From contig JAHLWZ010000590.1 of NCBI GenBank assembly GCA_020536535.1, positions 42,147 to 106,146 of the forward strand: a stretch of DNA of 64,000 bases, given 5' to 3'. Shown one piece after another: positions 1-64,000 of the stretch. The notes below the pieces were generated by a model. That model searched no databases. It saw nothing but the letters and a program-made list of their open reading frames with translations, and was not told the DNA's origin. The stretch is from Pelomyxa schiedti. Lineage: Eukaryota; Protista; Evosea. The translations under genes and the position numbers were made by a program. The number at the start of each line of letters is the position of its first letter. Position 1 is the stretch's first letter.

Positions 1-113
1 AGTTCAAGAGAAAGTTCTCTGAGACATGTGATTGATGTCTGGGAGCATGCCTATTATTCATTGACTACCGCGGCAGGCGCGCTGCGTATGTCGAAAAGTG
101 TGGTGGAACCTTG
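1..113 (+). pseudogene. sodB: Fe/Mn superoxide dismutase C-terminal fragment, frameshifted and internally deleted
   Basis: Reads (E)FKRKFSE-TC, then DVWEHAYY, IDYRGRRAAYVEK and WWNL in different frames. DVWEHAYY is the Fe/Mn-SOD metal-ligand signature. The segment normally lying between FKxKF and PLLTCD is absent. Confidence 0.75.
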
Positions 114-732
114 GCAAGGCCTCTTGGACTGCTGTGCAAAGCAGCCCGAGAGCACTGAGGGTCTCAGTAACACCCAATGTGCTCCAATAGAGGGAATGAT
201 GAACAACATGTCAATTCTGTGGCTTCCCCAGCTCTAGGACAAGAAACGTTGCTTGACATCTGCATTTATTCCTAAAGAGCTGTGGCGAATCGGAAAGCCA
301 TTCTAGCTTATTAGAAGCAGAAAAATCGGTTTCCCCAATTTTTTATGTGACCTAAATCAAACAAAAGAAAAATGAGCGCCAGTTCCATGCTCTGATCTCC
401 AAACCACTCGATTTCCTTGCCACTTTGTTGGTTCCTTTTTTGCTGGAATAATTGTTATACCTGTTTGTTGGGATTGATTTTGTTTGGTCTGGGTGAGCCT
501 GAAGTTGCCCGATTTGATGTTGAGCGTGTGAAACCATGCTGTGCAGCGAGAGTGGAGATCTGATCAATCTCAACTGGTGTGACAACGTGGTCATGGACGC
601 TCGTTCTACGGTTAATTGAACTTTTTTCGCGTTTTTCCAATTCAAGCGAAAACGCCGGTGTTCTTAACCTCTTCCCATCAACGTTCGAGCCTCAACAAAA
701 CATCAGAAAAAAAAACCAAACAAGACAACAAG

Positions 733-2588
733 ATGGGGTGTTGCTGCTGTACATCAGGACGAGATCGCCGTAACTTCAGGGGGAGTTACTACCACAAGAA
801 CGTTTGCTGCGGAAAACGTACCGTGAAGAGGGGCGAGTGTTGCGCTACGTGGAATTTGTCCGGCGAGTACTCGGTCCATGAAGGCCCTGTTCGTATCTGG
901 ATGTTCTGCAGGTTTGCAACAACCACCATAATATTAAACAAAACAAAAAATGCCAAAAAAAAAAAAAGACTGTTTTCTTAAATTCTTAAGTGAGGTGGCA
1001 TTTTTGGATCGAGCCACTGCTGGTCCTAATCAGTACTTGGTGGTAAAGAGGAGAGATGGAGTCCAAGAAAATATACCTGGCCCCTATTCAATGTTCAAGT
1101 AAGCTTTTATCCAATAATAATTTTCCATGCTTACACTCGATGAAGGGACCCCGTAATCCATGTTTCTGTTGACGTGTGTGATTCTATAGGTATGACCTTT
1201 GTCTGGCACCTTATTTCTCCTTACAAATTTAAGCTCTTGATGCTTCCGAACTCTGCGTCATTTACTCTCAGCCCACAGCAGGAGAAGCTGCAACTGCAGC
1301 CGCAGCTTCCTCACATTCACATTCGTCCTCATCCGACGAGGTGGAAATGACAACGACAACTTCTACTCACAAACAGAAACATAAGCACAAGGGCAAGGAC
1401 AAGGACAACTTGCCTCCTGCGGGTATGTTTCCCGTTGTTAATGACACAATTTATAGCTTTGGGTAAAAAGGAACTGGAGTCCGTCGGTTACTGAGAGGGC
1501 CAGACAATTTCATTCCAACCAGTACTGAACGTGCTCATCAATTTGAGTGGTCACCTGCAGATCCCAATGCAAAAACCAAAGTCACGTTCCAGAAGCTTAA
1601 ATTGATTGTACAGAGCCTTAAGTGTGTTGTTGAGGGAGTACGAACTACTGATAAAATCTTACTGGCTGTATGTTGGAGCACTTTTTTTTTTTTCTTTGCC
1701 TCTGATCTTTTTTAGGTTGAAGTAATGATTTTCTGGGATATTGTTGATGTAGAACGGATGCTTGATAACACTAGTGATCCTGTAGGAGAGATAAGAGCAG
1801 CAACAGCTGCTGACATTGTGTCCTTTGGCTCAAATCACAGGTTTTTTTACCCCTTATGGCTTATTATGTCTAACCCAGCACCCTACAGTTACGAGAGTTT
1901 ACTTTCAAATACCCCTCAGTTGAGTGAATTAGACCCCTACAGGATGTTGGTAACACGTGCTACTGCTTTTGGGGTTGCAATCCGCAAAGGCAAGTTTCTT
2001 TCGAAAACGTAGGGTTTCACCTAATCTACCTGTAGTTATTTACAACGGATATCGCGCTGAGGCCGGAGTTCAGCGAGTTCACGACCACGCACTTGAAACG
2101 CGAGCCAAGTTGAAGGCAGAGCACGAGCAAAATGAGCACGAGCAAGCCCAGATTGATCTCAAGCTGAAACATGAATTTGAAAGGACCAAGAGGGAAGGTG
2201 AACACAACGCTTTAATGAGGGAGCAAGCAGAAATACAAGAAAGGGTTTGTAGTTCATAATACACTGTGTCATACTTATACTTAAACAGTTCAATTTGGAA
2301 ATGGAGAAAGTCAAGCACGCCGCGGCACTGCAACGGAAACAACAAGAGGAAGAACTGGAACAAATGGCACGGCGCAGGGCACATGAAACAGACGTCGCGT
2401 TCTACAAAGAATTGGCTAACATTGGTGTGAATGTGACTCAGTATCTCGTAGCCGCAAACCAGAAGCCTGCCAATCAAGTGGTGAAAATTGATCAAGGAAC
2501 AGGAGAAGTTCAAGGAATCACACCCACACACGTGCACCTTCATGAAGCACCAAGTGCAAATGAAATGCCACCAAACAAACGGAGCTAA
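733..2588 (+). CDS. SPFH/band-7-like (vault-protein-like) protein with N-terminal acylation motif and C-terminal coiled coil; multi-exon
   Basis: Starts MGCCCC. Exons read EGPVRIW..., GPNQYLVVKRRDGVQENIPGP, VRTTDKILLAVEVMIFWDIVDVERMLDNTSDP and VIYNGYRAE, followed by an E/Q/K coiled coil. GT-AG introns. The family call is from recalled similarity. Confidence 0.65.
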
Positions 2589-2682
2589 CCTATACATACC
2601 CTACAATCAGTAAACACTTTGTAAAAACAAAATCGAAGAACCAAAAAGTAATGTAACTAGACTTCTACTCTATTGTTTTTAC

Positions 2683-3810
2683 TTAATCACCCTTGTGTGC
2701 TGCTGCTGTAAGCTCTTCCTTGCTAAGGGGAGTTTCATTTAGAGTGCTGCTTGTGCTACTGGTGCTTGCTGGTTCAAGGAATTGGCCTGTGCAAAACTTG
2801 TAAAGTGAGGCGATTTCGGTGTTGGAGTTGCAGTGATTGATCCACTCCTGTTCACTCAATACGCCATCGTTGTTATCGTCTGCATCAAATATCTTGTGTA
2901 GGAAAAGTAAGAATGGTATATGGGAGGTACAAACGTACCCGCGAAACGGCAGTGTTTATGGTCTCCTGTAGTTCAGTTTTTGTTGCTTCCCATGCCCTCT
3001 CTGAGTATGTTTAGCAAAGAGTAGCTGCCCATGAATTCCTGTAACCTGACTCGTCACGGGAGAGACCACTTTTCAAGCACACCAGAAGTTGCCCATTATA
3101 GACTGAAGACGTCATAACTTCCACCAATTCGGCTTTAGTGAGGTTGCCATCCCCTGAAGAACCACTTAAAATCTTGATGGCAATACTATAACAAACCATT
3201 CTTATCAGCAATATGAAACACAAGTCTCGCTTTTTCAATATCCGTCCCCTTGGACAGTATAGCGAGCTATAAGAAACCAAGATAATAATAGAAATAATAA
3301 AATTCATAAAGCACAGTGAGTAGGGCGAAAAGAAAAAAAAGGGACCCACCCCTCCAAGAAGCTCACTATGGCTGATAGAATTACTATGGTCTACATCAAG
3401 CACGCCGAAAAGCTGTGTGACGAATGCTGGTTCGTTTAAAGCCAATAGCTCAGGAAAGATATGAGCCGCTTCAGAGGCCAAAGTCTGGAACTGACCCAGG
3501 TCCACCTGTGCAACAGAAAGAGAATGAGAAACCATAAAAAGAACCTCTAGGTTAGGTCTAAAATAATTTCAGTAACGGTGTCATGCCTCACACCTTGTCT
3601 GTAGCCGGACCAACTCTTTCAGCCCATAATTTATTTAGTTGCTCCAACTCCGTTGGTGACAACTTGACTCGGAACTTGCTTATTGCCTGGTCACTCTCGG
3701 AACCTTCTGCCAGTGGTTGTGCTTCTGGTCTTTTGTAGCAAAAGATAATAGATTGTGAGGAAAAAGGAAAAAGTCCCCTCTAACACACACGTTTCTATGG
3801 TGTTGCCCAT
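2683..3810 (-). CDS. N-myristoylated EF-hand calcium sensor (calcineurin-B/NCS-like); multi-exon
   Basis: MGNT start. EF loops DVDHSNSISHSE, GDGNLTKAE and DDNNDGVLSEQE. Stop after ...AAHKGD. Confidence 0.8.
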
Positions 3811-3987
3811 GTTTTTGGTTTTTTTCACCAAGGATGAATTACCGTAAAGATGGAAAAAATTATTACGAGAAAGACTAATCAAAAACAGAACGTCAGTGGC
3901 CAGTGTTTGGCCACAAGATGCTAAGATTAACCTCAGGTGTGGTGGTTATGTGAGTGATCTCTTCCAACGGAATGCGGTGTGCAAAGT

Positions 3988-4851
3988 TTACTGAAGGAGG
4001 CTGGTCACGTGCACCAGGGCCACCAGCTCCCTCATCCCAAGTAATCGCCTATGAAATAGAGTAAGGATCAAACATAGGTTTTAACGCCGCGTTTAGACAC
4101 AAGCTGCAGTACATTTATTAATGAGTGCATTTGATGTAAAGTAAGTGGGAGCAAATATACACACAGATAGATAGATGGAAAGACAGAAAAGGAACCGTAC
4201 CTGGACATCATTAGACTGCCTCTTCCCATTTAAGAACAGCTGCCACCCCAGTTGAGTGCACACTATCTTAGCCCTGTGAGGCAGGCCCTCCGCCGGTTCG
4301 TGCGCGAACGGCCACAGCGACCGGGGAACGGCCGGCGTCGTGACCTCCTTGCCCCACCGGCCGTCGGCGTTGGTGTGGTTCTGGACCACCAGGTTCACGC
4401 CCAGCACGTTGGTCCTCACGTTCATGTGGTACGCGATCCTTTGGGAGGCGCAGCCAACGCCCCCATAATGGAAGTTCACGGCCACGTGTCCGTCCCTGAC
4501 GAACCACCACCACGCATGAATCACGGTCCCAGGGGTCAGGAATCTCTTCGTCGCCGTCGCCGAGGCTTCTGTTGCTGGTGGCGCGGGCTGTGCTATCGCC
4601 GTTGATCTTCTGGTCGCTGTTGTTGTTCTTGTGGATGACGTAGATGGAGGTGCGATTTCGTTGGGCACGAGTACCAGTATGGTGGAGGACGGCGGCATCT
4701 TGGTGACAAGGTGGTTCAGTCCCACAATTCCGTCGGCGATGGTGTGCCACGCCCTACACACTCGGCTGCACGCAACGAGAAGAACTCGACTCTCAACGTA
4801 CGGAAGTACAAGCACAGCAACACCATCAGGCATGCCGGTCGGTTGCCCCAT
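3988..4851 (-). CDS. F-box + galectin carbohydrate-recognition-domain protein
   Basis: N-terminal MPDGVAVLVLPYVESRVLLVACSRVCRAW is F-box-like. The C-terminus has the galectin signatures HMNVR, VVQN and WGKE. The last exon reads AITWDEGAGALVHVTSLLQ*. Confidence 0.75.
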
Positions 4852-4924
4852 TTCTTTCAACGAAATCACCTTTTCGTCAGTTAAAACAACAGCTAAGACG
4901 AAAAGTTTTTTTTTTTGTAATCGA

Positions 4925-6987
4925 TTACAAAGCGAGCTGGGTTGTGGCTGCGCTTTCTCCTTCGCTGTCAAAGGTGAGCTCGTGCTTGCCGGTGATGACG
5001 CGGGAGCCGTGGGCTGGCTTGAGCTGCACGCGGACGCCGACTTTGAACGTGCCCCACCCGATCCGCTTGAGGCAGAAGGGTGGCTTGTCTATGGTGATGG
5101 ATGGAGGCTCGAAGGTAGGATGGAGCTCCCATGTGACGGACTGCACGAAGGGGCAGGAGGCCGCGTCCAGCTTGAGGTCCCAGGAGTGGTCGTCGGTCTT
5201 GCGGGTTTTGTGCCCCTGAATCACTGTGATTGCAGCCGGTAGCACTGCTGATGTGGTGGTGGTGGAGGTAGTTGGAGGCTTAGAGGCTGCAGTGGGTGAC
5301 GTTGATGTGGCCGTTGATGACGATGTCAAGGTTGAAGTCTCAGCCGGCGGCTTTGGGGGTGCCGGGGTGGTTGATGGCTTCGAAGGTGTAGTAGAGGTGG
5401 ATGAAGAAGTTGCGGAGGATGATGGCGATGTTGTTGTTGCTGCAGATGGTGGTTCAACGGACGTGGGTGGAGCGGGTACTGCCCTGGCCCCGACATTGAC
5501 CATGGGAATCCAGTCAAAGGTACCTTTGAGTGCTCCGGAAACCCACCATGTCCCCAAGGTGTTGCGGTACCGGTCTCCTTCCAATTTTATATCCCAATGG
5601 CCTTCTCGGTCTTTCTTGGTCACAACACCAACCCTGCCCAAGTTGCGTGCCTGAGGGTGGCACACCTTCAATTTTGCGCCAGGGGCGAGGTAGAGAGTCG
5701 TACGCACAGACCAGTCACGCTTACCCTCAGCATTGTACGGAATAACAAACGAATCTGTCCCAAAGACTGGTCGAGCAAACGGGGATATTTCCAGGCTCAG
5801 TAATTGGAGCAACTTTTTGAATGCATCATCCAGTCGAGCCCATATACGCACGGTGCACTGCACAAGATTGAATAGATTAAATTAGAAATTGGATAGTTAC
5901 TTTGGCGTCGAGTGCAGTCTGCTGAAGGTTAATAAGAATTGTACCAAGAGCTTTTGGTGGTTCTTTGCACGCTTTTTTTGCTGGTGTTTTGGCAACCCTA
6001 TCCGCATTCCTGCAAAGGGGTGAGTTGACCTTAAACCATAAAGATGTGGAGAGACTACATTCCAGAAAGGGAACTTCCAAGGCAAAGACATAAATCTATT
6101 CTTCTTAGTGGAATTCTTGCAACATGCTCTTCTTACCGGTCTTTTCTTCAATCTCAAGCATATCATTAAATAAATCATGGCGGAGACTTTCGTCAAATTG
6201 TACAACAGGATTGGATGGGTCATACCTGCATATGGTAAAACGAAAGAAAGGTTATTTAGGTGGAACCCAACCATGCCCCATGAATCTCGTTGAGTTTTTC
6301 TTGTGGAAAGCCTGCCTGAAATTGGAAAATCAGAACGCATCGAGGAAAAGAATGGAAGTTACTTTTTGAGGAAGACCATCATGATTCTGATTTACCTGAA
6401 AGTAGTGTTTAAATGTTATTCTATAACAAGTTTGGCTGAAGTACCCACGAATGCAACAGGCCCCCTCTTTCTAGTGCCACCAAAGACAGGTGGGCGAAAG
6501 TTGGCTGTGCATCAGTTACACTAGCTAATTTCGGTGCATCGACTATTGTTTCAGAAGACTGCCAAACAATCAACAAAATGGTAATTTGTGCAAGAATACA
6601 GCACACCTTAGTGGCGTAATCGGGGATGCCTGACGACTTGCTTAGACCTGCACCACTGTAAGCACAGGTGTGCTTGCTTTTTGCCAAAAGTGCCGCTACA
6701 ATGGCGAGCTTCGCGTCAAGTACGAATTCTTCATCGAGGTACTCATTCGCCTGGAGGGGAAAATACGTATTAAAACGTGCTACTCCCCTACACTCTCAAC
6801 GAACTTTGATAGAGTTGTCTTGATCGGGCCTGTTTGATTTGTCTGATCTGGCCACAAGCCTTGGTGCGGGCCAGTCACTGTTGTGCCGCAAACCGTGCAT
6901 TGCAGATCTAGATCCACTCATGCGCTGTACCACCGCAGATGCCGTGGACGCCGTAGAGGGAGTCGACTTGCTTGTTGTCTTTGACAT
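4925..6987 (-). CDS. Sir2-family deacylase (no Zn ribbon) fused to C-terminal YEATS domain; multi-exon
   Basis: Sirtuin motifs YSGAGLSKSSGIPDY, AQPTFAH, VNQNHDGL, NEIHGAW, LCLGSSL and INLQQT, then a Pro/Thr/Ser linker, then YEATS motifs VQSVTWELHPTF and PPFCLKRIGWGTF. Confidence 0.85.
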
Positions 6988-7249
6988 GTCACGTGTCGGT
7001 TTTTTTTTTTTTTTAGGTTCAAAAACGAAGGAAACGGCCTTAAGAACGGAGATTCAATTGGTCGGCATTTCCACTCCAATTGCCGAAGTGGGGGTGAGAC
7101 CTCTTTCACCCACTCTCCTCCGTTCGACGTGAGTCCCCCCTCATCAGTTCACAGTGGGCGAAACTCTGCTGCTTTCTGGGAACTTCGAAAAGGAGAAAAA
7201 GACAAAAAGGTCCTTGAGTTAATACACCCGTTGCTGCTCGGAACTTCAG

Positions 7250-9051
7250 ATGAAACCGGCGCGCAATAAGCCAGTGTCGGCAACGTCGTCAGCCGGCAAC
7301 ACCCCGCTGTCGTCCCAACGCGGCCCAACTTCGTCGGCCACAGGCAGGCCCCATCACCAGCAGCAGCAGCGTGCGCGGAAGCCCACCAACCAACAGCAGC
7401 CAGGGGGCGGGGGCACGGGCACGCCACACTCCGTGGCCCAGTCCACGCCGTCGTCCCACAACTCCAGCAGGCAGAACCTCCTCCGGCACTCCCAGGCCCG
7501 CACCAAACCACACGAAGACGACGCGGTCCACGCTCACGGCAGCAGCAGCTACGACGGCGGCGGCGACGACGACGACGCCGACGCGGAGCGGGCCGGCCGG
7601 CGGTCGCCGTCGCCCTCCTCCTCCGGCGGGCGGCGTGGCGCCGAGGCCGACGACAGGGTCCGCCCAATGGGGGCTTCCATCCGCTCCAAGCCCCGCTCGC
7701 GTTCGCCCTCCCCATCCGACGGGGACGGGGACGAGGACGACGACCGCCGGCGCGACGACGGCGACTCATCGGGGTCGCCCGAGACTCTGCAAGTAAAGCC
7801 CGTGAGTAGTAGCACGAGACGACCACAAGCCCGCGAGAACAGCAACGCAAACAACACCACCAACAACAACAACAACAGCAACACCACAGCCAACATGCCC
7901 GAAATTCGCGGAAGCAAGGTCAGGCTGCCCCCTATTCGAGACAAACGTGGGCGCCCGCCCCCTCCTTCTGGGAATGTGGCTGCTGCTACTACTGCTACTG
8001 CCACCACTACCACAACCACGACCACATCATCGTCTGCGAATCTCGGGAGCAGCCCTTTGGCGCAGTCGGCCTCGGTGTCTGCCACTACCGCCGCGACTAT
8101 TGAGAACTTGCGTAAGACCAATGTGCAGTCCACCACCGCGCAGCAGATGCTCTCCGTGCCAACTGGAATGCAGTCTGGTGTCAACTTCCAGCTCATGGTA
8201 ACAGGGCAAATAGAGTCTTGTCAGGTATACACTCGTTCTTGTGCTTCGTGGGTGTTGTGTTGGTCTACCTGGTCGTTTTGGATTTCATGCCCACACATCA
8301 GATAGCAGGATCCAGTTCTCTTCTCGCGAGGTATGAATTCGTCCATGGGAATGATTGGACCATTATATCTGTATGTACTTCTTGGAAACACAAAAATTCG
8401 CATCACTCCATTTCATCGACTTTTCAGGGAGTGGAAAAAGGAATCACCCAAACCAGTCTACAAACTTCCTCTGACATGGAACACACCAACGGCCCTGTGG
8501 CCGTGTGGAACCATCCACTTGAAATAGCTTTTAGCTCCAATAATCCGTACGTAACTCCTTAATATTACCTTGCTCACTTGTCTAGATACGGGTGGCCACA
8601 GCTAGTTGTATGTGTATATGGCCCCGATTTTCTGGGACGGGAGGTTATTCAAGGCTATGGGGTTATGCATTTACCCATAAGCTCTGGCAGGTAGTTGTAC
8701 AGTCAATAAATTCAAATGAAACTCAACCAACTACTTAAGCAAGTCGAACTAACTGTGGGTGCAGATTTGTAAAGTACATGACATTATGGACTCCACTATC
8801 ACCTTCATCAATGGAACAAATGACCACGTTTTTCATTGGTCAAAGACCAGAATATATAAATCCCATATTCATAAGCCAAGGCGCCGGCAGAGAAGGTATT
8901 TCCTCTTTTTTCCACAATATTCTAAAATGTCCCTTCAGTAACAAAGGTTCGATCATATGGGAAACTGAAAGTTTCCCTCGATGTAATTACAAAGGGAATG
9001 ACAGCTATGGGCTATTCTAAGCCCTCAACAAACCCCTCCCAACTTCTGTAA
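7250..9051 (+). CDS. B9D1: B9 domain protein 1 (ciliary transition zone) with long low-complexity N-terminus; multi-exon
   Basis: [69 protein letters not shown] and VTKVRSYG...VITKGM match the B9D1 pattern. Confidence 0.85.
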
Positions 9052-9086
9052 AGTGTAACCAAAAACAAAAAAAAATGTGTTTAAAT

Positions 9087-10091
9087 TCAACACAGTGTTG
9101 TGTATTCACCAGGAACAAGGGGTGCCAAACCAAGTTCCCTTACATAAGCAACATCACTCACACCATAGCCGGTAACAAATACATTTCCCGCATAACCCCT
9201 AGCATTGAGCTTGGCAAGGTAATTCTTAATGTCCGCAAGGGAAGCGTGTTCCTCACTCCCATTCCTGCGAGCATCCAGCACAACAGTACTTGCAACAGAG
9301 AGTGCATCATAAAGTGGCTCACAGAACCCTGAATCAGCACCATATCCCAGAATGGCCTTCCCGGCATAATACCTGCAAAAAAGGTATTACACAGCTGTTT
9401 TGAAAAGGGGGCAAAGAATGAGTAGAACATACAATATGAAACCATATGTAGGTGTTGAAGAGTGCCTGCACAACAAAGTCTCAATTTGGACCCTCACAGA
9501 GGGTGACAATTCCACATCAGACTTGGATCCCACAATCCCAAAGGGCGGTGACGTCGAGACCGGGGTGGCCGCGGGCAAGTCCAACCAATGTTTGGCCCAG
9601 TATCCCTCTAGTGGCAGTCCAGTCTCAAACAAATTGCTAAATTCGGCCATCCTGTGGAGCCTGAGCTCGACACCAACCGGCTGGGCTGCGATAACTATCT
9701 TGCGACGATCTGCCACAGGGGCAGATGTCGCCAGGACGAAGGGAAGCTCGGCAGCGTGGTCACTGTGATTATGGGTGACAAGAATGTGGCTGGGAAGGCT
9801 CTAGTGTATATGGTCAGAGAGTGATTAGTGTGATGCCCTGTAAGTAAGGGAAGTAACAGGGCGAGGGCGATGGCGGCGGAGTGTTGCATTATTATGGGAT
9901 AGTGACTGACAAACGGTGTAATGGGACAAGAAGCAACGAGTGACACCGTAGCCGACGTCGACCACCATCAGAGGCGACGGCGAGGCAGTTTCAGAGGGAG
10001 GCCGTGCGCATTCAAGGGCAAACGAGGAGCAAACCTCGCCTGTGTATATGCTGTCACCTCCCTTGCCGACTCCACAGCACCAGAGCTTCAT
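9087..10091 (-). CDS. Metallo-beta-lactamase-fold hydrolase (RNase Z/BN-like); multi-exon
   Basis: MKLWCCGVG N-terminal strand, LMVVDVGYG, metal motif THNHSDH, then LGYGADS and a terminal His (EEHAS). Confidence 0.75.
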
Positions 10092-10515
10092 CCCCAAACA
10101 GAAAAAAAACGAGGGGAAACAGGGTTGATGTCAACAGAACAACGAACAGCTAGTGGGCAGAAGCAGCCCTCTTTGATTCGAGATGGGCGTCCAGAGTTGG
10201 TTGGTACATTATACAGTTAAGGGTGAGAGATGGTGGGCGGTTAGAGAACCAGCTATTCAACTAAGATCAGGTGGTCCAAAACGAGTTGCAGATTTTCTAA
10301 TGATAGTAGGCCGAGGCCATTTTTATCCTGTGATGTTTCTGTCAGTTTTGGTTCCATAAAAACCCACGTGGACATTTTTTTCCATCAGCCATTTTTTTAA
10401 CATTGGATCTGGTGCGAATTACGAAGCGCAAGCCGCGGTACTAACGACAAACACGCCAACCGAAACGAAACGAACATCTATAAATGACCTTCGTTTTAAC
10501 ATCGCGCGTCCCATA

Positions 10516-12463
<1,948 letters not shown>

Positions 12464-12571
12464 CTATAAATGGAAGGGCACCACACATGTACAAGGATCA
12501 GATAGAGAATCAATCATTCAAGCAAGCGCACTCACTCTGTGGCACCAAATTTTGGTTTTCGGTTTTTTTTT

Positions 12572-13652
12572 CTAGGTTATTTGTTGTTCTTGTTTTTGTA
12601 ATAAAACCGCTTTATTTTTCTGGTACTCTGTTTCCCACAACTTTAGTGCTTGCACCTGATAAGAAGCCAGTGAGACTTGGCTTCGTGCTGCTCGAAGGTG
12701 CGTGATGGAGTCCTCAACAGTGGCACAAACCCCACATTTTATCAGAACTGCACAGGCCACTGTGGCACTGCGCCCAATGCCATAACTGTGGTTTGTTGTT
12801 AGAGAGGAAGTATTTAGGGTGACTTTTCGCTTGCCAGCAGTGAATCAAAACTGGTTTGTTGGCCTTTCTCTCTGCCAGGACCCAGGATGTTGCTTTCTCA
12901 ATATTTTGAGGGGACAGCGGTTCCATCCCAGGTTGGTATATTCAAGTAATTTCCAAAACGGTGTATCTATTGGCCTAAGATCACTTTAATTCTGTGGTAC
13001 CTTACAGAAGGGAGTTCGCAAGTGAGGTCAAGAACGCTCTCAAAGGGGGGTCCTTGTGGGGATGTTAGGTTTGTCTCGGAAAAAGTACTTGCTTGCAGAA
13101 GCCCACGACGCGTCAAATTTAACGAATGCAGGGAAGCCGCCAAGGTATATACCATCGTGAATTTTACTTTAACAGTTAATATCTTAGCAAGAAATGCTAA
13201 TATTAAAAGAGTACCTAATAACAGGCAACCCCTTACGCGGCAAAATGATTCTTTTGAAGTGGATATACCACAACTGAGCCAAAATCCACGGACCAAAGAT
13301 AATCAACACAATCACAGGAATGGCACCAGTGTCTTCGCTCTTCCTGCAGGTTTTTTTTTGTAAAAAAAGATTCACCGTAAATATGAATAGCTCCTATTTG
13401 AAGGTAATCATCATGGCCATACATAGTGATCGTGTTACAATTAGTAGCCATTGACCATGCCACGATACCCAACGTGAAACCGACGTGGGCCAAAAACGCC
13501 CCCAACACGCACGCCCACCCGAAACTCCCATAATCGCGCAACGAGGCAGCGGGCGGGGAACATAGAGTGCGTAAAACGACTGCTGCCGAAGCGGCACAGG
13601 AAGCAACCGACAGCGACGACAGAAACACCACACGACGCACGCTGAACGACAT
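12572..13652 (-). CDS. Dual-specificity phosphatase with N-terminal transmembrane helices; multi-exon
   Basis: Three hydrophobic N-terminal segments, then VLDLTCELP and PTWDG. The catalytic motif HC-CYGIGRS (CX5R) is restored by a GC-AG intron at 12786-12834. Confidence 0.8.
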
Positions 13653-13990
13653 TCCGCGAAGCACAGGTGGTAGTTGTGATTGGAACCAACTTAAGGGTTT
13701 CTCAGAGATGGGATGCTTCCTGGCATAAACACGCGCACCAACAGGAATGCGGGAACAATATCAAGTGCCGAATGATTCGATTTCTGATCAATTTGCTCAC
13801 GACTTGGTGTCAGATCCATGTTCGTTTGTCAACAGCTTGTATTTCGGAACTTAAAAAAAAAAAAAAAAGAAAAAACAGTAGCCGAACGTGCCGTTACAGC
13901 TCAACACAGTGTTCTTTGTGCGTCTTTAATCGTTCATTTGCGTGTTTCAACTCACTGCTGCAGTACCAACAAACCCGCAGATCTCCGTAA

Positions 13991-15785
13991 ATGCAGTGGT
14001 TATCCAGTTGGTGGGGCTCCGGATCTAATGCTCCTATTCCTACCGGCGATGACTTTCACGGCGAGGTTCCTGTTTCTTCGTACATTCCTACGACCTCGTA
14101 TGCTCTGGCAAGGAAGCCTCGTGTGTTGAGATTTTCACCGGACCAGTTTTTTAGACTCAACATACCGCCTTCTGGTTCTCCGAGTGTTAGGGCTGCTTAT
14201 GATGTATGTACTCCTACCTTTCGCTTTCGGTTTGACTCAAACTATACAAGTACCCTCTTGTATCAAATGTCGATATCGCAGACGAGCAGACTCTGAAAAT
14301 TTCGTTTGCTAAAGATGGAGTGCCTCCACTTGTTTTCAGATCCAAGAATGGAACCGAAGCACAAACTGTCGTTACTACATTGCGCAACAAATGTAACTTA
14401 ACGGCGGCATCACCGCGTTATGGCTTTGTGTCCTCCTACTGCCGTGCAAATGACAGCGCTCGCGCTCACAACATATCTCCCGATCTGCAGGAAAGTGCAC
14501 ATAACATTATATCCTCACATAGAACACCGAGTGGACCCCATTCTTCAACACTACCAACTGCTTATGTTCCTGGCACTATGCGTGAGGGGCCTCTTGCAGT
14601 AGTTATTGATACTGGTAGCCATATGTGTAAACTCGGTTATGCTGGTTATGAGGCACCTTTCGTCTGCGTTCCAACAGTTGTTGGTGCCCCCCGCACTTCA
14701 ACGGGCATGGGGCAACAAGAATTGATTGTAGGGGCTGAGGCAAAAGCCTTACACAGCAAGCTGGCTCTGAGAAACCCAGTCACTCGCGGAGTTATCCAAA
14801 ATTGGGAAGATATTGTCCACATTTGGACGCAGGGTTATCGAGTAAGCAACGCTTTTCCTCAAATTCTTTACTCACCCAATCAGATTTTAGGTGCTAAACC
14901 ACATGAGCACCCTGTCTTGTTGACCGAGTCTATAAACAATCCCCGACAATGCCGTGCCAACATGGCTTCTATCATGTTTGAATCCTTCAAAGTACCGTCT
15001 TTGTATTTTGTTGTTCAGCCAGTTCTTTCTCTGCTCGCACAAGGACTAAGCTTTGGTATGGCGGTTGATGTTGGAGATGGCGTTATACAGTGCGTTCCAG
15101 TCTCCAATGGCGCGCCAGTACCTCGTTGCAGCAGGGTACTGGATTTTGCCGGCCAAGATATTACAAACTACTTAATGTCTTTGTCAAATGATGAAATGGG
15201 GAGGTAATACTCGTCGTGCAGTGTCCTTCCACTTACCTGTCTTTTAGGTCTACATGTCCTGGTTTAACTGGTGATTTCCTGGGAGCAGAAAAGCTGAAAG
15301 AAGAAAATGCAAGAATACTACTTAATCCCACCTGGGGAACCTCAAGGGTAGTGACCAGTACTTCCACAACAACGACGTCTTCGTCAAGTGCTTTCACTCA
15401 GTGCATGGAGTTGTTATTTAACCCATCCTTACTGTTCGGAGCTAAGACCGCTAATGTGGGTTTGCACACCGCCGTCTGGGAGGCTATCAAAGCTTGCACT
15501 GACCCAGAGCTACAAACCCAAATGCTGGCCTCTATTGTACCAAGTGGTGGTACAACCAATGCCAGTGGATTTGATGAAAGACTTAGGCAAGAGCTTACTG
15601 TTCTAGCACCTCCCCAAATGAACGTGCAAGTACTCCAACCACACCCCAAACGTAACCGGGCCTATTCTGCGTGGATTGGTGGCTCCACTCTGTGCTCTCT
15701 GCCCATGTTTGACCAAATGCTCATCAGCAAAGCACAGTATGATGAATACGGAGCTTCTGTGCTCAACAACTGCTGGATGTCTTGA
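13991..15785 (+). CDS. Divergent actin-like protein with N-terminal extension; multi-exon
   Basis: VVIDTGSHMCKLGYAG, NPVTRGVIQNWED, HPVLLTE, DVGDGVIQCVPV, VPSGGTT and YSAWIGGS. Confidence 0.85.
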
Positions 15786-15921
15786 CCCACTCCCTTTCCT
15801 TTTGTTTTTTTTTGGCTTTGCGCCTGGCACAACAACAAACAACACAACATGTAGATTTTTTCTTTGTCAAATTTCTATTGTTCCTCCAAAGGTGACTTGT
15901 TTCTCAGTCCGGGCCCCCAGA

Positions 15922-18631
15922 CTAGAAGCCCAGAGCCCTGCGCCGCGCCGCAGCGTCCTGGTACCCAAGGGACTCCGCCTTGCCATACAAACTAGCAGCT
16001 TCCTTGGGGTTCTTGGGCACCCCGGTGCCGGACTCGTAGCACAGTCCCAAGTGGTAGAGAGCCCGGCCGCTCGAGGGGTGTGCCAGCGTGGCCTTGCTCA
16101 GCAGGGCGTAGCACTGGCCGGGGTCCGCGACGGTGCCGACGCCGGTCTTGAAGCACAGCGCGACGTTGATCTCGCCGTCGGGGTTGCCGATCGCCTTGGA
16201 CTTGACGTAGAGCTGCAGGGCGCGCTTGCCGTCCTTGGGGATGGTGGCGGTCCCGCCCTCGTAGATGGCGCCGAGGGCGTTGGCGGCCGCGGCGCTGCCG
16301 GCCGCGCAGGCGCGCTCGTACCACTCCACGGCGGACTCGACGCTGGCGGGCCGCGAGTACTTGCCATAGTGGCTCCACGTGGCCACCTCGTACAGCGCCT
16401 CGCAGTCCCCCGACTCGGCCGCCTTGGCGACGAGCCTGACGCCGCGCTCCGTGTCCTGCGGCGTCGCCGGCGTCTTGGCCAGGAGCTCCGCGCCGAGGAT
16501 GTAGCCGGCGCCGGTGTGGCCCAGCGCCACCGCCTTCTCGAAGGCTGCCGTGGCCGCCGCGGCGTCCTGCGCCACTCCGACGCCGTCGCGGAGCGACACG
16601 CCCCAGAGCGAGAGTGCGCCGAGGAATCCGGTCTGCATCGACTTGCGGTACAGGGATGCCGACTTGCCTTTGTTCACAGGGGTCCCCCAGCCGAACTCGT
16701 GCTGCCTGGCCAGTAGGTACATGGCTCCGCCGTGGTTTTGGCGCGCGAGGTGGTGGAAGGCCCGGAACGAAACGGCGTAGTCCTCGAGCACGTAGAACGC
16801 CCACATGCCGATAAAGAAGGAGACGGCCGAGTTGGTGAAGCCAGGAAACTGTGCCTGCAGGTCATTGTAAAGTTCAGTGCCGTCGTCAATTGCTTCAGAA
16901 TTCTGGAACTGGTGGATGTTGATGCTGTTTTTCAGAGCCGTCTCTCGCAGCGGGCAAACCCCAATCATGCACTCAGGTGGAGGGGCAGGAAGTGCTGCCG
17001 TTCCATATGTTAAGACCAAGGCCCTGTACACAATAATAGCTGGGAAGTAGAATGTGCCCATCTTGCGTGCTGCGTGCATTGCTTTCTTAAGTGTGCGTAC
17101 ACAATCTTTCAGGTTGCCACACTCCCATTGTTGCAGTGATTCCGTTACCCACTGCTTGGCATTGCGCTTTTTCTTCTTTGGTTTGGTAGGTTCGCCTCCT
17201 GAAGACAGTAGAGGAGAAGGCGAGGGTTGAGTTGTTGGGTTTGGGGGTTGGACAGGGTTTGGAGTAGGTGTGACTGGTTCTGGTTTCGTCACTAATGTAA
17301 TGAGAGGTGACTGGAACATTGCAGCAGCTTGTACGGCAGCCATTGCTGCTTTTTCGTGCCGGTGTTTGTGGCGTCTGGGCTGGGAGACATCTGGAGATGA
17401 AACGGTAGTTTCTGATGAACTGGTTGTTGATTCTGAAGATGATACTTGGGGAGTTGTAGCAATCACAGGGTTTGGTGTTACCACAGGATTTGGTGTTACT
17501 ACAGGGTTTGGCGTTACTGTTGGTTGTGCAACCGGGGGACTGGCAAGTGTCACATCTAAAATAAGGTGACAAGATAGACTGACAAAAAAAAAGAGAAACT
17601 TGATGTCTTGACCAGATCTCCTAGAAGCAATGGGGAGTTTTGCATTGCTAAGTCAACTACAATCAGAGATGGGGTGTCCACAACTGATGTTACCATTAAT
17701 TCTGTTTCCGGTTCTAAAAGAACCTCTGTTTAATGTGAGTGCTGCACTGTTTTCCAGTGAATGGAAACAACCTTTCTCTGCGGGAATACAAGAAAAAGGT
17801 GACACGTCATAGCCCCAGCAATCACCTCGAATTATGAAAAGAGTTCCTTGACATTGTCCAGTTTTCTTATCTTTTATAAAGCCTTTGGTGACTTCCATGT
17901 CAACAGAAGTGGAGCTCATCGTGTGCCATACAACCTTATTGCCTGTTTGAAAGGGTTGGGGAAAATTTTAAACCCCAAGAAGGCTTTGGCATTTACCAGG
18001 AAAATAATGTGCACTGTCAGTGTTGACTCGTGATGTTATCCCCCTAAAGAGTGCTGCGCCTGGGGGGTAAAACTTCGGCAGTGACCTCAACGCCTGAAGG
18101 AGAAGGAAAATGTATCCCCTCCAACGTCTCAGTTGAAGCATATTGCGTTGGAACAGAGCTCTGTTTAAAATACAGTAGGGGTTGTTATCCCCAAGGTCAC
18201 CAAAGTCAAAAGTGTACAAGGCAATTGCAGCAGCTAGGAAACCCAAAGTCAGCCAAAAGAACTATAACTTGTGCCACATTCCCTAAATAGAAAAACATAC
18301 CATGTTCGAGAGATATAGGAGGGCATTTTCCCGCCACGGATTTTGCCACTTCCATGCACACTTCTGTCACCTATTGGAGGAAAGAAAACCCATAAGTAGT
18401 CTATCATATAAAAAAACAAACAAACAAACACGCAGGGAAGTGGTGTCTAAAGCCTACATTTTCCACATTGGCTATCTTTGTGTCATTGCACGCCTCCCTC
18501 AAAGTAGCAGGGGGCACAAAATCCGCGGGGTAAAGCCTCACCAAGTCCCCAAGTGATTTTATCGCCGCATCAGCATCCAACATGGAAGTCTTGCGTGAAA
18601 AACCCGGCGTGCCCGTTGTCGTTGCCGTCAT
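15922..18631 (-). CDS. Arg-type mono-ADP-ribosyltransferase domain fused to Sel1-like repeats; multi-exon
   Basis: AAIALYT, FRG, MSSTS and AEKEVLLEP (R-STS-ExE triad). A phase-1 intron at about 17556-17598 joins this in frame to a P/T linker and multiple Sel1 repeats (e.g. AMYLLARQHEFGWGTPVNKGKSASLYRKS). Confidence 0.8.
17466..17519 (-). repeat. 18-nt coding tandem repeat x3 (VVTPNP-type units)
   Basis: acagggtttggtgttacc / acaggatttggtgttact / acagggtttggcgttact on the + strand. Confidence 0.8.
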
Positions 18632-18851
18632 TCCTTTTATTGATTGTACAAAGCCACTCTGGTTGGTTTGTTTTTGTCTGATTCCAGGAAGAATGGGTTG
18701 AAAAATAAAACTAACAACAGCCAAAGAGCTGTTCGTTTTTCGTTGTGGTTTCCTTTCCATAAAAACATTCGTAAGAATCGTTTATTATGGCAAGAGAAAC
18801 CATCTTTTGATGCGCCGGCTGAGTCTTTCGCTTATGATTACTGCTGCGTGT

Positions 18852-19923
18852 TTAATTTCTGCATGTATTGTAGCTCCCACAGTGTTGACACTTGAGGCCA
18901 AGTACATGAAAAGGGCATGAGCTGACAGTGTGACACTGTTTACACAGGATTGATATTGTGAGGTTCCGGTATTCTTCTGGCATGGGTGTTTCCGCAATCT
19001 CCTGATCAAGGGCTTCGGTTGCATCTCGTGTATCAACGCATTCACGGCCACACGTTGGGCAGCAGGAGAGTCCTTTTTTCAGCATTTTCTTTAAGCATGC
19101 ACAATGAAGACTTTTTTCTTAAGTTAGTAGGCAGTTTCAGGTGTTTTCGTTTTATTACCTGTGTCCGCATGCCAATGTACTGCATGGACTCGTAGATGTA
19201 AACATTAACTCGAAGCATATAGGGCAAGCACTATGTAATAAATTTTCAGTGCACTTATGTTCACCCCTTGGTAGACATGTATTGCACTTGCTGCAGTGCT
19301 GGTAATCCGTTGGAGACAAACCCTTTCCTGCCACTCTACATAAGCCACATGCGGTGCAGTGCCAAATCTTCTTTTCGGGGGTGTCATCATAAAATATACA
19401 CACAGGGCACCAGTAACACGCAAAATCATTGGAACAAGATTGACATGTGCGAGTTGGAGGCTGTTCCTAACAGATATATGTTGTGAATAACGGACAAAGC
19501 CAATCGGTTTTTGGCGCGAGTATCTTACCGTTCTGCATAACAAACATCTAACACGCTTTACTGCACGTCTGTCCATTTCCTCCACACCGCACGATCTACC
19601 TTAATAGAGGAATTAAATGGTTATGGAAAAGAAAAGGGTAACGTCATAAAAGCACCATTTTTGTAATACCTGCTCTGGTCATCATAGTTCCATCTGCGAC
19701 TCCTTCGTTATGGCAAAACCTTTAACAAACGTAACCGCGCGGAACCGCTACACAAAAAGGTACAAAACCCTTATGAGAGAAAACCTCGCCAACAACAAAG
19801 AAAAAGGGGGGGGGAACCAAAAAAAAAAAAAAACCTGCAAGAGACCCAATTTCCACAACACGGCGCCAACAATTCGCAATTTCTTCGGTAGTGTCGACAT
19901 CCCCTTGGCTCCGCGGCACTCAT
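18852..19923 (-). CDS. RCHY1: CHY zinc finger / RING E3 ligase (Pirh2); multi-exon
   Basis: GCRHYRRNCELLAPCC, HCTACGLCRV, CPICFELMF...CGH, CPTC, EIAETPMPEEY and FHVLGLKCQHCGSYNT. Confidence 0.9.
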
Positions 19924-20312
19924 CGCTCACCACGGATTATGAGTTGATTATCTGATCCTCAGGACCCGATCACGCCGGCGAGACAGGTCTCTGATCATCC
20001 CCCGAGTTCCGAACTACTGATTTCATTTCCCTTAGCGCCCAAAGAACCTTGTGATATCTACAGCTGGAGCTCCGAACCTCGCCGGAAGGTGAGGATCTTC
20101 CGGACTGGTACGAAGGGAGTTCTTGCTTATTTCGTCCACGAGACCCATACCAGGAAGGCACAACCACACTCCGACAGTCAAAATCAGGTGATTATGCTTC
20201 GCCGATTGAACATATCTCGCTGTGCTGTGAGTTTGAAACATTCGCGAAACCAGCCTTTATAAGCTCCTCGAAAACCTGCAAACCAACCAAACAAACTTTG
20301 CAATAAACAGCT

Positions 20313-23275
20313 ATGAAAGCACTACTAGGGTCACACAACAAGATATCCGACTCGAGCGTCAGCCTCGGCATGAGCCCGAGTGCGAGCAGTATACACTTGG
20401 TAGGAATTGGGACGCCAATTGACTATGCTCGTGTAATGAATAAAAGGTTGGTTCCGTAGTCTTCGTTGGGTCAGTTTGTTCTAATTTAGCGCCAGTAAAA
20501 CTGCAGGAGTATGCTCCTTGATGGTTGTCGTGCCAGTAGTCGCAGTAAGTGTAGTGACATTAATTGTATTAAGTACTTTGGCTCCTATGACGGCATTATG
20601 GGTCAAATCCCTTGATTCGCTGTCTGGAACATGTACCACAAGCATTTACAAGGTTTCTGTGGAATTTTTTCTTCCGGTGGTAGTAGAACTAATCGCAGCG
20701 ACAGGAGATTGACGTGTACAGAACGCTTCTTGTTGAGAAGAGTGTAACAGCATTGGCCAACAAGATGAACGTACCTCCAATCGTAGCCGCATCGGCCAAG
20801 ATTGCCATACCAGAGTCTGTATATCTGAATCCGCTCCCTCTAGGAGTTGATCCGACTGGTTCAATGATGATTATCAGAGGCTTGGCCAGCCAATACCCCA
20901 CTATAAACAACATGGTGTGCTTTCGCCGAAAACCTTTAAATTGTCAAGTTAGCTAACTTCTTTGAAGTGCGCAGGTTGGGTCAACGCACAAGGGGCTCAC
21001 CTGTACACTGACAGTCAGACTTATTGGGGCTGGTATGATAGCAATATTAACGCCACCCCAACGTTCTGCTACATTGATGACGGAATCCCCACCTTTTGCA
21101 GACGCAAACCAAACGCCCTCACAAATTACAATCTCACCATCAGAGCTTGGTGGTGAGTACACCTTAGTTTCTAACAATTCCTAACACCCACAAGGCAAAT
21201 GGGGCTCACAGCGTGGGAGGGAGCCTGGACTTCTGTCTATTCATCGTCAAACCCCCTCGATGGAAGAGTGATTGCATACACTCTGAGGGCGAGCGCCACG
21301 CAAATTGCAGTAATTCAGGTGGCCTACAGCATCAAATTCCTGGAGACATTTTTTACCTCTCTCAACTTGACTGAGCATGGAGTGGCTTTCTTGGTCGAAA
21401 CAGGGACTTTGAAGTTAATTGCAGGATCTGTTGGTGTGCAGATTTTGACACCCACTAATGGAGATATCTATGCCCCGAATTCGCCCGACCTTTTTGTTGC
21501 TGCAGCTACTCAACAGGTTCGGTTCTCAAACTTTGTGTTTAAAACGTGTACCTAAACTTCGGATAAAAAACAAAAACTCAGTGGGTTAATGACACTGGTG
21601 GAACGCCTGCTGAAAGGCATATGGAAGTAGTGTTGAATGGGACTCACTCTTTTATCGATGTCGCTCCAATTCGGGCAAATGGGGGGCTTGTTCTGTGGCT
21701 ATTTTTGATCACACCTGAAGAGGTTTCTTACTTGCATACAGTCCATACGAAGTGACAAAAAACCAGGATTTCTTGCAAGATATTGACGACGAGCAAGACA
21801 AGGCTGTTGATCACGCTTACTTCCTTCTGTGGGTGCTGTTAGGTGTAGAATTGGCTATAGGAGTTGCTGCAGTTGGCATCAGTGTCTCACTATCTCTATT
21901 CTTGGCTCGATCCCTCTCCGCTGTTTCACAGAAGCTCCAAAAAGTTTCTCGAGGGCAGTTATCCAGGTTTGCGCCCCTGTTCCTTTTTTTTTATTTTACT
22001 AATAACTTAAAAAGAAGGGAAAGCAGCACTGAGCTACGAAGAAGCATGTTGAGGGAAATTGACACGGTCTGTACTTTCACGACTTTCATATTTCCTGATT
22101 TCTTGTTTCCAGTTAAACTCTGAAGTTACTATCATGCAATCGGCTCTTGATTCATTCAGCCAGTATGTTCCTACCCAAGTTGTGAGGTACCTGTGCAAGA
22201 ATCGAATGAAACCAGTTGTTGGAGTGACTCAGATGCACTGCACTGTGATGTTTCTTGACGTTGTTGACTTTGTATGTAAACGGGAAAGTGACCGGAATTA
22301 CTCATCTTCAAAAAGACTCAGAAAATGGAACAATACGGTGCACAAGTGATTATTCAAGTTCTTTCCACTATGTTTGAATCCTTTTCCTCGATTGTAACGA
22401 AGAATCGTGGCTGTATTGATAAGGTAAAATGCATTTAAACTCCGGACTTCCTTTTGGGATCTAACTTATGCCTTTCCTATTTAGTACATTGGAGATGCCA
22501 TCATGGTACCTAACCTCAAAAAATCCTTCCTAAAATTTACCCCGATTCAGGCACTGTGGGGATGTCCAATGGTCGATCCTACATCTGAACTGAACGCATG
22601 CAGAGCAGTCGCTGAGATTATGGCTGATGTGGATAGACTGAATTGTGTTTTCAAATCCAAGTCTTTACCCGAAATGCATATCAGAATCGGGGTATGTATC
22701 TGTCTTCCTTTTTTGAGTGCTCATACAGTTTCAGTTACACTCCGGTGAGGTCAATGCTGGAAATGTTGGGTCCAGTCAAAGACTCAACTTCACCGTTCTA
22801 GGCAACACTGTAAATTTAGCAAGCCGATTGGAACCTTTGAACAAGGAGTTGGCAACATCCGTTCTTGTTTCTGACACCATCAGAAACACATGCTCGGTAG
22901 ATGGAAACACCATGTTCTCGTACCGTGCCCTGGGTCACATCCAAGTAATAGGCCCCTTCTCTGTCAAACCGCAACTGAACACTTTCATAGGTGAGGGGCT
23001 TCAAAGAGCCTATCCTCGTTCACGAATTTCTTGGTTTCACATCAAAGTACCTCCCTCCTCTTTATCATTCATTGGCCTTCGTAACACCACGTACTAGATT
23101 GCCCCCTGCAACACAACAAATGTTGCACAGCTTCTCCATCGTCGATAAGATTCTGTGCAAGAAAGTTACAGAAGCTACACCTGCCACTGATGCTCTGGAA
23201 ACCTATCTGGAAGAAAACCCTGACGACTTCACAGCCATCCAAGCACGAAAATTCATTGTTCATAGAGAGAACTAG
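20313..23275 (+). CDS. Membrane class III adenylyl cyclase with extracellular sensor region; multi-exon, 5' end approximate
   Basis: TM segment FLLWVLLGVELAIGVAAVGISV, a HAMP-like linker, FSQYVP, VMFLDVVDF, IDKYIGDAIM, IRIG and FTVLGNTVNLASRLE. Confidence 0.85.
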
Positions 23276-23346
23276 TTTAATGTTTTTCTAAACTAAAAAA
23301 AATAACTTTTACTTTGATTTGTAGTGTCACAATCGCTTTGGGTATT

Positions 23347-25884
23347 TTAGTGCAATAACAACAGTGCAAGGAGGGAAATAACGAGGAACAAGAAACTGGT
23401 GTGGTATTTGCTCCCTACTGAGGGCTGTGGGGAAACAGATAGTGATTCTGATGGGCACACAGCCGCAGTGTCACAGGAAATCTCAACAAACGAGATTTGA
23501 ATATCAGCATCGGACACTGTGGCATTGGAAATGAAGTCTGTCATTTCTCTGTGTAAAGAGAAAGTTAGTTCATTTGACTCAGTCGGTTACGCCGTACACT
23601 AATGAATCGCCTTCCACAATCTGGTCATATATATCAATTGCTGCGTCGTCATAGATTGCTTGATACTGCGGAAGATAAGAAAATACAAAAATTGGAGGAC
23701 AGTAACTGTAAGTTCAATGGAGGCATCTATGTTTTCTCGTTTTTCACCGCTTGATGCCTGGCTGATAGAAACGTCTTTGATAAAATCAGGACGTGAAATA
23801 ACAGGCAGTCGGTGGGCCACTTCATCCTTTGCCATCTGGAGTACGGCGGCTTCCCCTACTGCGCCAATAGCAGAGTCCCAATCAAGTCCAACCACTCCCA
23901 CTTTGATCTTATACTCAGCTGTTGAGCAAGGCGGGCAAACGAGTCCATCCAGGCCAGCTCTATAGCCCCGAATTTCAAGAATATCATTGTAGACATGGCA
24001 GCAGCAAAACAATGTATCCTCTAACCCCTTGTATATGTCCTGACAATAAGAGGGAAGTTCAGCTGATTCCCAGCCTGCAACAATATCTCCCGAAGAGGTC
24101 AGAGGTACCAAGCATTCAGAAGGAACCGAAGGAACAACCCCCAGAGACTCGTTAAAAACGCCAAGGCAACTAAGAGATGTTGAGATAAACTTCCTATGAA
24201 CAACACATACTTGCTGTCCAAGCCTGTGGATGGCCAATACTTATTCTGGAACTGGCACATCATGTCATAAGCAAGACCCATATTTTCTCGAGCAAGGATT
24301 TCACTAGCACACGGAACACAAACTGGAAGGACTACTAGATCAAGTCGAGGGATGTCAACAATGTTGACTATAAGAGTGCGAAAGCATTGCTCTCCTGATG
24401 TGCGATGTAAAACCACTACGCAAATGGAAAAAGAGTAACCTGTTACGTTTGTGTAGACCGCTTGTGAGTTGCATAACACTTGGCCGAAAGAGAGAAGAGG
24501 TCGAGCAATATCAGCAAAGCTAGGACAAGCACATAAATCGAGAATAACTTCCAGTTGTGACGTGAACTCCTCCAAAAGGTAAGGTGCACTGAAAAAAGTT
24601 GGTTTCTCTGATTCTTCGTGGGTGAAAATAATACCAAATCGACTCTGCTGCCACCATTTCATCTAAAATACCCTTGAAGGCAAGCTGGGCGGCAAGGCTG
24701 GGTGACATTAGAGCGAGGAAAGGAAAAGTTGTTCCACAATACCATTCGCCTTCTACAGTACGAACTATTGGTGATACTGCGGGTGTAGTGGTAACGGTGG
24801 AGTGAACAACGAAGCTCCATCGGTTGCATGAGGCCCAGTTTGATGAGGTTCTGGAAAATGCATCACATGCACTTTTCACATCCTGTATAGCACATAAATA
24901 TAGGGTTGAGTGTTATCATTTTACTCACTCTTGCTTGTACTGATACCACCTTTGGAGATCTCTATGAAGTGAATGAGTTATTATCCTGTTAGAGTGCGAC
25001 AAACCGTAATTCCAGAAGAAAAGAGCAATTCAGGGGCAGTAAAAACTGAAGCACATGTGGAACAGTCACTCACACTGACTAGAGACATCCAAGTTCCTAG
25101 GGTTTCGGGCTTCATAAGAGATATTAGTGTCTCCACGGTTTCACACAGTGAGGCATCGTTCTCACTTTCCCACTGTGTTACTGTCATGGCCGAGGAATCT
25201 ACAGCTGAATAGAGAGCGTCTTGGGCGTATATATCTCCACACATTCCGGTGAAAAGCATTTTTGGCATTATGTTGAACCTCTCCCCATTCAACAATGAGC
25301 ACATCCTTGATGTGTCAGCCGCCAAGCTGGTCTCAGTGTATCGAGACCTCAAATACACTCCCATCAGCACAGCCACTGATGCCTCAATTGGAGGAGACAA
25401 AGAATTCTGCGAGATAGCGCCGTAGAGAGCAGTCCCCGACAGAGGAGCAGAAGCGTAACCATACGCAATTAGCACCGTTGTGTTGACAGTAACGCAGCTC
25501 CCGCACAAAGTGACGGTGCCGGTGCCCTGGTCATCCACACAAGCAGGCTCGGTCACATCGGGGCAAGTTGTCTCCGAGCCAATTGCGGACCTCACGCCAT
25601 AAGCCAGAGAAGACGAAGAGTCGCCCAGCAGGGCGACAAACAGGTCGCCACCAGAAGCTAATGTGACATCAGCAGAAGCGCGCGCACTGTCCATCTGCTG
25701 TGCCAACCACAACGTTACATCGGGTCCGCATGTAGATCCTCCGCAGGAACCAACTTCACGTGATAAAAACAAGGATGTGAATCTCGAGTAGGGAAAAAAA
25801 AAAAAGGAGGAGTGGAGAAAGGGGCAGTATTGTCATACGGAAGGATAGAGCGAAGAGGGAAAATAAAATAAACGCGGGTCGCAT
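23347..25884 (-). CDS. Putative secreted, GPI-anchored Cys-rich surface protein; multi-exon, internal exons uncertain
   Basis: Signal peptide MRPAFILFSLFALSF|LGSC formed across an intron. Cys-rich ORFs follow. The C-terminus ends in a hydrophobic tail (FLFLVISLLALLLLH*) with no cytosolic residues. Confidence 0.55.
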
Positions 25885-26238
25885 TCGAGGGATAATTGGT
25901 AGATCTGGAAATAAACACCCGGCGTGCGTGGTTGGCCAAGCGGTTTTTTTCTTTTGTTTGTATCAACTTGTTTTGAAGAAGAGCGTTCTCACATGGAAAT
26001 AAAAGACTAATGAGGTTTCTTTCACATTTCAGCAATACATCAACGTAAATACTATCTAGGAAAAAACATTCTCCGATTGCAAGTTTTAAGAATAGACCAG
26101 TTCTTCCAGGTGCGGAACTCTGCCCCCAAGGTCGAGCACACATGCTCAACACCTCGCGAAGGGATGGGTTAGAGTTCCATTTTCCTCAGATAAGAGTCAT
26201 GGCAATCTAGCTTAGATCTAAAAACAAATAAAAAAGGA

Positions 26239-27053
26239 ATGGGTGTAGTACGTTTGGTGTCGGTTGCCGGCGTTGTGGCGCTGGTTGTTATTGTGGGACT
26301 GAGGGCTGCGGAGGGGGCGATGCCGACCCCAGTCAGTGCCACGACGGCGAAGCAGTACTTGTCAACCCTCAAAGTCGAAGCCGAGCACTCCAGGGACGGT
26401 TACGACAGGGACCTATTCCCTCACTGGATAAAAATAGACGGTGAGGATCCTCCTCTCCTTTTCCCTTCTCTCTACACGACTTCGTTTTATGTTTTGTGTG
26501 TTCACGCATTAACAGGGACTTGTGATACGAGGGAGACAGTGATGAAGAGGGATGGGAAGAATGTGGTGACGGACTCGGCGTGCGCTGCCACGAGTGGCAG
26601 CTGGTACTCCGAGTACGACGGGGAGACGTGGACGTTGGCGTCGGATCTCGACATCGACCACGTAGTGCCTCTGGCCGAGGCCTGGGACTCTGGCGCCGAC
26701 ACCTGGACAACTGCCCAGCGCCAGAATTTCGCCAATGACCTTACTCGTCCTCAGGTATTTTATTCTTTTCACTGACGATTAATATCGGGCGAGTAAAACT
26801 AAAAAAACCTAAAAACAGAACAAACCCGACCCAACTAACATTACCTTTTTTACAACAACAAAAACAGTTGATTGCTGTGACGGACAATGTGAATCAGTCC
26901 AAAGGAGACCAGGATCCTGCAACTTGGTGGCCTCCCCGTACTAGCTACAAGTGCACCTATGCCCGTGCTTGGGTGCAGGTCAAGTACTACTATGGACTCT
27001 CGGTGGATTCTGCTGAGAAAACAGCTTTGAACAATCAACTGGCTGGTTGTTGA
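26239..27053 (+). CDS. Secreted HNH endonuclease, DUF1524/actinobacterial type; two introns
   Basis: Signal peptide, then GYDRDLFPHW, CDTRETVMKRDG, DIDHVVPLAEAW, FANDLTRPQ|LIAVTDNVNQSKGDQDP and YARAWVQVKYYYGLSVDSAEK. Confidence 0.9.
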
Positions 27054-27151
27054 AGTGTGCAGTATAAGCAATGAAATAAACATGTGGTCGTTTAGTTTCC
27101 CTTTACTTGTTTTCTTTCAGAAAGGAATTCTTTTTGGGTACATTACGTGGG

Positions 27152-30100
27152 TCAAGGGAGAAGAGAGCTGCACTCAAAGGTGAGGATGTCATGGCACTCT
27201 GACAGGCCACCAGTTGCAGCAGTGAATCCTATCCAAGCGGTTGTGGAGTCTCCAATCACCTTTCGGATATCAATTTCCTTGCGTAACACTACTTGCGAGT
27301 CCAACCACACAACAATCTATTGTGATTTTAGTTGAAATGCTTTGTGTGGCACAGTGGAAAACAGACCAAATTTTGATAAAGAACCACGCGAACAGTGTGT
27401 GGGGCCTGATCTCTGAGGTTTAGAATGTCGGGGTTACAGGCCAAGGAAAACCGATGTGATGCTGAGTTCGGGCGATCGAAACAAGTTTGGAGTCTGAAGT
27501 GTCACTAAGTAATTGGGCCTGTTGGTGTTGAGTTGAAAACAACATACGAAATGTGGTTGTCATTGGGATCATCATATGTATCTTGATTGCAATAAGTATC
27601 AAACTCCACAGCAACGCTTTAGAGAGTGGACACGTCAACAAACTAAATAGCGAACATATAACCTCTTTGGAATGCCATCTTGAAAAGGGTGAGTGAGTTG
27701 GAGCTATCAAAAGAGACTCACGATATGCAAGTCCGCCACCTCCCTCTCCTATTGTATTCCCCCCCTGTGCTTGAATGACAAAGGCAAATCCATCAGCGCC
27801 AGGTTGAAGTATTTGGAACCTGGCAAAAAAGTTGGTTTGCCTATTGGATGGAGTTTCCATTTTACTTGAAGACAGTTTCGATGCCTCCTGTAAGTGCGAT
27901 AGCATCAATTTGATGCCAAAGGGCACCTCTAGCCGAATTTTGCTTTCCCGTAAGTCTTACTTTGGATTGAACCAGGGAAGTACATGCAACCTAAGGCACT
28001 TATTCAAAGGAAATAATAAAGGAAATACCGGTACAAACTCTGAGGGAAATAGCGCTGGTGCAAAGATGAATAAGGGTAGTTTATGCAGGCCATCTACTCC
28101 GTGTTACAATATCGAAAAAAATGGAGGGAAATACTTGATGGATCAGTCTGGTCAATGGGAACTCCTCCATGCTCGTTCCGCGACCGTTTCCATTCCTCAG
28201 AACCTGCATTTTGTTAAAGGAATACCTGTTGAGAATATTCACCAGAAATTCTGCCAACGGTATCTCCCCCTCTGGGGCCCAAGGTTCCCTCCAGATCTTT
28301 AATTTCACTTGCTCTTGTGACGTCGAGAACAGCTCTATTTTTCAGTTTAGAAGCGATGGAATACCACCCAATCTCCAACTTTCTTGCTGAAGTGACAGAG
28401 GTTAATAGTACGGTATTTGTTGACAATAGGAAGGACTGCAGCCAGGGTTCTCCGGCAAGAGTACGTCTGGTTAACACCTCGGGAAAGTTTTCTGTATATC
28501 TCCGGGTAACATCAACAACCTCATCCACAGCAAAAGCAAAAACATATGTGAGCTTCTTTTGCCATCCACGTTCATACATAAGGGGTTTATCAAATGCTAT
28601 GGGATGAATTTCAGGACTAAGTCAAAGGGGGTAGACACAGACCTGATTCACAGCAATCACAGTGAACCCACCTCCCAAGAGAATCACTGTAAATTTCAGC
28701 CTGAGGCACGTTAATCAAGACTGGGAGTAACGGAAATTACCCAAACGTGATCGGTGAAATCCAGAACGTATCTGGAATTGCATCCAAGAGACCTCAATAT
28801 CAAGCAAAACGCCTTCAGGGCTTCAGTAAATCCCCAGAAAAAGGGAGGAAAATAACATTTGCCCATTCACCACAACGTCCCTTTCTTGTCTCCAACAGTT
28901 TTCCAGGGTGGTTGTATCGCGGAAACCGTGTGATAACTTGGCAGGTAGAGCAGCGGTATCTTGCGTCTGTCAGCATAAATTCGAGAATTATACACACAAT
29001 TCTACTCTGCCGGCCATGCCTTGCATTTCAGCCTGTGAGGGTTGTCCCATCCCAGCTGCAGTAGTCTTACCACCACAGCGATCGCAAGGTGGCTGATCTA
29101 CCCATGAAAAGAACTGCGTTTTGAACCTGAAAAAAAGGAAGTCCTCATTATAATACTGGAAGGACAAGATACCACTTGAGAAGTTCCACTACAAAGCCAT
29201 CTTCTGGGCTTGACACATTTGGAGTTGTCTTTGCGAGTTCTTGGAGGACATCAACTGGCACTAGTGATCGGGCTTTTTGTTGTAATGCTGGTTGTTCATA
29301 GAGCTTCATTTGCTCTAAGCTATTTTTTACTCTATTCTTTATTTCAACAGAGGCTCTGGCACCCTGCAGCTACTGAGTGATGGTTCAAAAAAAAAAGAAT
29401 AAAATCTGATATACCCTCATTAGTGATTCACTCATTTCTGAAAGGATGCTGCGTTGAACAGGAAGTGGTGCGCCAATACCGGTTACCCTGAAACCATCAG
29501 CAAGTCATGGCGGAAAAATGGACTTACAGTGGTAGGAAAAGGCAAGTTCCAATCTCCCCACACTGGCACACGGCAGGCGAACCTGAGTTATCGTCGATTG
29601 TAACACTCCCTTGATGACAGGCGTGCTTGCATCCAAAACAAATTCTATTCTTCTGTCAACATCCAGGAGATTATTGGGAACACACTTCCTGCCCTGAGTC
29701 AGAAAGATTGGTTGTCGGATTTCCTCAAAAGGAAAGAAAACTCTACTACAAGTGGATTGCCAGTCTGTGGACATTGCAGGAACTGTACATTGCTGTGTCA
29801 TAGGAACAGAAGAGGGTGTAATAGTCTCTGGTGTAGCTACAGGGGCGGAAGTGGAAGTTGTAGCATCAGAGATTGATGACTTTGGTCCAAGTAATATGAG
29901 GTGCTTTCCCTGTGTCCAGTTAAGGGAGGAGAGGAAAGAAAAGGAAATAAACAAACAGGTGTGATTCCACAAGAATTGAGATTGTCTTCATCATTCACAG
30001 TCCCCTTCAACCCTATGATTTTCTGGTCCTCTGGTGCCACTGTCGTGAGCGCGTATAATTGCATCTAATGTATAAGGTGCATCTCACTCCAACAAGAAAA

Positions 30101-30257
30101 AGCAAGAAAAAAAATAGTAATGTACCTTGAACAGCAGTGCTACTTCATCAGTGTCCACTTCCAGGTCATATCTGTGAGCACAATGAGACACAATCCGGAT
30201 CTATGCACTTTACAGTACTTTGTTCCTTGGTGTGACAACAACGGGTACTTTTGGCAT
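27152..30257 (-). CDS. NGLY1: Peptide:N-glycanase with N-terminal ubiquitin-like and C-terminal legume-type lectin domains; multi-exon, first exon uncertain
   Basis: [36 protein letters not shown]. PNGase triad GRCGEWAN / FTDHVW / WVHCD, plus RISGSEEWK. Lectin motifs [16 protein letters not shown]...DPNDNHI and [11 protein letters not shown]. Confidence 0.85.
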
Positions 30258-30397
30258 GTGTGTATTGACTCCACGCAGGGTAATTAGTTATGTCAACTTC
30301 ACAACTTTGACACGCAGCACCGAGTTCACCGGAAACGAAACGGCTTAGAAAAGAAAAATAGAAACCGTGCTCTTCTGAAGTTTGTTCTTTAACTCCG

Positions 30398-32266
<1,869 letters not shown>

Positions 32267-32579
32267 TTTTTTTTTTTATTTATTCGGTTGCGTGCACGCG
32301 CTCGCTTGCGTCGTTGTTTACACGAAATCCGAATCGCTGAGATTTACCTCCGAATTTGCGGTCTTTCATTTCAAACTTGTTTTTAAATAGAAACAACAGC
32401 GAATCTCAAGTGGATCACAGTTTTTCTTGAGCAGGAAGAATCGGCATGATGCCTTCACGGAGTTTGTTTGGTGGCTTCTACTATGCAGATAACGCTCGAT
32501 GTCTTGTGAAGAGCGACATATTTGAGTCCTGCATTGTGGCAGAGCACAGAAAATTCCTCTTCAGTTCTTTCTTTTCCCC

Positions 32580-32680
32580 NNNNNNNNNNNNNNNNNNNNN
32601 NNNNNNNNNNNNNNNNNNNNNNNNNNNNNNNNNNNNNNNNNNNNNNNNNNNNNNNNNNNNNNNNNNNNNNNNNNNNNNNT
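32580..32680. other. Assembly gap (101 N)
   Basis: Run of n characters. Confidence 1.
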
Positions 32681-32697
32681 ATCCATATCTTATAATT

Positions 32698-35460
32698 TTA
32701 CACTTCAGTGTTGCCCGCCAAGCACCTCCCGCTCCCTCTGGTTGTTATCTCAGTTAAACAGGTCTAAAATAAACAGAAATACATGTCCACTTTTTTTTTT
32801 CCTTAAGTTAACCTTTACATAGTTTTCTCCCAGCCCATTGGGAAAATGTGACAAGTTACCCCGGTTGCTTGTGGGTGTAGAGATAACAGTCGACTGATTG
32901 TTGTTCCGAGTGCATTTTCCACCTGAGGCGACTCCAGAGGCGGCAGTTCTGAAAATGTCAAGGCGGGTGTGTTGCTGCTCGAAATCGGATCTGACCACGG
33001 TATCTCGTCCATTGCACCTCACCTCGGCACCCGGCTTCAGATTCTCAAATTGCTTTTTATTTTTGTTTATGTTGTCCCTGTCTGGCTGAGGAAGCATCAG
33101 AATCGCAGACGACACGGCGAGCCCTTGGGGTAGCTGTGAGAACACACCCCAGAAGAGTGTCCTGCCCAACACATCTTTTCGGGTGAACGGCCTCAGGCTC
33201 AGTGAAGTGGTGGTGGTGAGCAGATTGGGCAGGGTGTGGTCCAGATAGATTGAGACCTTGCTGGGTTGGAGTCGGCGTAGTGACAGGCTGTTCACAGCCA
33301 ACAGCTGTGATCCAGTCTCAGTATGCTTAGTTTTTTTTTTTTTGGGTTGTTGAAAATAAATGACTGGGACAGTGGTCGTAGTGTAGAGAACTTACAGTTA
33401 CGGAAAGGAACCACTCTACCAAATCATAGTATTGGTCACAAGAGAGATAGAAAAGGAGTTCAGTGTGTTCCACTGTTTGATTCTGTTCTGTTTTTATTAT
33501 TATTATTATTTTTTGGTTTGATTCTATTTTTGATTTACAAAACATACCTCCACTTCCATACATTGCTAAACTGATCTGAGAACCTTCAATTGCGTTGGTT
33601 TTTATGTCAAAAATGTTTGCAGATTTCAATGAGTTCAACCACCACTCCGGAATAAACTTTTCCAGTTCACTCTGAGGAAGTACCTGGTCAGTGGGTGTAC
33701 AAAGTACCATAAGACTGTGCCACAATTTGGAGATGCTGCTTGCAGTAATGGAGCGAATATTTTGTGTTGCTTCTTGACATAGTGAGTGCTTGACAACCTG
33801 GGATGGTAGGAGAGAATCTCGAGTTTCAGAGTTCATTTCATATACTGTGCACCGCTGTTGATATAACATCATCCAGTCAGTTGTGTGCTGATAAAGAAAG
33901 TGCAGACACTCCCAGCGATATGTATACAAGTGATACCATGTCAGATTGTGAGTGAGTGGAGCTCTCCAGCTCCTACAAACCTGCTTGCATGACAACAGGT
34001 CTCTGAATTTCAAAAATGAAGAAATGGTAAAATTTATCTAGTTGTGGAGGGAATGCATTTAGTGGAGGGAAAATACAGGAAGGTACCTCAATAGGGAGGT
34101 GCATGAAAAGTATCAGTTCCTCCTCCAAAGGAAAGGAGGCGGTGGTGAGAGGTACACCATTCACAGTGAATCTTGGGGTGCTGTTATCAACCGTTGAAGG
34201 AGGTGCTAGTAGAATTGCATCGGAAACCAATTTACTGGAAGCCAAAATTACAGCAACAAGGAACCAAGGAGGAAATTCCTTGTTTGTGCATATCTATGGA
34301 GTGTCAGAGGGAAAGAACTCGAGGGAAAACCGGGCACTCTTTTCACTGCCTCCACAAAAGATATTCTGGATTGAATACTAAATCGTTTGATTATCTCAAG
34401 TGCGATTTCCTTCTGTTGGTTCACAAACAGGGAAAAAAAATTTTGTTGATCCAGTACACCTCGTGATAGACTACGTATAACTTCACTCACTTGATTGTTT
34501 GAGGATTCCCCCAAGTGAAAGGGGCTGACTTCATGAAAACAGCCAAGGAGTTTGCTCTCTAAAGCAGAGAAGTCAGAGTCGGAGATGAGCTGATTGGTGC
34601 TTATCCAGTGTCTCTGCGTTGGTGCATACCCATAAATCAGTTTATTCACACAGGACAGAGGATTAAATTCCCAAGAATACTCATGAAGCACTTGAAATAG
34701 AAAAGAATGCAGAGGCTTACAGCTTTCCAAGCACTGTTTCAAAGCATGAAACTGTAGCATATGTTTGTTCCAGTTAACATTATAAACCAAGTGACTAAAT
34801 TTTATCTGACACAGTGCAATCAAACTCGCCACACTAAAACGGGTACCCTAAACTTGTCAGCACAGGTAAGTACGAACGTAACATTTGTTACCACATCAAT
34901 TCCAATTATACAAATCGTTGGAAAATAAATCACGTACATCAGGTAAGTAGCAACCCCCAAATCCCACAGGCTCAGGCGTTGTCTCCAGCGCAGCCGTCAA
35001 TGAAGTGCTCACCAGAATTTCCACGTCGTGTTTGCCGTCCAGCCTGCACGACAGCAGCAAAATCGCACCCTCCTCCATCTTCAAGGCGGCGCTCCTCGGC
35101 ACCCCCTCAGACACGTGCACCTGGTCCAGGCGTCCCCCGCATTTTTCCAGCCACTGGGCGGCTGCTTCTCGGGTCGCCACTAGGTCCCAGTCGGTGTGTT
35201 CGTCCACGGGGCGGAACGGACTCGGGGGAGTCGCACCGGTGGTGGTGGTCGTGGCGGTGGCGGCGGAGGTCCCCTGACACCTGAAGTAGCCCCACCGCGC
35301 GAGATAGTCCACGGCGCGCGAGCCGATCAACACCAGGCCCAGTGAGCCCCACGCTGCGCAGGGGCGAGCATGTTGTTTCTCCCGCAGATCTCTGGCGGCC
35401 TGTATGGCCTGCGCCACACTGCACTCGCGGTATGTGCCAACACAACGTATCGCCTGACAT
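32698..35460 (-). CDS. Nucleotidyltransferase-like N-terminal domain + F-box protein; multi-exon, ends approximate
   Basis: LVLIGSRA...DWDLV (GS + DxD), then IKFSHLVYNVNWNKHM, AVKR|ICT...PPWF, and the F-box-like MHLPIE..LKFRDLLSCKQVCRSW. Confidence 0.6.
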
Positions 35461-35710
35461 TTTTTTTTATTGTGTTTCTCCGAAATGAATCATTGAATAA
35501 CTGGGTTGATTACTGATTCAATTGCTGTCTTCCACAAAAATAAAAACCCAAGTACAACGGCAGCACCGGCCCTGTCGTAACTCCACGTACCCAGTGCAGG
35601 TCAGAAATAAAAATACAGTTCGTGGGTTTTTTGGTAAGAATCTTTTCCCTTTTTTTTTTTTTTTGCCAACAAACTCTCCAATAATAAGGCACAAAGAACA
35701 TTTTCAGAAG

Positions 35711-37621
35711 ATGGCAACTTCCCGTTCTTCATTAACTTCTCGCGTTACCACGGAACACGATGGGCTTGATTCCCACAATTACGCATGCTCATCTCCCCCT
35801 CTGGTAGTAGGTCCTGTAGGTAGGCAATGCGTCAGGGTTGGATATGGTTATAATGCTGCGAGAGATGAGTTCCATGACTTGAGCCCTTGGCACTCTGATG
35901 CGCTACGCTCTAACATCCAAACTGAGCCCATGGACACCATTGAGACATCCTTGGAAATTGAGAACAAGTTGACAGACCGCCTCAAATTCATGCATGTGTC
36001 AGCCGAGTTGCAGCTGTCTGTGCTTAGTGGATTGGTCAAGGTTGAAGGAGCTGCTTCGTACCTGAATGAGGATTTGTCCAGTTCCCAAGTGGCTAGAGTT
36101 GTGTATTCTATAGATGCCACAACAAAGTCAGTCTCTCTTACAATGGACCATCTTTCTGCAATCCAAGAGAAGGGGGTCGTGTCCCCCGAGAGTCCCATCA
36201 CCCACATCATCACAAGTGTCATTTATGGAGTCAAGGGAATTCTTGTCTTTGAGATGCAAGTTGATAAGAGTCACACCAAAGAGGAAATTGAAGGAAGTTT
36301 GAAGCTTCATGTGGAGAAGTTTGCTGCTTTCAGTGTGGATGCAAAAGCTGATGTTAGCATCCGCGACCACAGTTCTATTGATGCAAGTAAAATTACAATT
36401 CACTTATCTGGGGATATCATTCCAACCACACCTGTAACCACATTCGAGAGTGCCATTGCAATGATTCAGAAAGACTTTACTCGTGAAAATATTGTCGCTT
36501 GTGCACGAGCTCAGACTTTGCGGTTGACACCAAAGGAATCTTTTATGACCACTCAGTCAATTCTGTACCATGAGATAAATGCCACATTACGTGAACAAGT
36601 GGTGGAGGTTATGTCAGAGTACCGATCTCTAAAGGTAGAGATTCAAGGTCTGGCTGAACGGTGCCGAAAAAATCACATACAACCTGTTCAAAGCACTGCT
36701 ACAATTCTTGTTGCAGCTGTAGGGGGTGTAACATCTTTTCTTGCACAACAATTACAGTCCCTGCTACCAGAGATCAGGAAAAACCCAGCTAAGTGTTCTG
36801 TACTTCAGGAACTACTGTTGAAGGTTAGGAAGTCTGCCTTTGGGCCATCCCGCCTGAGGGATTACCTTCAAAAAGCTCTAAATCAATGTGTATTCATACT
36901 GGAGGGCCTAATTCAACCTGACAAGCCCACTGCAGAGCAATTGGAACCAACAGAGCTTTCAACTTTAACCTGCCGGCCAGACCCTGCATTGGTGTTGGTG
37001 CTCTACATTCCCTCAACAGATGTCTACCTTACAGCACTTCAAACTGCAATGCTCACCTGTGACTATACCATGGCTTTTGTGGCCACTGGTCCAGTTGCGT
37101 GGCAGGAAGACAGTGCCTTCAAGTGTGCTGTAAAAGCAAAAAGAGACTCTCTCAAAGCAACTCGTACACAAAAACCCATGAAGCACTACCTGTGCTTTAA
37201 AAACATGGTTGACTCACTCACCAGTGCTGTTGAGGTGACCAGCCCCTCTGTTGAACTTGTGTTGGTGAAGGATTATACAATAACAAGGAACTTGGACACA
37301 GCCTCCATGGTGTCAACGAATGTGCGGGTTCCAACACAGCCTGGTACCATAATACTCTATCAGGGGAACACTCCACCCCCAGGTTATCTTGCCTGCAATG
37401 GAGCACAGATCAGCACAACAGAATACCCTGAGTTGTTTAAGGTTCTGTGCCCACGGTGGTCTGGCGAATTGCCTGGCACATTTTCACTGCCACAGTACGA
37501 CCCAATCGACACTGGTCGGTGTTGTGAGTGTATGTTCAGGGTCTGGTATAAGTTCAGTGACATAACTCTTGGCAGAGGACAACTCTGTGACTCTTACGTT
37601 TTCTATGCTGTGGCCTTCTAA
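35711..37621 (+). CDS. Stonustoxin/verrucotoxin-like MACPF/CDC pore-forming protein with C-terminal phage tail-collar domain
   Basis: Single open coding exon. SNTX-like motifs GPVGR..VGYGYNA, HVSAELQLSVLSGLVKVEGAASYLNE, THIITSVIYG, EEIEGSL and GDIIPTTPVTTFESA. Collar motif PGTIILYQGNTPPPGYLACNGAQISTTEYPELFKVL...TFSLP at about 37340-37490. Confidence 0.85.
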   Translation: MATSRSSLTSRVTTEHDGLDSHNYACSSPPLVVGPVGRQCVRVGYGYNAARDEFHDLSPWHSDALRSNIQTEPMDTIETSLEIENKLTDRLKFMHVSAELQLSVLSGLVKVEGAASYLNEDLSSSQVARVVYSIDATTKSVSLTMDHLSAIQEKGVVSPESPITHIITSVIYGVKGILVFEMQVDKSHTKEEIEGSLKLHVEKFAAFSVDAKADVSIRDHSSIDASKITIHLSGDIIPTTPVTTFESAIAMIQKDFTRENIVACARAQTLRLTPKESFMTTQSILYHEINATLREQVVEVMSEYRSLKVEIQGLAERCRKNHIQPVQSTATILVAAVGGVTSFLAQQLQSLLPEIRKNPAKCSVLQELLLKVRKSAFGPSRLRDYLQKALNQCVFILEGLIQPDKPTAEQLEPTELSTLTCRPDPALVLVLYIPSTDVYLTALQTAMLTCDYTMAFVATGPVAWQEDSAFKCAVKAKRDSLKATRTQKPMKHYLCFKNMVDSLTSAVEVTSPSVELVLVKDYTITRNLDTASMVSTNVRVPTQPGTIILYQGNTPPPGYLACNGAQISTTEYPELFKVLCPRWSGELPGTFSLPQYDPIDTGRCCECMFRVWYKFSDITLGRGQLCDSYVFYAVAF

Positions 37622-37660
37622 TAAGCCTCGCTTTTTTTTTCTTTATCCCTGGAGCACAAA

Positions 37661-37800
37661 CAGATTCTAATAATTATTCTAATAATTTTAATATTCTATA
37701 TATTATAATTATTAGAATTAATATTTTATTATTATTTAATTTATTCTAAAATAAATTTTAGAATTCCCAATTTATTTTTAAAAAATCAATTCGTTGAAAA
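37661..37800. repeat. Extremely AT-rich low-complexity tract
   Basis: About 140 nt almost entirely A/T (ttctaataat-like units). Confidence 0.85.
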
Positions 37801-37875
37801 AATCCCTTTTTGGGATTCCTTTTTAGTCATCAATCGCCACTTGGCGGCTGGCCGCCTGGCGGGTCCCCCTGTCAA

Positions 37876-38214
37876 ATCACTTGGGACCCATTGGGGGAGG
37901 GGAAAAAGTCCAACTGCGACCTCATTGGGGGAGGGAAAAAATCACTTGGGACCCATTGGGGGAGGGAAAAAAAGTTGGGGCCTGTGGGGAGGGGGAAAAA
38001 AGTCTGTGGAGTGCTAGCAGGTGCTGGTGAGTGCCGGTGAGTTCTGGTGAGTGCCAGTGCCGGTAGTGGCTGGAGGTGCCGGTGAGTGCCGGTAGCAGCT
38101 GGGGAGTGCCGGTGAGTGCAGGTAGCAACTGGGGAGTGCCGGGCTGTGCAGGTAGCTGCTGGGGAGTGCCAGTGTGTGCCAGTGAGTGCCAGTGAGTACT
38201 GGGTGGTGCTGGTA
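37876..38214 (+). repeat. Two adjacent G-rich degenerate tandem arrays
   Basis: About 4 copies of ttgggacccattgggggagggaaaaa (37876-38001), then gagtgccggt-type 10-mers with a ~30-nt higher-order unit ggggagtgccggtgagtgcaggtagcagct (about 38010-38214). Confidence 0.8.
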
Positions 38215-39110
38215 TCTATTCTAAATAGTGTGTGTAATTTAACAATGTGTTTTCAGGGTTTACCTGGGGGGAACTGATAGAAACTCAGAGACACCTACAT
38301 GCCAGAACTCAGTTGGACAGAGAGAAATGTTGGTTGGAAGTTGAGTGGGAGATCATTCAATGCCAAAATCCTAGGTCCTAATTCTCCAACTGAGGAAGAA
38401 GATAAAGATGGCACAGTTTCTGTTGGAATATCAATTGGTGTTAGAGCAGCACCCAAGTTGCTCAACTCTTGCATTTGGGCTTGAAGCTCTGGTTGTTCCA
38501 ACAAACTCTGAAAAAAGTCATCTTTTTGTTCACAAGTTGAAAAAGCAACAGAGTAAGAGAGAGCTGTTGAAATCACTTGGAAACATAAATTTCGTAATGT
38601 TTCTGCTACCTCAGTACATGTGCAGTATTGTTTTTGGGCACTGGAAACTTTGAGAGATTCAACCAAAGCAGTACCTTCTTGTGGTTTTTTTTGAGGCTGT
38701 TGCAGTCTGTTAGAGGGCTTCTTTAATGCTTAATTAGTGTAAGTGTTATGTCACTTACTTTGGTAGTGTGGGTTTGTAGCTCTTAAAGGTGAAGGTGCAA
38801 CAAGAAGAAGGTGATTGTCTGGGTTATTAATGAATGAGACAGAGAATTTTGTATTGTTGTTTTGCACAACCAAGTTTTTGTGTACAACATGGGGAGTGTG
38901 TGACCATTGTTGGGGCAGTCGGTAACATCAGAGAAGTCGTGTCGCACTGTTGCTCTGTGATTGGCAATGCCAACCCACCGGAAATGGAATCCAAAAAAAG
39001 GAATTTTTCCGCGAAAAAAAATCAACGGCTTTTTTGACCTGGCGGATTAACGAGAGTCTGCTCTAAGGTGGTCCGGAATGTCAGGGGACGAATATGAGGT
39101 AGAGCACCCA

Positions 39111-39491
39111 GGTATCATTTTTCACTCGAACAACCTCTTCTTGTTACTTGCACCCCAAACATGTGTAGATGGGGGTGCTTGTTAACATGCAGAGGGGGGA
39201 GGTGCTTGCCAGAGCAAGTGGGGCCCACTGTAGACCAGACATGGAGATGTGCACCAAGTTGGGCCAGGTACAGGCTGCGGAGTACCACACCTCAAAAAGA
39301 AGAATAACCCTCTTTCCAGTTTGACTAAACAAAGATACCCTTTCATTATCGTCGTTCTTGTTCGCACACACAATCATGACACGGGCCGACCTGAATGTCA
39401 CCCTCGGCAACACATGTCTGTGCATCTTTTTCCCCCTCCTTGGCATCATTTTTCACTCGAACAACCTCTTCCTGTTATTAGTACCTCAAAC
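39111..39491 (+). repeat. Pair of ~50-nt direct repeats (39111-39160 and 39442-39491)
   Basis: ggtatcatttttcactcgaacaacctcttcttgttacttgcaccccaaac vs ggcatcatttttcactcgaacaacctcttcctgttattagtacctcaaac. Confidence 0.85.
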
Positions 39492-39624
39492 ACATCTGTA
39501 CTACCCTTGGCTCCACCTCCAATACATCAAACAGTCCTCCAACTTCCTTCCTCCCATCCTCATATGATGCCAACCCTACATTCGCACTTCACCAGCCCAA
39601 CAAAACTTGGGGGGTAAGCCCGCA

Positions 39625-40460
39625 CGATGTGGGCGTTTATTAATTGGACAAAAAAGGTTTAATGGTAAAATGGGCCATGGGGCCAGGGTTGCAGCTGGTA
39701 CTGGTCTGGATGGATGGAGTGTTGGTTATAGAGGGTGTGGGTGTTACTGGTGGCAAAAGTGGGTGGGTGATTGAGAAAAGGTGTGTTTACTGGTGGCATG
39801 GAGGGTGGGATTGTAAGTGAATTTGGGAGGTATGGTGGCTGGTTCATCTGGTCTGTTTGGGCATTCTAATCCTAATGCCACCCGAAACTCTCGTTCTGCC
39901 AAGTGTGGCGGTAAGTTAGAAGTATGGTGCAGATAGAGTTGATTGAGTTGCACAGCAGACTTTTTGATGGTATTTGGTGATGCCGGCAGAACATTAAGGG
40001 CCTTTAGAGGATTCAACTTAATTTCTGCTCTGAGGTTTTTAAGGTGGCTACATGAGTATAGGATGTGCTTGACACTTTCAGGTGAGTCACAGCCATGCCT
40101 GCACATGGGGGACACCTTTGAAAAGTGGGCTCTTTTGTTGTTCAGACATCGGATGTTAAGGGCAGTGCACATTGCACTGTTTCTCACAGATGGATTCAAG
40201 CCTGGCACATTCAGATTTTGCACCATGGTGTACCAGTGACTTGATGAGAAATGTTCATGCATGTCTTTAGTTTCGTGTGGAGGGGTTTTTGAGATCGTCT
40301 TTTCATGAGTTCTTTGAAATCTCAGATGGACTGGTTCCCTCAAAGTCCAGTCTGATACAGCAGCAATAAAGCTTAGTGGAGTAGATCTGGGGATTGAGCA
40401 GGGATTTTTCCTGTTGGGGTGTCGGAACGCTGCCACTGCTATGGCTCTATTCCATTGGTA
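39625..40460 (-). mobile_element. 5'-truncated non-LTR retrotransposon remnant (C-terminal zinc-binding region)
   Basis: The ORF contains CRHGCDSPESVKHILYSC, the C..C...E(S/T)..H....C motif typical of LINE ORF2 C-termini. AATAAA lies downstream on the - strand. No RT core is visible. Confidence 0.6.
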
Positions 40461-40507
40461 CATATAAGCCCGCGAACGCCCAATCAGGCTACCGTGACAG
40501 CATATAT

Positions 40508-41050
40508 AGTACAACAGAGGCTATTGTTACATTTGCAGCAAAAACACCCTTCCTTCTTCTTCTTCTTCTGGTAGATAATACAGGCGGGGGAATTGCCTCG
40601 TGCTCAGCACCACCCTCACTCAGTGAGGGGGAAGAGGTTCCCCCCAAGCCGCCTCTCTATTGCACAGAGAGGATAGTGCTAAGTGCCTGCTATCAGAGTC
40701 AATTCAATTAATTATTAACCACGCTACTTACTTTGTTGACATTAACAGAACATATAGGGTGCATCTGGATCAGCAAGGAGCATTTGGAGCAGTGCTTGGG
40801 AGTACATTTGAGAGCGGGTGGTGTGCATTTTTGGGAGCATTTTGCGGAGCGGAGCGGAGCGGAGCGGCGCATTTGGGAGCTGGGGGAGTTTGGGTGGGTC
40901 TGGCAGCATCAGTCATTTTGGGGATAGCCAGCAGCAAAGCAAGCAAGCAAGCAAGCAGCATTTTGGGGCATACAGAGTACAACAGAGGCTATTGTTACAT
41001 TTGCAGCAAAAACACCCTTCTTCTTCTTCTGGTAGATAATACAGGCGGGG
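40508..41050 (+). repeat. Pair of ~80-nt direct repeats (40508-40590 and 40976-41050)
   Basis: agtacaacagaggctattgttacatttgcagcaaaaacaccctt(ctt)nctggtagataatacaggcggggg occurs twice, differing only in the (ctt)n tract. Confidence 0.9.
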
Positions 41051-41249
41051 GGGTGGTTACCTTCATCCCGTAGTGGCCGTAGTTGCTGGAGAAAAAAAAC
41101 GGTTTTTGGTTCCTGAAAAATGAAAAACCAAGTAGGAACCCTTCGGCTCCCACAATTCATAAAGAGGAAAAATGTTGGAGGAAAAAGCCAGTCAGTCAAG
41201 ATTTCCCTGACGAGGGAAGCTCCCATGGTTCGCAAAACAACCAAACAGG

Positions 41250-41380
41250 GCTCCTAGTTCTAGACAGCCAATCTGGAGGTCAGGGTTCGAATCCCTGCCT
41301 GGGGACAGACCGACGGCGGAAACTTCACTGTCACACAACAGCAACCCCAGGTGGTGTAATGGTAGCACTCTTCTAGGAGC
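41250..41380 (+). tRNA. Candidate circularly permuted tRNA, anticodon GCC (Gly): 3' part 41260-41305 precedes 5' part 41345-41371
   Basis: 3' part: CTAGA-CAGCCAA-TCTGG, AGGT, CAGGG-TTCGAAT-CCCTG, CCTGGGG-A. 5' part: CCCCAGG-TG-GTGT-AATGGTA-GCAC-T. The acceptor stem pairs 7/7. The flanks GCTCCTAG and CTAGGAGC are complementary. A33 is non-canonical. Confidence 0.7.
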
Positions 41381-42137
41381 ACTTGGCTGCGCTTTCCCCC
41401 AACCTTCCCTCCTGCACGTCATTTTTTTTTTCCTCTCTCCAGAGAACCGGTTCTTAGAAATCAGCACCGCAATAACAACGAAACGAAAGAGCACAATAAC
41501 TGCCACATCAACTAGTACAGCCAATAACGCGAAGGACGGGAGTGGGTGGTTGCATCACTGAAGCAACTCTAAGACCATCATTGGAGGGCACAAGCCACGC
41601 ACCTAGGGCGAGTGCAGGGCGAGTGCTTGATGGGTTCTCAGCTCAACAGTCAATAATTATTGGACAAAACAACCTAGTATATCTAAAGAAAAGAAGCCAC
41701 AGTAAGCCGCGAATCCAAAAACATTTAGACGCACGGCAATAAGGGGATTTCATTTATGGTGTAGCTTGAAGATAAATGCAAACCTTTACTGCCACCGAAT
41801 GACTTGCCACGTTCCTTTTTTTTGTTAATGACATTTGTTTGTGAGGTTCCTTGACAACTTGTAGTGTTCATCAATTTCATCAGTGTAACTCTTGTGCGTT
41901 TCTCAGTGGATTTCTTGTGATTTGTCGAGTTCCAATAAATCCTTGTTCGTTCTCAGAACCTCGTTGTGGAAAAAGAACAGAAAGGCCCGAGGAAGGTTCA
42001 AGGAACTTTCAGAAATACGCGTCATCTGTACTCCAAAAGGCCTTTTTAAGTGTCCTCGGCGTTTTGCACAACTTTGTGAAAAAACACTTCTGTCTAGGAA
42101 CGCAACAAAAATAAAAGCAAACAGAACATTCTATTCC

Positions 42138-43807
42138 ATGGCAACACAGATGTATGGAGACGTCGCAGCCATTACAGGAGAGGCACGCTTTGAGTGCGCA
42201 GACGCTGTGACCGTGCGCATTGCTGCTGGTGAAGGACGCTGGTTGAACGTGGGTGTTCCAACTCTCCTTCTTTCGTTTTTGTTCTGTCAGTGCCGTGCTG
42301 TTGATTGATGTTTGTTGTTTTGTGTGCACACCCCACCCTTTGCCTTTTTTTTTCCCTTGTGTGTTGTAGTCTCTTCTGGAATTTAATCGTTGTCAACAAT
42401 AACAGATTATCAGTGCCACTTACGGAGGGGCAAATCCAAATAGGGATGTAACTGAAGCCATACGTAACCTCGTCGTCGACGAATCTTGGATCCATGTGGA
42501 AGGCGGAATTCACACCCGCATTGGAGACCCTGAACCAGGAGTTCCAAAGAGATTGGTCATTAATTACAAGTTCCTGCCCATTGAAAGTGAGATGAAAGTC
42601 TTCAGGTGCCACGACGGTGAGACTGTAGACATTACTCCACCAGAAAACTATATCCTCCATGTACAAAGTTTCCAAAGAAACTCTCTTGAACTAACATGAA
42701 CACCTCAGATTCTCCATGCTACATATGGCGGGGGGTTTCCAAAGCGCCAAGTCACATCCAAAGTAGCTGCTCTGGTCACTGGTACTGGCATCCACGTCAC
42801 TGGCGGCATACATACACGCATTGGAGACCCTGAGCCAGGCGTTCCCAAGACTCTGGTAATTTTCTACAAGTTCGTGGTATCAAGGAAGAAGTTCTTGTTC
42901 TTCGGATGCGCAGATGCCGAGCCTGTTTGCATTGTTGCTCCATCTGGATATACACTCAATGTTAGCTGTTCCCTCCGTTTTTGTTTTTCCAATGTGCGAT
43001 TCACTCACTCTGTCACAGGTCGTTGAGTCCACTTATGGAGGTGATGAACCAAATCGTGACGTTACGGCCTCAGTCCGAGCTTTGGTACACAATAGCACCG
43101 AGATTCGCGCCGAGCACGGGGGCATTCACCTTCTAATTGGAGACCCCGAGTTCGGCGTTCCCAAGACCTTCAACGTCACTTATAAATTCCTTCCTGATGG
43201 ACGCTCCCACGAGGAAATGGAATTCCACTGCGTCGACGGCGAACCAGTGCACATCCACGCGCCTCAAGGGAAGGGCCTCCAGGTACATTCATTCCTCGTT
43301 CTTCGTTTGGTGTCTCCAACAAACAACATGTACAGATCACCAACGCCACATATGGCGGAAACAATCCATCCCACGACGTCACTGACCTGGTATACGCCAT
43401 CGTCCAGCACAACGACTCCATTGATGTTGATGGTGGAATTCACACCCAAATTGGTGACCCAGAGCCCGGCGTTCCTAAGAAGTTCGTACTCCATTACAAG
43501 TTTGTAGCACTGCCGCTAGAAGCAGCATTCACTTGCGGTGACTTTGAACCTGTTCACATTGCTGCCCCGCATGGCTATTCCCTTCAGGTTCACTTCCTTT
43601 GTTTCCTTTCCCTACGGTGACCCAAATCAGATTGCACGGGCAACCTATGGTGGGCACAATCCCCAGCGTGATGTCACTGATAAAGTGTCTGCACTGGTTT
43701 CTTCGGGGGCAATCAATGTTGATGGTGGAATTCATACCCAAATTGGGGACCCTGAGCCAGGAGTAGGCAAGAGGCTCGAAATTCTTTACGCATTCGTTCA
43801 CTTATGA
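42138..43807 (+). CDS. Five tandem SUEL/rhamnose-binding-lectin-like domains, no signal peptide; six exons
   Basis: Repeated unit FxCxDxxxVxIxAPxGxxL|IxxATYGG...DVT..V..LV...GGIHT.IGDPEPGVPK.L...Y. Five phase-0 introns at 42249-42405, 42661-42708, 42961-43018, 43283-43335 and 43588-43630. Confidence 0.8.
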
Positions 43808-43941
43808 AAACACTATTGAAAGCACAACAAAAAGGATTTGTGTTGTCCCAACTCGTGCATTTATTTTCAGAGGCGTGGGTTTTAAATGGAAAGAGCAAAA
43901 AAAAATCTCCTACGTTTGAATCAAAATTTTTCTGTTTACTA

Positions 43942-45593
43942 TTACACAAAATAACGGGCACTCCAGTCCGGCTCTCTGAATATTGACCTCTCAGTTACCT
44001 TGCGGCACACGCTGTCAAACACCGTCTCAGGGCTTGGAACATGCCTAATGATGTCATTCAGCAAGCCGAACTTGATTAGCTGGTGGGGATCAATGTTTTG
44101 TGCTCGAAATACACTCGTATCTCGTGAGAAATTAACACCAGGTCTCAGTCTAGCATACCTTAGATTGTTGGTTAGATTTGTATTTTGTATTTTGTATTTT
44201 ACTGTGCGAATATGGCACTAAATCTTGGAGGGCTGTCGGGCACTGCCGCAACGTAACGGACACATTCTTCCTGCAGTTCAGTATTTGTTGCTAAGATGTG
44301 TATACGTGGAGTAACACAGAAGTGATGTGCAAAGTGATAGACCTCTTTTGTCAAAAGAGATATTAGAGGGAAAAAGTTTTTGAATTGTGAGTGGAAATGA
44401 TAGGGCTACCAGTTATTCCTACATGGTTTTCGGCGATAAGTTCATCAAGGTATTTCTGCACAGTAGGCAAATCTAAACCAGACATTGCAGAAATTTTTTT
44501 CACATGGTTCAGTCCGTCTGTAATGTAGGGAAGTAGTTGACGGACTGGCAGGGAAAAGGATTGAATGCTTTCCATAAGTTCCGTAGGTTTGAAACAAAAT
44601 GGAATCTATTACAGAAAAGAAGTGAGCGAAATCAAAAGAAAAGCAATCATGTAAAAGTAAAGCACACTTGTTCAAGGTACTGTGGCTGTATTTGAACTGG
44701 TTGAGCAAGTTTCAGTGTTGTTGGTGGTATTCCCCCAAGCTGCAGTGTACACACTCCGTTATTATTTAGTTCTTCTAAGACTTGATTTAGCAATCTACTC
44801 GTTTTGTTGGTTATCAAGGAGAGAACAATTCATTACTTGGGTAGTGTGGCCTTGGTATCTGCTTTCGACAAGAAGCTTGCATCCTGCTCAGCTTGGAGCA
44901 AGTAATTATTCAAAGTCTTCACAATGTCATCATATTGAACAGACTTGTCCCAAGGAACACAATCCGGCAGTACAAATATTACATTGAACAACAAAGCATT
45001 CCTTCCAAGAATTAAAAACTGGAACAACTTCTCACACTACCCAAAAACCAAATAACTGGAACCAAAAAAAAAAAAAAAGTAAACAGTATATTACATAAGC
45101 AGGCCTACCATCATGAATACATACGTATTTCAAGTAACAAACAAATGCGCCCCAAAACCAACCTGGAATACTTTGACTTGGCGATTAGAATAGGGAACCC
45201 AGTGAGCTTCCTGCCCCTCGTGTCGACGATGCCCACGTTGGTCCCGCACAGCGCGTCCTTGGGTATCACGTACTTTGACACGGCCATGAACTCGTCGCGG
45301 CTCATGAAGCCCTCGGGAGCCTGGTGCACAACCAGGGGCCCCAGTGCGTTGTCGAACTCGCAGTAGGCCACGCACGACAGCGTCCCGTAATACATGCCGC
45401 CCCCGCCGCCGCCGACGCCGACGCCCCCGCTGCCGCTGCGGCTCGCGCTCGCGCTCCCGCCACCCCCGCTCCCGTTGCTGTTACTGCGGCCGATGGCGGA
45501 TGCCGGGCTGTTGCGGCTGCTGTTGGTGCTGGGAGACCGTGTCGTGGTGGTGGCTGTTGGTGTTGTGCTGGTTGAAAGGTCGGCGTCGTCCAT
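43942..45593 (-). CDS. NPRL2: GATOR1 subunit NPRL2/Npr2; multi-exon
   Basis: YCEFDNALGPLVVHQAPEGFMSRDEFMAVSKYVIPKDALC...GFPILIAKSKYSR|NALLFNVIFV, and C-terminal IDPHQLIKFGLLNDIIRH. Confidence 0.85.
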
Positions 45594-45825
45594 CCGGATC
45601 GATTAATTCGAGGTTTGCACCGAAAAGTATCACGGACTGAACTGACTTGTGTGCTGCTGGCCGAAGAAAAACTCCAGACCACACAATGAAGTCATAGCTC
45701 TTAATGCCTCCCAGCATCTGAGAAGCAGGCGCACAGAAATGGACTCCTCGGAATCAGGAGAAGGGTATCGGTGATTTTTCCCAACTTCTTCTGAAACATC
45801 AAGTGGCACCACTAAAAAGGGGTGG

Positions 45826-48561
45826 ATGGCGTCCACAACGAACTTGCCAGGCACTACGACGACACCTACTTCTGCGATCCACACTGGTGGCCGCCCACCG
45901 GTTTGTTCTGAACATCTTCTTATGCTCTCTTCTTTGGCTCATGTCGATTCACTGTGAATGTATCACAGACTTTTGTGTGCCACATCTGCGGGGGCGTACT
46001 CGTTGATCCCGTGACGTTTCCCGTGTGCCTCCACAGTGTGTGCCTCGTTTGTGCCGAGAAAAAGTTGGCCGGTGACCCTTCGCTCGGGGTAACTGGATGT
46101 TTGGTTTCTCCCTCCAAAAAAAACACATGTTCAGGAGATCGAGTGTGGATTCGGGTGTGGAACGGCACTCAAGTCGACGTCGCTGACTGTCAACGTGGAC
46201 CTGAGATCGGTCATTGGTGGCGCAAGGCTCTTGTCGGATCATAGAACACAAACTCCAACGAACGGTGAGGGTGCACGTGGCACCAGAGAGGGGGACCTCT
46301 GCAGTCTGTGTAAAGTTAGGCCTGCATCATTCAAGTGTGAAACTTGTGGATTGGTTTGTATCTCTCTCTCTCTCTTTTTTTTTTTTTTTTTTTTCAGATT
46401 TTTAAAAGTCATTTGTGTCCAGCTGTGCTCGAAACATTTGAACAAATTGCATTCAATGCCAGCATTCAAGGCACATGTAGTTGTTGACTTGGGAATAAGT
46501 TCTGTAGATATCGGAGCCATCTCCCCCTCAAGGCACTGCATCCTCCACAAGAAAGAAATGGAACTGTTTTGCAAACAGTGCAATGAAATCATTTGTGAAA
46601 ACTGTTGGGCTATTGGTGCTGTATGTTCCCCTCTTCTTCATTCTATGCAAATGATTGAATTGAGGATTAATTTAATAACCTGTAACTCACCCTTTTGTCA
46701 CTCAGCATAGGAAACACGAGTGCATTGACATTTTTGAGGCGAGAAAGCTGCTTGTTCCACAAATTGGTTCGAAAAATGAAGCACTTCTTTCCAGTAGGAG
46801 GGCTGAATTGATGGTCCGCATTGTTATTTGTTGTATTCCAGGCTCTAACCACTCTCAAAACTTTTTTTTTTTTGTTAGACTTTCAGGTCACAGCTGGAAA
46901 CAATCAAGGGGGAAACAGAGTCAGAAGAAAGGAATAGATGCAATGTGATCAAAGATACTGTTTGTTACCGTTCTTGTCCCCATTTTTTTAACGTCTCAAT
47001 CAAGATCACCCACTTGCACCAGTTATTGGAAGCAAAGCAGAAGGAACTATGCGACTTCGTTGAAAGGGAGCAACAAGTGAAAGTTCACAAATTAGAGGCG
47101 CAACGTAAATCCATTAATGACCATATTTCAGTAGTTGAATGTGGCGTGTGTTATCCACCTGTCCTTCTTCCATTCTAAATATGATTGCAGATTTCATTTA
47201 CTAATATGGCCAACCAAAGAGTGAGTGACAAAGATCCGTTTAGCTTTGTGAGTCTTGGAACTGTTGCCATACATGCAACGACCTTAGTGTCACAGTTCCC
47301 GAGTGGGAGTGCACTGGTTCCGAGTGCATCAGCGCGACTTGAAGAAGCGCCGCTTGACGGCAGTCACCTCGCGACAGCCATTAGGGACTTGACTCTTCTT
47401 CCGCCAGGTATCTCCTAAAAACAGATACAGGCAATGTAACATAACCACAAATTAAATTAACAGCTGATGCATCACAAAGTAAGCTTGTGGAAGCTGATAC
47501 AGGACCAATATTCATCCGCAAAGATACGACTGTTGTCGCAACAATACAAACTTGTGACAAAACAGGGAAGCCTTCTGCGTACACGTCAGAACTCACCTGT
47601 TCTTGTAAGGTATTTTCCTTTTTTCCAATTTTGCCCCCTGCCCACTCTTAATATACAAACGCACTGCCAAATGAGTAAACAGGCTTTTTTAGGGACCTGG
47701 GAATGAAGTGCCAGCGAAAATTTGGGTTGTGGAGAATCCAGAGAATAAGGGATCAGGCCACCTGATAGTGAGAATGACCCCGTGTGAGCATGGTGACTAC
47801 ACACTCACGGCACAAATCAATAACACCCACATCGTTGGGTCGCCTCTGACCATTTTCGTTGCTGATACTAAATCGTGTGTTCCTTCCAATCCTCCAAAAC
47901 ACTAACAATGGTTCTCTTCCCTTCTTATAGAGCCTTCCCAGGCAGCAAGATACTCACAACACTCGAACTTGACAACAAGTTGCACGAGATGGTTGTTGAT
48001 GCGGAGGGTGCCATGGGCCACAGGATGATAAATGCGAAGTGGCGGCTACTGTGGCGTGGATCAGACCACGGTTTCGCTGCTGCAAAGTTCCATGAACGGT
48101 GTGACAACGTAGCTCCAACAATCTCCATTATCACTGTATCACCAAATTGTATGTTTTCCTCACATAATGATTGATCCCAAGTACTAAAACACACAGATAT
48201 ATTTGGAGGATACACAAACATTCCATATTGTAGCAGAGAGGGTGACATAGGAGGGTGTGGAGGACACACGTTTGTATACAGCCTTGTGTATTCCGGCACC
48301 AAAACAGGCACAATCCAGAAATGCACCAACCACCGCTCATGCATCTACTTCCGCCCCGATTGGGGACCAACATATAATTGCAACGGCATCGACCTGGTCA
48401 TTCATGACAACTGCAACATACGTCCATTCAGCACCTCCGGCCTAGCGCTCAACAGTTGGGCTCAGCCGCCACCACCAAACGGCATTGACAAGTACGTTGC
48501 TGGCCTTCACCGCTTCCTGGTATCTAACATAGAGGTCTGGACTCCTACTCAGAGAAGTTGA
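45826..48561 (+). CDS. TRIM-like RING + B-box + coiled-coil + filamin-Ig + TLDc protein (paralogue 1); multi-exon
   Basis: CHICGG...CLHSVCLVC...CGFGC, CSLC...CETC...CSKHLNKLH, HCILHKKEMELFCKQCNEIICENC, GDYTLTAQINNTHIVGSPL, WRLLWRGSDHGFAAAKFHERCDN and IEVWTP. Confidence 0.85.
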
Positions 48562-48886
48562 GGGCACTACTCAAAAAAAAAAAAACAGAAAATGTTTGGC
48601 ATTTTTTTTATTATTGCTCAATACTAGAACTTTTTCTGATGAAGAAGCCAGGATCGTGCCACACGGAGACTGCTTGTAGATAATGTTCCTATAGCATGTT
48701 TTCCAAATCAAGAGAGAGCATCAGTCCACGATTGTGTGAGGGAAAAATGAAGCTAATCATTGCATAGTTGGCTTCCGCACCAGAGTCATTGGCAATGTAA
48801 TAGTGGGATGTCAATGATAATACTTCACACACAGCAAAAAAGAGCATTGGCTGGCCCATGATGTTATTGGTTTGGCGCACCAAAAA

Positions 48887-49330
48887 TCAGAAGTCATTGT
48901 ACAGCAGGTCGTACTTTGGAATCTTTGACGGGTCAATTGGGCACGTGACGACGACTTTGCCACGAGAAGCTCCCCTGTACACGACTTCGACGAGGTCGAT
49001 GAAGTCCTGCTTCTCGCGGAACGCGCCGATGAACTTGGTGTGGTCGTGGGTCCCATAATCGCACTTGATGTGCCTGCCGTCGAAGAAGAAGATCGTCGCG
49101 GGGTGCAGCGTGATGTCGAAGTAGCGCGTGTACACGGGCACGGCGTCGACGTCGACGGCGTACACGCACGCCATGCGCTGCAGCGGCCGCACGCAGCGCA
49201 GGAGGACGTCGTCGAGCATCATGCACGTCGCGTCGTCGGACTTGCCGAACCGAAGCACCACTACTTTGCCCGCTGTCCCCCGTATCACTTGGTCTATGTC
49301 CCTCTTGGATGTCAAGGCAGGTAGCTCCAT
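48887..49330 (-). CDS. TXNL4B: Thioredoxin-like protein 4B (Dim2), intronless
   Basis: VVLRFG...[48 protein letters not shown]. Confidence 0.9.
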
Positions 49331-49503
49331 GTTGTAGTGTAAGCTACAGATCTACCCAAAAAGAATTCAGAAGGGGATTTGTTGCCCCATAATCTCGACT
49401 GCGGGAGCTGGAAGGTCCAAAAAACTACTCTCACTTTCATATTCCTCAGAGTAGTGGGTCCGGTGTACTGTTCGGTATTCCGTTGGTTCAGTGAACAAAT
49501 AAC

Positions 49504-51957
49504 TTAACGGAAATCCGAAGGGTCTACCGTGTGCACCCCGTTTTTGACTCTGGCGGATTCACAACGACCTCCCAAGCCAGCCAAGGTCGATGTGCGATGC
49601 AGGGTCGCGGAAATGGGGCTCCTGGTGGGTCCAAAGTGGACCTTAAAAATGTGGAAAAAACCCCAATTTTTTTGATGGCAGGGTGTAGGAAAAAAGGATC
49701 TGCTTATGTGGGTGACACACATTGAGCAATGTTTTCACTTATCATTTGTTTTTCATAAGAATACATATGCAATGTGAGGGTGAAACTGGCCTTAAAGAGC
49801 CTTGAGGGAAATATCCAGAGTGAAGTGGGGAGGGAGTTTCTTTTTGGGTTAGAAGAGTAGAAGAGCAGTTGCACTACCTTGTTTTTATCACCCTTGTCAA
49901 GCTGTGTCTTGCTGAAAGAGATGTGACCAGCACCACTTCCGGGAACTGTTATGAACATGGTGTTGAACCACAGTGCGAACAGCTGCTTCCGACGGCTGCA
50001 CCTCAGTACCTCCAATTTCACATCGCCGGACACTTCGACTCCAGAACCTAATTGAACTTGATAGGGATGTTCGGGGGCCCCAGATCCAGGAAGGCTACAA
50101 ATGTTGTGCGCATCGTGTACTTTCTATTTCAAAGTGAGTTAAATGTCTTAAATACCATTACAGCAACCTTTTTTAGCCTCTCTTTCTTATAGTGGATAAC
50201 AGAAGCCAAGTCATCGGTCAATGGTTTACTGGAATAAACCAGCTTACCACAAGAGATCACCTTGATACACAAGTCTGACCAAGTTCATGGGAATCAATAA
50301 GAAAACTTGAAAATGTACCATTTTCATCTACTAATGGCTTGGGCGACATTGTTGCACTTGTCAACACCAAAGTCGCCTTCCTGTAGGCAAGATTTCTGGA
50401 GAGGAAATCAGCGTAATAGCCGACATATCGTATTTGGCTAGGAATTGTTACACCCTGTATTTACTAAGGAAGAAAAGACAGTTGGGGAGAATCGAACCTT
50501 ACTATCATATGTACGTTTTGCTGCAAAATATGTCAGCGCTTCTTCTGCAGTGCCACAGGTTCCAGAGTGTAGGAGATATGCTGAAACCATTAAGCCTGTC
50601 CGCCCCTTTGGAAATGAGCACAGTAGAATATGGTGAAGGAAAACCTTTCCAGCTTTACAGTGCACGACTGACACATTTTTTGGTGCTTTTTTAATCCAAG
50701 TATCCTGAATAAGTTAGATTTGTACAAGGAAACGCGGTTTTCGCAATATAAATTAAAATGTGGGTATATACACAAGATTGGCAGAATTGATGTATTAACT
50801 CGAAACTGGGGCAATTGTGGTCATCAAAAGGGAAAACCTCCACTGAGGTAAATTAGGATCTTATTTAACAGTATGCATGAACGCACCACGATAGTTAAAC
50901 TTCACAGGCTCATAACTTCGTTCTGAGCATCTGTACCAGTCCGACTTAAATTCAATTTAAAGTGAGAAGCTTGGGCAGTACAAATTATAAACTCTGTAGC
51001 TCGCTGGGTGCCTAGTTTCCAAAAATCTTAACCAGTGGTCAGGCATGGCATCTGTAAAAAGGATACAACTTGTATACTTCGCGGTAAGGGTTCCGAAAAG
51101 CTGCCTCAACAGACTCCGATGGAAATCCCATGGCGATTACTTTAGGGGTGATATCTGGAGAATAATTGAGATAAAACCGATGTGAATCCTTGATACACGA
51201 CAAATCGAGATCAAAGCCGTCTTCTTGAAACCGCTTTTTCTTTTTTGAAACGGCTATGCGCAGTGCATTACTTGGAGAAGACATGCAATTGTACTATGGG
51301 CACTCAGTAAGGTAAGTTAAGGAGCTGTAGTACCATTGGTGTTCCCAATATTTCTAGTGCATTTGAAGTGCTTAGCTGACCAGACAGCAAATCAGAAATC
51401 GCCCCAGTGCCAAAGCCAGTTGTTTTAGAATGTGCAGATGCACTAGACCCACTTGTGCTTATGGGTTCACCGCCACTGTTAGTATTCTGGGGGCTACTTG
51501 TTCGTGGTAAGTAGTAAGTAGGTGTTCCACTAGCACCTCCATAAGGCGCCGACGGTGATGACGAAGTGTCACCTGTGTTATTGACTGGAGGTGGAGAAGT
51601 TTGAGGTAGTGGTGTTAATATCGCCTGTTGTTGTTGATGTTGTTGCGTTGCAAATGACTGAGGTGGTGCATTGTGTGATTGAATCCCAGTCGAATTCGGG
51701 GGTAGTGAGTAGACAAAATGTTGTTGCTGCTGCTGGCAGTTTGGGGGCGCCTGTGTGCCAGTAAATGTTGTTGCAGTAGTGGTGGGATAGAGTTGTGGGT
51801 AGAGCGGTGGCGTGGGTTGTTGCGAATTCAAAGAGTTCGGTTGAACTTGCAGCTGATAGCAGTTGTAGGACATAGCAGGAGTTTGTTGCTGTGGAGCTGT
51901 GTACATTTGTGATTGCTGCCCGTACCAGTACGTTGGCTGCTGGGTGTTGTTTGACAT
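49504..51957 (-). CDS. PTEN: PTEN-family phosphoinositide phosphatase with Q/P/T-rich N-terminal extension; multi-exon, 3' end approximate
   Basis: [18 protein letters not shown]|[21 protein letters not shown]|GRTG, and a C2 region [12 protein letters not shown] 40-nt phase-0 intron (51294-51333) joins the upstream low-complexity ORF in frame. Confidence 0.85.
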
Positions 51958-52317
51958 TTTGTGGGTGGATTGATTGTTACCCGAAAAGCCAGAGTTGCAG
52001 TGCACAACTCGGAACGAAAAAGACAAAGAGCAACTTTTGGATTTTTTTTGTTTTCTTTTTACAAGCCAACAACCATAGCACAGCGTGTGACGGCACGAAA
52101 AGGGAGGCCTTTGGCAGGCAAGAGTAATCTTTTCTCACAATCTCAACCTGATTGAGCTGTCCAAACCAGTGGAGCAACACAGAAAGGGAGACAGCAGAAT
52201 AGAACTCCATATTGCCACATCAAACAAAAGCCTCTTCACTTCCAGTGCTGTTGGTGCCCAACTACTGTCACTGCAGTTGCACGAAATGTGGTTGTTGTCT
52301 GGTCAGACTTGGTGCTT

Positions 52318-53533
<1,216 letters not shown>

Positions 53534-53761
53534 TTATTCTTTTGTGTTTCTTTGTTTTCTGTTGTGGTGATGAACGACGGGCCTTCTGTTAAAAAGGAAA
53601 AAACCACCGTTGTTTTCACGTGAAAGTGGTGTTACCTGGAATTTGGCAAATTCCTTCCAACTTGGAAGTTACTGTGCCCGAGATAGGTTCTACAATCCAC
53701 TTGGGGAGTTGGTCACTGATGCCACAAAAAAAAAAAATTTATTTGTACAACAAGAAAGGGC

Positions 53762-56700
53762 TCAGGAGCCGGAAGGTGTGGTGTTTGATAAGAGCGTAGT
53801 AATTTTGTGGCAGCTGACACAACATTCACGCTTTTGAGAAGGATTCCAGGGTAGAACTGTGGTGACAAGACATGACTTGCATATAACTTTTTTACAGGTT
53901 TCACAGGTGTTCTGTTGGATAATTTGTTAGAAATTGGGGAGTGCCCAATATTTCGTGGTAATTACCCGGTGCTTTGTGAATGAGAATTTTGCCGAGCAAA
54001 CTTGACATTCCGTGTGTTTGATGGTGTCGCTATGACTGCTCTCTGCAAGAGTACGAAATTTTTCGGTAATAACCTCTTGCATGTCCGGCGTTACTCCTCT
54101 TCTTTTCAGCTATTTTCTATGAGTTGAGAAGGAAAACAAGTGGGGAATACATCATCAAGGTCTTTATAGCAATGTGGATGAGATAAAATCCATTGTATGA
54201 ATTGGTCACGAATTTCCTAAAATTATTGTCAAGGATTTTATTTCCTGGCATAGTAGAAAAACCTCAAGGTGATTGTGGTGTGAAATCACCATCAACGAGA
54301 GGATCCTCTCAGGAACTCCAGGGGACTTAGGGTTTGACTCACTTTGCCGTAACAATTCCTTGATCTAGAAATGCTATTGGTAAACTCATTAAAAGATCAG
54401 TAAGGAGAACCTCAGTAACTGTAGAGTCCTCGACAGTGCCCTTGTGTACTTGTAGTTTCAGTTCCAACTGATTCCGAAAGGTTTCTGGAAGCGCTAAAAC
54501 CAGGGAGTTAGGCCAGGATGAAATTATGTCCGCGTTCTTTTGTAGTTCTGAGATATGCTCCTTTCGAAGTGTCATCAGAAATTAAGCTGCAAGAGCATTT
54601 ACCACAACAAATGTTTTCATTGTTTGGATGGAACTCTGAGCCAGGCAGATGTGTGTATAAAATTTTTCTGCTAATTCCCACAGTAATCCCACTGCACTCA
54701 ATGATATGCATTCGTTTATAAGAAATCGAAAGCACCTATCCACAAGATAGTACTGAAGAGAATGAGTACAAATTGGGAGTGAGCTAGTGTACATCCGCTA
54801 AAGCTTCTGCAAGATCAAGTAGAGCAAGCACTTGGTTTGCGCGGGAGCTATGTGAGTATTTCTCGTGGGTAGATGCTTGTAGGTTGTGAGGAAGTCGTAG
54901 TTAGTTGAATAGGTACGATACCATTATAAAACACTTTTTCAAAATTTCTGCCAGAATATAGAAATCTCAAATAGGATCCCATGGCAAACTTGTTGAAAAT
55001 AGCAGGATCACCCACAATAACAGAAACGAAAGGCTGCGAGGAAAAATTCTTTTTGGCACGATCAACATCTGTCTGCTTAAGAGGGGTTGTTGCAGATACG
55101 GGGGTTGTGGATTTGAATGTGGTAGTGCTACGACTGGCAGTATTTAATGTGGGGTCAAGTGCTGGACTTGTAGATAGGGCATTTGGTGTGACGCTAGTAG
55201 TTGTTTGGGATGCTGTAATGACGGGAGGAGTGGGGGGAGTTAAAGGATGATCTGGAATTTTCGGCGTTTGTGTTTCATCAATGACCGATGTGGATGGAGA
55301 AGATTCACTGCTTTTCGGTACTAGAGCCGTTTCAGTGGAGGAGGTGAGTTGAGATGTAGATTCAGGGGAATGGATTTCTTTTCCCATTGCCTGAAGATTT
55401 GTACTTAATTGCTCGGAACTTGCACTCAATTCACCACACATTGGTGGAGGAGATTCCGAAGTTGAAGAGGGGGTTACTTGTGGGAGGGCCGGTGGGTGCG
55501 ATTCTAATTTTCGGAGCATTGAATGCCAATGTTCTGAAAATTCACTGAGGATGACGCGATGGGCTTTGGCTACAATTAAAGCTGAATGAGTCCCAGTCTC
55601 CCTACGAAATTACTCAGTTAACGGTGATTGTGGGAGAATTAGAGAAACAACTTGGCCCGAAAATCGAGATCTGAGAGGAAGGGGTTACTAACCAGATTAC
55701 ATAAATCGCGAGACATTTGTAAATCTTGGAATTGCAATGACACTGAGCAAACAAAATGATTAAGAATTTAGGGAAAAGGGGAATATACTGTGAGTTGAAG
55801 TTCTCTTAAAGTACTGCCATTGCGCCAAAAGGGTCGAGAGGCTTGCCTGCTGTTGCACTGACATCCAACTGAACTTTAAACTCCTTTTGCACGGATCACG
55901 GACTACAGGAACTTCGCTCCTAATAATATCCATTGCCCTAAAGAGAGATGAGACATTTTCAACCTACTGTTTTCTACCGAGTGCTTATATTATAGGGTTG
56001 TTGTTCTTCATCAAATGCATCAAGAAACAGTTTACCAATATCACAAGCATCCTCGAAAGGAGCACTTTTGAAAAAGTTCAAAGCTTGAGGGAAAGTCACG
56101 AGGGAATAACTGTATGTGTCGGTACCTCTCGTATAAAATTTTGCAGAAACGGTGGGGTAAACATGTGTATATAGATATTTGCAACAGAGAGATACGTTCA
56201 ATCGCTCCATTGGCTTCAAATTTTCCACCACCGAACACAGGTTACTGACATTAATGCGGCCGAGGGATCCTGCATTGATTTGGCTTGATGGCCACACTTC
56301 TACTGATAGTAAATCATTGAATTAAAATGGGGGAATTACTGAAGAATCCTGCAGAAAACATTTCATTGCATAGCTGGGGAAGCAATGGTCAAGTAAGGTT
56401 TTTTAAGGTATAATTACAATAATGAGGGATTCCACAGAATATGAACTGGCAAGCTCAGATAGTTTGACAGCCATTTCTCTGGAATTTATTTCAATACGAC
56501 CTACATAACAACATAAATTGTTCATTATGCCTTTTTAAAAAAAACCTGTGTAGATGAAGTTGAGCATTGCTCGAAACAAAACAGGTTCTGCATCAACACA
56601 GATTGTGTGAAAGTGCCTCTTTTTAAGCTTTTCAAATTTCATGGCAAACTCTATTGATCTGGCGCTGTGGAATTGTCATGGTGGAATTTAAGCATTTTAA

Positions 56701-57804
56701 TTAGACCTCAATATAACTCTGTGAGCAAGAATAGGTGGCTCGGACTCATCCTTGAATTTGATGCATACGTCAGGATACATATCAGCATCGTTTACAACAT
56801 AAGGAAGAAACTTGGGTATTGGTTTTTGTCTCTAGATTTTGTTTTGACAAGGAAATTGAGAAAAAGTCAAATTGAGGGATTTTCTTTTATTTAAAAAAAA
56901 AAGTGACTGCAATAATGCAACAAGATTGAACTTGCCCTAAACCTGCAGTTGAACAGGGTCATACTTGAAAGGAGAAGAACCCAAGTTAAAAATCACATGG
57001 GCATCTTTGAAAAGAACAGTGATAGCTGGAAATACTTCTCCTGTCGTCCAAAGGGTATAATTTGCTGCATGGAAAATGAGGGAACGAATGAGAGTGTACA
57101 ACAAGATTTCGTTTTCTTACGGAATCTAATGCCATTTACTGCAAAGAAAGTGAGACGGCGAGTCATGTCAACGACACATCCCAGCACATCACCATTCTCC
57201 ATTGGCAATCCATACACTCTGCCTTTTCTGGATGCACAAAGAAACCGTCCATTCTTTGGCTTGAAGGCGAGCCCTGTTCTGCATATGTTAGTTTTGACTT
57301 GGTTCCTTTGGATTGTTTGAGTGTTGACGTAAAGAAATACCTTCTCCATCCCAGCACACCCGCCCTCATAGACTTGGTGCATAATCCAACAAGGATGTTG
57401 TCCTTGCCCTTAAGGACAGTAACTTCAAAGTAGTACAAATTCCCCTTATGCCTTGTTTTAGATGGAACTGGGCTCGAAGTACGAAACAGTCTATAGTGCT
57501 GCAACTCTCTCGTACTTGGAGGTATCCCACTTCCTACACAAACAGTCAATAAATTGGAACAAAAGTACTTTATTCACTTAACTACGTATTCCTTTCTATC
57601 ACCACTACTATCTCCTGAAAATAGTTTCTATTTTCAGCTTGTTTTTTTTTTTGTTTTGTTTGTTTCTTTGAAAGGTCCTTTCAAACCTTCAGGGACTTTG
57701 ATCACGTTCGATGTGCAGCCCTCGAGGGTAAGAACGTCACTCGTCGAAGTAGTCGACGAAGACGCGGCTGTGGACGTTGATGTAGTTAACGACGCCGACG
57801 ACAT
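53762..57804 (-). CDS. SPRY + BTB/POZ + degenerate FYVE-type zinc-finger protein; multi-exon, internal exons approximate
   Basis: SPRY motifs YYFEVTV and GDVLGCVVD..FFAVNG. BTB motifs YPDVCIKF..PILAHRVIL and FRAMLNFIYT. C-terminal CQVCSAKFSFTKHR|NTCETCKKVICKSC...CCVSCHK. Confidence 0.7.
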
Positions 57805-58133
57805 TCATGAAACCATGCGCGCGCCTCCAGAGATGATGATGATGTGACACCGCGTGACTTCAACTGGATACGGCGGTACAATGAAAAAAAAAAAACTACG
57901 GTTTCTTTGATCTCGAGGTGTTTTCTTCACGTGGCACTTTCGGACAAAAGTTCCTCTGATTTGCAAGAAGTTACAAGTTTTCCTGCCCTGTGGCGGAAGT
58001 GGCCACTCCTCTCCTCGGTCTTCGGCGTTCTGGTCGTTGTTGTCCAGATTTATTCCCTGAGGTAGTGCTTCTCCTCTTGTCCGATCTACTAAATCCAATC
58101 AATTTACTTCCAATTTGCACCTCTCCAGAGACG

Positions 58134-59369
58134 ATGATGGTGACTCGCACTGCTGCTTTGGTTGTTACTGCTGTGTTGTGCGTGGCTCTGACGTACTCGA
58201 CGGAGGCTGTCGAATCAGAGGCCAACCAGGGGCGCCCGCGGTGTCCCATAACCCTGGGCTGGATCGAGCAGGCGCTGTCCTCGGAGAAGGCGTGCGCCCC
58301 CGGCCCCGACCTCGACGCCTCCCGCTGCGCCTCCGCCCTCGACCTCCGCTCCGTCTCCTACGACCGCCCCTGCCTCGACTGCATCTCCCAGCACGCCTCC
58401 GCCTCCCAGCACCCGCAGCCCCTCTCCCCTCTGGCCTGCGACCCCTCCACGGGCCTCTGCGCCTCCCCCCCTTCCCCCTTGCCCCCGGCGCCCACCACCA
58501 TCAAGCGGGCCTGCGCCCAGACCTGCTTCGACTCGTGCTACGGCACCGACTCGCTCCCGCAGGCCCAGCAGCACGAGGGCAGCGGCGGGGGCAGCGGGCC
58601 GCAGGGGCCGGTGTTCCCGGAGCTCACGTGGGACCGCGAGTGCAGCTGCAGGATGGTCTCCCCAGAGGCCGCGAACATGGCCACCAAGAGGAAGTACGCC
58701 GTGTGCCAGCTCACCGCCCCGCTGTTTGGCGAGAAGCGCGACCACGGCACCAGGTGCGGCGACCCGACCGAGTCGTTCGTGCTTCTGTGCCTGCTGCTGG
58801 CTGCCACGGCGTTCCTGGCCGTGCAGTTCACGCGGTGGCTATCTTCCAGGGGCGACATATGCGGGACCTTGGTGTACATCCTGCTGGCGGTGTTCTCCGT
58901 GCTTGTGGCTGCGGTGCTGAGCGTTTCCTTGGTGGTGGCTCACTACGAACTCGGGGCGGAGCCGGAACCTGTGCTTCTGACTGCCGGGACTGATGCGGAC
59001 CAGTTCGCGAAGTCTTGCTTGCTGAGCTACGAGGGACTGCACCAGAAGATGCTGATGACTGGATACCGGGCCTCGTCTTCGCTGTACCTGTTCCACGACA
59101 ATGTTACCGAGCTTGTGGACGAGGAGACAGACTGCTGGGGGAGGTTGTACAGCCACTCGAACAATTGCTTCTCACTGGCTACCTCGCTGAGAACGAGGGC
59201 AAATGGTTGCCCGAATCCCGGCAGGATTGCGTGGCGTTTCATACACGATGCTGCTGTGGGACCTGTGGCAAGCTTCTTGAGGATTGCAATATTTGTGAAT
59301 ATGGCTGCTGATGTGGTGAAAGGCTGTGGTTCCGTCCTTGGCTTGATTGGTGCCAAGCTCTTGGTATAG
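58134..59369 (+). CDS. Intronless membrane protein: signal peptide, Cys-rich ectodomain, two TM, Cys-containing loop, C-terminal TM
   Basis: Continuous ORF. Hydrophobic segments TAALVVTAVLCVALTYS, FVLLCLLLAATAFLAVQF, LVYILLAVFSVLVAAVLSVSLVV and a hydrophobic C-terminus. Confidence 0.7.
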   Translation: MMVTRTAALVVTAVLCVALTYSTEAVESEANQGRPRCPITLGWIEQALSSEKACAPGPDLDASRCASALDLRSVSYDRPCLDCISQHASASQHPQPLSPLACDPSTGLCASPPSPLPPAPTTIKRACAQTCFDSCYGTDSLPQAQQHEGSGGGSGPQGPVFPELTWDRECSCRMVSPEAANMATKRKYAVCQLTAPLFGEKRDHGTRCGDPTESFVLLCLLLAATAFLAVQFTRWLSSRGDICGTLVYILLAVFSVLVAAVLSVSLVVAHYELGAEPEPVLLTAGTDADQFAKSCLLSYEGLHQKMLMTGYRASSSLYLFHDNVTELVDEETDCWGRLYSHSNNCFSLATSLRTRANGCPNPGRIAWRFIHDAAVGPVASFLRIAIFVNMAADVVKGCGSVLGLIGAKLLV

Positions 59370-59424
59370 TTAAAGAACAAAAAAGATACCGTTTCTGTTG
59401 TTTGTTCCAAAAAAGAAGCAGTGG

Positions 59425-61806
59425 TCAAGAGGGGGTCCACACTTCAATATCACTGACCACCCATGAGTTGTATGTTCCAGCAAGGTATTCAGTTGGGGGG
59501 TTGTGTGGCGGTTGCTCGCAGTAACTGTGGTTCACGTTTGCGTAGCTGCCTATTCGTGTGTTGCTGTTGTTGCAGATGTGCAAGGAGTGTCCACCACCAT
59601 ATGTTGGCCCATAATCACAGTTGCAACAAATGCAGTAGTTATGGTCTCGGCACCTGAGGATTGTGCCTGTTGTGGTTCCGGCACGAACAAGGCTGTATAC
59701 AAAAGTGTGTCCCTCACACCCTCCTGAATAGCCGGATCTGCCATCAAACTGAATGTTTGTGTATCCTCCACATATATCTGTGCGTGTGTTTGAATGTTTG
59801 AAAACGGGAAATGAGAACACACAGTTTGTTGTGGTCCTGACAATGGACAGCGTTGGGGTGATGTTGTTGCACAGTTCATGGAACTTCACACCACCGAAAC
59901 CGTGGTCTGATCCACGCCACAGCAGCCGCCACGTTGTGTTCGTCATCTTGTGGCCCATGGCACCCTCCGCGCCGACAACCATCTCGTGCAACTTCTTGTC
60001 GAGTTCAGGGGTCGTGAGTATCTTGCTTCCTGGGAATGCTCTGTGTGCAATATGTGCAATGTGAGTTGGGGTGCCTGGGTTTTTTTTGGGAAGGAACACA
60101 CACCCCTCAACAACAGGAATGACGAGAGGAGACCCAACGATGTGGACGTTGTTGAATTTGACTGTGAGAGTGTGATCACCAGTTGGACTCGGTGTCATTC
60201 TCACTGTCATGTGTCCTCGTCCTTGCTCCGCGTTCTCCTCCATTAAAATCTTGGTTGCTGTCCCATCATTCCCTGGGCTCTGAATAAACGGTTGGGTTAT
60301 TACGGGATGAATTTGGCACAAAAGAAAAAGAGGGAGGGAGGAAGGGGGAGAACCGAGCAAGAACAAGTGAGTCCCGATGTGCACGTTGAGGGTTTCCCTG
60401 TTTTGTCACACACTTGTATTGCTGCAACAACAATCAGCTCATTTCCGAGGCATATTGGCCCTGTCCCTGTTCTCACAATCTTGCTTTGTGTTGCATCAAC
60501 TGTCGTGTGTTTGGTTGTTCGTTATTGTTTAGTTTCATGGTATGCGAGGCCTTGTCTTGTGGAGTGAGTGAGGCAGTGGGCTTTTGATATTATTAATATG
60601 TGCTGGGGAAAAGGAGAACCTGGAGGAAGAACCTGCAAGTCCCTGATGGCGGTGGAAAGGTGACTGCAGTCAAGTGGTGATTCCTCGAGTTGCGTTGATG
60701 CATGTGGAACGAGCATGCTCCCACTTAGGAATTGTGTTGCCAGGTTTGCTGCATGAATGGCAACAACTCCAAGACTCACGAATCCAAACGGATCTTCTTC
60801 CTTTACTCGCTGCGTGGACATATCAGCACATGAAATCTGGAACACAGTAAGAATTCTAGACAGAGAGACCGGTAGAAAAAGTCTGATGGCACTCAAGTGT
60901 TTAACACACCCCACACTTCACAGATGAGACTTGGCCATCAACAGATTTGATTTGTGCCTCCAGTGTGCAAGCCTTCATGCTTTGCTTTCTTTCAACAAAC
61001 TCACACAGCTCGTTCTGCTTTAGTTCCAGAAGCTTGTGCATCTCACTTATCTTGTGAAATATTTAAGGGAGCAAGAATAAGAATAAGAAGTTGTGTGACA
61101 AACTGTTTCTTTGATGGAGTTGCATTGGTTCCTTGTTTCCATTTCCGTTTCCCCTTTGTTTGTTTCAAGCCGTGACTTGAAAGCCTGACAAAAAAGAAAC
61201 CACAGTGAATTGTCCCAACGAGATTGAAAAAATGCAGACCATCAACTCATCGACGCACTGCAAAAGATAATCATTTTTTGACCGGAGTTGCGGAACAATC
61301 AGGTTCCTCCCTTCCTCGAGATCAACGCACTCGTGTTGTCTGTGCTGGTTGACAAAAAGAGGGTTACGTGAGTGGTGAATTTAATTGCAGTCTATTCTAC
61401 ATTCTCATGAAGGAGGAAGAAGAAGGAAGGGAGGAGGCACATACAGTGCCGATAATGAAACACTTGTCACAGATAACTTCATTGCATTGCTTGCAAAAAA
61501 GTTCCCGTTTTTCTTTCTTGTGGATCCTGCAGTACTTTGGTGAAACTTTTGATCCATCCACCACAGGAGTGCTTCCCATCAAGGAAACAACCTCATGTGC
61601 CTTGAATGCTGGCAGTGCGTGCAATTTGTTCAAATGTTTCGAGCACAGCTGGTGCAAAATCAGTTGGAAAAAAGAAAGAAAAAAAAAGGGGGGAGAAACA
61701 AACCAATCCGCAAGTTTCACACTTGAATGACGCAGGCCTCTCTTGACACATACTGCAGAGGCTCCCCTCTCTGGTCCCACATGCACCCTCACCGTTTGTT
61801 TGTGAT

Positions 61807-61840
<34 letters not shown>

Positions 61841-62301
61841 CTTCCAATAGTGTTGCGCCCCCAATGACTGATCTCAGGTCCACGTTCACAGTCAGTGACG
61901 TCGACCTGAGTGCCGTTCCACACCCGAATCCACACTCGATCTCCTGAACATGTGTTTTGAAGAGGAAGGAAGGAAGGAGGGAGGGAGGGAGAAAATGTTA
62001 GAGGGACAAAAGGCAGACCCAAAATGGCCACACGCATACAGAGAGGGAAGGGTCAGCAGACAACTTCTTCCGAGCGCAAGCGAGACACACACTGTGGAGG
62101 CACACGGGGAACGTCACAGGGTCAACGAGTACGCCCCCGCAGATGTGACACACAAACACCTGTGAAACCCCCCAAAATGGGTGCTTTGAAACCGAATCGG
62201 ATTGAGAAAGAATGACGAACCATGCATGTTGCAACGGTGTTGGCAGAGTGGGTAGGCGTAGGCGCCGTTGTGCCCGCCAAGTTGGAACAACAAGATGCCA
62301 T
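59425..62301 (-). CDS. TRIM-like RING/B-box-filamin-TLDc protein (paralogue 2); multi-exon
   Basis: Same motifs and intron positions as 45826-48561, with a polyQ insert. Ends SDIEVWTPS*. Confidence 0.85.
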
Positions 62302-62475
62302 TCCTTGGTTTCCGAGAAACACCCACCGAATTCAAGCAATATTTCAGGATTTGCCGCAAACAAACACAACACACTCAGCAAGGGGTCCAGACTTCGAGGT
62401 AACTGACAAGCCAGCCCTCACGGGTCCAGCAAGATCGTCGTCACTGAAAAAAATTTTCGAAACTTTGTTGAAGAG

Positions 62476-64000
62476 TCAAAGTGGAGCCCACACTTCGATA
62501 TCACAGACCACCCATGAGGAGTATGTTCCAGCAAGGTATTCATTTGGGGGGTTGTGCTGTGGCTGCTCACAGTAACTGGGGTGCACGTTCGCGTAGCTGC
62601 CGGTTGTTGTGTTGCTGTTGTTGCATACATACAAGGAGAATCCACCACCATATGTTGGTCCATATTCAGGGCTGCAAAAAATGCAGTGGTTGTGGCCTTT
62701 GCACCTGAGGATTGTGCCTGTTGTGGTTCCCGCGCGAACAAGGCTGTATACAAATGTGCGTCCCCCACACCCTCCTCTATAGTCGTTGCCGTTGTCAAAC
62801 TGAATGTTTGTGTAGCCTCCACATATATCTGCGGATTATCACTTAATATTCATTCATTAACTGAGGTGATAACACACAGTTTGTTGTGGTCCTGACAATG
62901 GACAGCGTTGGGGTGATGTTGTTGCACAGTTCATGGAACTTGGCAGCACCGAAACCGTGGTCCGATCCACGCCACAGCAGCCGCCACGTTGTGTTCGTCA
63001 TCTTGTGGCCCATGGCACCCTCTGCGCCGACAACCATCTGGTGCAACTTGTTGTCGAGTTCACGTGTCGTGAGTATCTTGCTTCCTCGGAATGCTCTGTG
63101 TGCAATATTGTGCAATGTGAGACAGAGAGAAGAGTGAGCGATGTGATGAACGTCACTGTTTGCTTAGGCTTTGAGAGATTGGGCAGTGGCACACACCGGT
63201 GATCATCAACAGGAATGACGAGAGGAGATCCAACGATGTGGACGTTGTTGAATTTGACGGTGAGAGTGTGATCACCAGTTGGACTCGGTGTCATTCTCAC
63301 TGTCATGTGTCCTCGTCCCTTCTCCGCGTTTTCTTCCATCAAAATGTGGGATTTCACCCCATCATTCCCTGGTCTCTGGACGAATTGGCACAAAAAAAAA
63401 GGAGAAGGGAGGAGGAGAACCGAGCAAGAACAAGTGAGTCCCGATGTGCACGTCGATGGGTTCCCTGTTTTGTCACACACTTGTATTGCTGCAACAACAA
63501 TCGGCTCATTTCCGAGGAATATTGGCCCCGTCTCTGTTCTCACAATCTTGCTTTGTGTTGCATCAACTGTTGTGTGTCAGATAATGCTTTGACGCATTGT
63601 ATATCTTGGCGAAAAAGAACCTGGAGGAAGAAGCTGCAAGTCCCTGATGACAGCGGAAAGGTGACTGCAGTCAAGTGGTGATTCCTCGAGTTGTGCTGAC
63701 ACACCTGGAACTAACGCACTCCCACTTGGGAACTGTGTTGCCAAACTGGTTGCGTGAATGGCAACAACTCCAAAACTCACGAATTCAAATGGATCTTCTT
63801 CACTTACTGTTTTGTTGGACATCGCTGCACATGAAATCTGAGGATCTATCTTTAGAACCAATAACCACCAAACGGAAGTGTCACCCCACAGTTGACTGAT
63901 GCAAGTTGATCCTCAACAGAATGTATTTGCGCATCAAGTGTGCTAACTTTCGAAGTCTGCTTGCTTTCAACAAAGTTGCACAGTTCAATCTTCTTCTCTT
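62476..64000 (-). CDS. TRIM-like filamin-TLDc protein (paralogue 3), 5' part beyond window
   Basis: Near-identical nucleotide blocks to paralogue 2 (GDHTLTVKFNNVHIVGSPL, WRLLWRGSDHGF). Ends CDIEVWAPL*. Confidence 0.85.

Follow-up and report, generated by a model that had tools for sequence, protein, structure and literature searches.

In the perforin superfamily, animals are the known source of the SNTX branch, which has many members other than venom toxins. In stonustoxin from Synanceia horrida (PDB 4WVM), whose alpha and beta subunits act as a heterodimer, and in the wider animal SNTX-like family, a MACPF/CDC domain is followed by a helical and a thioredoxin-like domain, and the fish toxins end in a PRYSPRY module. 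Another MACPF pore-former, Perforin-2/MPEG1 of phagocytes, is thought to act on engulfed bacteria. On the prokaryotic side, the phage tail-collar domain is found in the receptor-binding domain of T4 gp12 (1OCY), in the short tail fiber 9CUY and in the bacterial MdpB ("microcystin-dependent protein"), which are stand-alone proteins of 180–260 aa. In phage fibers the HxH motif forms a metal site located on the axis of the trimer, and gp12 binds LPS (PMC6116203, PMC8760310). Here we describe a gene of the free-living anaerobic amoeba Pelomyxa schiedti, in which an SNTX-type scaffold is followed by a reduced version of this collar domain.

An intronless gene among intron-rich neighbors

The longest ORF in the window, i.e., the whole stretch of 64,000 nt that was analyzed, lies on the plus strand at 35711–37621 (ATG at 35711, TAA at 37619–37621) and is a complete CDS of 636 codons coding for an SNTX-like/collar protein (P0001). 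The deposited gene model is identical to it, a single exon that keeps the codons for the collar, and the ORF is real. The neighbors are eukaryotic genes, most of them with introns, in a genome with a mean of 7.43 introns per gene (PMC8887013), such that the preliminary description, which had pointed to an intronless CDS in an intron-dense neighborhood, is confirmed in this as in its overall observation. It had also remarked on a missing signal peptide, and neither a signal peptide nor a transmembrane segment was found in P0001. A GTGAGT-like site within the tail was considered as a splice site and set aside: it is unused in the deposited model, and the end of the tail corresponds to the last-strand motif of the paralog Pelo_5043. 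Downstream of the gene, the repeats previously reported are present at 37874–38225. The accompanying retroelement remnant was not borne out: the downstream ORFs are without Pfam matches, the only long one (39744–40514, minus strand) showing no family even at E<=1. Rfam gave no match anywhere in the window. As predicted from its sequence, P0001 is an intact nuclear gene of P. schiedti.

A stonustoxin-type scaffold

A word-index protein search with the full sequence of P0001 returned the self-match alone, and an exhaustive HMMER search was required to reach them, recovering 500 representative proteins at E<=1e-10. Against the PDB, phmmer matched residues 30–309 to stonustoxin alpha and beta (4wvm_A, E 6e-18; 4wvm_B, E 1.4e-17). 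The AlphaFold2 model (pLDDT 80, pTM 0.76) is confident over residues 30–530, and with this model Foldseek retrieved 4wvm_B and 4wvm_A at E 2e-23 across 509–514 columns, followed by perforin-like and CDC structures—Perforin-2/MPEG1 among the matches—at E 7e-5 to 1e-3. In light of these two E-values (6e-18 by sequence and 2e-23 by structure), the SNTX likeness, which the preliminary description had read from motifs of the N-terminus, is far beyond chance, even as the structural alignment with stonustoxin shows an identity of about 17%. The Pfam models of the family fall short of their cut-offs of 27 bits in P0001, both for MACPF_SNTX (PF24674, 19.1 bits) and for Stonustoxin_helical (PF21109, 19.0 bits); the former reaches 36.1 bits in Pelo_5043, above the cut-off. 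The canonical MACPF family (PF01823) is absent from the Pfam matches at E<=1, and kinship to it is visible by the fold of the predicted model alone. P0001 shares 37 of the 72 positions that are conserved among SNTX-like proteins of animals, and the core TH..YG..F, GD and P positions are retained.

Three domains can be laid out along this scaffold, all on the plus strand. The SNTX-type MACPF/CDC domain (residues ~30–290; 35798–36580) is delimited by the phmmer and Foldseek matches and the core motif positions, and the expected fold is present there with confidence. It contains two helical clusters: TMH1 (residues ~84–125; 35960–36085), with model helices at 87–119 and an alternating hydrophobic pattern, and TMH2 (residues ~186–230; 36266–36400), recognized from the model and from beta-amphipathic windows. 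The strongest such windows of the protein fall mainly in TMH2, including the single strongest one, and at the edge of TMH1, for which refolding into a membrane hairpin is predicted. Next comes a helical domain resembling the SNTX "FAT" (residues ~291–400; 36581–36910), with four long model helices spanning 291–399 that lie within the 514-column alignment with 4wvm. The putative thioredoxin-like domain (residues ~401–535; 36911–37315) is without CxxC and has a beta-alpha-beta arrangement at pLDDT 83–94. Including its LVLVLY... strand, it is seen by fold only, through the match to 4wvm whose 514-column alignment is long enough to span it; Pfam Thioredoxin_11 and sequence comparison of the segment with the PDB gave no match. 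The helical segment proposed earlier is thus seen by model and fold and stays below threshold by sequence, and the thioredoxin-like segment is suggested by model and fold and goes undetected by sequence. Taken together, residues ~30–530 are supported as an SNTX-type scaffold of MACPF/CDC and helical domains with a probable thioredoxin-like domain.

The scaffold might alternatively serve a non-lytic role in signaling, trafficking or symbiont housekeeping, as is the case for several perforin-like proteins, whose non-pore functions have been reviewed (PMC5483515); this would be compatible with the absence of a signal peptide and the retention of only half of the conserved SNTX-like positions. Against such a role, which we consider unlikely, stand the layout of the TMH1/TMH2 clusters with their alternating pattern, as expected for membrane hairpins, and the preserved core TH..YG motif.

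A cut-down collar at the C-terminus

The C-terminal tail-collar motif noticed earlier is borne out in its first part: Pfam PF07484 matches residues 545–596 at E 5e-12 with 46 bits, above its curated cut-off of 24, covering profile positions 1–52 of 57. This core (37343–37498, plus strand) is modeled at pLDDT >90 in the isolated domain, for which Foldseek retrieved phage collar proteins (E 1.5e-4) along with T4 gp12 (probability 0.96), and a profile of both Pelomyxa collar domains matched 9cuy at E 6.5e-10. The match covers only part of the domain as it exists in relatives, as becomes apparent from alignments with the paralog and 30 prokaryotic relatives. The remainder (residues 597–636; 37499–37618, plus strand) is a shortened Cys-rich stretch in which the last strand alone is recognizable; its pLDDT is <50 except over the last ~10 residues, and the tail in the full-length model stands at about 30. 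In the domain model, this last strand docks onto the collar core. The collar of P0001 is thereby reduced to the first third of the domain and its last strand: it keeps 8 of 32 family-conserved columns, seven of them in the first third, as opposed to 29 of 32 in Pelo_5043, and its length, counted from the first conserved column onward, is 92 residues, the median being 151. Altogether, 24 conserved positions and about 50 residues are lost; the HxH metal motif is absent, as are two further conserved elements, the loop behind the core and the C-terminal motif. A hidden 3' exon or a frameshift carrying the missing part was sought in all frames within the window, and no trace of either was seen. With the collar eroded and HxH gone, canonical trimeric HxH-metal binding would not be possible for this copy, and, judging by sequence, an aiming function of its collar is doubtful.

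A small family with exchangeable C-termini

The P. schiedti genome holds at least four SNTX-like genes—P0001 and at least three paralogs—on four contigs of 59–126 kb, and these four form a clade of their own, not nested within any animal group. Pelo_5043 (P0002), on another contig and 40% identical to P0001, a divergence at which synonymous sites are saturated, carries this fusion as well, joined at the same point. Between these two proteins, conservation is highest in the MACPF domain (53% identity; 35–42% elsewhere). The collar of Pelo_5043 is complete and bears HxH, and its annotated ORF lacks the beginning of the MACPF domain, with one reading-frame change, real or due to assembly error, ahead of it. 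In view of this frame change and of the eroded collar of P0001, both copies may fall short of being fully intact. A third paralog (P0004, KAH3762262.1) carries a C-terminal SPRY, as do fish SNTX; in it and in P0005 (KAH3745119.1) the bodies are single-exon, with small 5' introns only. Across the SNTX-like family, the C-terminal module is FN3 in 33 of 64 proteins and the collar in two, with SPRY/PRY, AIG1, jacalin and galectin also occurring.

P0001 has no SPRY/PRY, and its collar sits where SNTX and P0004 carry SPRY. The earlier proposal of a collar in place of B30.2 is accordingly sustained, and a targeting-domain swap is supported as the right reading of this C-terminus. The Pelomyxa genes would probably, as part of the whole explanation developed below, represent a lineage-specific family with a constant pore-forming scaffold and a varying aiming domain. 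No other instance of the scaffold joined to a collar was found outside Pelomyxa among about 5.8 billion proteins, nor elsewhere in a length-matched search on the collar domain; scans of metagenomes and viral contigs, pattern-based and of limited sensitivity, gave collar-only matches and no fusion. A literature search likewise found nothing linking stonustoxin with the tail collar, Amoebozoa or Pelomyxa. Thus, in the databases searched the fusion is confined to the two Pelomyxa paralogs; the combination is new, and the scaffold family itself was already known.

An artefact was also considered, in the form of a whole-genome-amplification chimera or DNA from another eukaryote in the culture. The assembly (N50 51.5 kb) was made from single cells whose DNA had been amplified, taken from a culture that was both polyxenic and polyeukaryotic (PMC8887013), and outside Pelomyxa the SNTX family is known from animals, rotifers and nematodes among them. 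However, an identical junction recurs in two diverged paralogs on separate contigs, all four contigs exceed the N50, and the neighbors of P0001 are intron-rich. Compared with solved structures, the actin encoded in the window scores highest with entries named "Major actin", which we take to be amoebozoan, above animal actins. An artefact is therefore highly improbable.

Origin of the gene and its collar

The collar relatives of the Pelomyxa proteins number in the hundreds, from bacteria and, in some cases, from archaea and phages, all at 30–44% identity and none outstanding, and derivation from a prokaryote or phage tail-collar domain of the MdpB type is supported. Among these hundreds no specific donor is closer than 44%, and a link to the symbionts is unsupported, as Methanomicrobiales and Geobacter matches are no closer than others. 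The preliminary description had envisaged recent transfer or retroposition of the gene. In keeping with this, P0001 is intronless in a genome rich in introns, introns are few throughout the Pelomyxa SNTX family, every named relative from outside Pelomyxa comes from an animal, and the collar is prokaryotic or phage by origin. However, the fusion is common to two paralogs of 40% identity on different contigs, such that the swap is older than a deep duplication rather than recent; furthermore, the paralogs stand outside every animal group, the composition resembles the host background, neither a poly(A) tract nor a flanking target-site duplication was found at P0001, and the closest donor candidate lies at the 44% mentioned above. 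That the gene was acquired horizontally in recent times, or arose as a retrocopy, is hence quite unlikely, and an old transfer into the Pelomyxa lineage is possible.

Proposed mechanism

The explanation that we favor, at a probability of roughly 0.6, is that P0001 is an intact gene of an SNTX-type family in which a SPRY-to-collar swap was followed by duplication, yielding a putative pore-former that would be directed against prokaryotes and whose collar was then cut down in this copy. On the branch leading to P0001 and Pelo_5043, a SPRY-type domain would have been replaced by a prokaryote or phage collar of the MdpB/T4 gp12 type, and the fusion gene would then have duplicated to give the two. 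The soluble protein, lacking a signal peptide, might bind the target membrane by its C-terminal end and oligomerize, whereupon TMH1 and TMH2 would refold into beta-hairpins to form the pore; pore formation and cytolysis by P0001 are as such projected from sequence. The likely targets would be prokaryotes eaten or housed by the amoeba. P. schiedti is indeed a phagotroph, as presumed at the outset, and has cytosolic prokaryotic symbionts, two of them living free in the cytosol (PMC10579272). The suggestion that the protein is aimed at bacterial surfaces is weakened for P0001 by its lost collar positions and HxH, and fits Pelo_5043 better. P0001 itself may use a remodeled C-terminus or work jointly with its paralogs, which would be likened to the heterodimer of SNTX alpha and beta. 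Counted against this explanation are the sub-threshold Pfam SNTX models, the 37 of 72 positions kept, the third-position composition (GC3 0.45) and the aiming domain that is largely gone.

Alternatively, P0001 might be a decaying or subfunctionalized duplicate, drifting after the loss of its aiming domain, with Pelo_5043 being the working collar gene, if any. The extent of the collar loss and the low pLDDT of the tail are in line with this, as is the GC3, which lies near the genomic background, unlike that of the neighboring actin and Sel1 genes or of Pelo_5043 (0.70), and fits weak expression or relaxed selection. On the other hand, a bona fide homeodomain ORF nearby is likewise low (GC3 0.49), the retained last strand is docked on the collar core in the model, and the 636 codons run without stop or frameshift; these open codons, along with the MACPF core being the best conserved part, are counted as constraint on the scaffold. 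We regard decay as a possibility of some substance that is nevertheless on balance unlikely.

Returning to the favored explanation, one might tentatively, and with considerable doubt, extend it to amoeba-made anti-prokaryote pore-formers, built by joining the SNTX-type scaffold to a phage or bacterial receptor-binding domain, within a small family that has collar, shortened-collar and SPRY versions. Acting in the cytosol or at vacuoles, the family might kill prey or keep in check the symbionts Syntrophus and Methanoregula, which live free in the cytoplasm, with the collar of P0001 being re-specialized rather than dead.

Significance and comparison with known systems

These observations place the SNTX branch in an anaerobic, free-living amoeba, where it forms a small family whose aiming domains are exchangeable, and offer a natural case of shuffling in which a eukaryotic pore-former was combined with a phage receptor-binding module of the kind by which tail fibers recognize bacterial surfaces. 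By way of the aiming domain, prokaryotes emerge as a class of possible targets of an SNTX-like protein, and the genes as candidate effectors of cytosolic symbiont control in a well-described three-partner consortium. They also raise the question of the route by which the family came to Pelomyxa, be it old transfer or patchy vertical descent.

Among described systems, stonustoxin and the animal SNTX-like family share with P0001 the order of the scaffold domains (the thioredoxin-like one as judged by fold), the lack of a signal peptide and a C-terminal module that varies from member to member; they differ in being animal, whereas P0001 is amoebozoan, remote in sequence and furnished with a collar where fish SNTX have PRYSPRY. 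The three P. schiedti paralogs share both scaffold and clade with P0001, and differ from it in the whole collar of Pelo_5043, the SPRY of P0004 and the small 5' introns of P0004 and P0005. With MdpB, the gp12 receptor-binding domain and 9CUY, P0001 shares the collar core; their complete domain continues into the loop, HxH and C-terminal motif, P0001 lacks the central portion of the domain and nearly all that follows it, save the last strand, and MdpB stands alone, whereas the Pelomyxa collar is fused to a eukaryotic pore-former. Finally, Perforin-2/MPEG1 of animal phagocytes offers a functional analogy only: it belongs to another MACPF subfamily, is membrane-anchored and follows the secretory route, and its homology to P0001 is limited to the MACPF core.

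A stonustoxin-type scaffold with a collar terminus

The open reading frame at 35711-37621 (+) comprises 636 codons closed by TAA and belongs to the longest ORF in the 64-kb window. Its first in-frame ATG is at 35711 and the next falls at codon 74, inside the conserved region, which makes 35711 the sensible start. The deposited gene model at this locus is the identical single exon, and the exact protein is found on contig JAHLWZ010000590.1 of assembly GCA_020536535.1; neither a signal peptide nor a hydrophobic segment was found in it. The protein falls below the cut-offs of the Pfam SNTX (stonustoxin) MACPF/CDC-like and stonustoxin helical models (19 vs 27 bits), while a sequence search of all solved structures matches its residues 30-309 to stonustoxin alpha and beta only (PDB 4wvm; E 6e-18 and 1.4e-17). 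An AlphaFold2 model, built on an input alignment of 64 family members, has a mean pLDDT of 80 and a pTM of 0.76. Its confidence is high over residues 30-530 and low in the first 24 residues, in the linker at 534-551 and in the tail at 596-636. In a Foldseek search of the PDB, 4wvm_B and 4wvm_A rank first (E 2e-23; 514 and 509 columns), with alignments long enough to span the MACPF/CDC, helical and thioredoxin-like domains, and are followed by perforin-like and cholesterol-dependent cytolysin structures.

The model places the two helical clusters TMH1 and TMH2, which in MACPF/CDC proteins become membrane hairpins on refolding, at residues ~84-125 and ~186-230; of the 12 windows with the strongest beta-amphipathic signal, nine map to TMH2 and the remaining three immediately precede TMH1. 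The thioredoxin-like domain (residues ~401-535) is assigned by fold only, with no Pfam match and no PDB sequence match of its own; it includes the strand quoted in the preliminary description and is without CxxC, as its SNTX counterpart presumably is. Residues 545-596 match the phage tail collar domain (PF07484) above the cut-off (46 vs 24 bits).

Pelomyxa paralogues and the wider family

An exhaustive HMMER search with the window protein recovered 1749 representative proteins at E<=0.001, of which 500 also pass E<=1e-10. The four top-ranking ones, counting the query, come from P. schiedti, each from its own contig (59-126 kb). P0002, recorded in the same assembly as "hypothetical protein Pelo_5043 [Pelomyxa schiedti]", is 614 aa long, single-exon (DNA stretch L002:6369-8347) and 40% identical to the window protein. 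P0004 (KAH3762262.1, 788 aa, L004:4001-6475) bears the GenBank name "NADPH oxidase 4", for which its Pfam and PDB matches offer no support, and P0005 (KAH3745119.1, 646 aa) is named "Stonustoxin subunit alpha". A distance-based neighbour-joining tree of residues 30-400, rooted at the midpoint, is indicative of a single Pelomyxa clade, with the window copy and P0002 on one side and P0004 and P0005 on the other, apart from all other members. The named relatives outside Pelomyxa are animals only, namely fishes, turtles, tuatara, frog, shark, rotifer and nematode.

The C-terminus of P0004 is a SPRY domain (Pfam E 1.6e-9; PDB matches to TRIM SPRY domains), which gives this paralogue the architecture of fish SNTX. 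The C-terminal module differs among the 64 family members: 33 have FN3, others carry SPRY/PRY, AIG1 GTPase, jacalin or further domains, galectin occurs in a fish array of SNTX-like units, and the collar is confined to the window protein and P0002. The fish array, a 2668-aa gene model of Prochilodus magdalenae (L003:3001-50345), has three SNTX-like units with a galectin domain in each and is probably a tandem array fused by the gene caller. The preliminary description had proposed an SNTX-like scaffold with a collar in place of B30.2: the former is confirmed by PDB sequence match and fold, and the latter is correct, given the SPRY domain at this position in P0004 and the variable C-terminus of the family.

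The combination of SNTX-type scaffold and collar is seen in the two Pelomyxa proteins only, among the best 150 of the 1749 matches. Seeding a length-matched search with the collar domain gave 26 matches, none with a MACPF family, and pattern scans of JGI metagenomes and IMG/VR returned collar-only matches, an absence that is provisional as the patterns are narrow. A literature search found no paper connecting SNTX-type and collar domains, nor SNTX with amoebae.

The collar domain and its reduction

The C-terminal 161 residues of P0002 form a complete domain of the MdpB ("microcystin-dependent protein") or tail-fibre type. Stand-alone proteins of 180-260 aa match it at 37-44% identity across 90% of its length; those that have names are "tail fiber protein [bacterium]" or "microcystin-dependent protein". 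A profile from the two Pelomyxa collar domains matches the phage short tail fibre 9cuy (E 6.5e-10) and T4 gp12. Relatives at 30-44% identity are spread over hundreds of bacterial genomes from many phyla, a few archaeal MAGs, phage contigs and one giant-virus MAG, and no donor stands out among them. Collar proteins are present in giant viruses of protists (Cafeteria roenbergensis virus, Orpheovirus and the MAG L105, IMGVR GVMAG-M-3300021074-6), a conceivable route into the amoeba, but they are no more similar to the Pelomyxa domain than the bacterial relatives are. Likewise, relatives in lineages akin to the Pelomyxa symbionts, i.e., Methanomicrobiales and Methanoperedens MAGs (L043, L014) and a Geobacter MAG (L006), reach 36-42%, no closer than many unrelated bacteria.

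The window collar aligns with the P0002 domain at its start and very end, the last-strand motif being common to both; between these, ~50 residues are absent through in-frame gaps, with no remnant in any frame of the window. An alignment of 18 prokaryotic relatives has 32 columns with conservation of at least 80%; P0002 retains 29 of these, whereas the window copy retains 8, seven of them in the first third, so that its aiming domain is eroded. The window copy lacks the conserved loop that comes after the core, the HxH motif and also the conserved motif at the C-terminus. When its C-terminal 131 residues are modelled separately, the collar core and last strand have pLDDT 77-95 and the part between them <50; the best fold matches of this model are T4 gp12 (probability 0.96, E 0.18) and phage collar proteins (E 1.5e-4), with those of Cafeteria roenbergensis virus and Orpheovirus among them.

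These losses bear on whether the window copy is a decaying duplicate. Its GC3 of 0.45 is near background (overall GC of the window 0.47), which would fit weak expression or relaxed selection; GC3 is 0.49 in the homeodomain ORF, 0.70 in P0002 and 0.75 in actin. Against decay, the frame is open throughout and the scaffold full, and between the two collar copies the MACPF domain is best conserved, at 53% identity compared with 35% in the helical domain, 37% in the thioredoxin-like domain and 42% in the collar core, which points to long-standing constraint on the pore-forming part. In P0002 the aiming domain is complete, but the annotated ORF opens within the MACPF domain; codons corresponding to the missing start occur further upstream in another reading frame, a single frame change that could be real or a single-cell assembly error. 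We favour, at roughly 60%, an intact gene of a Pelomyxa SNTX-type family with a constant scaffold and a swapped collar that was later cut down in the window copy; a decaying duplicate appears distinctly less probable.

Genomic setting and age of the fusion

P. schiedti is an anaerobic free-living archamoeba whose genome, obtained from amplified single cells, has 7.43 introns per gene (PMC8887013). The window neighbours are ordinary eukaryotic genes, most of them intron-bearing: a 1008-aa gene (27152-32266, -) with PNGase-type domains (transglutaminase core, Rad4) and L-type lectin domains, an F-box gene, NPR2, two genes with B-box and/or filamin and TLDc domains (46456 to the end of L001, and 59428-60384, -), a homeodomain ORF and actin. 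The best scores of this actin against solved structures are with the entries "Major actin" and "Actin-1", above animal actins. We take these entries to be from Dictyostelium and Acanthamoeba, a ranking weakly consistent with an amoebozoan contig rather than prey DNA. A 208-aa gene (26239-27053, +) with the prokaryote-type nuclease domain GmrSD_C (DUF1524) seems to carry an intron, as its span exceeds the coding length, and may be an old bacterial acquisition. Another gene (42138-43807, +) consists of five ~300-nt units with a repeated GGIH..IGDPEPGVPK-like motif and a faint DnaJ-like_C11_C match, and a ~90-nt direct repeat (40500-40590 and 40968-41051; 96-100% identical) has a spacing of ~465 nt.

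The window copy and P0002 have the fusion with the same junction despite being 40% identical and on different contigs; thus, it arose before a deep duplication, which excludes a chimera from amplification. The window gene has neither a poly(A) tract nor a flanking duplication at its ends. Introns are few throughout the Pelomyxa family: in P0004 and P0005 the gene body is one exon, and small introns occur near the 5' end only. This paucity would fit an old transfer, or a retrocopy, from which the Pelomyxa family descends; patchy vertical descent of the family into Pelomyxa is a possible alternative. Hence, the preliminary interpretation holds in part: the collar-for-B30.2 swap stands, while recent transfer or retroposition is not supported. 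The repeats it described downstream are borne out as two adjoining tandem arrays at 37874-38225, with 31-nt units (~3 copies) and 10/30-nt GTGCCGGTGA-type units (~18 copies). The retroelement remnant was not confirmed among the downstream ORFs checked with Pfam; it may correspond to the ORF at 39744-40514 (-), of 256 aa (239 aa in the deposited model), which has a Cys/His-rich stretch and no Pfam match even at E<=1.

Potential function and parallels

In the light of the MACPF/CDC and SNTX literature, the soluble protein would oligomerise on a target membrane and insert the TMH1 and TMH2 hairpins into it, with the C-terminal module setting the choice of target. A phage-fibre-type module would point to prokaryotic surfaces, and Pelomyxa feeds on bacteria and also has prokaryotes living in its cytosol. 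In P. schiedti, Ca. Syntrophus pelomyxae and Ca. Methanoregula pelomyxae are free in the cytosol, and Ca. Vesiculincola pelomyxae is in vesicles (PMC10579272). In phage fibres, the HxH motifs of three chains form a metal site on the trimer axis, and the LPS-binding T4 gp12 carries this motif (PMC6116203, PMC8760310). The missing motifs exclude this canonical binding mode for the window copy, which may bind in another way or act together with a paralogue, as the SNTX alpha and beta subunits do.

The scaffold family is already known; what is new is that an amoebozoan has an SNTX-like member of the perforin family whose aiming domain is phage-derived. The collar swap is thus one more case of the modularity seen across the family, alongside the SPRY, FN3, AIG1, jacalin and galectin termini of its other members.

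What the first reader, a model, noticed from the sequence alone, without database searches (positions are those of the whole stretch)
41231..41431. Candidate circularly permuted tRNA gene (3' half upstream of 5' half) in an amoebozoan-type genome
Seen: a complete anticodon arm, 4-nt variable loop, T-arm and 3' acceptor strand (41260-41305) come first. After a 39-nt spacer comes a 5' acceptor strand plus D-arm (41345-41369). CCCCAGG pairs 7/7 with CCTGGGG-A73. No alternative 5' half exists upstream and no T-arm follows downstream. Leader and trailer are complementary (GCTCCTAG 41250-57 with CTAGGAGC 41373-80), extended after a 3-nt ACA bulge by CCAA/TTGG, which resembles a bulge-helix motif. 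A T-run terminator candidate lies at 41422-41431. Known: permuted tRNA genes are described in Cyanidioschyzon merolae, some prasinophytes, a chlorarachniophyte nucleomorph and the archaeon Thermofilum, and mature through a circular intermediate. I know of none in Amoebozoa. Inference: the junction would fall at 26/27-28/29 (both halves carry CT), an atypical site. Caveats: A33 instead of U33, C1:G72 is unusual for Gly, and no strict BHB sits at the junction, so this could be a pseudo-tRNA or a tRNA-derived element.
Basis: partly seen in the sequence, partly recalled or inferred. Interest (0 to 1): 0.9.

Follow-up and report, generated by a model that had tools for sequence, protein, structure and literature searches.

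The report
Permuted tRNA-Gly gene in an amoeba
In what looks like a Pelomyxa-type amoeba genome, a glycine tRNA gene is encoded back to front (3' part before 5' part), an arrangement so far reported only in a few algae and one archaeon; whether the cell turns it into a working tRNA is untested.

Summary
The 3' part of a tRNA (positions 27-73) lies at 41260-41305. A 39-nt spacer follows, then the 5' part (positions 1-26) at 41345-41369.

- **Cloverleaf:** Rfam's tRNA model aligns the pieces to positions 26-71 (24.7 bits) and 1-25 (9.5 bits). They abut without gap or overlap. Rejoined, ARAGORN calls a 71-nt tRNA-Gly(GCC); 0 of 300 shuffles are called.
- **Flanks:** leader and trailer form a 12-bp helix with pairing probability about 1.0. 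A T10 run follows, and there is no TTTT inside the unit.
- **Context:** the locus is intergenic and single-copy by contig depth. The contig carries an actin 97% identical to Pelomyxa actin.
- **New here:** the trailer holds an exact antisense copy of the anticodon loop, and the spacer resembles the upstream flank.
- **Against a working tRNA:** A33, C1:G72, no bulge-helix-bulge (BHB) motif that would give the right product, and no RNA reads at the locus.
- **Earlier notes:** the scan's first-stage readers noted at least ten other permuted tRNA candidates on other DNA of this genome. One lies 70.8 kb upstream with the same A33, C1:G72 and antisense trailer. I could not fetch any of them.

Verdict: a real permuted tRNA-derived gene, whose maturation is plausible but unproven.

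The parts
41206..41244 (+). Upstream flank that resembles the spacer. Possibly a duplicated tRNA 5' flank left by a tandem duplication.
   Evidence: Local alignment with 41310-41344: 26 of 39 columns identical, shuffle p about 0.03. Direct repeat D7.
41242..41257 (+). Leader strand of the leader/trailer helix.
   Evidence: Pairs with 41373-41389. The 8 core pairs have probability 0.96-1.00. Also present in the MFE folds.
41258..41259 (+). TT linker between the helix and the anticodon stem. The 3'-side cut would fall here or up to 2 nt further on.
   Evidence: Read from the sequence. Inference.
41260..41305 (+). 3' part of the tRNA, positions 27-73: anticodon arm, variable loop AGGT, T arm, acceptor 3' strand and A73. 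No CCA is encoded.
   Evidence: Rfam RF00005 model 26-71, 24.7 bits, E 0.00088 in truncated mode. ARAGORN cloverleaf.
41265..41271 (+). Anticodon loop CAGCCAA. The anticodon GCC is at 41267-69. Position 33 (41266) is A, not U.
   Evidence: Changing A33 to U for scoring only raises the ARAGORN ceiling from 114% to 124%.
41306..41344 (+). 39-nt intervening sequence joining the acceptor 3' end to the acceptor 5' end. RNase P and RNase Z would have to remove it.
   Evidence: It holds no T4 run. Acceptor pairing probability is 0.88-0.90.
41345..41369 (+). 5' part of the tRNA, positions 1-26: acceptor 5' strand CCCCAGG, U8 G9, D arm GTGT/AATGGTA/GCAC, U26.
   Evidence: Rfam RF00005 model 1-25, 9.5 bits in truncated mode. 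7 of 7 pairs with 41298-41304.
41370..41372 (+). CTT linker. Its CT duplicates positions 27-28, so the junction can be read as 26/27, 27/28 or 28/29.
41373..41389 (+). Trailer strand of the leader/trailer helix. Its CTAGG (41373-77) could also pair with the anticodon stem 3' strand TCTGG (41272-76).
   Evidence: I12. The alternative conformer is 4-5 kcal/mol less stable.
41383..41389 (+). TTGGCTG, the exact reverse complement of the anticodon loop CAGCCAA.
   Evidence: Read from the sequence. The 7-mer occurs 5 times on the + strand of 64 kb. The lead came from scan note s1-378053.
41422..41431 (+). T10 run, a candidate RNA polymerase III terminator.
   Evidence: 12 runs of T10 or longer on this strand in 64 kb, and no TTTT within 41241-41421. 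It is also one arm of an inverted repeat with 41086-41099.

Best explanation
This is a single-copy, intergenic, circularly permuted gene derived from a tRNA-Gly(GCC), in the nuclear genome of an archamoeba, most likely Pelomyxa schiedti or a close relative.

Proposed pathway (inferred, not shown):
1. One polymerase III transcript runs from upstream of 41242 to the T10 run at 41422.
2. A 12-bp leader/trailer helix brings the end of the 5' part (position 26 to 28) next to the start of the 3' part (position 27 to 29).
3. Both single-stranded linkers (UU and CUU) are cut and the ends ligated, giving a circle.
4. RNase P and RNase Z remove the 39-nt spacer.
5. CCA is added, giving a 71-nt tRNA.

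The gene probably arose from a tandem pair of tRNA genes.

Shown: the arrangement, the completeness of the cloverleaf, the helix, the T run, and the single-copy intergenic setting.
For: - **Exact halves.** The two pieces align to Rfam tRNA model positions 26-71 and 1-25, with no gap and no overlap. The scores sum to 34.2 bits before any acceptor pair is counted, against a gathering score of 29.
- **Cloverleaf call.** ARAGORN calls the rejoined sequence tRNA-Gly(GCC) and of 300 shuffles.
- **Conserved positions present (drawing).** U8, A14, A15:U48, G18 G19, G53:C61, U54 U55 C56, A58, a 4-nt variable loop, A73, C35 C36 and C2:G71. No CCA is encoded.
- **Predicted fold.** In the ensemble the leader/trailer helix has probability 0.96-1.00, the acceptor stem 0.88-0.90, the D stem 0.85-0.88 and the T stem up to 0.96.
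- **Helix beyond chance.** An 8-bp Watson-Crick flank match occurs in 0.76% of random flank pairs.
- **Transcription unit.** T10 lies 52 nt after the 5' part and there is no T4 inside the unit.
- **Read-level support.** A 528-nt contig of run X1 spans 40976-41503 with 0 differences, at depth 23.4 against 23.6 for the flank. A repeat 600 nt upstream sits at about 340-395.
- **Setting.** The locus lies between annotated genes at 39744-40463(-) and 42138-43807(+).
- **Origin.** The spacer resembles the upstream flank, as expected after a tandem duplication.
- **Unchecked leads.** First-stage notes list at least ten more permuted tRNA candidates in this genome, several with junctions at 28/29 or 29/30 and no BHB.
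Against: - A33 replaces the nearly invariant U33, and C1:G72 is atypical for tRNA-Gly.
- No BHB motif that would yield the 71-nt product has more than 1 bp on the exon side or 2 bp on the intron side. The one BHB-like fold that can be drawn has a 6-nt bulge (by hand, from the sequence) and is about 9 kcal/mol less stable than the main fold.
- The B box lies upstream of the A box, so the usual internal promoter cannot drive the whole unit. I found no clear TATA-like element within 50 bp upstream.
- The two single-cell RNA runs have zero depth at 41110-42300. They cover the neighbouring genes no better, so this says little.
- No related sequence was found in the metagenome collection, so there is no comparative support.
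- The fold z-score is only -0.64.
Confidence: 0.5

Rival explanations
1. A decaying relic. A tandem pair of tRNA-Gly genes lost the outer half of each copy, and the remnant is a transcriptionally silent or useless pseudogene.
For: - A33 and C1:G72.
- No usable BHB.
- The spacer resembles the upstream flank, which points to a tandem duplication.
- No RNA depth at the locus.
- The relative Mastigamoeba balamuthi is reported to have 219 tRNA genes scattered in its genome; the gene-finding method is not stated in the passage read, and ordinary architecture is my assumption (PMC8136499).
Against: - Two independent losses would have to end at exactly the same tRNA position. Yet the halves are exact complements, model 1-25 and 26-71.
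- All tertiary-interaction positions except 33 are intact.
- A 12-bp leader/trailer helix directly abuts both ends, and a T10 run follows.
- Neither trailer nor leader shows significant relic similarity to the missing halves (p 0.67 and 0.35).
- Similar loci are noted repeatedly in the genome, though those notes are unchecked.
Confidence: 0.25
2. A tRNA-like non-coding RNA that is never rejoined. It would work as transcribed, with paired ends and a capped acceptor stem, like the tRNA-like module of bacterial YrlA Y RNAs. Or it would work as a two-piece tRNA held together by the acceptor and leader/trailer helices after RNase P and RNase Z cuts.
For: - The very stable terminal helix.
- The lack of a BHB.
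- A33, which argues against ordinary decoding.
- The trailer is antisense to the anticodon loop, so it could mask or regulate that loop.
Against: - A complete anticodon arm with a sense anticodon and Gly identity elements (C35, C36, A73, C2:G71) is not needed for such a role.
- The scan's notes describe permuted candidates for many different anticodons. That fits a decoding set better than a single regulatory RNA.
- No such RNA class is known in eukaryotes (my own knowledge).
Confidence: 0.15
3. An artefact: an assembly error or a chimera from single-cell whole-genome amplification, or a collapsed tandem array.
For: The genome comes from amplified single cells. Run X1 is probably the same data as the assembly, so it is not independent support.
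Against: - A different assembler (Logan) gives one unbranched 528-nt contig across the whole locus with 0 differences, at the depth of its flanks.
- A collapsed array would show raised depth and a branch at position 26/27.
- Random chimeras would not leave exact complementary halves, a flanking helix and a T run.
Confidence: 0.03

Closest known systems
Circularly permuted tRNA genes of Cyanidioschyzon merolae (Soma et al. 2007; review PMC3978253)
   Same: - The 3' half lies upstream of the 5' half on one strand.
- The intervening sequence is short: 39 nt here, 7-74 nt there.
- A T stretch follows the 5' half, and there is no terminator in the spacer.
- CCA is not encoded.
- Leader and trailer pair with each other.
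- Junctions occur at varied positions in C. merolae too (20/21, 37/38, 50/51, 59/60).
   Different: - The junction here is at 26/27 to 28/29, at the base of the anticodon stem. That site is not in the review's table.
- There is no BHB motif at the junction.
- U33 is not conserved.
- The host is a heterotrophic amoebozoan, not an alga.
- No circular intermediate has been shown.
Type II (37/38) permuted tRNA genes of Ostreococcus, Micromonas and the Bigelowiella natans nucleomorph (Maruyama et al. 2010, as cited in PMC3978253)
   Same: Permuted order and short spacers of 5-64 nt.
   Different: Their junctions sit at the canonical intron site in the anticodon loop (one O. tauri gene, Ser(CGA), at 15/16) and carry BHB-like motifs. 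Here the anticodon arm is intact within the 3' half.
Permuted tRNA-iMet and tRNA-Tyr of the archaeon Thermofilum pendens (Chan et al. 2011, PMC3218864)
   Same: Permuted order.
   Different: They are archaeal, the junction is at 59/60, the spacers are 1-7 nt, and processing is by archaeal EndA at a BHB.
Anticodon-intron pairing in intron-containing eukaryotic pre-tRNAs (my own knowledge)
   Same: A removable segment carries a sequence complementary to the anticodon loop. Here that is TTGGCTG at 41383-89.
   Different: The complementary segment lies in a 3' trailer more than 100 nt away, not in a 37/38 intron. In the predicted ensemble it loses to the leader/trailer helix.
tRNA-like module of bacterial YrlA Y RNAs (bioRxiv 10.1101/312249, seen only in the list; not read)
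   Same: A tRNA-like fold whose RNA ends lie on the anticodon side, with the acceptor stem closed by a loop.
   Different: It is bacterial, and it has no separate complete anticodon arm or sense anticodon. This resemblance is recalled, not tested.

Membership tests
Circularly permuted tRNA gene (as defined in PMC3978253) | The 3' half is encoded upstream of the 5' half on the same strand, separated by a short intervening sequence that links the acceptor ends. | tested here: met
   41260-41305, then 39 nt, then 41345-41369. The acceptor strands pair 7 of 7.
Circularly permuted tRNA gene (as defined in PMC3978253) | The rejoined halves give a complete cloverleaf with the eukaryotic consensus elements (U8, R15:Y48, G18G19, U33, U54U55C56). 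| tested here: inconclusive
   All are present except U33, which is A. The Rfam halves score 24.7 and 9.5 bits and abut exactly. ARAGORN calls tRNA-Gly(GCC).
Circularly permuted tRNA gene (as defined in PMC3978253) | The sequences next to the junction form a BHB motif, strict or relaxed, for the splicing endonuclease. | tested here: not met
   I enumerated all bulge and helix layouts that would give the 71-nt product. None has more than 1 bp of exon-side helix or 2 bp of intron-side helix. The only BHB-like fold needs a 6-nt bulge (by hand, from the sequence) and scores -44.0 against -52.8 kcal/mol.
Circularly permuted tRNA gene (as defined in PMC3978253) | A T stretch downstream of the 5' half and no termination signal in the intervening sequence. 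| tested here: met
   T10 at 41422-31, and no TTTT in 41241-41421.
Circularly permuted tRNA gene (as defined in PMC3978253) | A TATA-like element within about 50 bp upstream of the 3' half. | tested here: inconclusive
   None is obvious in 41210-41259. CATAAAG lies about 90 nt upstream of the leader helix. Promoter rules for this lineage are unknown.
Circularly permuted tRNA gene (as defined in PMC3978253) | Expression through a circular RNA intermediate to a mature tRNA. | not testable with these tools
   The only RNA runs are single-cell RNA-seq runs kept as contigs. Their depth is 0 at the locus and at its neighbours.
tRNA-Gly(GCC), eukaryotic cytoplasmic | Anticodon GCC, C35 C36, A73, C2:G71, a 4-nt variable loop, and G1:C72 with G3:C70 (my own knowledge of GlyRS identity elements). 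| tested here: inconclusive
   The anticodon, A73, C2:G71 and the variable loop AGGT are present. Positions 1:72 and 3:70 are C:G instead of G:C.
tRNA-derived SINE or multicopy repeat | Many dispersed copies, hence raised read depth. | tested here: not met
   Depth is 23.4 across the locus against 23.6 in the flank. A true repeat 600 nt upstream reaches 340-395.

The most novel reading that the evidence does not exclude
The Pelomyxa lineage has re-organised a substantial part of its nuclear tRNA gene set into permuted genes. First-stage notes name Gly, Asp, Phe, initiator Met, Ser, Asn and Gln candidates. Their junctions would lie at the base of the anticodon stem, and they would be matured by a pathway that does not use the BHB motif. 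Instead it would be guided by a long leader/trailer helix and perhaps by a trailer segment antisense to the anticodon loop. That would be an independent, non-algal origin of permuted tRNAs with a new processing rule, and it would include tRNAs that tolerate a non-U33.
Probability: 0.3. Interest if true: 0.9.

Novelty: new variant of a known kind. Interest (0 to 1): 0.74.

Why it matters
Permuted tRNA genes are known from only six algal species and one archaeon: 34 genes in the 2014 review (PMC3978253). A 2026 review of photosynthetic organisms (PMC13578239) names only those same algal and archaeal cases. They have been used to argue for an algal or ancient origin tied to BHB-dependent splicing.

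A set of such genes in a heterotrophic, anaerobic amoebozoan would change that picture. Its relative Mastigamoeba is reported to have 219 tRNA genes scattered in its genome (PMC8136499), so the arrangement would have arisen independently and recently. It would also point to an unknown cut-and-join activity for pre-tRNAs. In practice, standard tRNA finders would undercount the tRNA genes of such genomes: ARAGORN and Rfam found nothing in this window.

Tried and rejected
**Searches that found nothing**
- ARAGORN and Rfam on the native order find nothing.
- My script scan of the window for further permuted candidates found only this one credible locus.
- ARAGORN found no tRNA in the two fetched loci, which add 7.3 kb of new contig.
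- Two exact-pattern scans of the metagenome collection for the permuted Gly unit gave 0 hits.
- Searching the scan's notes by sequence gave nothing.
- Accession strings are not in the paper library.

**RNA evidence.** The only runs are small single-cell libraries kept as contigs. RNA depth is zero at the locus.

**Reaching the second permuted locus, 70.8 kb upstream on the same contig (record position about 12.5 kb)**
- I tried exact-protein look-ups.
- I got as far as record position 34829. All genes beyond that are multi-exon with short exons, so they cannot be addressed by reference.
- I did not paste spliced proteins, and I gave up.

**Alternative readings of the junction, rejected by hand from the sequence.** A 37/38 or 31/32 junction using the trailer's CTTCT or CTAGG as positions 27-31 would leave a 1-nt variable loop or 4 nt between the D and anticodon stems.

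**Relic similarity.** The trailer against the 3' half and the leader against the 5' half are not significant (p 0.67 and 0.35).

Full report
**What is in the sequence**

On the + strand:
- an anticodon arm CTAGA/CAGCCAA/TCTGG (41260-76);
- a 4-nt variable loop AGGT;
- a T arm CAGGG/TTCGAAT/CCCTG (41281-97);
- the acceptor 3' strand CCTGGGG and A73 (41298-41305);
- 39 nt of spacer;
- CCCCAGG TG GTGT AATGGTA GCAC T (41345-69), which is the acceptor 5' strand, U8 G9, the D arm and U26.

In the native order, ARAGORN finds no tRNA in the 64-kb window. Rfam finds nothing at gathering thresholds, and nothing tRNA-like at E up to 10.

**Scoring the halves**

I could not give a rejoined sequence to Infernal. 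Instead I used cmscan's truncated mode and ended the searched stretch at the proposed break.
- The 3' piece aligns to RF00005 positions 26-71 at 24.7 bits.
- The 5' piece aligns to positions 1-25 at 9.5 bits.
- Together they cover all 71 model positions, with no gap and no overlap.
- The sum is 34.2 bits, above the gathering score of 29, before any of the seven acceptor pairs is counted.
- The boundaries were set by me, so the exact abutment is partly by construction. Even so, no D-arm sequence precedes 41260 and no anticodon or T arm follows 41369.

Rejoined in a script, ARAGORN calls a 71-nt tRNA-Gly(GCC). The call survives up to 114% of the default thresholds, and 124% if position 33 is set to U for scoring only. 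None of 300 shuffles is called.

The cloverleaf has these conserved elements:
- U8, A14, A15:U48, G18 G19
- G53:C61, U54 U55 C56, A58
- A73, C35 C36, C2:G71
- no encoded CCA

The exceptions are A33 and C:G at 1:72 and 3:70.

**The flanks**

- GCTCCTAG (41250-57) is the exact complement of CTAGGAGC (41373-80).
- In the Boltzmann ensemble of 41236-41421 these pairs have probability 0.96-1.00.
- The helix extends to 12 bp: CAGG 41246-49 with CTTG 41382-85, A41381 bulged, plus two more pairs.
- The acceptor, D and T stems have probabilities of 0.85-0.96.
- The canonical anticodon stem has probability 0.29, and the fold that includes it is within 0.7 kcal/mol of the MFE.
- An 8-bp Watson-Crick match between 30-nt flanks occurs in 0.76% of random placements in this window.
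- A T10 run lies at 41422-31, and there is no TTTT within 41241-41421. T10-or-longer runs occur 12 times on this strand in 64 kb.

1. *Anti-anticodon segment.* The trailer carries TTGGCTG (41383-89), the exact reverse complement of the anticodon loop CAGCCAA (41265-71). The trailer's CTAGG can also pair with the anticodon stem's 3' strand. That alternative fold is 4-5 kcal/mol less stable than the main one. I looked for this because a scan note on another locus mentions it.
2. *Spacer similarity.* The spacer resembles the stretch just upstream of the leader, 41206-44: 26 of 39 columns identical, shuffle p about 0.03 (see also repeat D7). This is what a tandem duplication of a tRNA gene with its 5' flank would leave. 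Tandem duplication is the usual model for the origin of permuted genes (PMC3978253).

**BHB test**

I enumerated bulge-helix-bulge layouts between the strand running from the 5' half into the trailer and the strand running from the leader into the 3' half.
- Among layouts whose cuts would give the 71-nt product, none has more than 1 bp of exon-side helix or 2 bp of intron-side helix.
- Because CTAG occurs three times (leader, start of the 3' half, trailer), one BHB-like fold can be drawn by hand: CUU bulge, CUAG/CUAG helix, CUAGUU bulge, GAGC/GCUC helix.
- That fold has a 6-nt bulge, would need cuts at the bulge edges, and scores -44.0 against -52.8 kcal/mol.
- So the defining processing motif of the known permuted genes is not met.

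**Is the arrangement real, and is it single-copy?**

- Five public runs hold the region.
- In run X1, one 528-nt contig covers 40976-41503 with no differences, at depth 23.4. The next long contig has depth 23.6.
- A repeat at 40561-40743 has depth 340-395.
- There is no branch at position 26/27, as a hidden conventional copy or collapsed array would cause.
- X1 is probably the sample the assembly was made from, so this excludes an assembler artefact, not an amplification artefact.
- The two RNA runs have zero depth from 41110 to 42300. That includes the neighbouring gene's start, so they say nothing on expression.

**Which organism**

- An actin ORF at 52318-53487(-) is 97% identical to Pelomyxa palustris actin, against about 90-92% for most of the other listed hits (up to 94% for one unnamed metagenome protein).
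- The window is positions 42147-106146 of JAHLWZ010000590.1 in GCA_020536535.1.
- The runs are single-cell DNA and RNA libraries of one study. This fits the single-cell Pelomyxa schiedti genome project (PMC8887013, PMC10579272).
- The species assignment is an inference.
- The locus lies between annotated genes at 39744-40463(-) and 42138-43807(+).

**Literature**

- The 2014 review lists 34 permuted genes, in C. merolae, four prasinophytes, the B. natans nucleomorph and T. pendens. Their junctions are at 15/16, 20/21, 37/38, 50/51 and 59/60.
- A 2026 review of photosynthetic organisms names only the same algal and archaeal cases.
- No paper in the library links permuted tRNAs with Amoebozoa.
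- The P. schiedti genome paper does not mention tRNA at all.
- Mastigamoeba balamuthi is reported to have 219 scattered tRNA genes, and Entamoeba has arrays.

**Earlier notes of this scan (unchecked leads)**

- At least ten other permuted tRNA candidates are noted in the same genome: Gly(GCC), Ser, initiator Met, Asp, Asn, Phe, one with anticodon TTG, and others.
- Several have junctions at 28/29 or 29/30 'with no canonical BHB'. One has G33.
- One lies 29.5 kb before this window's start, which is 70.8 kb upstream on the same contig. It is noted to have A33, C1-G72 and a trailer antisense to the anticodon loop.
- If these hold, the odd features of my locus are family traits rather than decay.
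- I tried to fetch the upstream locus and failed.

**Verdict**

The permuted arrangement is real and cannot be chance. The most likely reading (about 0.5) is a functional permuted tRNA-type gene, matured by cutting and joining at the base of the anticodon stem and then by RNase P and RNase Z. The rivals are:
- a relic of a tandem pair (0.25);
- a tRNA-like RNA that is never rejoined (0.15);
- an artefact (0.03).

It works like the algal permuted genes, but it fails their BHB criterion. I therefore file it as a new variant of a known kind.

Noticed in passing
window 40500-40590 and 40968-41051: A direct repeat of about 85 nt, 96-100% identical (GCATA..AGTACAACAGAGGCTATTGTTACATTTGCAG...GGTAGATAATACAGGCGGGGG). 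It brackets a 380-nt segment.
   Followed up: partly
window 40561-40743: A short element with DNA contig depth of about 340-395, against 23 for the surroundings, so about 16 copies. It is also present in the RNA-run contigs at depth 36-80, and RNA and DNA contigs join 41051 to 40595. It has hairpin-forming inverted repeats. Rfam finds no family. It could be a small multicopy expressed RNA gene or a mobile element.
   Followed up: partly
window 41086-41099 and 41422-41442: Inverted repeat CTGGAGA+A8 / T10+CCTCTCTCCAG (79-92% complementary) brackets the whole 357-nt unit that holds the permuted tRNA. So the T10 'terminator' is also one arm of a possible terminal inverted repeat.
   Followed up: no
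window 41504-41755: Run X1 holds two contig versions here, at depths 17.5/16.3 and 7.2/5.6. They differ by 12 substitutions and several indels in about 250 nt. The 528 nt that include the tRNA unit show no variant.
   Followed up: no
window 40758-40968: A satellite-like block of GGAGCATTTGG, GGAGC and AAGC repeats between the two copies of the direct repeat.
   Followed up: no
window 32580-32679: A run of 100 N, which is an assembly gap.
   Followed up: no
window 52318-53487 (-): An actin gene whose main exon is 97% identical to Pelomyxa palustris actin. I used it to place the organism.
   Followed up: yes
L002 (record 34829-55956 of the same contig): All genes annotated upstream of the window start are multi-exon with short exons. 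ARAGORN finds no conventional tRNA in the roughly 71 kb of the contig that I could read.
   Followed up: partly
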